A stretch of DNA of 64,000 nt from positions 48,422,001 through 48,486,000 of the forward strand of contig OZ024742.1 of the NCBI GenBank assembly GCA_964016885.1, in the 5' to 3' direction. Both the position numbers and the translations under genes were made by a program. Source of the DNA: Eledone cirrhosa. Its lineage: Eukaryota. This document shows positions 1 through 64,000 of this stretch, piece by piece (within the stretch, counting starts at the first letter, position 1; every line of letters starts with the position of its first letter). A model generated the notes under the pieces. It made no database searches and was not told the DNA's origin. It was given only the letters and a program-made list of their open reading frames with translations.

Positions 1-431
1 AATAACACTAATAACAAAAATAACACCATTAAAAATATAGATCATTATTAACAACCTGAGATGGAGTGACAGAAAAGATAAGAACTACAAAAACATAGAC
101 TAAAGGAACAAAAGAGGTGACAGTAGTAGAGTAGAATAGAAAGCGATACATTATAACGAGATGTGAGAAATGAAAGTGAAAGTAGCATATAATGACAATG
201 ATGTTTTCTTAGGGTATGCTGTAATAATGTAATAACTTCTTGTTAGTGCAAACATTGCAGGAGGTGGTAAGAATAATAATAATGAAAACAGGAACAGAAT
301 CAACAATACTGAAATTTCGACAGGAAACATCTGTTCTTACATTTCTTACATTCTTGCATTCATATTTATAAAGGGAATGGTTAATATATATCAATCTAAG
401 ACATGAAGTATTATGGCTTCGCAGGTAAGAA

Positions 432-434
<3 letters not shown>

Positions 435-504
<70 letters not shown>
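435..504. repeat. (TA)n microsatellite abutting the 3' end of a Penelope-like element
   Basis: About 35 TA units read directly. Confidence 0.97.
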
Positions 505-508
<4 letters not shown>

Positions 509-577
509 GTGGAACACTGGAAGGTAATATCTGTAGTGGTAGAGTTAGGTAGAAGTGGTTACACAGCAGTTAGTTCA

Positions 578-627
578 CCATACCGAGAACAATTGTTTCA
601 CCTTAGCGGATCCTCAGCACGGAATGG
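578..627 (-). ncRNA. Minimal type I hammerhead ribozyme in PLE 3' repeat
   Basis: Reverse complement: CCAUUCCGUG CUGAGGA U CC GCUAA GG U GAAAC AAUU GUU CUCGGUAUGG; core boxes, stem I and palindromic stem III (AACAAUUGUU). Confidence 0.78.
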
Positions 628-784
628 GCATGGTTATAGGAACAGGAGGGACAACTGTACGAACGCGCATGCTCAGAAACCCAGTCACATCACACAGGCA
701 ATACTAGAACGCGTGCGAGAAGTGTAAGGGAGATAACTGCGAAAGTCCGAAAAGTTTTTAGTTGAAAAATAAAATTACAATGAA

Positions 785-2550
785 TCAGTCCAGGGACTTG
801 TAGTTGTGCATTAGGTGTTTGGCTACGTGTGGACAACGTGTGAAACATTCATTCCTCGTGTTTAGGCAATCACTATTGCGTAATCTCTTTACAATAGTTA
901 TTCGTTCGTCAATACATAGTCCACACGACGGATTCCCCCCCCCCCCCCTTGCGTATGGCTTGGACTTAGTGATTGCTTTCCATTGAATGGAGTAGTCTAT
1001 ACATGAGTCCTTGAGGGACCATACGTGGCTCGTGAGTTTCGTGGATGAACGTCTGTCCGGGTACCTGAAGGTAGACTGGTGGTTCAGGAAACGTTCCTTA
1101 AATCGGCCCTCCGCCATGCCCACATAGGATTTGACTTCCTGTTGTTCGTTTGGTCTGTTGGAAGTGACCACAGCTTCTTAAATTTCAGCTGGTGTATTGC
1201 ATTGCAGTTGAAGGGGGCAATCGTCAGGCTTACGGAAAGAGCACCCTGGAGGGGTATTGGTCCTAGGACTGCTGGTGATGTGGGCCTTCATGTTATTAGC
1301 GCAGGAGTATCCTAGTTTTACTTTGTGTCGGTTAAAGATGGAGCGGTATTTAGGACCTATGGGAAAGTGTCTATTTAAGAGGGCTAGACATTTTATTCTT
1401 ACATTGGTTTTAACGTTGAGTGAGAAGGGAGGAGAGAACCAGATAGGTTGTCTATTGTTGCGCTTACTTTTCCTAATGGTGTTGTCGCTAGTTTGAGAGT
1501 AAATGATAGTATGTGAGAAGCCACTGTTAGCCAACGCCGTGTTATAGTAGGGTGCTGCCCTGTCAAAGACAGCATTATTATGTTTTCTAAAAACAGTGGG
1601 AGGGTAGCATTAGTCCTTGTGAATGCAATTGAGTTTCTCGTTTAGCTTATGGAAGGGTCTGTGGGTGTGTGTGCGAAGGTCTAAATTAATGTCTAAGAAA
1701 TCTACACTAGATAGGTTGGTGGCTACTGTTATCCTAAGCCCTAACTCTTTGAAAGTAGAAGCTAAGTCTTTTTTAAACCGGTCGAGGTTGTTACCCCTTT
1801 TATGGCTCGATAAAGTCAATCCATCGTCGCCGTATATTCCCGTGTGGAAGTCCGGGAATGTAACACGTAATATGTCTGAGATAAATAGGCCAACGAAGTC
1901 ACATACGTCAGCACTGTCAAACGATCCCATGGGGACGTCGAATAGGTCTGAAGTTGTAGACTTCTTTGACCAGGCTACTTCGTTGTTGAGGAGGAGGGTT
2001 TTACGGCAGTGAGCGATGATTTCCCTGTCTAAACCATCGACGGTGGTATAAGTGGTAGCGAAGTTCAACGCTTTGTTTAATAGGGTCTCTGAGATCGACG
2101 GGTAAAAATCGACAATGTCAAACTGTATGAACTTCGCCTTTGGGGATTTTAAAGAATTAAACGACTTAATTACGGAGTCGCTGTTCTCCCTCTGGGGCAG
2201 GTTGGACTTTGTCCTAATAGTCTTAACTATTTTTCTAAGTATGGCCTTACTGATTAGTCCCATATCTGTGCGTGCCGGGTTTATTAGTCTACACGTGGGG
2301 TTAGAAATAAAGTCTACCTTGTGATCTTTCAGGGTGAGGAACGCCTCCCGCTTAGCTAGAGATTGTAGCTTCTTATCTACCTTAAGGTCGGCGGCAAGTT
2401 CCTTGGCTTCTGTATTAATGTCCTGGTAGGCTATAGGGTTAGCTTTCTTATATTTAGAAGTAATAGGGTTATGGGCCAGGTGGCGGAAGCTGGTGTTGTC
2501 GACTTCGTAAATATTATTAGTTTTGTCAGAAAGAACGAAGACCTAAATTT
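785..2550 (-). pseudogene. Disrupted PLE reverse transcriptase/GIY-YIG endonuclease ORF
   Basis: ORF pieces 1610-2263 (extendable upstream to ~2550), 1178-1534 and 785-1171, separated by stops/indels. Confidence 0.88.
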
Positions 2551-3106
2551 CCATGTGGGCATGGCGGAGAGCCGATTTAAGGAACGTTTACTGAACCACC
2601 AGTCTACCTTCAGGTACCCGGAGAGACGTTCATCCACGAAACTCGCGAGCCATGTATGGTCCCTCAAGGACTCAAGTATAGCCTATATTCAATGGAAAGC
2701 CATCACTATGTCCAAGCCATATGCAAGGGGAAATCCGACGTGTGGCTTATGTATTGACGAACGAATTATTCTAAAGAGATTACGCAATAGTGATTGCCTA
2801 AACACGAGAACTGAATTTTTCACACGTTGTCCACACGTCGCCAAACACCTATTGCATAACTACAATGCTCCGGATTCTTTGTAATTTTATTTTTCAACTA
2901 AAAACTTTTCGGCTTTCGCAGTTATCTCCCTTACACCTCTTGCACGCATTCTAGTATTGCCTGTGTGATATGACCGGGTTTCTGCGGATGCGCGTTCGTA
3001 CGGTTGTCCTTCCTGTTCCTATAACCATGCCCATTCCGAGCTGAGGATCCGCTAAGGTGAAACAATTGTTCTCGGTATGGTGAACTAACTGTTGTGTAAC
3101 CACTTC

Positions 3107-3108
<2 letters not shown>
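2551..3108 (+). mobile_element. Inverted copy of the PLE 3' end (GIY-YIG + pseudo-LTR)
   Basis: Reverse-complement match to ~551-1130; ORF 2471-2884 repeats VGMAESRFKERL..CGLCIDER..RCPH. Confidence 0.9.
3031..3080 (+). ncRNA. Minimal type I hammerhead ribozyme
   Basis: CCAUUCCGAG CUGAGGA UCCGCUAAGGU GAAAC AAUU GUU CUCGGUAUGG; stem I pairs at 9 of 10 positions. Confidence 0.82.
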
Positions 3109-3149
<41 letters not shown>

Positions 3150-3154
3150 CGTGC

Positions 3155-3206
<52 letters not shown>
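3107..3206. repeat. (TA)n/(GA)n compound microsatellite
   Basis: Read directly; follows the PLE 3' end. Confidence 0.95.
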
Positions 3207-3210
<4 letters not shown>

Positions 3211-4096
3211 AGCAGTAATCGGTTTCAGTTAGTACAATTTGTGTGACTTAGAAATGTCAGTCTTCAATCATCATTGCGAAAATTGGGAATTCACGTGATT
3301 TAGTAATACAAATATCATAAATAAACATATCTATATATGTGTCTGCCTGTCTCTCTACCTATCTATTTATCCGCCTTCTTATCTTATATTTGGATATAGT
3401 TGTTCCAGGTTTATAGCGTTTATGAGTTTGTTCTGGTACTGATGGATTTGCACCTGTTATTGTCGAAGAGTTGTAGAGAACCATGTCATAATATTTCCGA
3501 ACCTTTCTATGGATCTAACATTACATCGATCTAAATGAAGAACACGTGAAATCTATGCACTACAACAAACCAGAAAAAAAACAAAATAATAATAATGAAG
3601 TAAATACACCATTTAGTTAAGAAATAAGCGAAATGAATCCTTGCCGAAAAATATAAACATGATTTAAGAAAATACGATAACAAAAGAATCCGCAAATGGT
3701 ATAAACCTCAGTGTCATTATGTAGATAAAATAAAATTCGATATACGCATGAATGCAAAACATAAGATTAAATAAAATCTACACAAACCTATATCTATAAA
3801 AAGTTTCAAACACGTAATGAAAATAAATGAAGGAAATCACGACTTACCTATTCTAAGTATGCAATCGTTCTTCAAGACGAACGCAGAGAAAATGATAAAA
3901 TAAAGACAAAGGCACTTAAATTCCAAGCTATACGCTTTTCAATGTAAACTGAAACTCAGCCACAACTTTTCCAGAACCTCTCTGAAATAAGATTCTACTA
4001 CCATAAAGTCCTATGCGGTGTTTCTGAATATTATATAGACATATACATGTGTATATATTCTTTTGTTTGAGCTGTTTGGCTTGCTTCGTTTTTTTT

Positions 4097-4133
4097 CTGA
4101 AGATTTCTAATAAGAATGAAACGCGTAGGTTAC
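4097..4133 (+). ncRNA. Hammerhead core of first array unit, lacking the 5' strand of stem I
   Basis: CUGAAGA..GAAACGCGUA GGUUAC preceded by a T run instead of GTAATC. Confidence 0.6.
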
Positions 4134-4400
4134 TTCCCTTGCTTTTATCGAGAATCTAATTGTAATACGTGACGTATTCTATTCTATAGCGATTAGGTCT
4201 TCAAAATGTTTATTATAAACATACAGAATATTTTCGAATATTCTATGTCTATCTTCACATATATATCGCTATTTCAGAGCATTTAATCCAATTTCTAATT
4301 TCTGCCGGACCGGCAACCGCTCTTTCAAACCAGTTCCTGTACACAGCTAAGTATTCTATAAGTCTCTAGCTGTGTCATTCTCGATAAAAGCACTGGATAT

Positions 4401-4443
4401 GTAATCCTGAAGATTTCTAATAAGAATGAAACGCGTAGGTTAC
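4401..4443 (+). ncRNA. Minimal type I hammerhead ribozyme (unit 2)
   Basis: GUAAUC CUGAAGA U UUCU AAUA AGAA U GAAA CGCG UA GGUUAC; 6-bp stem I with one G-U; GUA triplet, predicted cut after 4437. Confidence 0.85.
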
Positions 4444-4710
4444 TTCCCTTGCTTTTATCGAGAATCTAATTGTAATACGTGACGTATTCTATTCTATAGC
4501 GATTAGGTCTTCAAAATGTTTATTATAAACATACAGAATATTTTCGAATATTCTATGTCTATCTTCACATATATATCGCTATTTCAGAGCATTTAATCCA
4601 ATTTCTAATTTCTGCCGGACCGGCAACCGCTCTTTCAAACCAGTTCCTGTACACAGCTAAGTATTCTATAAGTCTCTAGCTGTGTCATTCTCGATAAAAG
4701 CACTGGATAT

Positions 4711-4753
4711 GTAATCCTGAAGATTTCTAATAAGAATGAAACGCGTAGGTTAC
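4711..4753 (+). ncRNA. Minimal type I hammerhead ribozyme (unit 3)
   Basis: Same sequence as 4401-4443; predicted cut after 4747. Confidence 0.85.
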
Positions 4754-4904
4754 TTCCCTTGCTTTTATCGAGAATCTAATTGTAATACGTGACGTATTCT
4801 ATTCTATAGCGATTAGGTCTTCAAAATGTTTATTATAAACATACAGAATATTTTCGAATATTCTATGTCTATCTTCACATATATATCGCTATTTCAGAGC
4901 ATTT

Positions 4905-4937
<33 letters not shown>

Positions 4938-5252
4938 ACATTTTGATTAATACGTAAAATTATTAATCATATTTTCTGACAAATGCGCAGATACAAAAAT
5001 GTGCTAAATATAACGACCGTTAGAAACTTAAGCCAACTCTACAAATTTAAAATTCAAAAATGTTCATTAGGAGCAGTAATACAATATTTCAAGAGTATGA
5101 ATTGTCAAGAAAAAATGTATCTAAGTACTATGAGCATACTCATATATAGCTGCAGTACCATAAGAAGGTCTGAAAGTATTTGAATGGACAGACATAACGA
5201 TGTTAAAAGATCGATTCTTCCTTTCCATATATACATACATACAGACACCCAC

Positions 5253-5368
<116 letters not shown>

Positions 5369-6881
5369 ATTAAGGGTCTTAGAGACATGCGCCATATCCA
5401 CTGCAGAATAAGCTCAAAGATTCCAATGATTCCGGGATGTGACTACTGTGATTTACCGATTAATTGGTGAAATATATTTTTATTTAAAGAAATATATACA
5501 AAGGAGATTAATAATTTACAAAGGTATCTATATTTGAAGTTCTAGTTAAATTTTAATTAGGTACCTACCTAGCTATGTGTGCTAACACAGTTAATAAATT
5601 ATTCCCTGTGATTATTTCATATGTTAATTTTATATATATATATATACGTCAATCTATTTCTAGTTGATATATATATATATATATATGAAAAGATTCAGTA
5701 CCCTGACGGTTGAGCCCCGACTGTTTCGATAGCTAGATCCGAACTAACGAGATTATTCGAGCGGCAGGAATCTAGATGAACTCCCCAAGGGTATAATCCA
5801 TATATGGGCAGACAGTCTAAGCTAAACAATTTAAAAATACCTCTCGTCTTTTAGTTTTATATTTTTCCTCCGGGAATGGTCATTGATCGTGAGGCTGATT
5901 TAGTCCTGCTAAATGTCTTGAATTGTCTAGTTTTATTACACTCATGGCGGCAAGGAAAGGGGCTAGACAGGATGAAAGCAATAAGAAATAGGTGACTAAG
6001 CCTATTGGCCTGAAGATGTAAAGCTGGTGAGTTGCACACACACGCTATTAAGAGAGAATTCTACCTCATTAAATATTTCTAATCTGTAAAAATGGCATTG
6101 TACTTAACTACATTAGGTTCTATAAGAATAAACAACGAGAGAAATATTAATTTCGGCGTATTCAAGCCAAAAGGAATTGCGTGGTGTGTCTGTTTGTTAA
6201 ATTGCTGTTTATAATTATCATTATAATTATTTCCACGGTTCTCCATGCAATCGAGATGTCCTTCATGCACTTGCTGTTGATTATGAGAACGGTATCCTCA
6301 GATGAAAATCGATATATTTTATATGTCGCTGGCAGGAAAAAATACACGTCCTAATGCCTGTGGGCCCAGCATGCTAGAAACACTATCAATGAAAAAGACG
6401 AAAAGAACGAAGAACAGTGTGTAGCCAAAACCCAGTAGACAGTGGAAGCAGTAAATGGAGCTCTGAGGGAGGGTGGGGTATATATTTTGTTGACAACCAC
6501 CTATAGACAACAACTACAACAACGTCAACGACAACAACTATAACGACAATAACAGCAAACCGCCGACCAATATTGTCCACAATGTCCGCAATATTCGGAA
6601 TGATACCACCACCCTAATGACAACATCAACTAAAGCAACAGCTACAGTAAACACTTATAACAACAACAACAGCAACAATGACAACAACAGCAAAGACACT
6701 GACCAGCGTCGTGTATACAGGCCGCAGCAGTCGCAGTGACGGTATCACCTTGTCGACAATAACAACGATAGCGCCAAACAATAAAAAGGAGTTCAGATGT
6801 AGGTGGGTTCACAGAGTTGGTGGTATCAATCACCATGACCATATATATATATATATATATGAAAAAGAAGAATTAGTTATA

Positions 6882-6918
6882 TCCTCGACGTATCGGGCAT
6901 TGCCCTTCATCAGGAAAA
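6882..6918 (-). ncRNA. Hammerhead-like motif with mutated core (GAUA for GAAA)
   Basis: Reverse complement: UUUUC CUGAUGA A GGGC AAU GCCC GAUAC GUC GAGGA; ~20 nt from a (TA)n tract. Confidence 0.6.
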
Positions 6919-7360
6919 ACACAAAAAATGTAAATTGCAAAGCCATTACAGTTAAAAAACAAAAAATTATTAAAATAACGTTCGAATGAAAATTAAAAAG
7001 TAAGAATATAAAAAGTAGAGCGGGAGGATGGGAAAGAGTGCTGCCTTGGAGGTGGTCATGGGTGCTGATGTGGGTGTCACAATGAAGGTAGGAGACGTCC
7101 AGTGTGTGTGTTGTTGGGGTTTATATTAAGATGCGTTTGTGCGCGCCTGGGATTTAATTGTGTTGTTGGTGCAGGTGTGTGTTGCTGCGACCGCACGCGC
7201 AGGCATGGACGCGTGCACGAACACATGCGTGCGACAAGTACTTATTTGTGAACGTGTGTATGTTAATATGTGTGTTTGGCAGCGATGTGTAGTATTGTGA
7301 GGTTGCATTTGTAGGTGCATGCGTGTGTATGTGTGCTCATGTGTGCGCGTATGTAGTTGG

Positions 7361-7404
<44 letters not shown>

Positions 7405-7562
7405 CACACACGCATGTATATATATATATGTAAATGTATATATGCATTATATATATAAAGAAATATATATATGTATGTATATATATATATATTTTATTTT
7501 CTAAGGTAAACATTGATGCAATTAAATTGAACCACTCAACGTAAGAATGACGGAGTATATCT

Positions 7563-7971
7563 AATAAGAAAATGTGAAGTAGTTTCAGATGTTACAATCC
7601 TTTATTGATAAGACCGTGATACATACTTCAATGACGCGCATCGTGTAGACACTGCAATAATCTCATCAGACAATATCTTATATAAAATGGTTACGTTCCC
7701 CAAGTAATCAAAGTTGAAGCGAAAATGTAACGGACAAAGGTGATGTTCTTCAAGCTTTCGCACAAGGGAACGGGCGATGGTTTGAAGAATATTTCTTGTC
7801 GGTTCAATTTGGATTGCCTCGGGAACGTAACCTTTTAATGTAAGAAGCTGTCTTATGAGATCATGGCATTGGGTACGCGGAGTCGCGTAGCCACTGTCGT
7901 CATTGAAATATATATCAAGGCTTTATCATTAACAGATTGTAACATCTGAAACAACTTCGCATTTCCTTATT
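7563..7971. repeat. Imperfect ~410-bp foldback (MITE-like)
   Basis: AATAAGAAAATGTGAAGTAGTTTCAGATGTTACAATC pairs with GATTGTAACATCTGAAACAACTTCGCATTTCCTTATT; inner GGTTACGTTCCC/GGGAACGTAACC and TTCTTCAA/TTGAAGAA also pair. Confidence 0.85.
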
Positions 7972-8409
<438 letters not shown>

Positions 8410-8825
8410 TGGAGAGAGAGTGAGAAAGTGTGTATGCCATTGACAAAGAAAATTTGAAAGCAAGTAAAGGAACTTTCATAATGATGGCAAATTCAGATTC
8501 TTAATTTCAATAAAGCTGTTTCAGTTTGTAAGAACAATACTGCCAAATAGCAAATAAATGACACCATTATGACAAACTAACACCTTATAAGTATGAATTT
8601 CTCTTTATAAACGCATTAGAAACGACTAACTATTATAAATACAAAACGAATAACTATCATAGATACAGAATGTACACGCACAGAGTGAGGATGTTATAAT
8701 ATAAGGATACAGCAGGCCAAGAAAATGGATAGGAGTAGCAGCATGCTTAGTCTAAAAGGAAAGAATCCTCTATATATACATATGTATATGTATATTTATG
8801 TATATGCATGTATTTATATATAAGG

Positions 8826-8869
8826 ACCGTCCTGAGGAAGACCAGTCAAGTCTGAAATGCATAGACAGT
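8826..8869 (+). ncRNA. Minimal type I hammerhead ribozyme
   Basis: ACCGUC CUGAGGA AGAC CAGUCAA GUCU GAAA UGCA UA GACAGU; 4-bp stem II, palindromic stem III, AUA triplet, stem I 5/6. Confidence 0.78.
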
Positions 8870-9499
8870 TGTGCCCCAGCTTTTGCTGGACACCACCAGA
8901 TGACGTTAGCCCCGGTGTTTGCTTAGCTACGGTTTCCTAAAACCGCGTTTCTTTAGAAACACGAAATTTCTATACATATTTGTTTACAGCTATGCCTGAA
9001 GCTAAATCGCATTTCTGTTCTATATATATACTTCACACGATAGAAGAAAACATAACGATAGACAATAAATAATAATAATATAAGTTGGAGCTTAAATATT
9101 TATTACTTCCTTCTAAAATTAAATAATATTATTTAATAATTATATCATCAATCAAATGCTCGGTGTGAAATGTGATACCCTACCAGACATTGGACACTGG
9201 TAAAGGAGAGGGGGGTAATGCAACAGCAAATAACTAGAAACTCTGTTCAAACTACGTGCATTCTTTTCCTTCACCTGAAAACCTTTCGAATAATTGCACT
9301 TAAAGATATCGTATATCAGTAAATCTTCAAAGCATTGTCAAATTTCAAGAGGATTATTTTTCCAGATTGTTGGTGGTTTGTCGAATTCCCTTCACATTTC
9401 CTCTAGAAAAGCTCTTACTTATATTAAACTGCTATCCATCTGCATGTCAATTTTATATATTCATCTATATATCTATATGTATCTCTCCCTATATATCTT

Positions 9500-9685
<186 letters not shown>

Positions 9686-10489
9686 TGCACATTCCTAACA
9701 TTAAAATTATTTTTGTGTGCATATTGTATGTCCTTGTATGTATTCTCCTGTGTATGTATATATTCATTTGTTGGTTTAGAAGTGTATGTTAACGTGCGAG
9801 CTTCAAAATGGAAATTTTTCAATTGATGTGATGTGATTAGATATCCAAACAATTTTACACAGAAATTTTTCCTTTGAATTTTTTATTTATTTTGTCTTTC
9901 ATTTCTTTTTCTCTTGTAATTAACATCCATGAATGAGTATGAGTAAATACTTTTTTTTTATATTAATCTCACATTCTAGCCTGGTAACCCTCAGCATTAA
10001 CGCCTACTTATATTACTGAATATAAATTTTACGGGCATTGCTTCTCGGAGAACAGACGTCACAACCTTAGAAATTCACAGTGATTCTCAGAACTTTAGTT
10101 TATCAGTGTTTTTTCTGGTCTATAGAATCACACACCCACTATATTACCGACTATGAGATGGATGCTCTTATTAAAAAAAAAAACTATTCATGATATCCTA
10201 TTTCTATCATGCGATTACCTTGGCTGGGATGAATTTGGACATAATCTTTCCCGGTAGAGCTAACCGAGAACTACACAATAACAACAATGACATCGATGTC
10301 AACAACAAGTAAAACAATAATTGGTGCCTATTTAAAGACACCAATATTACTTCAACTCTGAACTTTCATGACTAACATTCCAATTTTTTAAGCAAATATA
10401 TTCTGAAATGAAATGCATCAAAGCTAATCAGAAAATAAGTTGGGATCGCTGCTTTACATTTTTTGCCTTTTCTCTAAAGATTTGGGCGT

Positions 10490-10592
10490 AGTTATTTGAC
10501 TGGTACTGTATTTTATCGACTCATTAGGATGATAGGTAACTTTGACCTCTCTCGGATATGTATTCAGTATGTAAAGCACTGGAATTACTAGA
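10490..10592 (-). mobile_element. Degenerate SINE fragment (family of 45647-45893)
   Basis: TGACTGGTACT..TTTTATCGAC..GGATGATAGGTAACTTTGACCTC matches the reverse complement of the SINE body. Confidence 0.65.
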
Positions 10593-12146
10593 AAAAGTAT
10601 TAAAGAAATATATATTTATGGAGGTGTATAATATTCTACACATCAACTACATCTATGCTATGTATATTAAAATAACTGTAATTTCCACCTAGCAAAGTTT
10701 CATATTTTATGATACTTTTAATGTAAATGGGTAATTTGCGCATACTTAATTTGTGTTGTCTCGTAATGTATATACAAAGAAAGCGCGAAATTGTATTGTT
10801 GTTGTTTTTGTTGTTATTGATGATTGTTTTATTTTATCTTTCTAATTTTGTAACTAGGTTCACATATATTGTGACACCATTTCTCCAGCGCTGAAATATT
10901 AAATTATTTAAGTTTCATTCATGGAAAAAATATATTTTGATTTCCTATAGGATTTCATTTAACTTCGGTTATAGTTATAGATTAAATGTTTGTTGACGTT
11001 TTTGTGTTGTTAATGTTTGTTTTGACGTCAGAATATAAATCTAAAATATAGTTCCACAGAAATTATGAACCATCTATAATACACAAATATAATATTCTAA
11101 AACATTTAATTTATACATAGACGCCGTGCACATACACAGACGAACATACACGAACATACACACACATACATATACACGCAGGCACACACACGCACACACT
11201 CACACACACACACATACACACACACATTCCCAAATATATATATGTATTCAAATTGGAGTGCGCAAGGACAATGACAATGGAAAAATCAACCCGATAACGG
11301 ACAGTCACATATACGAGAGGGTGCTGGACAGTTCCTGGCTTCAATTAAAGAAAATACAGGCGTTTCAGATTAATTATGATCTTATTCAACACATTCCCCT
11401 GTCAGATTCACACTTTTATTGCAGCGGTCATTCAATTTTTCTAAGTCCTCTAAAAAGTCCTCAGAGGGCTAGGCCTAAAACCAAGCCTCCGTTGCAACAA
11501 TTAAGTCAGGAATATGTGTATAATTATCAAAAATACCTTTGAATTAACTTTTTTGAAAGGCTATTACAACTATTCTTTTAAAAACGTTTCTTTTTACAGG
11601 GATTTTCTTTTTGAAATGTGTGTTTTTTAAGGTATTGTGAGGGTGTGTTTTTCTGAAACTTTCTGTTAAATGTTTTTCCATTTTTTTAAAAATTATTTAT
11701 AAGTATTCACTGCACATTCAATATCTACTGTGATCGTCGCATATAATACAGTTGCGGGTGTGTACGTGATCGCTGTGAGTGTATAAGTGCCCGTCTTTAT
11801 CACGCCTGCGCCAAACATGGACATGGGTAAGGGCGACTACAAATTGACAGTGCGGCGACAGGGCGCGAGCGATTCAATCATACAACCCCTTCCTTCCAAC
11901 ACTAGTAATTCCGATTTAAGAAACAACTTTGATTGACAGTTGGCGAATGAAAGGAACCAAATATAGGACGGCCATGAGTGGCCGAAAATACAGATGATGT
12001 GTACAATTCTTGACCACTCATAGAATGAAAACAACAGGATCTAGGCTGCCGACCGAAGGTAGCGGGTGTAACTGAACATTTAGAAATTCTGCTTCATAGA
12101 ATCGACACGTATTTGACGATCTTGCGATTTCAGATTCAGGTTCGAT

Positions 12147-13511
12147 TTGCACCAGCTTTCTTTCTTCTTTCAATACTGTCTCAACAATGGTGCTACTCCG
12201 GATCAGTGGAAAACTGCCAGTGTCATTCTCCTGTTCAAAAAGGGCAACCGCATATCACCTGTCAACTATCGTCCAGTCAGTCTTACTAGCTGTATTGCCA
12301 AACTGATGGAATCCTGTGTCAGAGAAACACTTTGGAACTTCTGGAGCTCTCACGGCCTCATCCGGCCCTCGCCGTTTGGATTTATCCCTAACTCCAACTG
12401 CTGTGATCAGCTTATCGAGTTCCTTGAATACATCACCCGGATCACTGACAGCGGCTCATGGGTGGATGTTGTTTACCTTGACTTTGCTAAGGCTTTTAAT
12501 TCTGTGCCACACAAAAGACTTATGGCAAAACTCTCTGCAATGGGTGTGTGGGTGATCTTTTTAACTGGTTGAAATCCTTCATTCTCAGCCGAAAAGAGGC
12601 AGTCACGGTTCTAGGACAGCATTCTTCACCATATGAGATGTCATCTGGTGTACCACAGGGATCTGTTCTTGGTCCCCTTTAGTTTGTGGCATATATTAAT
12701 GACATAGATGCCAACTTAAAGAATGCCACGGTACTGAAATATGCAGATGACATCAAGCTGTACCTTGAAATCAAAAGGACTGATCCTGAAATCTACAACT
12801 CTTTTCTACAATTAAACCTGGACGCAATGCAGCAATGGATCACAGACTGGCAACTGAAACTGGCTGTGTGACAAGTGTACCACAATGCATTTTGGGAGGA
12901 AAAATCCAGTGTCCACATACTCCCTCCATAACACTGATATCAAGAAGTCCTCTTGTGAACCTGACCTGGGCATTACTGTCAGTAGCGATTTGCGTTGGAC
13001 AAAGCATGTCTCTAAGATTGTCAAGGGTGTCTTGGCATCACTCAGCAAGACCTTTGTTAGCCGCTCTCCAGCCATCTATTTAAAACTATATACAGCTATG
13101 GTACGACCAAACTTGGAATTCGCATCATCAGTCTGGAACCCCTATCTTGCTCAGAACATTGACCTCCTGGAAATTGTTCAGAGACGTGCAACCAAGCGCA
13201 TACCCTCCATCAGACACCTATCATACTCTGAACGCCTTGCTTCCTTGGGCATGGATTCATTGAAGCTCCGACGTCTTGCAATGGACTTGGTGAATACCCA
13301 CAAAGTTATTAACCATCTCGCCAACAACAACACTGAGCACCTTTTTTATCTCCATGTGTCTAACAACGTGGACATGCCTACAAAATCAGAAAACAGCACA
13401 GCTCCCATGACTTTCGTAAACATTTTTTCACGCTCAGAGTTGCTAGAGCATGGAACAAACTGCCTGCGTCAGTTGTTAGCTGCCGAGACACTGCATCCTT
13501 TAAAACCCTAA
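12147..13511 (+). pseudogene. Disrupted CR1-type reverse transcriptase
   Basis: ORF pieces 12147-12572, 12686-12871 and 12885-13511 with frameshifts and a stop after GPL. Confidence 0.88.
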
Positions 13512-13701
13512 TGCTTCCCGAAATACGCCAAAACTACACCTGATGTTCCCCTTCCATACACATGCACACGTGTATATCATGACTCATGCACTGTTCATTT
13601 TCCTGACGTTTGTACATTACCCTATGTACTATACATACACTTTTTATGAGTTGTAGTACACCTGAGCACTGTACACAATATTTCATTATTATTATTATTA
13701 T
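12148..13701 (+). mobile_element. CR1-clade LINE, 5'-truncated, with (ATT)n tail
   Basis: RT motifs WKTASVILLFKKG, NYRPVSLTS, VDVVYLDFAKAF, SGVPQGSVLGP, KYADDIKLY, LYTAMVRPNLEF..WNP, VQRRATK, AWNKLPASVV; tail at 13686-13701. Confidence 0.9.
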
Positions 13702-13797
13702 TTGTATAGATCGAGCCTCGAGCTGGTCGGCAGAGAATTGATTTTAATATGTCTAATAAATTTTATTCGTCGCAAATCTGATTCTCCGATTCTTATG

Positions 13798-13870
<73 letters not shown>

Positions 13871-14330
13871 AATAAAGTAAGGAGCGCGGCATTGCGTACG
13901 GCTTATAATTCTTTATTTCATTAGTAAAATAAGTTGGATTATTTTGAATAAATAATGAATGAATATTACATAATTTATCTACTAAATTTCGTGGCTTTTG
14001 ATTAAATATATTTTGTTTATTTAAAGATTCACTTCTTTAAAATTTCTGAAATGTAAACACTTCCGGTTGGCCATCGCTTACATAAACATACTAATTTTCT
14101 CCTAATGCAGTTGATATATAATATCGTCTTTTTTAATGTATCATGGATTACGTTACTGATTAAATAAGACAGTGTAACGCAGTCTTCGTTCAATATCTAT
14201 GTATTTGTCAATTACGATTTTATTTGATGTATCATATCTACATGTATATATACCTGCGTATAATATCATTGCACATGCTAGCAGAAAACCACCCCAAGGG
14301 TAGGTTTCCTGGTAGTATATATATATATAT

Positions 14331-14584
14331 AATAAATGTAATCTGAGTTTTTCGAATATTAATAATAACATTCGATTAATTTGCAATTATACAAATAAGC
14401 CTCATTTTTATAGCCATGTCAGTAGAATTAACCCTTCATTCTTGCTCTTGTGTTGGTATGAAGACAAGAGCAAGAATGAAGGGTTCATTCTACTGACATG
14501 GCTCTACAAATGAGGCTTATTTGTATAATTGCAAACGAATCGAATGTTATTATTAATATTCGAAAAACTCAGATTACATTTATT
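14331..14584. repeat. Near-perfect palindrome, 121-bp arms, 12-nt loop
   Basis: Arm 14331-14451 is the reverse complement of 14464-14584 with few mismatches. Confidence 0.95.
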
Positions 14585-14685
14585 GTATTCAGCCATGTAG
14601 AGGGAAGATGCATATCAATGCTAGCAAATATATAGGTTTTGTCTTAGTAACTTTGTGGTTCAATGCATGGGGTTGCAGAACAATA

Positions 14686-14850
14686 ATATGAGAGACGTAA
14701 AATAAGAAAATTATAAAATTAACTTACTTACTAAGATATCACTTCCAACTAATTTGTTTCTGGAATGGAATAAATATATTTTCCGAAAACTGATTAGTTG
14801 GAAGTGATATTTTAGTAAGTAAGTTAACTTTATAATTTTCTTATTTTACG

Positions 14851-14860
<10 letters not shown>
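14686..14860. repeat. Near-perfect palindrome, ~70-75-bp arms
   Basis: ATATGAGAGACGTAAAATAAGAAAATTATAAA..ACTTCCAACTAAT pairs with ATTAGTTGGAAGT..TTTATAATTTTCTTATTTTACGTCTCTCATAT. Confidence 0.93.
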
Positions 14861-14919
<59 letters not shown>

Positions 14920-15079
14920 ACGAAGAAAGAGTGGTAAAAAAACAAGGTGGAACATAGCGCAGCAGAGCACTCGATACTTAGGGTAGTGGAGTGGGTAATA
15001 GAAAAAGAGTCCGGACGCGACGGCTTAGCTCCGACCGTTTCAAAAGCTAGAACCGTACAGTTCGCATCTAGCTGTCCAG

Positions 15080-15182
<103 letters not shown>

Positions 15183-16145
15183 TCACAACAGTGATGATAA
15201 TGATGATGGTTAATAATTATGAAGATCTTTCCATTTGTTTTCGAATATATCATGTTTCCAATAAACCAGGATTAAGTTACAAGACAAATCTACTTGGAAA
15301 TTATTTTAAGCATTTCTAATCTTTTCTTTGGTACATCAAGTATACTAAATCTAAGCACCCCACATGGAATTTCTATGGATTGCTTACAGCAAAAATTGTC
15401 ATTTCTTGATCCCTCCCGTCTATTAATCAAAGACTATAGTATATTTTTATCTAATTATCATTGTGTATTCTATACATTCTAACGTAATTGTTAATTCAAA
15501 ACATAACCTGCTGTTTTCAGTTCATTAGTTCTCAATGTTTATGTATATTGTATTATCTGATTAGTCCCAACAGCGTATTAATCACATTCAAAAGTTATAT
15601 AGTATATATTTCTTTTCTGGACAGATTTCATGATAAACGTGAAATTCACGTCGTCACATAGACTGTAATGGAAATCTGGCCCTTTGGCTACAAACTAATT
15701 AAAATGCAGCTTATATATTCTGTGTTCCAATACATCTTTCAAATTTCCATCCATTTTTGCCATTCGTGGAGGAATAAAACTTTGGTTCTTTCTCATATAT
15801 AAGTAGAAGCCACTGAGACTGCCACAAATTAGTTCTGTTTCATGATCTTAGATGTAAACAAACAACCATTTATATTTTAAGTTCTGTCTTACTTGTCCTA
15901 TTTTCACGCATAGTTTACTTAATAAAATTATCTATACACGATCTGAAATGTGATTAACTTCCAAGCTCCAGAATCTGCGTGAAATAGCAGTAAAATCTCT
16001 GTAATTACAACATACTGTCGTAAATATATACACGAAAAGACCGCATGACGGGTTGGTCTTAGCTGAAATTTCTGCTCGATCAAATAACTACAATTTATCA
16101 ATCATTTTGTGATTCTGTTCTACTGTATTCTATTGACGGATTAAT

Positions 16146-16165
16146 ATAAGCTACTTCTTCAGATC

Positions 16166-16243
<78 letters not shown>

Positions 16244-16274
16244 AATCTATCTATCTATTTCACTCTCACTCTCT

Positions 16275-16334
<60 letters not shown>
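16146..16334. repeat. (CT)n/(TA)n microsatellite
   Basis: Read directly. Confidence 0.95.
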
Positions 16335-16337
<3 letters not shown>

Positions 16338-16365
16338 GTCGTTAATTATCTTATTTTTCATTCTT

Positions 16366-16401
16366 TCTTCTGATGATGGACTAGCGTCCGAAACGTTAAG
16401 A
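16366..16401 (+). ncRNA. Ultra-minimal hammerhead ribozyme motif
   Basis: UCUU CUGAUGA U GGAC UAGC GUCC GAAAC GUU AAGA; stem II 4 bp, stem I 4 bp, stem III only as palindrome AACGUU. Confidence 0.75.
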
Positions 16402-16482
16402 CCCTCTTCCTGCTATATCAAACGTTAACCTAATATATCCCTTCCATATACTGTACCGATTGTGTTGTTATTTCTGTTTACC

Positions 16483-16591
<109 letters not shown>

Positions 16592-16625
16592 AAAGAACAC
16601 AAGAGCGTCTACAACATCAAAAGGT

Positions 16626-16686
16626 TTTTATTGGCTTACAATGTTTCTTCCTTACGTAACCGTAGAATTCGTCAGATCTATAAAAG
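16626..16686 (-). ncRNA. Hammerhead ribozyme motif with extended stem II
   Basis: Reverse complement: UUUUAUAGAU CUGACGA A UUC UACG GUUA CGUA AG GAA GAAAC AUU GUA AGCCAAUAAAA; stem I imperfect. Confidence 0.62.
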
Positions 16687-17629
16687 GGGTTTGATTGGTG
16701 TTATGGACTCTACCAACCATATATATATAAAACGCTTGTTAAATTCCATTCTATTTTGTGAATATAGAAAGGTGTGTTGAGTCTCATGCAAGATTTAGAC
16801 TTCATTTTAATCTTATGCATTATTTGAACATTTTCTCTTCTTTACTAACATAAACAGTGCAATAAACTTTCGAAACTTTTATTGTATTCTCTACTCCATA
16901 TACGTGCGAACATTTAAATGGCTAATCAGTGATTCAATAGGTTCTTCTGAGTACGTGTGTATATGTATCGTTGGAGAGAGATTATTAGACGATGACGTGC
17001 ATCTAACGAAAAAAGGCGATGTAACTAGGCAACGTTATATTTTCTTGCGTATGTGTTCAATTGCAGTAAGTACTCTAGATAATTAGGCAATGATATGATT
17101 ATATCAATATGTATAAATCAGTTCCAAATGTGTGGAATCGTGATCAAAGTTAATTCATTATAACATCATGATGGTCAATATTTTGTGAGTCTAATTTCAT
17201 TGGTTGAATCTGTGTTGAGGTCGTTGTACTTAGAATACATTTAAGCATCACAGCATCCTCCAACATTTTATAATCCGGATATTACAACGCACTGGACCCG
17301 AGAATACATTTGTAACAGTATAAATGATGAATTCTCTTACGTCAAAGTTGTCACTCTCATCCGACATTTCAGAAATGCAGACACGTTTCAAACTTTCAGC
17401 ATGTGAGACAACTACCATTTAGCAAAAACACATTGCAAATCCCAGCTCAAATTTCTAGCTTTTTAATACACTAACCTTAATCCAGATGTTCGTTTTAATT
17501 AGAGTATTTTTGCAACTTCCAAGAACAGTGTTGAACACATTTATTAAAAGAACGTTTCGTTATATGAATTATGTTAAAGAAGATTAGTGTTGTAATTTAG
17601 AGGAATTGTTTGACTACTGAATGAAATGG

Positions 17630-17768
17630 CGTTTATATCCTGACATCAAATTGCACCGAGGTCAAATTTGCGCTCCTTCCTTCGATGAAATATAGCATCA
17701 GTCAAGTATTGGGTCAATTTAATCGGCTTTCTCCTACTCACAGCCTTGTGCCTAAATTAGAAACCCTT
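17630..17768 (+). mobile_element. Degenerate SINE 3' part
   Basis: CACCGAGGTCAAATTTG..CAGTCAAGTATTGGGTCAATTTAATCG..GCCTTGTGCCTAAATTAGAAAC matches 45730-45857. Confidence 0.7.
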
Positions 17769-19489
17769 AATATAAACAGGGGATTAACTAAATTCTACAT
17801 GAATTCTTATTTTACATTTAACTGACAATGCTTTGTGCGGTAAACTTGCAATTAAATCTGTATGCATATGTGACCACACTTACAGATGCACATAAACACA
17901 CCCATAGGGACACATATTGACATACTGATATACAATTAAATAAACGTGCAATCATGCACACAACTACAACATATTTGTATGACGGTATCTCAACTAATTG
18001 GCTGGAACTAGCAAAAATATAACTTTCATGTGTGCAATTTTCATCCTTTCTACCATATAATCAGCTTCGCCCCCCCCCCTCACACACCTAAATATATCTC
18101 ACTCATTGTGTATGTCTCTGTGACACATCCTCTGCCCTGTCTCTTGTTGCTTTCTCGCATGTTTCTCTCCCTCTAACTCTGACTTTCTCTCTCCATCATG
18201 GTCTCCCTGACTCATTCCTCTCTCTCTCTTTCTCTCTCGCTGTCTATCTATCAATCTTTCTCTGTCACTGCTTTCCACTCAATAAATATATATTACTATT
18301 ACTATCACTGCCATAACAAATTGGCTACATAAAAAGAAATAAAAACTAAAAATTCTCATACACATTTTTATAATTTGTCTCTCCTTAAAACAGGAAGTTT
18401 CTATTTCACTAACAGTAATTGGTCATTTTTTGAATGTCATATTTCATTTAGCTCTAGCTCCTCAATTTTTTCTTCTGTATTAGAAATAAATTATTCATTT
18501 TTTTAAAATTCAATCATGCTGTCATTCACTCTCAATTTACTACAGCCATTACAAGCCTTAAATTATCTCCACGCTAAATTTCTCTTAATTTCTCTCCTCT
18601 CGCCTTTCACTTCGAGAAGAGCTAGGTGATGAAGATACTTTGGATTCCATTGTCAACTAAATGAGTTCACCTTAGACCTTTCAACCAATTTCCTATTAAC
18701 AACTGCATCCACAGAGCCATCACGTGAAGGAAAAAAAATTTTAAGAAATAATATTCCAAGAGAGAAAATTTCATTTTCCTCGTAATATGCGCATTTCGTA
18801 CTCTAAATGTTCATAGTCCTGTATGTAATAACCACAGTTATCTCAAACACAAACATGAATTGAATTTAGGAAATTGCTTTTCCGTGAACATTGGACTTTA
18901 GGAATTACTTCATCTAAAAACAAGATAAGAAGAAATTTAAAGCGATGAGACGTAATAATTGAAGCTTGGTAGGGGTGAGAATAAAAACATTAAAATTTGC
19001 ACACTTATTCAAATATGATTATCGCAGATTGAAAATGGCAGTTCATTTTCTGTTTTTATCCAGGCGCCGTGAAACATGTGAATTGTTAAGAGAACCACGG
19101 TAAGGATAAACTTCAGCTGGGAATGTTGAATTAATTTTGTTCGGTTTCCACTTAAGTGGGTTAATTAACAGATTTGTTAGAGGGCCACTTTACATATCCC
19201 ACGTCATTTATTCCGGGACTCCTCGCTGTGATATCAAATCTCGCCCCTTCCAAAGTTAACTGACATTCGGTCATGATAGATAAAACAGATTACCAGTTGA
19301 TGACGATGGTTTTGTGAAATAGTTAGCGCATCGGATGAGATACCTTTTTGTATTTCTTCCAGAACCTTACGTTCTGATGTCAAATAACCAGCGATGGATG
19401 CACATCCCACCTGGTTAATCTATTAACTACAATTGATCATAAAAGCTCCAATAGTTACATATACAGGTCATCTGTTACAACAGCCAAAC

Positions 19490-19600
19490 AATGATGATGA
19501 TGATGATAATGATGCTAATAATAATAACAACAACAAAAACAGCAACAACAACAACAACAACAACAAAAACAACAACATCAACAACAATAAAATAATAATG
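19490..19600. repeat. (GAT)/(AAT)/(AAC) trinucleotide tract at the 3' end of Tx1-like copy 1
   Basis: Read directly. Confidence 0.9.
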
Positions 19601-19848
19601 ATTTCATTTATTGGCCACATGGGCCAACATATAGGGAACAATACAAAAGACTGGGACAGTGGGGGTTTACATAGACAACGTGTAAACTATGAATAACAAT
19701 AACAAAGTAACAAGAAAAATACAACAAGAAAAATTGCCCAATAGGGGGGGGCACCCAGGGTGCACTCAGGTACCCCACCAAACCTGAACGAGCCGACGCT
19801 TCCAGAGCACCCGGGAAGGGCACCCCACTTCTCCTCAAATTTACTCAC

Positions 19849-22800
19849 CTACAGGCGCATGATCAGAGTAGGCCCACTCACACGGGCGCTTCTCGCCACA
19901 TTCACCCACCTCTCAGCAAATGTACTGGGGGGCAGCACTTCTCTCTCCACCCCCACCTTCCTTTCCAAATGAAACTTGAAAAAGTTGATGAGGGATTGGC
20001 CGAAGAGAAAAGTGTTTCTCTTCAGTCCTTTCAACCTCGTCCACCATACAACCTCTTTCGCTACTGCCACCAGACAGAGGAAAATTGCCTGCCCTTCTTG
20101 GCCAAAAGAAGGCGGCGGGTAGATCTTTACTATGGAGTCAGCCGATAGCCGTATCCGTTCTACACGCGACAACAGCTGTTCGACATAACTCCACAAGTCA
20201 GTAATGCACGGACACTAGACGAGTGCGTGCAGAACGGTTTCGTCGGTCTGCGCGAATCTCGGGGAGGTCCGTCTGACAGCACTTCCGTGCCTGTACAGTT
20301 TATCTCGAACCGTCAGTGACCCCGGTAGCACTGCCAACCGAGGGATTTTCGTCCCCGGCTCGAAAGTCCTCCGGAACAGACTGGTTACTTCGACTTCGTC
20401 GACGCCCGGGTCTCCGAGTGCGTCGTCGCACTTTCCCCCACTAATTCTCTATATAACTCTAGAGTGGAAATTCAACTGACCGCATTGCCCGCTTGGTAGA
20501 GGAAAATGAGTGTCTGGAAACATTCCAGATGTCAGTCACCTAGCCTCGGTCTTTCCTTGATCCAGGACTGCAGATCAGACAGAGATGAGCTGCGGAAAGG
20601 CCCGTCTGACAAACGGCGACCACACATGTTCACCGTTTAGGCAGAATATCTGGAGATGCTGCAGCCTCAGGACGTGTCTGTGCATCATTAGCCACAGTAT
20701 GCCCAGCCCTCCACGTAGAGGAACATGACCCCTCCACAAGAATTTGAAGAGGAGCCGTTCCAAGTTGACGACGGTCAGGCGGTAGTAGGTGACGGGCGCG
20801 ATGGACGTGTTCGCCACCTCCGCCCCACCTTTCAGTGATAGCTTCCTCGCAGCCCATTTCTGCGTGAAACTGGCTACCCTGTCCATCACCTCGTCCCAAT
20901 TACTTTCCAACTGGAGGTCTGGCCCGAAACAAACACCGAGCAACTTTACCCGTCCGCCAGTCCAGCGCCCAACGACACTGTTGGACGGCATGGACTTGCT
21001 TCTCCAGGTGCCGAGTTGCAAGCCCACCGACGTTTCCGTGTTAAGATTTGCTCCCGTCAACCTTTCATATTCCTCCAATAAGTTGCCGACCACCTCGATT
21101 TCTGAGGTGTCCGACACCATCATGGTGATGTCGTCCGCACAAGCCGACACACCCTTTCCGCTTCCCGGTTCGAGCGGGATGCCCTGCAACAGCTCAGGCT
21201 TCCGCAGTAATGGCTCGAGAGTGAATACGTACGGAAGGGAGGAGAGAGGGCACTTTTGACGGACCGATCGTGAGATCTGAAACGGTTCCGAGAGGGGGCC
21301 ATTAAGTTTGAACACCGAACAGGTGGCGCTGTGCATTGCAGCGATCCAGCTTCTGAAGCCAGGGCCGAAGCTAGCCGCCTTTAGGACAACCACCAGGTAC
21401 TGATGGTCGACCCTATCGAATGCTTTACACTTATCTAAATTGATCAGAGACCCACCGAAGCCAGGTTTACACCCTACACTCACTATGAGGTGGAGGTTGT
21501 CGTGTGTGGACTTGTTTGGGATTCCGCAAGTTTGCGCTTCCCCCAACCAAATCCTCGACGACAAGCGCCAACTCTTCCCTAACACATTGGCCAAGATCTT
21601 AAACTCTGTGTTGAGCAGAGTCACGGGCCTGAAATTGTCTAATGTGTCCCTCTTATTCTCTTCTTTCCTTATCAGCGTCACTAGGCTCCGGCTCACAGAA
21701 CTGGAGGCGCTCTACTGCCAGTTGCAGTAGAGCGCTTCGAGGAGAACGAAGAAGATGTCTGGCATATTTACATAAAGCTCGTAGGGCAGACCATCAAAAC
21801 CCGGTAATCGGCCTTTCGCAGCGCCCAGCCTCGGCCGTCGAGAGGTGCGGCAAGCCATCGAGGTAGGCACTGAAGTTAGCCACCGTCTCTGACCCGCCAC
21901 TACCCCTGAAAAACAAATCAAAATGTTTTGCGAAAGGCTTCACACATCCGCTTGGAATCGTTCAGCTGGTGTACGTCTCGGTTCGTCAAAGACCGAATCG
22001 TGGTTGTATTACCACACTGCGCCTCTGCCACGCGGGCCCATCGAACAGCTTTGGTTCCCTCGTATCTCAGAGCACACGCCTTAGCTCTGACAAGACAACC
22101 TTTGTGTTTCGCATTGAAGAAATGATCAAATAGCATTCTCGCCGCTAGCACGTCAGTTGCAATGCCACTACGTATAACTTATCTACCAGCTCCACCTCCT
22201 TTCTATTTTTCTCTAATGCTACTTCTTTGCTAAACCCTATCTACATTACTCAAATCTAGCTTTTGAGAGGCCTCCACCATCTATTGTTGACGACTCCCCA
22301 TGTCAACTTTTTCTTAACTAAATTATTGACCCGATCCCTGTAAGATGTACGTGCCGGAAACGGCATGTTCAGCCTCCAGTAACCAGGTCCTAACCTAGCG
22401 TCTTATCTAGATCGACCATACAGATCACAAACTTGTGACCTGAATAGTCGAACGTATGTAATTGTGGACACCCTATACTATCCTTATCCCCTAATCTAAT
22501 TAGAAACCTATCTAAGTACGGTCTAGATGTCCCTAAATGATTTGTCCAGGTCTACACTGGCGCATTAGGTAAATTTAATCGGTATCTGTCAGCCAGTTCC
22601 AACTGGCTGATCAGGTACTTGATGCTTTTGCCCCCCCCCCCATCTATCGGATACTCCCACACAGTTCCTGCGTTCATCTAAAATGCCGTTCCAGTTCCCC
22701 GCTAACAGTAAAGGGCGAGACGCACCCATAAAGGCTTCCAGGCGTTTAAAGATATCCCCCCCCCCCCGGTAGGGGCGTAGACGGCCACCAGTCTAAAGGC

Positions 22801-23112
22801 ACCACCTTCGCTATTGTTCACGTCCAGGACCACCAATTCACCGTCCTGGTCCCGGAAGATCGACCTTACCTCGAGATTCAGGCTTTTCCTAAACAGCACT
22901 GCCACCCCACCTCCCATTCCCGGCCGACTAACAGACGCGAAGATCTGATAGTCGTAAAAAATAAGGGCTAGTGCACGCGTGTCGGAAATCCTGGTCTCGC
23001 TGACGGTAATTACATCCATTTGTAGAGACCTTAGGTCGTTGAGCAGCTGACTCTGCTTCCAGGACGATCCCAGGCCTCGAACATTTAAACATCCTACTCT
23101 TAATATGGCTAT
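19849..23112 (-). pseudogene. ORF2 (AP endonuclease + RT), disrupted
   Basis: CLNVRGLG, DVITVSET, FRLVAVYAP, PGFDGLPYELY, NFRPVTLLNTEFKILA, KAFDRVDH, SVRQKCPLS, CADD; start codon appears mutated to ATA. Confidence 0.88.
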
Positions 23113-23141
23113 GTTGGCAGGCTAACAGAGGGAGGAAAGGT

Positions 23142-25120
23142 TTACTTACCTCCCGTGCTCGTGTGAAGGTCGGGTGGTTCGACCTCAATAATTGGTGGTT
23201 TTTCTTTGGGGAACCGCTTTAAAAGCCTACTTGAGGCTTTTTCACTGGGTGTTCCGACGTCGCTGGGGAAGCCCTCCCTAATTGTTTTATACTTTGTTGG
23301 TGCCATTCGCACAAGCAAAACTGTTTGTGGCACCTTGAAGGTGCAGGTGCTAAACGTCTCCATTGCTTCTCTATTTCCTTACCTTGTCTTATGAGGTTCA
23401 GTAATTTTGTGTTCGATTTCCTCACTAACACGAAGTTAGGTGTTGTTGTGGTTGTAAGTTCTTGCTGTGTGTGTTTTCTTTTAGTTGTTTCTGTTAGTGA
23501 TAATGTTGATGGTGGACATGTTGTTTGTGTTGACGGTTGTGTTTTTGCGGGGGAGGATATTGTAGTATGTGTGTCTCTGTTTGGTACGAATGTGTCTATT
23601 TTGTTTGCTGTTTGTGGTGGTATGTGAGATTTCTTCTTTTTTCTTTTTTTGGCTTTTGGTGTTCCGCCTCATCTTCGCTTTGTGATGAAGAGGTTTCTGT
23701 GTTTCTGTCAGTTGTAAGTGGCAGTGCGTGTATGAGTGTGTGTGTTCCAGAGGGAGGGAGTGGGAGAGCTTCTTTTGGGTGGCCCCTAGGTGGTCTTGGT
23801 TTTCTTTGCAGTTGTTGGTTCTGCTGGTGTTGCTGCTGCAGATTGTGTTGTTGGTGTTGTTATATCGCGATGCGGCCCGGCGTCGGCAGCAGCGGAGACA
23901 TTTGAACCCTTGAATTTTTCCACAGCTGAGGGCGGAAGGCTCGCAAGTGTTTATTTTCGCCGCAACTGAAACTGTGCGGCCTTTTATTTCAGCCATCACT
24001 TGTAGAGTTCTGGAGGCGGATCTGCTCCGGGATTTTCTTTATTTCTTCAGGTTTGATCTGGAGATACTTCTCCAGATCAACTCTGGACCAGTCCTCTCTT
24101 CCTGTCCTGGTTACCTCTATTGGGACGGCATCTGACCCCTCCACAATAAGGCGTCCCAAAAGCCACCACATATCTAGAACAGGTGGAATCATGGGAATGC
24201 GGACTCTAATTGTTCCTTTTCCCATGTGGGTGGCGTACATAATAACCTTGTTGGTTTTGCAAGGGGTCGTAGAGTGCTTCAAAGGGAGGGCCTCCGATTT
24301 AAACCAACCGAGATGGTGCCGTATTCTTGACCCCTCGCTACGTACTCTGTATCTCCTCTGATGCACCTCAGCGCTGCCTCGACATCTGCTTGGGGAGAGT
24401 TTGTGGCTCTTTTCGTCTCAACTGTGATGCATCTGAAGACCAGAGTTCTCTTCTCCACCGCTTCTATGGCCTCTGCCGGGACAGTTAAGATGGCCCAGGT
24501 TTGCTCCTGTTTCATGAGCTTCCATGCCTGGGCCAACTTTGTTTCCTTGTCTGTCAAGTCGATGTTGAAGCCTGGCCTTTTCTTGGCTAATGCCGCAGCG
24601 AAAGTGTTCTTGTTGTTCTCGTTGGTGTTGTTGTTGTCGTTGTTCTTATTGGTGTTGTTGCTGTTATCACTGTTACAGTTAGTCATATCTTTGGTGCTGT
24701 CGCTGTTTATGTTCTGGTTACTGGTGTTAATTTCGTTGTTGTTTTCGTTGATATAGTTGCTGCTGCTATTGTTGCTATTGTTGTTGCGGTTGTCACTGTT
24801 GTTGATATTGTTGTCTTTGTTGTCGTTCTTTCTGTTGTTGGTGTAGTTGTCAATATTGCAGTTGTTGATTTTCCTGTCGTTGTTGCTGGTGCTGTTATAG
24901 TTCTTGTTCACGGCTGTATTTTTTTTACTGTTTTTGGTAATGTCGCTGTTGGTACTGTTGTCATTTTTGTTCTCACTGTTGTTGGTGCTGGTGTTGGCGA
25001 TACTGCCTGATGTGTTGTTACATTTTAAAATTGTTGCGGGAGGGGCAGCGATATTAGCCTCAAAGTTCGACTCGCTGTCGCAAGACAGCCATGTCAAAGT
25101 TGGGGGCGTGCCTTCACCAT
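23142..25120 (-). pseudogene. ORF1 (Asn-rich N-terminus, putative RNA-binding core), disrupted
   Basis: ORF pieces 24279-25247, 23989-24366, 23481-23999, 23142-23363; TFAAAL, RGQEYGTI, IRVRIPMIPP and EIKGR correspond to ORF1 46592-48019. Confidence 0.75.
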
Positions 25121-25317
25121 GTCTTTTTATCGATACAAATTTTCTTTTAAACACAAAGTTTAAATATTTGGGCCAAAAGGCCCAAATAATATGTGGAGTC
25201 CTTTCTTGGCTTTTTATTTCCCGTTTGAAACAAAAATATAATGACAAACGTATTTCAAACCGTAGAAAAAAACAAACTTACGAGCTGACGATAGTACGTC
25301 CGTTCGCTTCAACGACC

Positions 25318-25546
25318 AATAATAATAATAATGGGTTCTGATTTAGGCACCATGCCAGCAATTTTCGTGGATGAGTATGTCGATTAAATCGGCCCAGTTT
25401 GTGACTGGTACTTTATTTATCGACCCCTTAATGTTGAAAGGCAACGCTAGCCTCGACGGGACTTGAACTCAGAATGAAACTCAGAATGGACTCAGGCCGT
25501 AACTATATGCCACAAATATATTGTCCAGCACTCTAAAGATACTGCC
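25318..25546 (-). mobile_element. tRNA-derived SINE whose (ATT)n tail abuts Tx1-like copy 1
   Basis: Reverse complement: GGCAGTATCTTTAGAGTGCTGGAC..CTGAGTTCAAGTCCCGTCGAGG..GGGTCGATAAATAAAGTACCAGTCAC..GTGCCTAAATCAGAACCC ATTATTATT; B-box-like GTTCAAGTCC. Confidence 0.8.
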
Positions 25547-25829
25547 ATTATAATAATAACATCAAGGTTACTGAGCAGATGTAGGGTAGCAGACAAAGAC
25601 AAAATTCAATAACAAAATCAACAGCAACATTAGACAAGTTTAGCGCCAATTTACCCACCCCTTTTCGAGGAGAAATAATAAAAAAAAACAGAAAAAAAAT
25701 GACAAAAATAGCAAACCTAAAGAGTATGATAACAATAATAATAATAATGATGATAATGATGGTGATAATAATGTTTTATTAATCATAAAATGTTTACATG
25801 TTGTAAACATTAAATACAAAATTATTAAT

Positions 25830-27240
25830 AAAACCTGTGGCCAAAAAATAACTGGCTGGTCCCCGGTGGGGAGAAGCTGTGTCTCATGGGCAGAACGAAC
25901 TCACAAATCTTGGTTGATTATTATCCCAGAATTGGTATTTTGGACAAAAATTACCCTTGCCGGTGAAGGATAAAACGCTTAAAGAACCCCCCCCCCCCCC
26001 CCCAAAATGTCTACAGACAAAAGCACATACCGGGAGGTCTGCGTCAACCAGGGAGGATTCAGCCTAGGGTCAAATCGTCTGGAATTGAAATGAGCTCTTC
26101 TCCAAATACGGAGTCCAATGATCACGTCAACAAGAATAATCTCAACTCAAGCCCTCCAAGTTCAGTACCACAAGGAAGACAGACCTCAACGTATCAAATA
26201 GACTCGAGAAGAGTATAAAGATGTGATCTACGCATTCTATCACTCATTGGGAAAACCATTGGTATCAAAACACACAGTGAATTATTTTATAGTATGGAGG
26301 GAAAGAAATCCATAAATGAGACCATATCTGGACGAAAACACACTTGCAAATGGAAGAAGAGATTGAAACAAATGACTAACAGATGCAGAGATAAATGTAA
26401 TCAAGAAGAATGTTGAAAAAGATTTGAGAATAGCAATATCAGAAAGCGATAGAAATGAATATGTTAAAGATGTGACACAACAAACGTATTGACTGTTTTG
26501 TCACCATAAGAAATTGCACGTAGCATTGAAGATATCAGAAATACAATAGTGAAGGGTCAAGCTGAAAAACAGATTGAGAATATGGATGAGGATATTTCTA
26601 GTCATGAACACAAAAGTCAGATAAGGACAAACATAACAAGAAATTCTCAATGAACGTGGAAAAAAAAATAGTATGAGTGAAAAAGAATCTTTGCAAAATT
26701 TGACAGCAACAGCCAGAAGAAAAAGTACATAAGAACTGGAAATCATGCTGTTAAAGCAATAATTGAAGCTGAAGCCTAATATATCAGAACTGAATGAAGT
26801 TATTTATGCAGCAGCAACGGTAATAGAAAGGAAATGTGGGTTAAAGAAAAACGAACAGAAAGGGTGGATCGTGTTATCTCCGGGAGTCCGGAGCTGATAA
26901 AAAGTTATTATGTTGAAAGACACAACCGCAATGCTAAATATGTACACTGGATGCTCTGCCGCTTTCATGACATCCAAACTTCTGACTAATGGTATGTACA
27001 CCAACCAAAAACGGTGATAGAAAAGGCAACATATCCATCTTGTTGTATATGCCTGTGATAACTGACCGAGAAATCGCTGCCAACAGACCAGATATAGGTA
27101 TTTCCGTAACAGCTGACAGGAATACATGTAAAACAATGGAAAAACTGTCAAAATATAAAGACCTGGAAAAAGAGACCAACTGCATATGGAGGATGACCAC
27201 AAATACCATCCTCTTAGTCGTTAATTCTGTCTTGGATATC
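25830..27240 (+). mobile_element. R4/Dong-type element remnant, internally deleted
   Basis: 5' end and MSTDKSTYR../TREEYKDVIYAFY..W..RNP..RPYLDENTLAN homologous to 55470-54900; then ITDREIAANRPDI and EKLSKYKDLEKE (RLE); preceded by a TAA-rich tract. Confidence 0.75.
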
Positions 27241-27249
27241 CTCTAGTCC

Positions 27250-28290
27250 GTTATCTCCTCCTTCAATACAACCTTAAGCATTGCCTCGTTACTCTCAGAA
27301 ACATATTAATATAAACAGATCTTCTCCACCTGTCCTCCACGCTGATACGACTTCTCCCAGCTTCAGATCTCCTTACGTACAGTCTATCAACATCACCCTT
27401 CTTATGAAACATACTGTAGGTAGTCATTAATTTCCTTTTCTTTCTATCCATTTCTATGCATTCAAGAATTGCCACACTGTACCTAATAATAGTCGCAGCT
27501 GGGGAATATATTGCACATATGGTATACCTACTATTTAGATGCTACTTCAGCAGATTCCTTACTCTCCATATGTATTCATATTTTTTCATCAACTTCATGT
27601 TATTGTCCGGGATGTTTACTGCCTCCAAATCAGCCGAAATACTAATATCATTCTTCAGTGTAGGTCTCCTTTACCCCCTTACGCGTTGGTATCCCGATTT
27701 ATTTGCATCTCTTCAATTTACGCATATTCATCATATGAACTCCACACATATTAACACCAAATTCCATACACATATCATTGCTTAAAATATGAATAGTTTT
27801 AATAGATACACACAACTTTATATCGTCCATGAAGAGAGACAAGTGTATGAGTATACGGACAAACAATGATGGAGATAGACTATCTCCTTGGCAGAAACCT
27901 CTCTTGATTTTCACTCCTCCCAAGAATTCTGCCCGTGATGTTAATTATGTCTCCCAGTTGTCTATGCTATTACTTAATGTTGTCCGCCAACTTGAAGATT
28001 TCTAGGCACTTCGTTATCCAAGAATAAGGAATCATGTCGAATGTCTTCTTGTAATATAGCCCTTTCATGGCAAGGCCAGTATGACTCCTCTTGCAATATC
28101 TTATTATCACATTCTTAATACGTAATTATTCTTTTGTTTCAGGGGTCTTATTTCACCATCGCTTCTGTTCCTCCAGAAATAAATTGTTTATGTCGATATG
28201 GTGCTAGATTTTCTTGTTGTTGTTGTTGTTTTTATTATTCTTGGAGTCTCAGCCATTGATTTTATTTAACTGGAAAGTTTGTTCAAATGA
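27250..28290 (-). mobile_element. R4/Dong-type RT fragment
   Basis: IKRGFCQGDSLSPSLF, HLSLFMDDIKL, MDRKKRKLMT..FHKKGDVDRLYVRRSEAGR. Confidence 0.8.
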
Positions 28291-28299
28291 GCATCAAGA

Positions 28300-29160
28300 C
28301 GATACGTGCAGCCTCAGATATTCAGTACGTATCGGAGGGTTCTTGCTGTTCCCCGCAAGCATGCTTGTTGAAGGGTTCGAAAAAAGGGGACAGGACTAAT
28401 GTTTTTTAACCATACTTGAAAACTCTTTGAGATAGTACCTAGTGCTCCTATGACAATCGGGACGACTTTGATCTCATGACTGTGTCAAATCCCTTTTAAC
28501 TCCCCCTTTAAATCCTGGTATCGGTTAATTTTCTCCTCCTCCTCTCTTACATTATTGTGTGAAAGGGGCACGTTACATCTACAACTAGACACGATATTTT
28601 TTCTTTGTCAAAAACCACCAGGTCAGGCCCATTGTATTCTAATTGCTTGTTTGTCTGTATCCTGAAGTCCCATAGCACCTTCACTTGATCGTTTTCTATC
28701 ATCGACACTGGCTTATGCTTATACCACTTTTCAGGATGTGGTAAATTATTTAGTTTATATAAATGCCAGTGAGTCACCTTTATAGTAAGTCTGGGCTAGG
28801 AGTTTACACTCGGATACGATGTGAGCCACAGTCTCCTCTCTCCACAGATCCTACACAGTGAGCTAGCCTCCTCCTTGTCAATATGGTGTTTCACCCACTT
28901 CGACCTGAGGGCTTGCTCTTGTGTAGTCAATAGCATTCCTTCTGTAGCTTTTTTAATGTCTTCTTTTTTAACCAGCTCCATGTCTGTCGACCTCTGAATT
29001 CCTACTTCTTCAAGAAGGTGCTATGAAGGGAATTTTTCATGAAGGTTGTTCTTTCTCTTTGTTGTTATTTCCTCCTTGGACATCTCCTGGTCTATTGTCT
29101 TCTCCTCCAGTACAACTTTGAGCATTGGCTCCCTACTTTCGGGGATATATTTGTGCACAC
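28300..29160 (-). mobile_element. R4/Dong-type C-terminal fragment (zinc knuckle + RLE endonuclease)
   Basis: TEGMLLTTQEQAL, CRICGE, KVLWDFRIQTNKQLEYNGPD, VVPIVIGALG, ACLRGTARTLRYVL*. Confidence 0.82.
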
Positions 29161-29890
29161 TGCTTTACACATAATAACCATACAGACGTAATTCTAAAGA
29201 AATATTAATCCGTAGTATAACGACTGTAAACCCCTTTATAATATTGAATGTAAATATTACATAATATGTTTCCGAATTTCAATAAATTGAATATATTTGA
29301 ATTAGTCGAATTTCGATTTTAATGAAATTAACATACTTCAAAAATGTTAATCCATTGACGTACTAAAATTAACTTATATATATTTGATTTTAATACTTTT
29401 ATATTTACTACCAAGGAATAGTGAAAATGCTAACATTAAACACCATTAATGTGATATTTTTATCTCTCTTATACCGCTTCCCAGCCTACCAGTGATAGTG
29501 GTCGTTCGTTTATTTAAATAATGGCTTCATTTAATTCTTTCACTACTTCTAAAGCATTGGTTTGCCGTTCTTCGCTTTACTTCATTTCTCAATCTTCATA
29601 TTATGCAATTCACTTTCTCTCCCTCTTTCTGCCTTTCTCTATCTCTAATCCTCCTCTCTGTCACTCTCTTTGATATCAACTATAGTATTTTTCCTTTTTA
29701 CTTCATAATATAAATCATGATGCCGAGTATATTGTTTAAAAGCAATCTGAAATATTCCAAGTAAATAGAATAGTCGTTCCATTAAAAATGTACTGAACAC
29801 AATCTTAAATTTTGGATTCCATAACTATGCGATTAGGAATGCAATATACATAATTCCACAAAAATTAACAAACCATACTTGACTATAAAG

Positions 29891-31277
29891 GTATTACATA
29901 TTAACGGCTATTCAACTCCTGTATTTTTATAGCGGGAACGGAATACTTTTGAGCTGAATGGATTCTGCGCAGAAGAAGTCAGTAGTTGTTTCCATGACAA
30001 TGTCAGTAACTGGAGTTAAACGATTGTAAGTTAGACAATGTTTGAAGAACAATCGCTTGTCTTAAGTTCAGTACGGGTTAATATTCTTGCTACCCTGGTT
30101 CCTTCTATTTCCGAAACAAACATTTCAAAGCATGGGGCAGCTATTAAAAAATCGGCTCTACTTTTAAGTCAATCATTGTTACGTAAACCCTACAAGATAT
30201 TCTTTCTTTCATCGAGGCACAATTCTTTAAACAAGTTAAGAATAAAGATTATTGTAGTCCCCAGCCAGACTAGCGTAAATTACTTAGATATCAACCTAGA
30301 CCTTCACACACACACATTCAGATCTTTCCCAAAACACAATGAAAACTTGACTTATAGATGCAAGAACTCGTGCCACCTGCCTATTGTAAGTAAAAACTTC
30401 GTGAAAAACATCAGCACTAGGAATTTTAACAGATCGGCACAAAATAACATCACGTTAGTGAACAGCAGATTCTCTGATAACATTGAGAAATAAAAAAAAA
30501 ATAATTTGGTTCTGCCCACCCGTCACATGTGTAGTTGAAATATTGTGGGTAAGAAAGTATTATCACTCCTAGACATGCAAATACTCTATAAGGCTTAAAT
30601 ACAAGTCTATTTTTAATAGACACAGGGCGAAACTCGGATATTACTGTATTAAAATATGAAGGCTCACATCACAAAAAGCTTTGAGAGTGCTCCCTCAGTC
30701 GGATGCCCTCCTAGACGGCGAGAATCATGCAACAACAGTGTAACACACGTGCAGTCGTCTATGAGGTAAAAGTTACATCCATCCGGCAGAAACAATAGCG
30801 TTAGCTCAAGACATATGTAGGTTTGTCAGAGGACCGGTTCATAGAACGCTTCCTTAACTATGAAATGATCTTTCGACACACGGACAAGCGATCGGACCCG
30901 AAGCTGGCTAGTCGCCTATGGCCAGTCAAACGGAAAATCCTCAGAGAATGGAGACTATACGTAAATGGTTGTCAACAATAAAAGAACAAATATTGTGCAG
31001 AGGTTACATAAAAATGCTTGATTTAACACGAGAGCCGATTTTCTTATCGAATTTGTGTTGCATTATTGGACTGACTCAGGGTAACCAGAAGATTAACCCC
31101 GGCTGAACTATCACAAGAGATAGTTCTTCAAATGTTGTCTCACCTACAATAGTTAATCTGGAGTTAAAGCCATTGTCATGGAAACAAATACTCACCTTTT
31201 CAGCGCAGAATCTATGCAGCTCAAATATTCCCTCTATAATCATACACGAGGTGAATAATCCTTTTTATGTGAAACAC
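29891..31277. repeat. Diverged ~200-bp inverted repeats (29891-30097 / 31077-31277) flanking a PLE fragment
   Basis: GAGCTGAATGGATTCTGCGC..TTGTTTCCATGACAATG..TTTGAAGAAC pairs with GTTCTTCAAA..CATTGTCATGGAAACAA..GCGCAGAATCTATGCAGCTC. Confidence 0.8.
30215..30990 (+). mobile_element. Decayed PLE fragment (RT C-terminus to GIY-YIG)
   Basis: VNYLDINLDLHTHTFRSF, IIWFCPP, KYKSIFNRHRAKLGY, TYVGLSEDRFIERFLN..KLAS; homologous to 785-1760. Confidence 0.82.
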
Positions 31278-31649
31278 GTGTAATCAAGTATGGTTTTGCA
31301 ATTGTTGTGGAATTAACTCTATAACGAAATTGTCTTTTCGTCTGAGTGCTCTACCAGCTTTAGATAATCTCCCGATTTTCACTACTATATACATAATACA
31401 TTTGCAGGCAAAATCGAAAATCCCAATATTTATCGGCAATCTCCCAACCTTTTGCCAGACACGTTCACTATTTAAGGATTGAAACATCTTGGGATCAATT
31501 TCATTCTCACCTGCAACATAGAAGCTTTTTAATTGCTCTTGAAACCTCAGCCTCCGAGAAACTGTCATTACACACTGATGCATCTCGTATACATCAGCAT
31601 ATACTATTGCGACACACCTTTCTAATGAAAAACAAATAGCGTCTTCTCT

Positions 31650-32500
31650 GAATTTTAGATATTATAGTATCCGCTTACCTAGTCCTGATTTCCTTATCCG
31701 CGAACGCTTCCCAATGTATTCTGTAGGTTGAACGGGACCTGCCATTTTCATGGAATTCCTTGGCTCTAGCTGAAGCTGCAGATAACTAACTGGTGCTCAG
31801 TTGATAGTTTATTCTCTCTTTCCATACGAAGATCCAGCACAGAATCGAAGAGATCAGAGATAATGACAAAATTAATTATTGATATCTGTGCCTTATCCCT
31901 TTTATAATATGCATATTAATGCCTGTCTTTGTCCTGGAAGAAGGTTTCCATAATAGACAGTCCTTTACTTGAGCAGAAATCTAATAGCTTTTCCTGTTTG
32001 TATTTAGTTTTGGAAGACCGTTCCTACCAGTCAATCCTCTGAATGTCAGATGGTCAGTGCAAATATGTGCATTGAAGCATCCCATGAGAGTATGTCTCAG
32101 AATTAATGGCATCTAAGGCTGCTGTGCTTTCAGAAAAGAAGGATCTCTATTGGGACTCTTTGTTTGGCACATACATTCTTCCAATCACATACACATGTCT
32201 TTCAGACTAAGCTTTAAGGGGTTAATCCTCCATTCCAACGAGATTCAGTCCTTAACACATTCTGATTGCCGGTGTGTTGTCAGTATCCTTACTTTTCCAT
32301 GTGTAGTTCTTTCTTGCGACACGCTTGAATAGTGGAGCTTCCATTCTCCATCCAAATCCACAGCACCAGAACCACAGAATATTGTTGAAGAAACTCCGAC
32401 TACATGTAGCCGGTAGTATCTAGCCCATTCCACTAATTCTTAATACTTACCAGTAAGGCTTATTATGTTTAAGATTCCAAAGTTTATGGTTTCCTACCTT
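31650..32500 (-). mobile_element. RTE-clade LINE AP-endonuclease remnant
   Basis: NFGILNIISLTGK..ELVE..YRLHVVGVSST..GSG..LDGEWKLHYS; later DFCSSKGLSIMETFF. Confidence 0.72.
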
Positions 32501-33434
32501 CCGAACCCTTTTTGGGGTCTCGGGATACGAAATCTTTTTTCGTCCATCCTACGCCTCACAGGAAAGATCGCAGGCTCATCGGCAGGTTCACAGCATGAGA
32601 TAGAGACTGCAATATATATTTGGATCAGGCTCCTCTATGCAAGGCTATAACGCACCCCTTGTTAACTGGCGCGAAGGATGATGCGGTCTGAGTGTCTTGT
32701 TGCCTCTCACCATATTGCAGTTTTGGTGGTCTTATTTGCGACAGTCACAAAACTGGTAATTTATACTAACCTGCAAATAATGAGGACATTGTGTATGAAT
32801 AGTAACACGTTGGCTTAACTCCAAACTACCACGGATTTCAAGAAGTAAATACTTTAAAACACCAGCAACACCATTACGAATACTACTTACAATACATCTA
32901 CAAAATCACTTCCAACTACACTAATAAATCTACCAATGCCCCGACAACCACAACTACCAACAACAATAATAACACCAACAACACTACTAATACTATCACC
33001 AACACAACTACCAAATCCATTACCAGCTGCAAAAATTACAAAACTGTGAGCAGTAAAAAGATTAACAATTATAGGAAGCCAGCTGCAGTTCATTAAAAGG
33101 AACCAAGCTACATTTTCGATATATTTTGATTCTAACACGCCTGACTGCTAACGTTAAGTATGTCTGTTTGTGTGAGTATGTGTGTATGTATGTGTGTGTG
33201 TGTGTGCTTGTTTATTTAATTATGTATATGTGTCTATTTGTGTGCATGTGTGTGTATGTGTCACAGCCCAAAACCTTTGTCTGAGCCGTATAAAATGCAG
33301 CTGGTTTGCAGACATTGCCATCTTTACATTTTCACCATGCTACTAACAATCTTACACTTAGCACTATCATCATCATCGCAAAGTAAAATATGATAACTCT
33401 CCTGTTCCTCATCTTCACCTTTATTTGGATCATA

Positions 33435-33870
33435 CTCCTCTCTTCCTCCTCCTCCCCCTCCTCCTCCTCCTCCTCCTCCTCCTCATCATCATCATCATCA
33501 TCCTCATCAAGGTCATCCTCATCAACGTCATCATCATCATCCTAATCATCATTATCGTCATAATCAACACCATCATCAATATTATCATTGTCGTCTTCAT
33601 TACAATCTTTCAATTAGTTTACTGTGGTAATCAACATCATCATCACCATCCTCCTCCCCCTCATCATCGTCATCATCATCATCGTCATCATCATCATCAT
33701 CATCACCATCAGAACCATCATCATCATCATTCTCATAATTATCATCATATTCACCATCATCATCATCATCATCCTCAACATCATTATCTTCATCGATGAC
33801 ATCATCGCTACCATCATGTACGTCGTGGTTGAAGTCACCATCATCATCACCATGAACATCATCAACAGCA
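33435..33870. repeat. (CCT)n/(CAT)n degenerate trinucleotide tract
   Basis: Read directly; source of the poly-His/Ile/Met ORFs. Confidence 0.93.
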
Positions 33871-34240
33871 GAATCAACAGCACTAAATAAATATTAGCAC
33901 TAACATTTCATTCTCCACTGTAACATTCGGTACAATTAACACTCACCATGCTAATATTAATACACTATTATATGACTGTGTATATACACGTGAGTGCGTG
34001 TTTACAATGAAACATACTAGCATCAATTGTCAATTGAGAAAATATGGGAGTACCTATGAAGTTGCTCAATATGCTGAAAATAACATTCAAAACTCCCTTA
34101 AGCCATATTTATATAAGCTTAACGTCCTGGAAATTAATTGAGCGTTAATCGATTCAACAAGACGTATATCTCGTAACAGCTACAGCAATTATAATACTAC
34201 AGGCTTGTATAATTCAGCACTACTTCCACCACAGTTACAA

Positions 34241-34440
34241 ATAACAGTTTCTAATTTAAACACCACGCCAGTAATCTGGGGTGAGGGTTGGGGGTTTAGG
34301 AAAATCGATTCAACGACCCCCAGTACTTGTCAGATACTTTATTTTATCGACCAGGGAAGGGTGAATGGCAAAAGCAAATTCGGCTGGATGTAAGCTCAGA
34401 CTTCAGGCTGCTTAGCATCTAGTCGGTCACAATTTTGCAA
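34241..34440 (-). mobile_element. SINE copy, degenerate
   Basis: TTTCTAATTTAAACACCACGCCAG..ATCGATTCAACGACCCCCAGTACTTG..TACTTTATTTTATCGACC..GAATGGCAAAAGC. Confidence 0.75.
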
Positions 34441-34869
34441 ATCCATACTAGTATTACAAAAGAAAATTGATGACAATATTTGCTAGCATTACAAACAAAG
34501 GCCACTGCAACCCCTAATTAAATACCAGCAGCAAGGCACCATTTTTACTACATTGGGTATATCAGCCAGCAAATTTGTTACAATAAGCATGTGCAGATAT
34601 TCAACCTAACTCTGCCGTTAATTTATTTTATTTGCCCGTGATGTGGCGGAGGAGTGACTACTTTGATAGAACATTGGGATGAAGTTTCTAGTGGCATTAC
34701 GTTAATTTATTTCACAATCGCGTATCTGATAGTAACGGTGTCAATAAATTAAATTACAAGTCACGTAATGAGAATCGATCTGTTAGTCATAACATTCACC
34801 AAAGTGAGTAGCTTTTTGTCTATGATGGCAAATCCATATTTATGTGTATGAAAAAATTAAATAGCTTGC

Positions 34870-35369
<500 letters not shown>

Positions 35370-35841
35370 ATGTTTCTGTGTTTCTGTCATTACTCTACGA
35401 TATGAATTACTTACAGCATAAATCTTTTTCTAATAATCTTGTAGCAACATAATTATTTTCAATAATTGAATTATATACGCATCTAAAGTTGTGTTTTGAA
35501 TATATTTATTAATTTTTTAAAAACTATTTATTATTTTTTCTAATTTAACTTCACATTAATAAAGAAGCGTATTTGTAAGGAAAGGAAAATTATTTAACCT
35601 GTTGGCAATTTCAGTGTTTTTAGTCCTAAATTATCTAATATACAATAACTATTATCCAACGTTTGTTTTCTTTTCTATTCATTATTGCAGCACAACTAAC
35701 ACATCCTTTATGTATTACAGATTTGTTCATCTAATTATCTACAGCATTGTTTCATTTTTAAGACTTCTTTTAATTTATTTTTTTTATTTATTTTTTTTTT
35801 CTGAAATTTTTGTATGATGCGATATAATCTGATACATATCA

Positions 35842-36020
<179 letters not shown>

Positions 36021-36798
36021 TTCAAAACAACGAACAGCGGAGGACACGTTTCGCACCTTTCCGGCAGACAACCTCCCCCCCTCGGAAAAAAACCCACTTG
36101 ATGGATGTGAATCTGAAATATATAGGGACAATTAAATCTCTCCCAAGGTAACTCTTTCTCGTGTTATTTTTATGTTTATCCTTTACGCTCTTTCCTTCAT
36201 TCCTCTACACGTTACAGTCTTATACACGCCACGCATCTCAAAGTATACCCACTTACATCTCTCTCTCCACCACCGGATCTTGTTACCCGGAGATTTACCC
36301 ATCTGCATTGTCGAAGAAATTTACCATATATATATAATACATATATGTATGTGCATATATGAATAAATATATGTGCATATGCGTGTGTACACCCACAAAA
36401 ACACACACACAAATACACACACATATATTTGTATATAAATGTGGACGAAGGCGACGGAAATTATGACGAAATACTGAACTGTCCCCTCTGCTGGAGGTTG
36501 TCGTGGTTTTGGTAACACATGGACACGATTCAGCATAATTGATATTCCGACCATTTACAAATAAAATAAAATTTGCTACAAATCAATGTGCAACATGAAA
36601 GAAGAGATAGAAAGTATGCCGAGACGGAAAGTTAGAAAGAGCAGCTCGAAAAAACAGAAGACCTATAAATACAAACAGGACACAGAAAGAGGAAAGACAG
36701 TGAGTGATAAAATGGAAATGTAAATTTTAAGTTAATATCAACTTGAAAATACTCTATGAAGACCAGCAAAGATATGTTGGGATTATTGAACAGAAATG

Positions 36799-36896
<98 letters not shown>

Positions 36897-37069
36897 TAAA
36901 AATGGCTATGTATGCCACGGAATTTACACGTGTGTTTTTGTACAATAATTGTTTCTACTTTTGGCACAAGGCCAGCAATTACCCAGTGAATGTACAATAA
37001 TAGTATTCGAATAGAATTACCTATCCCATCATGAGTCGAACAGTATACATGAGATAAAGTGTGGAGCGT

Positions 37070-37420
37070 GCTGATGTAGTGCCATTCAAATGACCAAATC
37101 ATCGCTTCCACACCACCAGGATCCATGACTGCAAGAAAATAGATGACATCGGAGGCAACGGAATACTTCGTGGGCTCTCTAAGGTACGCAGATATAGTAG
37201 ATCATGCACGGAGCAATAAAAGGGTCCTTGGATATTACCATTTAAGACCATACTACGACATGAATCGGAAGGAAAGAAGGGATATAGTGGTCGAACAGTT
37301 CAAGATGGAGGATGTGAGAAGTCGCCATGAGGATTTTGTGCAATGCGACCAATAGGGACAGTGGGTGACTTGGGAGGAGTTTGCGTCTGAGGAGAGGATC
37401 GGATAGAGGACTTGTGGTCA
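37070..37420 (+). mobile_element. R2-group (Hero/NeSL-like) non-LTR fragment, post-RT region
   Basis: SNDQII..TARK*..EA..SLRYADIV..NKRVLG..ERRDIV..Q*GQWVTWE resembles the TGRKW..L...DIVG..R.GLG..QGQW..W pattern I recall for this group. Confidence 0.55.
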
Positions 37421-37792
37421 TGAGAACGATGGCACAAAACGGAAGGGGATCTAAGACGTTTCAGTTTGTCTGCACGGAAAATGTCATTGTCCCCATATAA
37501 CCACCAAGAGACACATCAGGTGTTGCAGGGTAAGGAAGTTAGAGAAAATGGAGTAGCGTACTTTCTTTTGGGAAGGGAACATTGATGATTCATTCAACGT
37601 ATGCTCGAAGCTAAATCCAAATTCTATTATCTTATAAGTTGCGCCAACTTATACAGCTTCATATGCAAATGAGATTAATCACCTCATTTATACAGAAGAA
37701 AAAACTATATATTCTCGCATGTTTTCAAAATACAGCAGTTGGATGTATATAATAGAAACACACACACACATATATATACATATATATATATA

Positions 37793-37861
<69 letters not shown>

Positions 37862-37897
37862 TGAAAGTTCAGATTGCCAAATGCTCTGATATCTTAC

Positions 37898-38011
37898 AAT
37901 TGAAATCCTCCAAGGATCCTTCAATATTTCAGAATATTTCGCTTTACATTGAGTACATTGTATGTATGCTTCATATATATATATATTTGAATCTGAAGTA
38001 TAGATTTCAAG
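37898..38011 (-). CDS. Candidate 114-nt exon of an unknown gene or pseudogene
   Basis: TTTTATTCCGCAG acceptor, open phase-0 frame LEIYTSDSNIYIYEAYIQCTQCKAKYSEILKDPWRISI, GTAAGA donor; no recognised homology. Confidence 0.2.
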
Positions 38012-40534
38012 CTGCGGAATAAAATAATGTAACATTTCTGGTTCTATCTTTTCTACAACTCACTTTCTCTAAGTCTATATATATCATTCTTTCTTCACTA
38101 TCTCGTTCATGACTCTCACTCTTTTTGGGTTATATTTTCTCTCGCCCATACATCCATAGGAGGTTCACTAATATATCTTTGTTTATACGTTGACAATAGC
38201 AGCTGCATCCTAGCCATTAGTACTTGATAAATGTGTATGTATTACATAGTTATTAATAGTTTCAAGATGTTTACTAGCGGGGAAGATTGAAGAATTATTT
38301 AAGAAGACATCTGCATACACTTCAAAGAAGCGCCTATCACTATCAGATGCCATCTGAAATCGTCGACTGAATTCATGTCGGAAGTAGAATTTATTTAGAT
38401 ATCCATATTGTATTACTCTCCTGCACTTCTTCATATCAGGTTCGTCTGAATTCCATCAGTAATCTGACAGTGAAAACTATTTTCAGACTAAACATCTTAT
38501 GATGTGTGTTTGAATTAAAACACGACACGAACTCAGCAAAACCATTTGATGGGACAGAATGCTTAATTTCTAATTTGCCTTCTAAATACCATCACCTATA
38601 AATTATTAATTTAAAAGAAACATCAACATCATAAAAATAATCATAAAGATCCCAACAACCAATCAGCTTTATAAGTGAGATTTCTGCGAATGACACACAA
38701 TATATTGCATTAATAAACAACAGTATTATAAAACACAAACCTTTTAGCGCCGTTTTAATGGTATTTTTGTTATCCATAAGTAACAGTAAACTACATTAAT
38801 AACTATTAAAGGACAGAACTTAAACATTTATTTCCACTGGCAAACCACCAAATATCGTGATTAATATTTTTTCTTTGTAATGTAGATATTCGGAAGTATA
38901 AATATTTATATGTAATTGATATAGTTCTGAGAGGTACACTTAGATATGTAGACATATATTATAAAATATATACCTATTTCATATGATTACATTTGTTCTT
39001 GCTATGTCTTGTAAACGGGTATTTACTAAGATTTTTATGTCGGTTTCCATCCATACTTATATAAGACAGTTTCGTACGTAAGTATCGTTGTACGTAGATC
39101 TTCTCTGTGTTCATTCGACATATATTCTTAAGTTTGCTAAGTGTTTCGACTGTGTATCATATTTCTTCCATTTGATTTTTGTTTTTACCGCAGATAGTTA
39201 AGCCGTTCATTTGATATTCACACTAATTATTCCCCTAACCATTTTGATGGAGACTTTTCATCATCATAAATTTCTGGAAAAACTTGCGACTGCAATGCTG
39301 ACAAATTTAAATTTTACTCAATTTGAGTTAACTCCATTACAAAACAGTAATCTAATTTCAAACGTGAGTCATTGATTTCTCTATTGCGGGATCGGTTAAA
39401 ATAGCTCTGTGTATTGTAGAAATAGCTACACGTATAAGCGAAAAATTCTGAAATTTTTGTGTGTGTGTTAGCGTCTAATTTATAGGTATTTCAACGGAGA
39501 ATTTAAGAATTGTCATATATATTTATCATTTATCGTCTTCATTTATTAAATCTGATTTAATGCATTTATATGATTAATTATAGTTCATTTTGTCAAAAAT
39601 GGAGTTTCCTGCGTTGCATATGGTTTGTTGTAACTGTATTACATGTCTGAGGCATTTTGTTACCATAATCGTCGATATTTAAACTAACACAAACAAGGAG
39701 AAAAGCAAATGTGACTGCGGCCGTAAAATAAACGAAGAACACTAAAGGAAATATTATTTGACATACTAATCAGTCGTTAAGTTACACTATATCTGTCTCT
39801 CAGTTTCTTAGGTTTCATTTTACTTGTTTCCATCGGACTCTCCAAATTTCTATTCTGAAACTGGACAAACAATGACATGAAAGCCTATATTGTTTTATAC
39901 ACCACTCTGTAAATTGCATGATTTGTTTCAGAGTGAATATGTTATTCATTGTAGATGATATTATTCATTCTAGTTGGTAAATTGGCATAGAACTTATTGT
40001 TAGATCTCATTGCAATACTCGTTCCGGTCCTCCTCCCTCCTACCGAGGTCAACCATGTCTTTTATCCTTTCAAGGTCGATACACAGTGAACAAGTACAGT
40101 ATATGATTGTTTTTATATTATTGCTTTTTTCCAATCCTCTATGTTTTGTGCTTGTTTTCTCACCAATTTCTCTGGAAGAATTTGACGGTGTTCATACCTG
40201 GTGAATTGATGTGCCACCAGGTTTGACGTGCCTTAATCACGCTGTATTTCACTATGGCACCCTTTCAAACTCATCGGGAGTTACGGGCTCATGCATAAAA
40301 ACGGATTATTCATTCGAGCTAGTGACTGTTATAATTGACAACATAAAATATAGAGAGAGTAACACAAACTTTCGTTTGTGTTACGTACATTTTAACTTTG
40401 TTGTTTAATATTACATTGTTACTTCCCTCCGTCTTAAAATAAGCCGATGACATTTCTTGTCAATAAGGGGCGGAATTTGGTCTTAGAAATCATCACCCCA
40501 CCTTTTATATATATATATATGTGTATATATATAT

Positions 40535-40621
<87 letters not shown>

Positions 40622-40756
40622 AGTATTTTTAAAATAGCGAGAGTGTTTGAAATTAGAAATGGAAGCTTTCGCCATATTTATTTTACTAAAGAAGGTTTAG
40701 CCTTCTAGTGGGTTTTAGAACCCTCTAAGAAATGGAAAAAAGATGAGTATTGATGT

Positions 40757-40802
<46 letters not shown>

Positions 40803-42339
40803 TGTGTGGGTATACATGAAGGCTTTCACGTAGTTACTATTTTCTCAAATATAACGCACACGATTTAGCTCAGTCGCTGGATTAAAACCCAAACCATGGG
40901 TTTATGAAGCTCAGGTGTAACTCACAAAGGCATATGCGTGTATAAAGTGAATCAGTTCATCAGCAAATAATAAAATAAATACGTTCATGTCATTGATGTT
41001 AGTTATATTAATATTAAGTTTAATTTATATTATATTTATATTCTATATTACTTGTAACAAAAATTGTAGTTTTCATCGCATTTGTATGTTCGTCCAATAT
41101 GTTTAGTTTTCCTCTTTGTATTTATGTATCTCTTTCTCTCTAACACTATCTCCCCCCACCCTATCTCTCTCTCTCTCTCTCTCTCCCTCTCTCTCTCTCT
41201 CTCTCCCTCTCTCTCTATCTCTCTCTGTATGTATATATATATATACATATATATTCATACACATAAAGTATGCCTGTATGTATGTAAGTGTATACATGTA
41301 TGTATGTATACACTTACATACCTACAGGCATACATTTTGTGTATGAATATATATATATATATATACACATACAGAGAGAGAGAAATAGAGAGATGTATGT
41401 ATGTATATATGTATATGTGTGTGTGCATATATATATATATATATATATTCATGAATATCCTTTTTTTAGTTTGGTTCACTCCCTTATGTTTATATGTAAA
41501 CAAAGATTGTATAATATAAACCTAATATCTCTAGTTTAACCACATGAAACCTGATTAACGAATCATCAATATTTTACTTAAGGCTTCTCAGCTGTTTTTA
41601 CAAGCGTTTTATTCCATCACGATTTCCTGTTTAACTTGTTGAATCATAATAGCTGCTGCACCCATATTTTCATCCTTCTCGTATTTCGTCTCCATGTACT
41701 CTTGGAGACATTGAACTAATTACTATACACGCACTTCTTCACACAACCTACATCTATAAAAAAAATATATACTTCACGTGGAATCCAAATACCCGCTAAA
41801 CACAACTTCCAAATTTCAGAAAATAAAAGATTAACCGCAATAACCTTTGACGAACTGTCCAATCTTCTTCTAACGTACAAAAGTTCCGTGAACACCTCAA
41901 ACTCCCTCGAGATGGCCAATCCTCCTTGAACCCTCGGAAATTCCACATATTTATAGAACGTTCTTGAAATCCTCAGCTTCCTACAGTGGGGGAGGAAAGT
42001 AACAGCTCATAATAAACAACAGCCTTCACAGTGACAAGAACAAATAACTAATAATGCGGCAGATATATCAAGCTTACCATTGCATAGACAAATGGAATAT
42101 TTGAATTCCTTACTCAAGAAATCTGATACTTAAAATTTTCAGTGCCAAGTGGCGCTAAAATCAGTACGTATTTGTATCAGAGATTTTAATAAATAAGATA
42201 TTCTAGAGATAACCATTCAAATTTGCACGATAGAACCAAAATGAATGTGTAAGATTTGCATTAAGCAAATATAGAAACAACAGCAAAGATAATTGTATAC
42301 TTATAACAAGTGTACAATTTTCTTTACGCGGTGGATGTT

Positions 42340-43460
42340 GGATGTGCGCTGACCACTAGTAATTTTAAGTGATGGGAAGTCTAAATGGCTTCCTCCTCAA
42401 ACTTGATGTTCCGGATAAGAGTGAATTCATTCTTTATATATCCGGTTTTATCAGCGAGGTGTGAGGACCGATTTGTAATGAATAAACAGATCTTTGCGAG
42501 CATTTCCTGTACAACTGATGTTGCCGCTAACCAGAGTTGGAAGTCGAGTTGGGATAGGGATCTAGTGCTATCAAGGTGTTCTACACCGAATCGTATAATA
42601 CCATCCATGTTCGCGAAGTTAATTTTGTATTTGCTTGGAAGTTGTTTCCCTCTGCATATATCACTTCAGGCAGTGTTAAATAGGTCTTCAATATGGTTTG
42701 AGGTTGTGTCTGTCGTGAGGATGGGTACATCATCTCTGTACCTGTTGAAGAAGGCACATAAGTAGTAGGTGTTACGTACCCGACGTTCCAGCTGGTTCAT
42801 ATAGGTGATGATTAGTAGTCTTGAAAGAATGGATCCCATGTGTATTCGTGTCGTTTGTTTGTAGTCGTGGCGAGGAAACGTGAAGTGTCATAAATGATGA
42901 TGTATAGGAGTTGATGATGCCAAGTGCAGTGAGTGGGAGATAAGAAAAAATGATGGAGTCAGTCAAGGCTTAAGGTATATGAATATAGTTAGTTTGGCAG
43001 TAGTTGGCAGAGTCTTCGTATGTTCCCATCAGAGCTGCTAACTACACAGTAAAAGGTGGAATGTATAGGTTTGAGGATCCGGGAAATATTTTGGCCTTCT
43101 ATGCTAGAGACAATGGGCCTAATCTGGAGTTAGGTACCGGTTTTCTAGGTTTTTATGAACGTTAGAATGTTAACAGATTGCTGTTCTTAGTGATGAAGTT
43201 ATTTTTGTATTTGCTAGGAAGTTATTACCGTCTGCAAATATCAATGCTGGCATTGCTAATGTGGTCTTTGAACTGGGTTGAAGTTGTAACCGCCGTTTCG
43301 GAATATAGTCCAACGTTGCTGAGGATTTCTAATGCCAGGTACCTGAATGATTCACGGAAAATAACGCAGAAAGAAATACCTTTGTCAAAAGGGACGTATA
43401 CTAGGCACTTTTCTCCTTTTTCTGTTCATTTAGAATGCGTTGTTACATCATAGGGATGTT
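42340..43460 (-). mobile_element. Highly decayed PLE RT remnant of a different family
   Basis: IRPIVSS (~43110), FFNRYRDD (42729-42743), IRFGVE..SLSQLDF and RSSH..KTGYIKNEF, in the order expected for a PLE RT. Confidence 0.6.
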
Positions 43461-43603
43461 AAACTTACGTATGTGGTGAGAGACTGCTTTTCCGCTGATG
43501 GGTAGGTATTACTCGGTGTGTAAATTGTTTCAGTGTTGTGGTTGTCCTGTTTTACCATGCTGATATAGCCGGAAAAACTGTTGTTGCAATGCTTCGAACT
43601 ATA

Positions 43604-43645
43604 ACCTTCTGATGAAGAGATTTATCTGCCGAAATATTTTCAGGT
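43604..43645 (+). ncRNA. Degenerate hammerhead-like motif
   Basis: ACCUU CUGAUGA AG AGA UUUA UCU GCC GAAAUAUUUUC AGGU; palindrome AAAUAUUU; stems weak. Confidence 0.45.
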
Positions 43646-44189
43646 AGCATTAAGTTGTCTGGCACTATTTCATGCACCAGATGCCGTCAAGTGCAGGAAA
43701 GGTAACAATAATGTAAAAACACAGATGTTGTCATATATATATACGTTATTGAACAACAGGATGTGTAATTAACACCCGGCGATTCATTTCTGCAACATAA
43801 GCATATATTGCACTCATTTGTGATCGTTTTTATGCAGTCCACTGTGAACTTGTTACCCACACTGAAGAAAACCGTCAACATATGATGGACTGCTTCTCAG
43901 CAGCATTGGATGAGTTTGCGTTGACAATCAGCTTTAACAATTAGTATCAATGTACCAGGATGCACCCTGAAAGTTATATATTCCACCATCCATATCTGCC
44001 AAAAGGTAAATATTGCAGGGTATTGCTACGTTCATTTACCTGGGTGTTTCACTTTCCAGAATCAGCAGCATTAAGGAATAGGTCAGGAACCAGTTGTCCA
44101 AAGACAAGCTGGAAAAGCGCCAGTTGTCACAATCAGATATCGGTGCCCACATGAACGACGTTGAAGTTCATTAAGCATGTACTCTTAAA

Positions 44190-44460
44190 TACTTGATATA
44201 TACATGCCTAACAATCATTTCGCGGTTTAAGAAGTGGATTTTGAGGCGTCATTCCGACATACCGGATAAACTATTTAAACAAAACTGGTGAGCCAAACGT
44301 GATCACTAAGAGCAACGGCGAGTACTTTACCATAAAATGGAAAATCATGGAATCATCAAGTCCTTAGCTTAATGGTAAATGTTCATCTTAAGATGGCTGC
44401 ATTCTAAAAAGAAACATGTATAAATACGAGGGTCATCTTTTTCAACCACTGTCAATTTAT
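44190..44460 (+). mobile_element. Decayed PLE GIY-YIG fragment
   Basis: RFKK..SFRH..TKLVS..SL..IKWKIMESSSP..GKC..CINTRVIFFNHC parallels 785-1171, with stops and frameshifts. Confidence 0.55.
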
Positions 44461-45042
44461 GCTTAAGTACCGGATTTATAACTGGACAAACCATAAGTAA
44501 CAACTAGACAACCCCAAACAAAAACCAAACAGTCCGAGCGTATCTCCGCCTTTCACTAGAAAACTAGATGTTCTATAATATGTTTATAATACACTAAGAA
44601 CCAATTAAAAGAGCAACCACTCTTACGAAATTCTAATATCTAAAAATTTGACTACCACACAATAAACCTTTTATTTAAACATCCCGCTAGATCTTTTTTA
44701 TCCTACATAATATATTTCCCGACCATAAGTACTAACAAATTCATTCTATTTTACATAATACTTAATAAGATTTATATGCACTTATTTAACTCTCAATCAA
44801 ACCTCCCCAAACTCTATAGTAGTAGTAGAAGTTTAATTCTTACAACCATAACTAAGATTGTGAACTGTCGAACTGTGTGTGGTAATAAATTCTACAGTTA
44901 AACGCGCGTATTCGACAAAAGTAAATGTAATTTAGCCAAATTCTGTATATCAGTCCCACTGACTGAGTGCTCTGCCAACTTTGGATATTTTTCACAAAAT
45001 TCTTTATATTGTATGTATATATATATGTATTCATGTATTTGC

Positions 45043-45257
<215 letters not shown>

Positions 45258-45646
45258 ACTTACAGTTAGAAATCAACCATGTTTTTTGAAGTGAAATTTA
45301 TACATGGCAATTCTGAAATCCAATCAAGGAAGAAACAATAAAAAAAAAAAAACTACGCAATCCCTGTGTGAATTGAATGGTTCATCAGTAACCAGTTAAA
45401 TGAGAGTGCAATGAATTTGAGACGATTTTTTTTCATTTCATTGTTCTACATCAGGTCGTAGTTATATGGGTTATGGGATACTAACATAAAATGTGCTTTG
45501 AAACATAAACATGTATATAACATTGAGCAAAAATAATCATTCAGATTGTGAGTTATTGCATTGTAAGCTATTTACATATTGATTGTTTTCTGTGTGTTGT
45601 TTTTATTCTTGTCGTTGATGTTGCTGTTGTTGTTGTTGTTATAATT

Positions 45647-45858
45647 AGGGTCGTGGATTGGCGGTTAGAGGGTCGGACGCCATTCTTTGCAGCATAAAGT
45701 TACGATCTTTTACGGTGTGAGTTCAAATCTCACCGAGGTTAACTTTTCCTTTCATCCTTACGAGGTCGATAACATAACGTACCAGTCACGCACTGGATCG
45801 ATTTAATCGACTTTCCCTTCCCTACAAATTGCTGGTCTTGTGCCTATACTAGAAATCA

Positions 45859-45893
<35 letters not shown>
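45647..45893 (+). mobile_element. tRNA-derived SINE (resembles abundant Octopus SINEs) with (ATT)n tail
   Basis: A-box-like TGGCGGTTAG, B-box-like GAGTTCAAATC, body CCTTTCATCCT..GGTCGATAA..GTACCAGTCA..TTAATCGAC..CTTGTGCCTATACTAGAAATC, ATT tail. Confidence 0.82.
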
Positions 45894-46591
45894 GGCGACC
45901 TACGTAGTAAATCGTATCATCGTGAGCTCCGCAAAGGTTTGTTATTTTCAGTTGTTTAAAATTGCCATTTATGGAAAATGTTTATTGTTAACTGTATACA
46001 AGTGCACATACATTGATTTCTGAAAAGGATACTCAAAAATATTGGGGCCTTGAGCCCAAAATTTAAACTTTTTATAATTATCAAACAAAAGTTTTTCTTT
46101 GAAAAATCATGGCTGACTCAGAGTCACTCCTTCCTCACAATCTAACACCTGACACCGACACCACCATTGTAAATATTGCTACGTTTGCCAACACTGGAAA
46201 TGTAAGCAGTAGCAATATTTTAAATTTGTCTCAAGCAGACGTTCATTTCCCGCCATTAACCAATGACTGCAGGTGTTAAAGCCGCCACCACCACCGCGAC
46301 AACCCCAACCCCCCGCCACCACCACAGCGACAACAGAAACCCCAAAAAAATAAATGGACTCGTGATATCGAAATGAATTCAACCAAAATGAACTCTTCCA
46401 CACCGAACACCACTGACGCCACCACCACCACAACTGAAACTAAAATTAACAATAGCAAAAATAACGATAACAACAACAGCAACAATGACATTAAGAAAAC
46501 TACCCTGAATTTGCCAGAGTAGCAAAAACGTGTGAAGGAATCCAGGTAACTTAGGAAGAATTAGAAGAAGCCAAGGGAATGGTAAAGAAAG

Positions 46592-48019
46592 ATGGGTACA
46601 GGATCACCCCCCACCCCCCCATCACCTAATAAAATGGAGCAACGTCGCCTATGCACCGTGTCTTATCGGACAATTAACATAAAATCGTGCCGAGTGGAAC
46701 GGGCATCCGAGTCTCAAATCCAAAAAGCTTTGGGACATGTGTGGCCAAAAAAACCCCACATCAGACGTGGGCAGAAATATGGAACCGTGGACGTGTTCTT
46801 TGAAACACCACAGGAGGCCAGAGAACACTCCATGGCCCCATTAAGAAGTGACGACTTCACACTCGTCCCAAGCTATTGTGGCCAGAGACTTGTGAAGATC
46901 AAGGTGACCCACGTTCCACCGGCCATCGAAATTCCCTGGCTAACAGCTGCCGTCCTCGCCGCCGGCATCGAGGCCAACACCAAGATCATTGAAATAGCGA
47001 AAGAAAAGCAGGAGAACTGGTCCGGATCTGGGATGGAGCTCCTGATCCAAGCGGACCATAAAAGCATTGAGAAGATCCCTGAGGTAATAGACCTCACTGA
47101 CTGCAGCCACCTCACCGTAATCGTCGAGGGCAGAAGACCTAGGTGTGTCGTTTGTGGTGAAGGAACCCACCTAAGGGCTTTCTGCCCTCAGGCTAAAAGG
47201 TTGAGGCCACCTCTCTTACCCACCGCAGTGATTCAACCATCAACACCACCAGCAGCAGAAATGGCAGCAACAACTGTAGCAGCAACAACAGAAGCAACTG
47301 TAACAGCAACAACCCCAGCAACAGTAGCAAAACCAACACCACCACCACCCAACGCGCCAGAACTAGCACCAGCGCCTACACCATCCACCACGCCCCAACC
47401 AAAACCAACGCCTGTGGAGGATTTTCCACTCCCTGGCTTATCGAAACTGGAGACAGATTGTGACGACGAGGAGTGGGAAACGGTATCAGGAAAAAAGAAA
47501 AAAAGAAATCAAATAAGAAAAAATGATCTTCCTTCCCCCTCCAAAAACAAAATACAGAGGGAAACAAATAAATTATCAAACAAAAAAGTTAAGACAGATG
47601 TGCCACCATCCACACCAGCATCACCAACCCCATCACCACAAACACCAACACCATCACCATTATTAACCCCAACACCACCATCACCAACACCACAAAAGTC
47701 ACCAAAAAGCGAAACAGAAACAAACCCACAACAAACGCAAACAAAACAAAACAACCAAAACGATACACGCTACACGGCATTAAATTTGAACAACAACCAA
47801 TTATTAAACTACATGCATCACAAGACCAGCATCACAGAAAAATACTACACAACAACCCAAAAGTTCACACCACCTCCACACATACACATCATTCGCATCA
47901 CACAGAAAACGTACACGACACTAAAACAAAAATTCCCCAAAGACATCGGAGACTTCCGACAAACACTCTCCATGAGGATTTATAAGAACATCCTTCCAGA
48001 AGGAGGCCACAAGCAGTGA
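46592..48019 (+). CDS. ORF1 protein, 475-aa open part, with zinc knuckle
   Basis: VEGRRPRCVVCGEGTHLRAFCP (CX2CX5HX4C), Pro/Thr-rich linker, WETVSGKKKKR; true start probably ~46109 with frameshifts upstream. Confidence 0.75.
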   Translation: MGTGSPPTPPSPNKMEQRRLCTVSYRTINIKSCRVERASESQIQKALGHVWPKKPHIRRGQKYGTVDVFFETPQEAREHSMAPLRSDDFTLVPSYCGQRLVKIKVTHVPPAIEIPWLTAAVLAAGIEANTKIIEIAKEKQENWSGSGMELLIQADHKSIEKIPEVIDLTDCSHLTVIVEGRRPRCVVCGEGTHLRAFCPQAKRLRPPLLPTAVIQPSTPPAAEMAATTVAATTEATVTATTPATVAKPTPPPPNAPELAPAPTPSTTPQPKPTPVEDFPLPGLSKLETDCDDEEWETVSGKKKKRNQIRKNDLPSPSKNKIQRETNKLSNKKVKTDVPPSTPASPTPSPQTPTPSPLLTPTPPSPTPQKSPKSETETNPQQTQTKQNNQNDTRYTALNLNNNQLLNYMHHKTSITEKYYTTTQKFTPPPHIHIIRITQKTYTTLKQKFPKDIGDFRQTLSMRIYKNILPEGGHKQ

Positions 48020-48096
48020 AAAGGATGGAGAAACCATCCTTCCTCTACGAGAAGTAAGGTAAGTGGTCTTTCCCATCTTTTCCACTCCATTTCAAC

Positions 48097-51000
48097 ATGA
48101 CATCACTCAGAATAGGCAGCATAAATGCGCGTGGCTTGGGGTCGTCATGGAAGCAGGGCCACTTGCTAAACTACCTCAGGTCACATAGATGTAGTGGCCA
48201 TCAGCGAGACCAGAATCTCCGAAGCACGGGCCTTCGCACCGATCTTCGGCGGCTACGATGTGTACGCATCTCCCAGCCGTCCGGGATCGGGGGAGGAGTT
48301 GCTGTGCTTTTTCGGAGAGGTTTGGATCTCGCCATATGGGCCATCTTCCTGGACACAGAAGGTAAGTTGGTGGTGCTAGACGTGACCAGCGGAGACGGGC
48401 AAGCTTTCAGGCTAGTGGCCGTCTATGTCCCGACAAGAGTAGGGCGGCCTGATTTCTTCCGGCGTCTGGAGACCTTTCTTGGAACGTCCCGCTCTTTAGT
48501 GTTAGTGGGCGACTGGAACGGGATCTTAGATGCACGCTGGGACTGTGTGGGATTAGCTGATAGGGGAGGAGGGTGCAAGAGCCTCACCAACCTGCTCAGG
48601 CGTTTTTAACTGTCTGACAGGTACTGTTTGGATTTCCCGAATGTGCCAATGTGGACTTGGACAAATCGCGTAGGGTCATCCAGATCATGTCTAGATAGAG
48701 TATTTTGTAGAGAAGTAGATAGGTCTAGCATAGGCTGTCCACAATTCAAGATAGTCAGCTACAGGGACCACAAATTCGTGATCTGTGTGCTTGACTTAGA
48801 TAGACTTCATAGACAAGGACCCGGCTACTGGAAGCTAAACGCGTCCTTAACAGCGCGCAAGACCTACATAGACCGGATTAGCGAACTAGTTAAGCGGGCG
48901 TTGACGGGGGCCATCGTCAACAACAAGTGGTGGTTTGCTCTGAAAAGAGCTATTAGAATAGTGTCCATTAGGTTTGGTAAGGCTTTAGCAACAGAGAAAA
49001 ATAGAGCAAAGGCAGAATTAGTTAGAAAATTAGACGAGGCGCTTAGCAAAGGCATCGCGACCGACGTATTTGCGGCGAAATTGGCCTTTGACCAATTCTT
49101 CAATGCAAAGCACGAAGGCTGCGTTGTCAGAGTTAGGGTGCGTGCTCGCAGACACGAAGAGACGAAAGCCGTTCAATGGGCCCAAGTGGCGGAGGCGTAT
49201 CGTGGCAAAAAAGCCACGATGCGGTCTTTGGTGGACCACGACGGGCGCATGCTACCCGATCCCGGGCAAATGTGTGAAGCTTTTCAGCGACACTTCGCTC
49301 AGTTGTTCGGAGGCAGCGGTGGGCCGGATCGAGGGATGGACTTTAGTGTCTACCTAGACGGACTGCCACGGCTCTCGGCCACTGAGGGGCAGTGCTGCGA
49401 AAAGCCGATAACAGCCGCTGAAGTACGGGAGGCAATGACTGGCTGCACAAGGGGTAAATCGCCTGATTTGGATGGTCTGCGTTATGAACTTTACTTAGAG
49501 ATGCCAGACTTGTTCGGAGGCCTCTTGGCGGACGTCTACTGCAACTGGCAACAGAACGGGAGAATTTCCAGCTCTGTGGCGTTGCTGAGAAAGGATCCGA
49601 ACAAGGGGGATAACATATATAATTTTAGGCCCATAAATCTGCTAAACACAGAGTTTAAGATTTTGGCCAAGGTGCTAGCAAAGAGGTTGGCGCTTGTCGT
49701 TGGTGGTCTGGTGGGAGCGCAGACATGCGCTATTCCCGACCGATCCATCTACAACAACCTCCACCTCATGCGATACATCGTAGAGAGGGTAGCTATGGAA
49801 CCTGCACGGGTGGGTCCTTGATCAATTTAGATCAGTCGAAAGCTTTCGATAGGGTCGACCATCGTTACCTAGCGGCAGTCCTGAGGGTGGCTGGCTTTGG
49901 CCCGTCTTCAGAGGCTGGATCGCTGCCATGCATAGCGACATCTGCTCTGTGGTGACAGGGAACGGTCACCTTTCGGAACCGTTCAACATCATGCGCTCGG
50001 TCCGCCAAGGATGTCCCCTCTCGTCCCTCTTGTACGTATTGAATCTCGAACCATTACTGCACAAACTGGAGACGTTGAGAGGGGTCCCGCACGAACTAGG
50101 TTGCGGAAATCCGTGTAAGCATATGCGGACAATGTCACCGTAGTGGTGTCGAACGCCAAATACATCGAGTCGAGGCAATCGGCACTACATTAAGAGAATA
50201 CGAAGCGGTGACAGGAGCAATGATCAACCAGGAAAAGTCAGTGGGCCTGCAGCTCGGCACCTGGAGAGACAGGTCCATGCCGTCCAACAGCGTCGTCGGG
50301 CACTGGACGGATGGACCTGTTAAATTGCTCGGGGTCTGGTTCGGTCCGGACCTCCAGACGGACAAAAACTGGGACGAGGTGACGAGCAGGGTGGCTTCTC
50401 TCACCCAGAAATGGGCGGAGATGAAGCTATCCCTGAAAAGTCGAGCGGAGGTGGCTAACGCATATATCGCGTCCGTCATCTACTACCGCCTGACCGTCGT
50501 ACCTTGTCCTAAGCCCCGCCTGACTGCGCTGTAGCGTTTGCTCTTCCGCTTTTTGTTGAAGAGACGCGCTCCGATGGTCAGGCGGTCCATCTGCTGTCAA
50601 CACCCGCTACGTGGAGGGCTGGGAATGCCGTGGCTGATGATGCGCAGACACGCGCTTCGGCTACGACATCTCCACCTCTTCCTCGACGGTGATCAGGTGT
50701 GGTCTCCGTTTGCTAGACGCGTTTTTCCCCAGCTCGTCTCCTTGACGGAGCTGCAGTCCTGGGTCAAGCGAAGATCGAGAGGGAGCGCTTGGAGACTGGA
50801 ATGTCTTCAGGCGCTCATAGCCCTCGACCAATCGGGCAATGTGATCGGTGGAAACTCCACCTTGACGTTCTATAGAGGATTAGTGGAGGGGAAGAGCGAC
50901 GACGTACTTGGGGAAACTCTAGGCGTCGACGAAAATCAACTAGCCAATCTCTTCCGAAGAACTTTCGGGCCGGAGCCTATGGACAACTTCCAGAAATCTC

Positions 51001-51493
51001 TGGCCTGGCAGTGCTACCGGGGAGCTTTGCCAGTTCGGGATAAACTCTACAGGCATGGAGGTGCCGCCACCGGGCATGTCCGAGATGCGCGCAGGGCGAC
51101 GAAACCGTCCTGCACGCACTCGTCCAGTGTCCGAGCATTGCAGACTTGTGGGTTTATGTCGAACACCTGCTATAGCGTGTAGGACGGATCCAGCTATCAG
51201 CTGAGTCCATCGTGAGGATTTCCCCACCCTCTTCCTTTAGCCGGGAAGGGCAGGCAGCTTTTATCTGTCTGGTGGCCATGGCGAAAGAGATAGTATGGTG
51301 GACACGTTTGAAAGGGCTGAAGACGAGCACTTACCTCTTCAGTGATGCCCTGATTAACTTTTTCAAATTTCATTTAAAAAGGAAAATCAGGGTATAAAGG
51401 GAAGTGCTCTCTTCCCAGCATTTTGTTGAAAGATGGGTGAGAGAGGCAAGAATGGACCGAGTGAATGGGCATACTCTGAGTATGTGTCTGTAA
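48097..51493 (+). pseudogene. ORF2 (AP endonuclease + RT), disrupted
   Basis: IGSINARGLG, VLVGDWN, GPGYWKLN, KSPDLDGL, NFRPINLLNTEFKILAK, DQSKAFDRVDH, SVRQGCPLS, AYADNV, GGLGMP; multiple frameshifts and stops. Confidence 0.9.
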
Positions 51494-51742
51494 ATTAAAG
51501 GTGTAACACTGGGGGAGGGCACTTTCCCTGGTGGTCAGGGTCACTGTGGCTTTTTAATGGGCTTTCTCCACGAATGTCCCTCGGAAGTCTCCCCCCTATT
51601 GGGGAATTTTTTCATTGTTCTATTATTACATCCTCTGTTTCTTGCTTTTTACACGCAAAAATGCCCATTTGTACCGCCCTGTATTGTCCTGTACTGTCCT
51701 TAATGTCTACTTTATGTAGACCCTTGTGGTTAATAAAGACAG

Positions 51743-51781
<39 letters not shown>

Positions 51782-51782
<1 letters not shown>

Positions 51783-54700
51783 GTTGCATTATCTTGCTTT
51801 ATGTTCATACGAGTTATCACCAAGTCGCAACCAGTGACCTCAGGAGACAACAAGGTCCGCCATGTTCAAGAAAGAACATACATACACACACATGCATCTT
51901 AAGGTGTTTAGACTTGTGATGTACTTATATTGACAGAATCTTCCTTAGTATATGGGCAGTTCCCATTAGTACTATCTTTTGTATTTCTCCTATACGCGGG
52001 TTTCCTGAGATTTGCGATAACTAATCATTAGACCCTTTAGGTATCATTCCTAGAGCGCCTACAACCACTGGAATTGTTTTAGTTCTCAATTTCCACATAC
52101 TTCCAATTTCTATCTCCAGCTCCTTATACTTGCTCAATTTTTCAAATGTTTTTATAGATACATTCTTGTCTATTGAAACGGACATATCAATTAGCAGGCA
52201 TACTCTCTTTTTAAAGTCCTTCAGTATCATATCAGGCCTATTTGCATATATTTTTCGTGCTGTTTGGATGCTAAAGTTCCACAAGATTGAGATGTGATCT
52301 TTTTCAAGTATAAGAGGTGGTTGATGCTCCCACCAATTCTTTTGATGGGGCAGGTCAAAATGCTTACACATTATCCAATGTATGTATTGTGCAGCTCTGT
52401 CATGCCTGTTTAGGTTGGAGCTATAGGACTGCAGATTGAAATGATATGATCAATGGTTTCCTGGTTGTTTTTTTACATACCCGGCATAATGGGTTGCATC
52501 CATTTTTTATTATGTTGGCTTGGTAATTTTTTGTTGGCAGACACTGATCTTGTGCTGATATAATCAGTCCTTCAGTCTCCGATTTCAGTCCAGAGGATGC
52601 CAACCACTGATGGGTTAAAGTTTTGTCAACATCAGGATTGTTAGCTCTTTCTGGGTATTTTCCATACAGAGGCTTTTCTTGCCATTTCTTAGCCAGTTTC
52701 TGTAGCAGTTCTTTCTTTGCAGTTACTTTTACCTGCTTTGCTTTTTCTGTGTTTTTCATTTCAGCAGTAAATGGAACTTCTGAAATGTGTAGTCAATTAC
52801 TGTATCTTTGTGCATCTTTTGTAATGGAGTATGATCTTTCGATGCTTTCGTTTTTCAAAACGAGTTTGATCATCCGATCATGTGATTCCCTTAGATATGT
52901 AGATAATCCAATTGTAGCAGTTTTCAACGCAATGTCTAACTGGATTAACCCACGTCCTTCTTCTTTCCTAGGGAGAGATATTATATCTGTATCTGCCTTA
53001 GGTGTGATGCATTGTTAACATTTTCTAATTTTTGTGTCGAGCCTACGGATCTCTGTGCTTGTCCAGTTGATGACATTGTAACTGTAGGTTACTACTGGTA
53101 TGGCAAGCGTGTTTATGGCATCTATCCTATTCCATGCATTCAATTCCCTTCTTAACATTGCTCTCACTCTGCGGTAACATTACTTCCTTATCCTTTCCCT
53201 CATTGTCCAGTGCTTTTAATGTCATCACTGAACTGCTTCACAGTGGATAATAGCCCTTGCAATTATTCATCATTTTTTGCAAATAGTTTCAGGTCATCCA
53301 TATAGAACAAGTGATTAATGGTTTTGTCATAGACTTTATATCCATGTTTTGTTTCATTGAGCATTTTACTTAATGGTATAAGTGCGATGCAGAATAAAAG
53401 CGGTGATAAAGTGTCACTCTGAAAAATTCCACAATTAATATTAACTTCTCCAGCTTCCAGTGATTTTTTTACAATATTCAAAAGGAGTGTCGTTTTCCAT
53501 GTCTTCATACAGAATGACAGTAACCTCCTGACAACGGGAGATATTTTGAAAATCTCTAAACATTTTTTAATGCAACTGTGTGGCAAACTATCGAATGCTT
53601 TTTTATAATCTATCCAAGCAATTGATAGATTTTTTTGTCTATTATGACAATCTTCCAGTATCATTTTGTTAACCAAAAGATGTTCTTTACAGCTATATGA
53701 GCCTTGTTTACACCCTTTCTGCTCATTGGGAAATATATGATTTGTTATCATGTGGTCATATGTATATTTAGTTAGGACTGATGTTAAAATATTATACATT
53801 GTGGTCAAGTAAGGTATCGGTCTGTAATTTTGGGGATTGTTTGTCTCATCATTCTTCGTTAGTAAGAATGTAATGCCATTAATTAGCCATGATGATATCT
53901 TTTCTGGCTCCTTAACTATTACATTGTAAAGTTGGGCTAATAGCTCATGGGACTCTGTGAAGGCATTTATCCAAAAATTTGGTATTTTGTCTTTACCTGG
54001 GGATTTCCATTTGCTGGTTTTTCTAAGAGCCAAACGCAACTGTTCAACTGTTATATTTTCCCATGTTTGTTCCTCAAGGTGTGCTGTACCTTTCATTTGT
54101 CTGTCTATCCAAGAGGCATGTATATTATGAACTTTTTCTTCGGCCCAGATCTTTTCCCAGAATTCTTCCACATCCAGTTTTTGTTGACTTGCCAATTTTT
54201 CTGTACAATTTCTTTGGTTGTTTTTGAACATATTATTGTCCTTATAGAATCTAGATCGTTTTTCAAAGCGCCTTATACGAGCAGCTTTGACCGACACTTT
54301 TTGCTTGATTATTTCTATCAGCATGTCTATGCCACTTGTTGATTTTATAATGTATTTTCTTTTCAATTTTCTAAGTTTAGTTTGTTTAACATGTTGACCT
54401 ACTTTGTAGTTTGTTAAAATTTCTATGTCAGATCGGAGAAGGTTTATTTGGCGATTGATGTTTTCTTACCAAGTAGATTTCTTGTGGGAATTCCTTTGTT
54501 TTTTTCATTTTCACTCCACATAAGTGGGTGGTGACTTTAGTCGATGCATAATATAGATGATTTAGATCAGTAATGTTTAGTTTGTTTATGATGATAATGT
54601 TTTTGAGAATTATGTTAGTCTTGTGTATTATCGTTTGGTTCTGTTTGGAGTTCTGGATCTTAGGAAGAGTGCCTCGTTCCCCCATGTCAGATTCTTTCAT

Positions 54701-55470
54701 TTTCATCCATTCGATCATAATTTCATCCTTCAAGTTGGCAAGTTCATTCTCATTCATTTCTTTATCATTTACGATCTCATTATTTTCATTTTGAGTTTCA
54801 TCTTGAGCATGAACTCCCTCCACTTTTTCGATCCTTTCTTTAATTTGTTCTGTTGTCAGTGATTCCGCCCCAACCCTGGGATTCGAAGTGTTACAATTTA
54901 CCTCGTTTTCACTGACACATGTTTCATTTCCCTTCGCTGACTTTGTGCTAATAGCTTGATCTGATCAATTTCTATATCAGTTAGTAACTTATTTTTAACA
55001 ATATTTCTTCGTGTATTGGCTAGTTTGTTACTGTCAATATAGCCTCTGTTTTCGGGATGTTTCTTTTTCCAGTTGATATATGTCTGTTCTGTATTCGATC
55101 TATTTGATGGGTAGTACATGGCAGTGTAGAAAGCCTCAAGGACTTCTTTATTGTCTTCCCTTGACCATTTGTCTCCCTTTTTCTTTGGATTTTTTGGTGG
55201 TGAGCATGGAGAGCCAACAGTGGGAGTATTCCGGTTATGGGAGGTCTCCAGCTCCGAAGTGATGGGAAGGTTTGAACCATTAGCTGATTTTTCGACCCCA
55301 GTTTGGTTCCTCTCTGACCCGGGTGACGGCCGATCCGGTATGAGATTTTACCATTTGACAATTACTTTATTTTGTCGCGTTTTATCCTTAACCACCAAGG
55401 GGAATCATTTCGTGTTACCTCTTCTATTCCCCGCGGGCCGCCATCCCGGTATTTCTTGATCACGGGTTTT
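51782..55470 (-). mobile_element. R4/Dong-clade non-LTR retrotransposon, near full length, decayed
   Basis: N-terminal KWTREDNKEV..NKLANTRR; RT WKSPGKDKI, NYRPI, AWIDYKKAFDS, GIFQSDTLSPLLF, HLFYMDDLKLF; CRVC knuckle; RLE ILWNFSIQT..NRPD, KLSKYKEL, IPVVVGALG; 3' end runs into (TAA)n. Confidence 0.9.
51927..55361 (-). pseudogene. Disrupted single ORF (RT + restriction-like endonuclease)
   Basis: ORF pieces 55020-55361, 54898-55119, 54428-54823, 53263-54366, 52421-52759, 52021-52371. Confidence 0.88.
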
Positions 55471-55969
55471 TTTTTTCTGTTGTCTTTTAAATTGTTATTA
55501 TCATCAGTGGTTCCTTAATGTGAGCATTGCGTGGATTAAGAATAAAATTGTTATTAATAATATGACATGCATTTTGTTGAAGTTGCCTGTTATTGTTGTT
55601 GGCTATGTCGGTGGTGGTGCTGGGGCTTTTTCTATTGTTGGTGGGGAAGGGGGGAGCCATCAGTGCCATAGTCGTTGACGTTTGACCGGGTCACTAAGTC
55701 AGTCTATATATATCTTTTGCTAGCCTCACCCTTGTCTAGTGATACCGCCACCTTCCCTTTTCTTAAGTTAACAGAAGGTAATGGGGGAATAGTGGTGGTA
55801 GCAATGAAGGAGTGGTGGCGGCGGTGATAGGATAGTGGTAGCAATGATGGAGTGGTGGCGGCGGTGACTATAGTGATGGCGTTGTCTTTACTGAGTTCGG
55901 TTGAATAGACTGAAGTAGTATGCGTTTGCGTTTGTTTGATCTGTATATTTATGCGGTTTGTCGCGTATA

Positions 55970-58900
55970 TTTAATATATGTATTGGCAACACAATAACAC
56001 CAACACCAACACCATCAATAACAACAGCAACAACAAAAATAACCGCGGTAAATTCGAGAACGACAATAACAAAAATAACAGCGGTAAGGTCGAGAACGAC
56101 AATAACAATGACAATAACAACAGCCACAACAACAATAATAGTAGGAACAGTATCAACAAAAACAACAATAATAACAACATCCACAATAACAGTAACAACA
56201 GCAACAGTATCAACAAAAACAACAACAACAACACCAAGAACACTACCAACGAAAACATCAACAATGACATCGATACCTGTAACAGCGATCTCAGCACTAC
56301 CAGTAAGACCAGTAGTGGCAGCAATAGTGGTGCTGCTGAAAAAGGGACCACTTCTTTTGCAGGTGTCGCCCTAAATATCGAGACAGTGTTAGTCACAGAG
56401 GAGATGGCAGTCGGAAGGGCCATGGTGATAAGAAGCGCTAATAGAGTCTCCCTGAAACCTCCACCCGATTTTTTCAAGGACCACCAGCTACAGACTTACC
56501 GCACTATAGGCAAAATCTCACATCGGGTGGAGAGAGCCACGGAGGCTCAAATCCAAAAGGCCTTGGGGTGCGTCTGGGCACGCAAAACCCACATCAACGG
56601 AAGTAGAAAGTACGCCACAGTAGACGTACTTTTCGCCATCCCCCAAGAAGCGAAGTCTCACTCTTTGGAAACCCTAAAGAGTGCGGAGATAGTCATGGTG
56701 CCCTGATACTGCGGGCAGTAAACTGTGAGGGTCAAAATGACCCAGGTCCCACCCGACGTGCCTATGCTTTGGCTGGCCGCGTCTGTCCTTGCTGGAATCG
56801 AGAACATTACGACCATGCTGAAAGTAGAGAAAATAGGGAGAGAGAATTGTTCAGGTATATGCTTATACAAACTGACCAGGAATGTATCGACGCTATCCCC
56901 GATATCATAGACATCGAGGAAGGACTCCAACTCCCTATAAGCGTAGAAGGAAGACGGCCAAAATCTCTGTGGGTCGAAGGGTTACCTCAGGGTTATTGCC
57001 CGCAGAAGTCCGCTGCTACCAAGAGCAGGGAAGGCAACAAACGCAAAAGCCCCTTCCACGGTGAGTAAGAGGGTAACGTCCGTTAGTACTCGTACCAAGG
57101 CCACGGACAACTAAAGCAGCAGCATCAGCGGCGGTAACACCATTAGCTACATTTGAAGTAGCTTAACCAGCAACAAAATTGCTGGAGAGGGCGCCACTAC
57201 CACCACCAACAGCCGTGGAGCACATACCCCTCCCAGACGCCACGGAATCCGATATGGAGTCTGAGGCGGGAGTGAAGTGGCAAATGGTCTGCCACAAAAA
57301 AATAGAAAATAAAAAAAACCCTTAGATTCACCCTCCAATAGCGAAGGCACACAAAGAGGGGTAAAGGCAGCAAAGAGAGTTGCAGCAACACCACCACCAT
57401 CACCATGACCACCACAAGTACCACCGCCAACAACAAAAACACCACCACCAGCAGCACCAAAAACACCAACAACGCAAACAAAACAAAACACACACACCAA
57501 ACAGCAACAAGAAGAAAACAGCAACAAAATCACCCCTCCCCCCCAAAAAAGTACACAGCCATAAACATGGCAAAAAAGAAAACTCATACAATATATAAAG
57601 CAGCACACAGATTTCACAGAAAAAAACTACTACACCCCACCAACACCAAGAACTCTCCCGACAAACATAAGCATCATTGAAATCTCAATAGAACAGTACA
57701 AACCTTTAAAACAAAAATTCCCCAACGGAGTTGGAGACTTCAGTGGGTCGGGTACCAAGAGGATATACTCTGACATCCTCTTGGAAAGACCCAAGACCAG
57801 CCAAAGGGGCGGTTCTACTGTCAAGGTAAGTGACTGTCAAGGTAAGGCGGTTCTACGATCAAGGTAAGTGACCCTTTCTCACTTGCTCTGCTTCTCATCC
57901 AACATGGCCGTACTCAGTATAGGCAGTATAATTGCACGTGGCCTGGGGTCATCTTGTAAGCAGAATCACCTGCTCAACGACCTCAGGTCACAAAACATAG
58001 ATGTGGTGGCCATCAGTGAGACCAGAATCTCCGAAACACAAGCCTTCGCACCGATCTTCGGCGGCTACGATGTATACGAATCTACCAGCTGTCCAGCATC
58101 TGGGTGAGGGTGTGCCGTCCTATTTCTGAGAGGCTTGGATCTCGACATACGGGCCATCTTCCTAGACGCAGAAGGTAAGTTGGTGGTGCTGGACGTGACC
58201 GGCAGCGAAGGTAATGCTTTCAGTCTAGTAGCTGTCTACGCCCCAACAGGGGCAAGGCGGCCAGATTTCTTCAGACGTCTAGAGACCTTTATTTAGTGTT
58301 AGTGGGCGACTGGAACGGTATCTTGGATGCACGCTGGGATTGTGTGGGGCAAGTTGATAGGGGAGGAGAGTGCAAGAGCCTCACCAACCTGGTCAGACGT
58401 TTTGAACTGTCTGACAGGTATCGACTTGATTATCCGAATGTGCCAATGTGGACATTGACAAACCGCATCGGCTCATCCAGATCGTATCTCGATAGGGTAT
58501 TCTGCAAAGAACTAGATAAGGCTAGTATAAGTTGCCCACAATTTAAAATAGTCGACTACACAGACCACACATTTGTGATCTGTGAGATCGACATAGACAA
58601 ACTTCATAGACAAGGACCCGGTTACTGGAAGCTGAACGCATCTTTCCCGGCACGCAAAGTCTACAGAGACGGGATTAGCATATTAGTTAAGCGGGCGTTG
58701 ACGGGAGCGGTCGTCAACAACAGGTGGTGGTTTGCCCTGAAAAGCGCAATTAAAGTAGAGACGATTAGGTTTAGCAAAGGAGTAGTGATAGAGGAAAATA
58801 GAGTAGAGGGAGAGCTAGTCAGAAAGATAGAAGAGGCGTTTAGGACAGGATCGCAACCGACGTGCTCTGGCGAGATTGGCACTCGACCAATTCTTCAACG

Positions 58901-61487
58901 CAAAACACGAAGGCTATGTTGTCAGAGCTAAAGCGGGTGCTCTGAAACACGAGGGGACAAAATACCTCCAATGGGCCTGGGTGGCAGAGGTTCGACGAGG
59001 CAACAAAGCCACAATTCGGTCTTTGTCTGACCAAAATGGGTGCGTGTTGCTCGAACCCGAGCAGATGTGTGAAGCTTTTCAGCAGCACTTTGCTGAACTG
59101 TTGGGGAGCAGCGGCGGGCCGGATCGGGGCATGGACTTCAGTGCATACCTCGACGGAGAGCCTCGGCTCATGACGGCCGCATCAAAGTGTTGCGAAAAGC
59201 CAATAACAACCGGGGAAATACGGGATTCGATGGCTAACTGCACGAGGGGTAAATCGCCCGGTTTGGATGGTCTGCCCTACGAGCTTTATACATTTATGCC
59301 AGACTTGTTCGGTGACCTCTTGGCAGACGTCTACTGCAACTGGGAGCAGAACGGGAGCATTCCCAGTTTTGTGAGCTGGGGAGCGGTGGCGCTGCTGAGA
59401 AAGAGCCGAACAAGGGGGATGTTATCGATAATTTCAGGCTCATAACCCTGCTAAACGCAGAGTTCAAGATTTGGCCAAGGTGTTAGCAACGAGTTTGGCG
59501 CTTGTCGTCAAGGGTCTGGTGGGACAGGCGCAGACATGCGACATTTCGGACAGATCCATACACGACAACCTCCACCTCATACGATACATCAAAGAGAGGG
59601 TGGTTAGGGAAGCTGGCACGGGTGGTGCCCTGATCAATCCAAAGCATTCGATAGTGTCAACCATCGGTACGTGGTGGCGGTTCTCGAAGCAGCCGGTTTC
59701 GGCCTCATTTTCAGGGGTTGGATCGCTGCGAAGTACAGCGACATCTGCTCAGTTGTGAGCGTGAACGGTCACCTGTCGCAGCCGTTCAGCATCATGTGCT
59801 CGGTCCGCCAGGGTTGTACACTCTCGTCCCTCTTGTACGTATTGCCGAGCACCAGACACGTCCAGATGCTCGGCACCGCTCTCAAGGATTACCAAGCGGT
59901 GACAGGAGCAAAGATAAACCAAGAAAAGTCGGTGAGCTTGCAGCTCGGCACCTGGAGAGGCAAGTCCATGCCGTCCGATAGCGTCGTGTGGCGTTGAACG
60001 GATGGACCGGTTAAATTGCTCGGGGTCTGGTTCGGACCGGACCTCCAGATGGAGAAAGATTTGAACGAGGTGACGAGCAAGGTGGCCTCCCTCACCCAGA
60101 AATGCGCCGAGAGGAAGCTGTTCCTGAAAGGCCGGGCGGAGGTGGCGAATGCGCACACCGCACCCGTCATCTGCTACCGCCTCACCGTCGTCCCTTGCCC
60201 CGGCCCAACTCTCACCAGAATAGAGCGCCTCCTCTTCCGCTTTTTGTGGAAGGGACGCGCTCCCATCGTCAGACGATCCATCTACTATCAACACCCGTTG
60301 CTGATGATGCGCAAACATGCGCTGAGGCTGCAACATCTATGGTGCTTCCTTGGCGGTGAACAGGTGTGGTCGCCGTTCGCCAGGCACGTTTTCCCACAGC
60401 TCGTCTCCTTGACGGAGCTACAGTCCTAGGTCACAAAAAGGCCGAGGGATAGTGATTGGAAACTGGAATGTTTCCAGGCGCTCACTGCCCTCTGCTAGCT
60501 GGGCACCAGTATCGGTGGACTATCCATCTCGTCGTTCTATAGAGGGCTAGTGGAGGGGAAGAGCGACGACGTTCTCGGAGAGATCCTGGGCGTCGAAGAA
60601 GAACAGCTGTTTGCTCTCTTCCGGGGAACTTTCAGCCCAGGGTCTATGGATAACTTCCAAACATCCCTGGCCTGGCAGTGCTACCGGGGAGTGCTGCCGG
60701 TTCGAGATAAGCAGTACAGGCACGGAAGTGCCGTCAGCAGTGCCTGTCCGAGATTCGCGCAGAGCGACGAAACCGTCGTGCACGCACTCGTTCAGTGCCC
60801 GAGTATTGCTGACTTGTGGAGCTATGTGTAAGACTGTGTAAGACTGATCCGGTTATCAACTGAGTCCATTGTGCAGATGGTCTCGCCGTCTTCCTTCGAT
60901 GAGGAAGGGCAGAGGGCTTTCATCTGCCTGGTGTCCATGGCGAAAGAGATTGTGTGGTGGACAAGGTTGAAAGGGTCAAAGACAGACACTTCTCTTCGGC
61001 GAATCTCTAATTAACTTTTTCAAGTTTCCTTTGAAGAGGAAAATCAGGGTGGAGTGGCAAGTGCTGCTTTCTAGCAAGTTTGTTGAAAGGTGCGTGAATG
61101 TAGCGAGAATAGTCGAATGAACGGGACCGCTCTGAATATACGTCTGTAGTTTGAGAAATGGAAAGATTTGAGAGAGGGCGCTTGTCAGGGTGGCCGTGGT
61201 CGTTTGTGTGGTTTTTGCCACGAGTAAGCCTCGGAGGTCTCCCCCCTATTGGGGAATTTTTCATTGTTTCAATTTTCATTTTTATTGTTTATATGTTTCT
61301 ATGTTTATATGTTTATATGTTTATATGTTTTTTTGTCTTTTTTTTCTTTTCTTTTATAAAAAATAAAAATCTGTACACGCACAAAACCCACATCGTTCCG
61401 TCCTGTACCGCCCTGTGCCGTCTCTAATGTTTTTTTTTTATGTCAGCCCTTGTGGCCAATAAAGAAATCATTATTATTATTATTATT
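55970..61487 (+). mobile_element. Tx1/L1-clade copy 3, decayed
   Basis: Asn-rich ORF1 (55978-56706 and following pieces), ORF2 from ATG 57904 to ~61149 with the YADD segment deleted near 59845, AATAAA and (ATT)n tail 61470-61487. Confidence 0.88.
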
Positions 61488-64000
61488 GAATGCTATGGTT
61501 GACGGAGGCACGGCCCTGTAAGGTATTGTAAATTTTGACCGCTATAACAATTGTAAATTGTTTAAAACTTTAACCAACTTGTAGACAAAAATACCCTCCT
61601 CCTCGTGAGAGGGGTCTTTCTGCCCGTTATTTGGCCCTTCGGGGTTAAATAACCGCTTATTGGGGTTTTGTGCCCAATATTTATTTTAAACCCCAAAAAA
61701 AACATGGCTACGAAAAATAATTTTCATAGGTCACTCCCACTCATTCCGTCTACTTCATCCTCAATCGTCACTACAGCAGAGAGAAGATTATCTCTCTCCC
61801 TCCCTTCTCTAAATGTGTCTCTCTCCCTCCCTTCTTCTTCGCAAGCGACACCAGAAAAAAAAAATCACGTGCAAAGCGTGCAAGATTTCTCCACGACGAC
61901 GACGAAAACGACGAAAAAGGTGTGCGGGAAATACGAAAACCCATTTCATTCGTCTGACGTCAAGAATAATAGCAGTAGCAGCCGTAATAACAGCAGCAGC
62001 AGCAACAGTGACAAGGAAAACAACAGTAGCAGCCACAACAGCATCAGCAGCAGCATAAACAACAACAGCAGCAGCAACAACAACCACAGCAACAGCGGTG
62101 GCGGCAGTAGTCGTAGTACCTGCAGCAACAACAAAAGTAACAGCAGCTCTGACGACAACAACAACAGCAACAACAGCAGCAAAGAAAAACCAATCTCATT
62201 TTCAGGTATCGCAAAGAACCTGGAAACCATCCTCATAACAAATGAGGAATTAGAGGAAGCGAAGAAGATGGTGACGAAAATCGGACACCGAGCAATCTGC
62301 AAGGCAGCCGAAACATTTTTTCGAAACCCAACAGCACTGTACGGTCACGTACCGTACAATAAGCACAACATCCCGTAGGGTTGAAAGAGCCACAGAGGCT
62401 CAAAAACAAAAAAGCCTTAGGGTCTGTGTGGCATCGGAAAACGCACATCACCCGAGGCAAGAAATATGCCACCGTAGACGTGCTTTTTGCAACACCCCAG
62501 GAGGCAAAGGCTCAATCCTTAGTGACACTAACGAGCGAGGAAATGGTGTTGGTGCCCTCCTACTGCGGCCTTCTGCAACGAGAACACCCTGAGAAAGGAG
62601 AAAACCCCCCTCCTTCCGAAACCGGCTCCACGGCTACCAGCAACAGGACAAGCGGCAACCAGGAACGATAGGTTCGTGGCACCCATACCCACGCCACGGA
62701 AATCAAAAACAGCGGCAGCAGTGGAAGTATTAACAACAAAAACAGCAATACCAAATGCAGCTGCAACAAAGACTCCAGTGCAAACATCACCAACAACAAG
62801 TGAAAGAGTGGAGCTGGTACCCCTCCCCGACCTCACAGAATCAGACATGGAGTGTTAGGTGGGAGAGGGATGGCAAAAGGTCGTAAGAAAGCACAAACGC
62901 AGAAGCAGCGCATCGTCGCCTTCGAAAAGGGAGGAGAGAAATTAAAAAAGGGTAAAGGCTACTGCAAAGAGACTCACAGCAGCAACAACACCAACACCAT
63001 CACCACCCACACTAGCACCACCATCACCACCGGCGACAACCCTACCGCCAACAACAACAACAACAACTTCAACACCACCACCACAAGCACCAACATCGCA
63101 AACACAACAACAAAACACACACACCCAGCAACAACGACAAGAAAATAGCAGAACCACACCCCACCCCCAGAAAAATAAATGCACGGCAATAAATACACAC
63201 AACAAGAAACTAATGACTTACATAATTGAACACACAGACATTTCACAACACGACTACATAATACCAGCACCAATCAAAACGCCAACTAACATAAGACTGC
63301 TAAAAATAGCACAGAAACAATACACAAACATTAAAACGAAATTCCCCAACGCAGTTGGTGATTTCAGAGACCTAGGAGGGACATTCAACCGAAGAGTATA
63401 TTCGGACACACTCATAGAAGAGCCGACGACCAGCCGAAGGGACGATTCAACGGTCCCTTCACCAGACGATCAAGTGAAAAGGGATGGAAAAACCATCCTT
63501 CCTCTACGAAAAGTAAGGTAAGTGGTCTTTGCCATCTTTTCCGCTCTATTTTAAACATGACCTCACTCAGAATAGGCAGCATAAATGCGCGTGGCTTGGG
63601 GTCGTCAGGGAAGCAGGGTCACCTGCTGAACGACCTCAGGTCACTAAACATAGATGTAGTGGCCATCAGCGAGACCAGAATCTCCGAAGCACGGGCCTTC
63701 GCACCGATCTTCGGCGGCTACGATGTGTACGCAGCTCTCAGCCGTCCAGGATCGGGGGGAGGATTTGTTTTGCTTTTTCGGAGAGGTTTGGATCTCGCCA
63801 TACGGGCCATCTTCCTGGACCCAGAGCGTAAGTTGATGGTGCTGGACGTGACCAGCGGAGACGGGCAAGCTTTCAGGCTAGTGGCCGTCTATGACCCGAC
63901 AGGAGCAGGGCGGCCTGATTTCTTCTGACGTCTGGAGACCTTTCTTGGAACGTCCTGCTCTTTAGTGTTAGTGGTCGACTGAAACGGGATCTTAGATGCA
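61488..64000 (+). mobile_element. Tx1/L1-clade copy 4, 5' part, runs off the window
   Basis: Starts directly after the copy 3 tail; Ser/Asn-rich ORF1 with an internal deletion near 62570; ORF2 from 63557 (MTSLRIGSINARGLG..FRLVAVY). Confidence 0.88.

Follow-up and report, generated by a model that had tools for sequence, protein, structure and literature searches.

Some 4 kb into the window, by which we mean the whole 64,000-nucleotide stretch of Eledone cirrhosa DNA analysed here, lies a retrozyme insertion: 2.63 identical units of 310 nt, end to end, at positions 4097–4912 of the + strand. The insertion consists of a single arm, truncated at its 5' end; its 3' end, which we term the long (or tailed) end site, abuts the (AT)n target at 4913–4937. 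Counted from cleavage site to cleavage site, unit 1 occupies 4128–4437, with a truncated hammerhead upstream, and unit 2, identical to it, occupies 4438–4747 with a complete hammerhead on each side. Because the array starts at 4097, the first hammerhead, of which 4097–4137 survives, lacks the 5' strand of stem I. The monomer between two complete ribozymes, which we predict would be excised, is therefore 4438–4747. The 5' flank of the array (4072–4101) resembles, by eye, a stretch in another locus, L035, that continues with the array's first four bases, and from this likeness the start at the hammerhead core may reflect microhomology at the junction.

The minimal hammerhead is of type I (4395–4447, + strand, repeated 310 nt downstream). 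It comprises a 6-bp stem I (4401–4406/4438–4443), the core CUGAAGA (4407–4413), a stem II of 4 bp over a basal U-U (4415–4418/4423–4426), GAAA at 4428–4431, and a palindromic six-base helix III at 4431–4436, with the predicted cut after GUA, at 4437. We called the motif with the core consensus; Rfam gave no match at gathering score and, below it, a weak match to Hammerhead_HH9 (17.1 bits, E 1.9, 4702–4767). The palindrome of helix III can form a 6-bp intermolecular helix, at a computed −7.5 kcal/mol, as has been described in axolotl motifs that cleave as dimers (PMC7229834). No hammerhead motif occurs on the minus strand of the array.

The unit is poor in G and C (106/310 bases), and the array contains no reading frame of at least 200 aa and none for a reverse transcriptase with a GIY-YIG endonuclease. 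The motif TATTCTAT appears three times within the unit (4174–4182, 4238–4246 and 4351–4359), on the 3' side of a hairpin or in a loop. Across the family, insertions have variable 5' ends and 3' ends inside the unit, and no LTR was seen. The unit's 16-bp inverted repeat is internal and the insertions end elsewhere, unlike a MITE or a DNA palindrome with terminal repeats. Tandem, non-coding, dispersed, hammerhead-bearing and predicted to fold stably, the element at 4097–4912 counts, as far as sequence can define one, as a non-LTR retrozyme.

It is a young, high-copy member of that class, which is already known (PMC7229834). A hammerhead-core pattern matched 18,798 times genome-wide, against 22 for the control (the first 100 matches listed were all of the young family), and the CUGAUGA-core variant alone matched 12,415 times; a DNA search with the unit gave 297 matches in the 40 candidates that were scored out of 390. 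Older families, with units of 315–322 nt, are ~75% identical over a central module (4186–4362) that holds both of the sites at which insertions end, and they have different hammerhead stems and homologous end sites. Copies of such families at L127:3880-4140, L118, L119 and L249-L278 have a longer helix III and the same end sites, and candidates number 2,413. Inside some long arrays of the young family (L049, L037, L175 and L060) there are higher-order duplications, of 5, 10, 7 and 4 units, so expansion at the DNA level also acts.

Arrays of the family end in (AT)n at unit position ~130 or ~165. In the window's numbering the short end site lies at 4257, or anywhere from there to 4266, and the long one at 4292; the 35 nt between them, 4257–4292, form a tail that joins (AT)n. 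Genome-wide we counted 1,731 long and 1,655 short junctions with (AT)n; controls gave 0. When ends within 20 kb of each other were paired over the first 172 Mb of C1, which has 96 long and 100 short ends, all 60 divergent (head-to-head) pairs proved to consist of one long end and one short end, and 76 of the 196 ends had no listed partner. In 60 of 64 insertions the two arms agree in haplotype (shuffling gives 7.3 on average and 15 at most); the four exceptions are one alignment artefact, two single-unit ties and one real switch within an arm. Where the arms meet—54 junctions were scored—36 overlap by 0–3 nt, 7 by more, and 11 contain inserted bases. One two-armed insertion, L042, is flanked by three-base AT-rich repeats, not (AT)n.

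This end geometry matches the insertion signature of Penelope-like elements: inverted, one-tailed and targeted to (TA)n. Those elements, according to the available parts of the papers that describe them, leave inverted, 5'-truncated copies with a one-sided tail of 30–40 bp (PMC8557442); the tail has been tied to two internal start sites of reverse transcription, and extension on two strands has been shown for the anole enzyme (PMC11167929). Among the titles, abstract openings and parts of key papers that we covered (subscription papers and supplements lay outside), we found no report of tails, inverted arms or this end geometry for retrozyme arrays.

How does the unit fold? Every helix and motif named in the preliminary description was found at the position given. 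The 16-bp inverted repeat, which clamps the ends of the monomer, is perfect (5' arm 4140–4155, 3' arm 4377–4392); ~4e-5 such repeats are expected per 310 nt. The arms are predicted to pair with each other in the monomer, and in the precursor 4377–4392 would pair instead with 4450–4465, lengthening stem I. The AAUACG, AGAAUAUU and ACACAGCUA helices have mean pair probabilities of 0.85–0.98, the ACACAGCUA stem (4341–4375) being at 0.98. The central module comprises a stem, 4186–4193/4265–4272, hairpins at 4206–4222 and 4225–4244, and an arm, 4276–4280/4319–4323, with a hairpin at 4303–4315; its function is likely to be that of a recognition element for the reverse transcriptase.

Comparison with shuffled sequences had been proposed as a check on this fold, and the + strand is indeed more stable than they are: z −3.68 (0/100 shuffles as good) in one comparison, and z −4.6 both linear and circular (0/150) in another. 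The stability is not, however, specific to the + strand, as had been claimed, for the minus strand folds better still (−82.1 versus −71.6 kcal/mol; z −5.2 to −5.4). When the 16-bp arms are kept from pairing, each strand comes down to about its shuffle mean (−52.5 and −58.5), and the folding excess therefore comes from the 16-bp repeat, on both strands. The preliminary description had also made much of a stem, 4154–4163/4189–4198, that encloses a hairpin at 4164–4178 and pairs fully only with three G-U wobbles. The wobbles are there as described, but the stem's mean probability is 0.33 and it overlaps the 16-bp repeat at 4154–4155. It competes, moreover, with the Watson–Crick stem of the central module (probability 0.59), and the energies of the two folds are equal, −71.6 versus −71.4. 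With the minus strand the more stable and the G-U stem tied with its alternative, energy alone shows neither strand specificity nor the G-U stem.

Covariation can be read across the older families. In an alignment of 11 units (3 young and 8 older), 8 of the 16 clamp pairs have changed on both sides and 88.6% of cells remain paired, the compensatory changes that had been named as a check. None of 500 shuffles reaches either value and slid controls give 1–3 two-sided pairs; the rows of the alignment are related to one another, so that the shuffle result should not be taken as a probability. By RNAalifold, 22 of 66 pairs have changed on both sides, among them pairs of stems I and II and of the two central hairpins. 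The G-U stem, offered earlier as the evidence of selection, is not conserved: 68.6% of its cells are paired and 1 of its 10 pairs is two-sided, a level that 402 of 500 shuffles reach, although its covariation score is reached by only 9 of 500. In one subfamily a 2-nt insertion puts a bulge in the stem, and two changes fixed in arrays disrupt it; an A>G change at 4195 would be tolerable within it. The ACACAGCUA and AAUACG helices are out of register in the older families, where a hairpin is still predicted near the position of the latter.

Variation within the young family can be read in the same way. The 156 loci that we typed comprise 99 taken in order of position along C1 (19, and then the first 80 from a list of 120 regions), 39 chosen by likeness to the window, which is included, and 18 from a set of 30 loci taken one per array. 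Among them are one overlapping pair and one pair of segmental duplicates, which means that a few units are counted twice. Fixation throughout arrays was seen for 46 substitutions; another 256, counted from the base in the window, are private, confined to single units. At paired sites, 13 of the 19 fixed changes keep the pair on the + strand and 2 keep the mirror (minus-strand) pair, and a fourteenth is one half of a two-sided change in the clamp (L213); the private changes keep the + strand pair in 29 of 125 cases and the mirror pair in 40. Changes that break pairs make up 6 of the 46 inherited substitutions and 96 of the 256 private ones (p 0.001). Of the real breaks, four of five lie at or beside helix ends or in a weak helix; the fifth is in stem II, at 4418, and 10 arrays have it fixed. 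The catalytic core has no inherited change (0/46; ~1.4 expected). Because inherited changes keep + strand pairs and are depleted in breaks, the + strand RNA is the molecule that is folded and copied. Selection on the + strand fold, the inference once hung on the G-U wobbles, thus stands on clamp covariation and inherited variants, while the wobble argument itself falls.

These observations bear on two other accounts of the array. One is that it is a satellite-like DNA repeat: a monomer or palindrome that inserted and was amplified as DNA, its fold a by-product of the inverted repeat. The folding excess of both strands, with its source in the 16-bp repeat, and the higher-order duplications of some arrays are what that account expects. 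The ~1,700 dispersed insertions with fixed, asymmetric ends are not, and neither are the intact catalytic core and the contrast between inherited and private changes at paired sites. Satellite-like amplification as the main route is largely refuted, and we give the account as a whole very little credence. The other is that the element is a viroid-like replicon that also replicates through RNA alone, with occasional retro-copying. In its favour, the minus strand has a stable fold, and RNA–RNA replication was left open in the available parts of PMC7229834. The minus strand's stability, however, follows from Watson–Crick stems, the minus strand of the array has no hammerhead motif, and the mutation bias is strand-asymmetric, all of which makes this account highly improbable too. 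The term 'viroid-like', applied to the unit at the outset, holds for the predicted shape of the RNA; it does not hold for the element, a genomic retrozyme with Penelope-type insertion ends and hammerheads of one polarity. Retrotransposition of a folded + strand RNA is the reading that we pursue.

Was the template a circle? The typed loci contain 47 haplotypes, each uniform within its arrays; that of the window is a minority of the family. Rare variants, too, are fixed array-wide, a 2-nt deletion in 22 of 22 units being one example. At the 344 cleavage-site junctions read there are four strings, uniform per array with one exception. The extra base that 311-nt units have beside the cleavage site was considered as a ligation scar and rejected, since it sits two bases inside the unit, where it is able to join stem I by pairing. 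Uniform arrays of many haplotypes, together with clean junctions, favour a circle over a linear multimer, and sister circles from one source array fit as well.

The same element and enzyme might nevertheless have used an uncleaved linear multimer transcript, or cleaved linear monomers with template jumps, and no circle at all. For the anole element in vitro, hammerhead cleavage was unneeded and unprocessed RNA was the main substrate (PMC11167929, in the parts available), and homogeneous parent arrays would also give matching arms. Against this, 47 array-uniform haplotypes would require repeated bottlenecks of a single monomer, each followed by re-multimerisation; the cleavage-site junctions are without array-internal indels; and in three arrays the variants present in both arms are not mirrored by position from the 3' end. 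We regard a linear template as improbable, and a 310-nt circle as the likely one.

In three arrays (L194, L069 and L046) the arms change type part-way along: a variant is present in the junction-proximal units of both arms and absent from the units made first. One unchanging template leaves such a switch unexplained; it could be due to editing or template switching during copying, or to gene conversion. Two of the three switches are at the recurrent A>G sites 4403 and 4147.

Contigs from sequencing runs X1–X3 (one sample, kind of run unrecorded) contain variants known from the genome and junctions with (AT)n. Runs X4–X6, which bear the labels of other organisms, each contain one 340-nt contig (the unit plus 30). 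We rejected these as evidence of circles, since a tandem DNA repeat or trace contamination equally gives one. The X4–X6 sequences differ from the window at 6–7 positions, and these differences are ones found in haplotypes of the present genome; they may have come from contamination or from the diet.

The inherited changes are distinguished by their spectrum as well as by their pairing. A>G accounts for 16 of the 46 fixed changes and for 12 of the 256 private ones (p 6e-8); A>G sites include 4147, 4195, 4377 and 4403. The figures are 6/20 and 7/115 (p 0.004) when the count is restricted to loci fetched once the idea had been noted; at unpaired sites, A>G makes up 6 of 12 fixed transitions and 7 of 56 private ones (p 0.008); and among rare variants only, it makes up 13 of 32. 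It is the rarest transition among the private changes, which lean the opposite way (T>C 36 versus A>G 12, p 0.005), the bias that a reverse transcriptase would leave through G-U misincorporation. We think it reasonably probable that the A>G excess stems from A-to-I editing of the folded RNA template, copied back into the genome. Among the titles, abstract openings and parts of key papers covered, subscription papers and supplements again being outside, we found no report of A>G bias or editing marks in retrozymes; a search linking retrozymes with editing by ADAR yielded a single paper, a cancer review.

For this one step, selection—A-U to G-U is nearly neutral—or polymerase errors might stand in for ADAR. 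Ten of the 16 A>G changes are at positions that face U in a predicted stem. Turning C-G into U-G is the more costly in energy, and the rarity of C>T in such stems could be due to that. The 5' neighbour pattern is weak (0/16 A>G changes follow G, versus 14/93 adenosines), and 2 of the 16 sites mark whole subfamilies, so that their direction is uncertain. Selection and polymerase error fit less well with an excess that extends to unpaired sites and to rare variants, and with the scarcity of A>G among private changes, and we judge such an origin somewhat unlikely. Five arrays, each of a different background, have A>G at 4147; changes of other kinds recur across backgrounds as well, and recurrence alone is therefore no proof of editing, the origin that we prefer.

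Penelope-like elements are present in the same genome as the retrozyme, and indeed in its neighbourhood. One kb from the array, at 506–3110, is an element of Hydra type, made of two inverted arms and bounded on either side by (AT)n. It carries hammerhead motifs at 617 (−) and 3041 (+), its left arm alone has a tail, of ~44 nt, and its layout is that of the retrozyme insertions. A search for its family scored 128 matches from 35,061 candidates. The family has RWR, DKT and CxCx5C motifs and a C-terminal endonuclease region; Pfam gave no convincing family for the Hydra proteins. Comparison of the unit with this family (20 loci) and with the rest of the window revealed no shared sequence and no pseudo-LTR homologue, the search returning only adjacent older-family retrozyme copies and weak, short matches. 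Since the two have no sequence in common and the Hydra family's tail is longer (~44–61 nt versus the retrozyme's 35), the element at 506–3110 is probably not the retrozyme's partner. Neither this comparison nor a translated search of 198 retrozyme loci, which turned up Hydra fragments beside many arrays, found the family of the partner enzyme. Apparent chimeras at L035, L060 and L063 were rejected as evidence of partnership: they involve three different families, two visibly decayed, and read as chance neighbours.

Further Hydra-like families, with ~30–47% protein identity to that of the window, occur at L191:1-2070 (−), L035, L039, L060, L132 and L160, and these are candidates for the partner. 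One of these families has 690 open codons, and L132 also holds a different reverse transcriptase–endonuclease element. Elsewhere in the window, two isolated hammerhead-like motifs, at 8832 and 16370, lie beside AT-rich runs and are probably the ends of other Penelope-type families, and there are LINE-type reverse transcriptase fragments (PF00078) at 20575–21711 (−) and 53263–54465 (−).

Putting these strands together, we consider it probable that the + strand RNA, predicted to cut itself, and likely a 310-nt circle, is likely reverse-transcribed into (AT)n by a Penelope-like enzyme, and that its A>G changes probably come from editing. The 16-bp repeat would serve twice, extending stem I of the hammerhead and clamping the ends of the monomer together. 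Cleavage would probably need two tandem hammerheads, paired through the palindromic helix III, and the cleaved monomer would then ligate to form the circle. The enzyme would prime two cDNAs, one on each side of a break, using two fixed sites that lie 35 nt from each other; each cDNA would make several laps of the same template or of a sister one; and their joining through an overlap of 0–3 nt would leave head-to-head arrays in which only one arm has a tail. Tandem repeats would be made at insertion, some long arrays having grown later by DNA duplication. A bolder version, offered tentatively and as something short of an even bet, has a dimer of a Penelope-type enzyme priming both (AT)n break ends at two fixed sites on one small circle made by the ribozyme and rolling on both sides, with ADAR editing the folded circle beforehand, so that editing enters the germ-line genome and is a leading source of the element's heritable variation.

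Two matters left open in the available parts of PMC7229834, PMC8557442, PMC11167929 and a 2026 preprint (Li, Clavereau and Pollet 2026, 10.64898/2026.07.22.740005) are how retrozymes enter new sites and how the inverted, one-tailed insertions of Penelope elements originate. The young family offers a 310-nt template, two start sites resolved to the base, a module supported by covariation, and ~1,700 natural products, and with these both questions become testable in vitro. And if the A>G excess is editing, then it provides a measurable case of RNA editing becoming inherited.

The closest known systems are the metazoan non-LTR retrozymes (Cervera and de la Pena 2020, PMC7229834; compared here through the parts available), which share with the present family 150–450-bp tandem units of low GC, a type I hammerhead and a self-paired predicted fold. 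Our hammerhead resembles axolotl HHR_Amex1 in its palindromic tetraloop over a 1-bp helix III, and HHR_Amex2 in the U-U at the base of helix II; both of these ribozymes cleave better as dimers (PMC7229834). Those retrozymes were shown to be expressed as circles, whereas here the circle is predicted from sequence. The same paper proposes mobilisation by Penelope elements and rolling-circle copying; two-armed insertions, fixed end sites and A>G bias are not seen in the parts of it available. The preprint (10.64898/2026.07.22.740005), again in the parts available, proposes the Penelope link from co-occurrence and pseudo-LTR homology, attributes tandems to local amplification, and reports that one of nine predicted retrozyme dimers cleaved in vitro. 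Our family differs in that the insertion ends themselves carry the Penelope signature, the tandems were apparently made at insertion, and no pseudo-LTR homologue was found (one family, 20 loci plus the window).

Endonuclease-bearing Penelope-like elements of the Hydra clade (PMC8557442, PMC11167929, likewise in part) share with the retrozyme (TA)n targets, an inverted 5'-truncated arm, a one-sided 30–40-bp tail, two internal start sites and a hammerhead. Unlike them, the retrozyme unit has no gene for a reverse transcriptase or an endonuclease, and each arm is a multimer of a non-coding unit of 310 nt. Hammerhead viroids and viroid-like circular RNAs resemble it in size, in their predicted closed fold and in the hammerhead. 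The retrozyme differs from hammerhead viroids, in turn, in having copies in genomic DNA, in carrying its hammerhead motif on one polarity only, and in spreading by retrotransposition.
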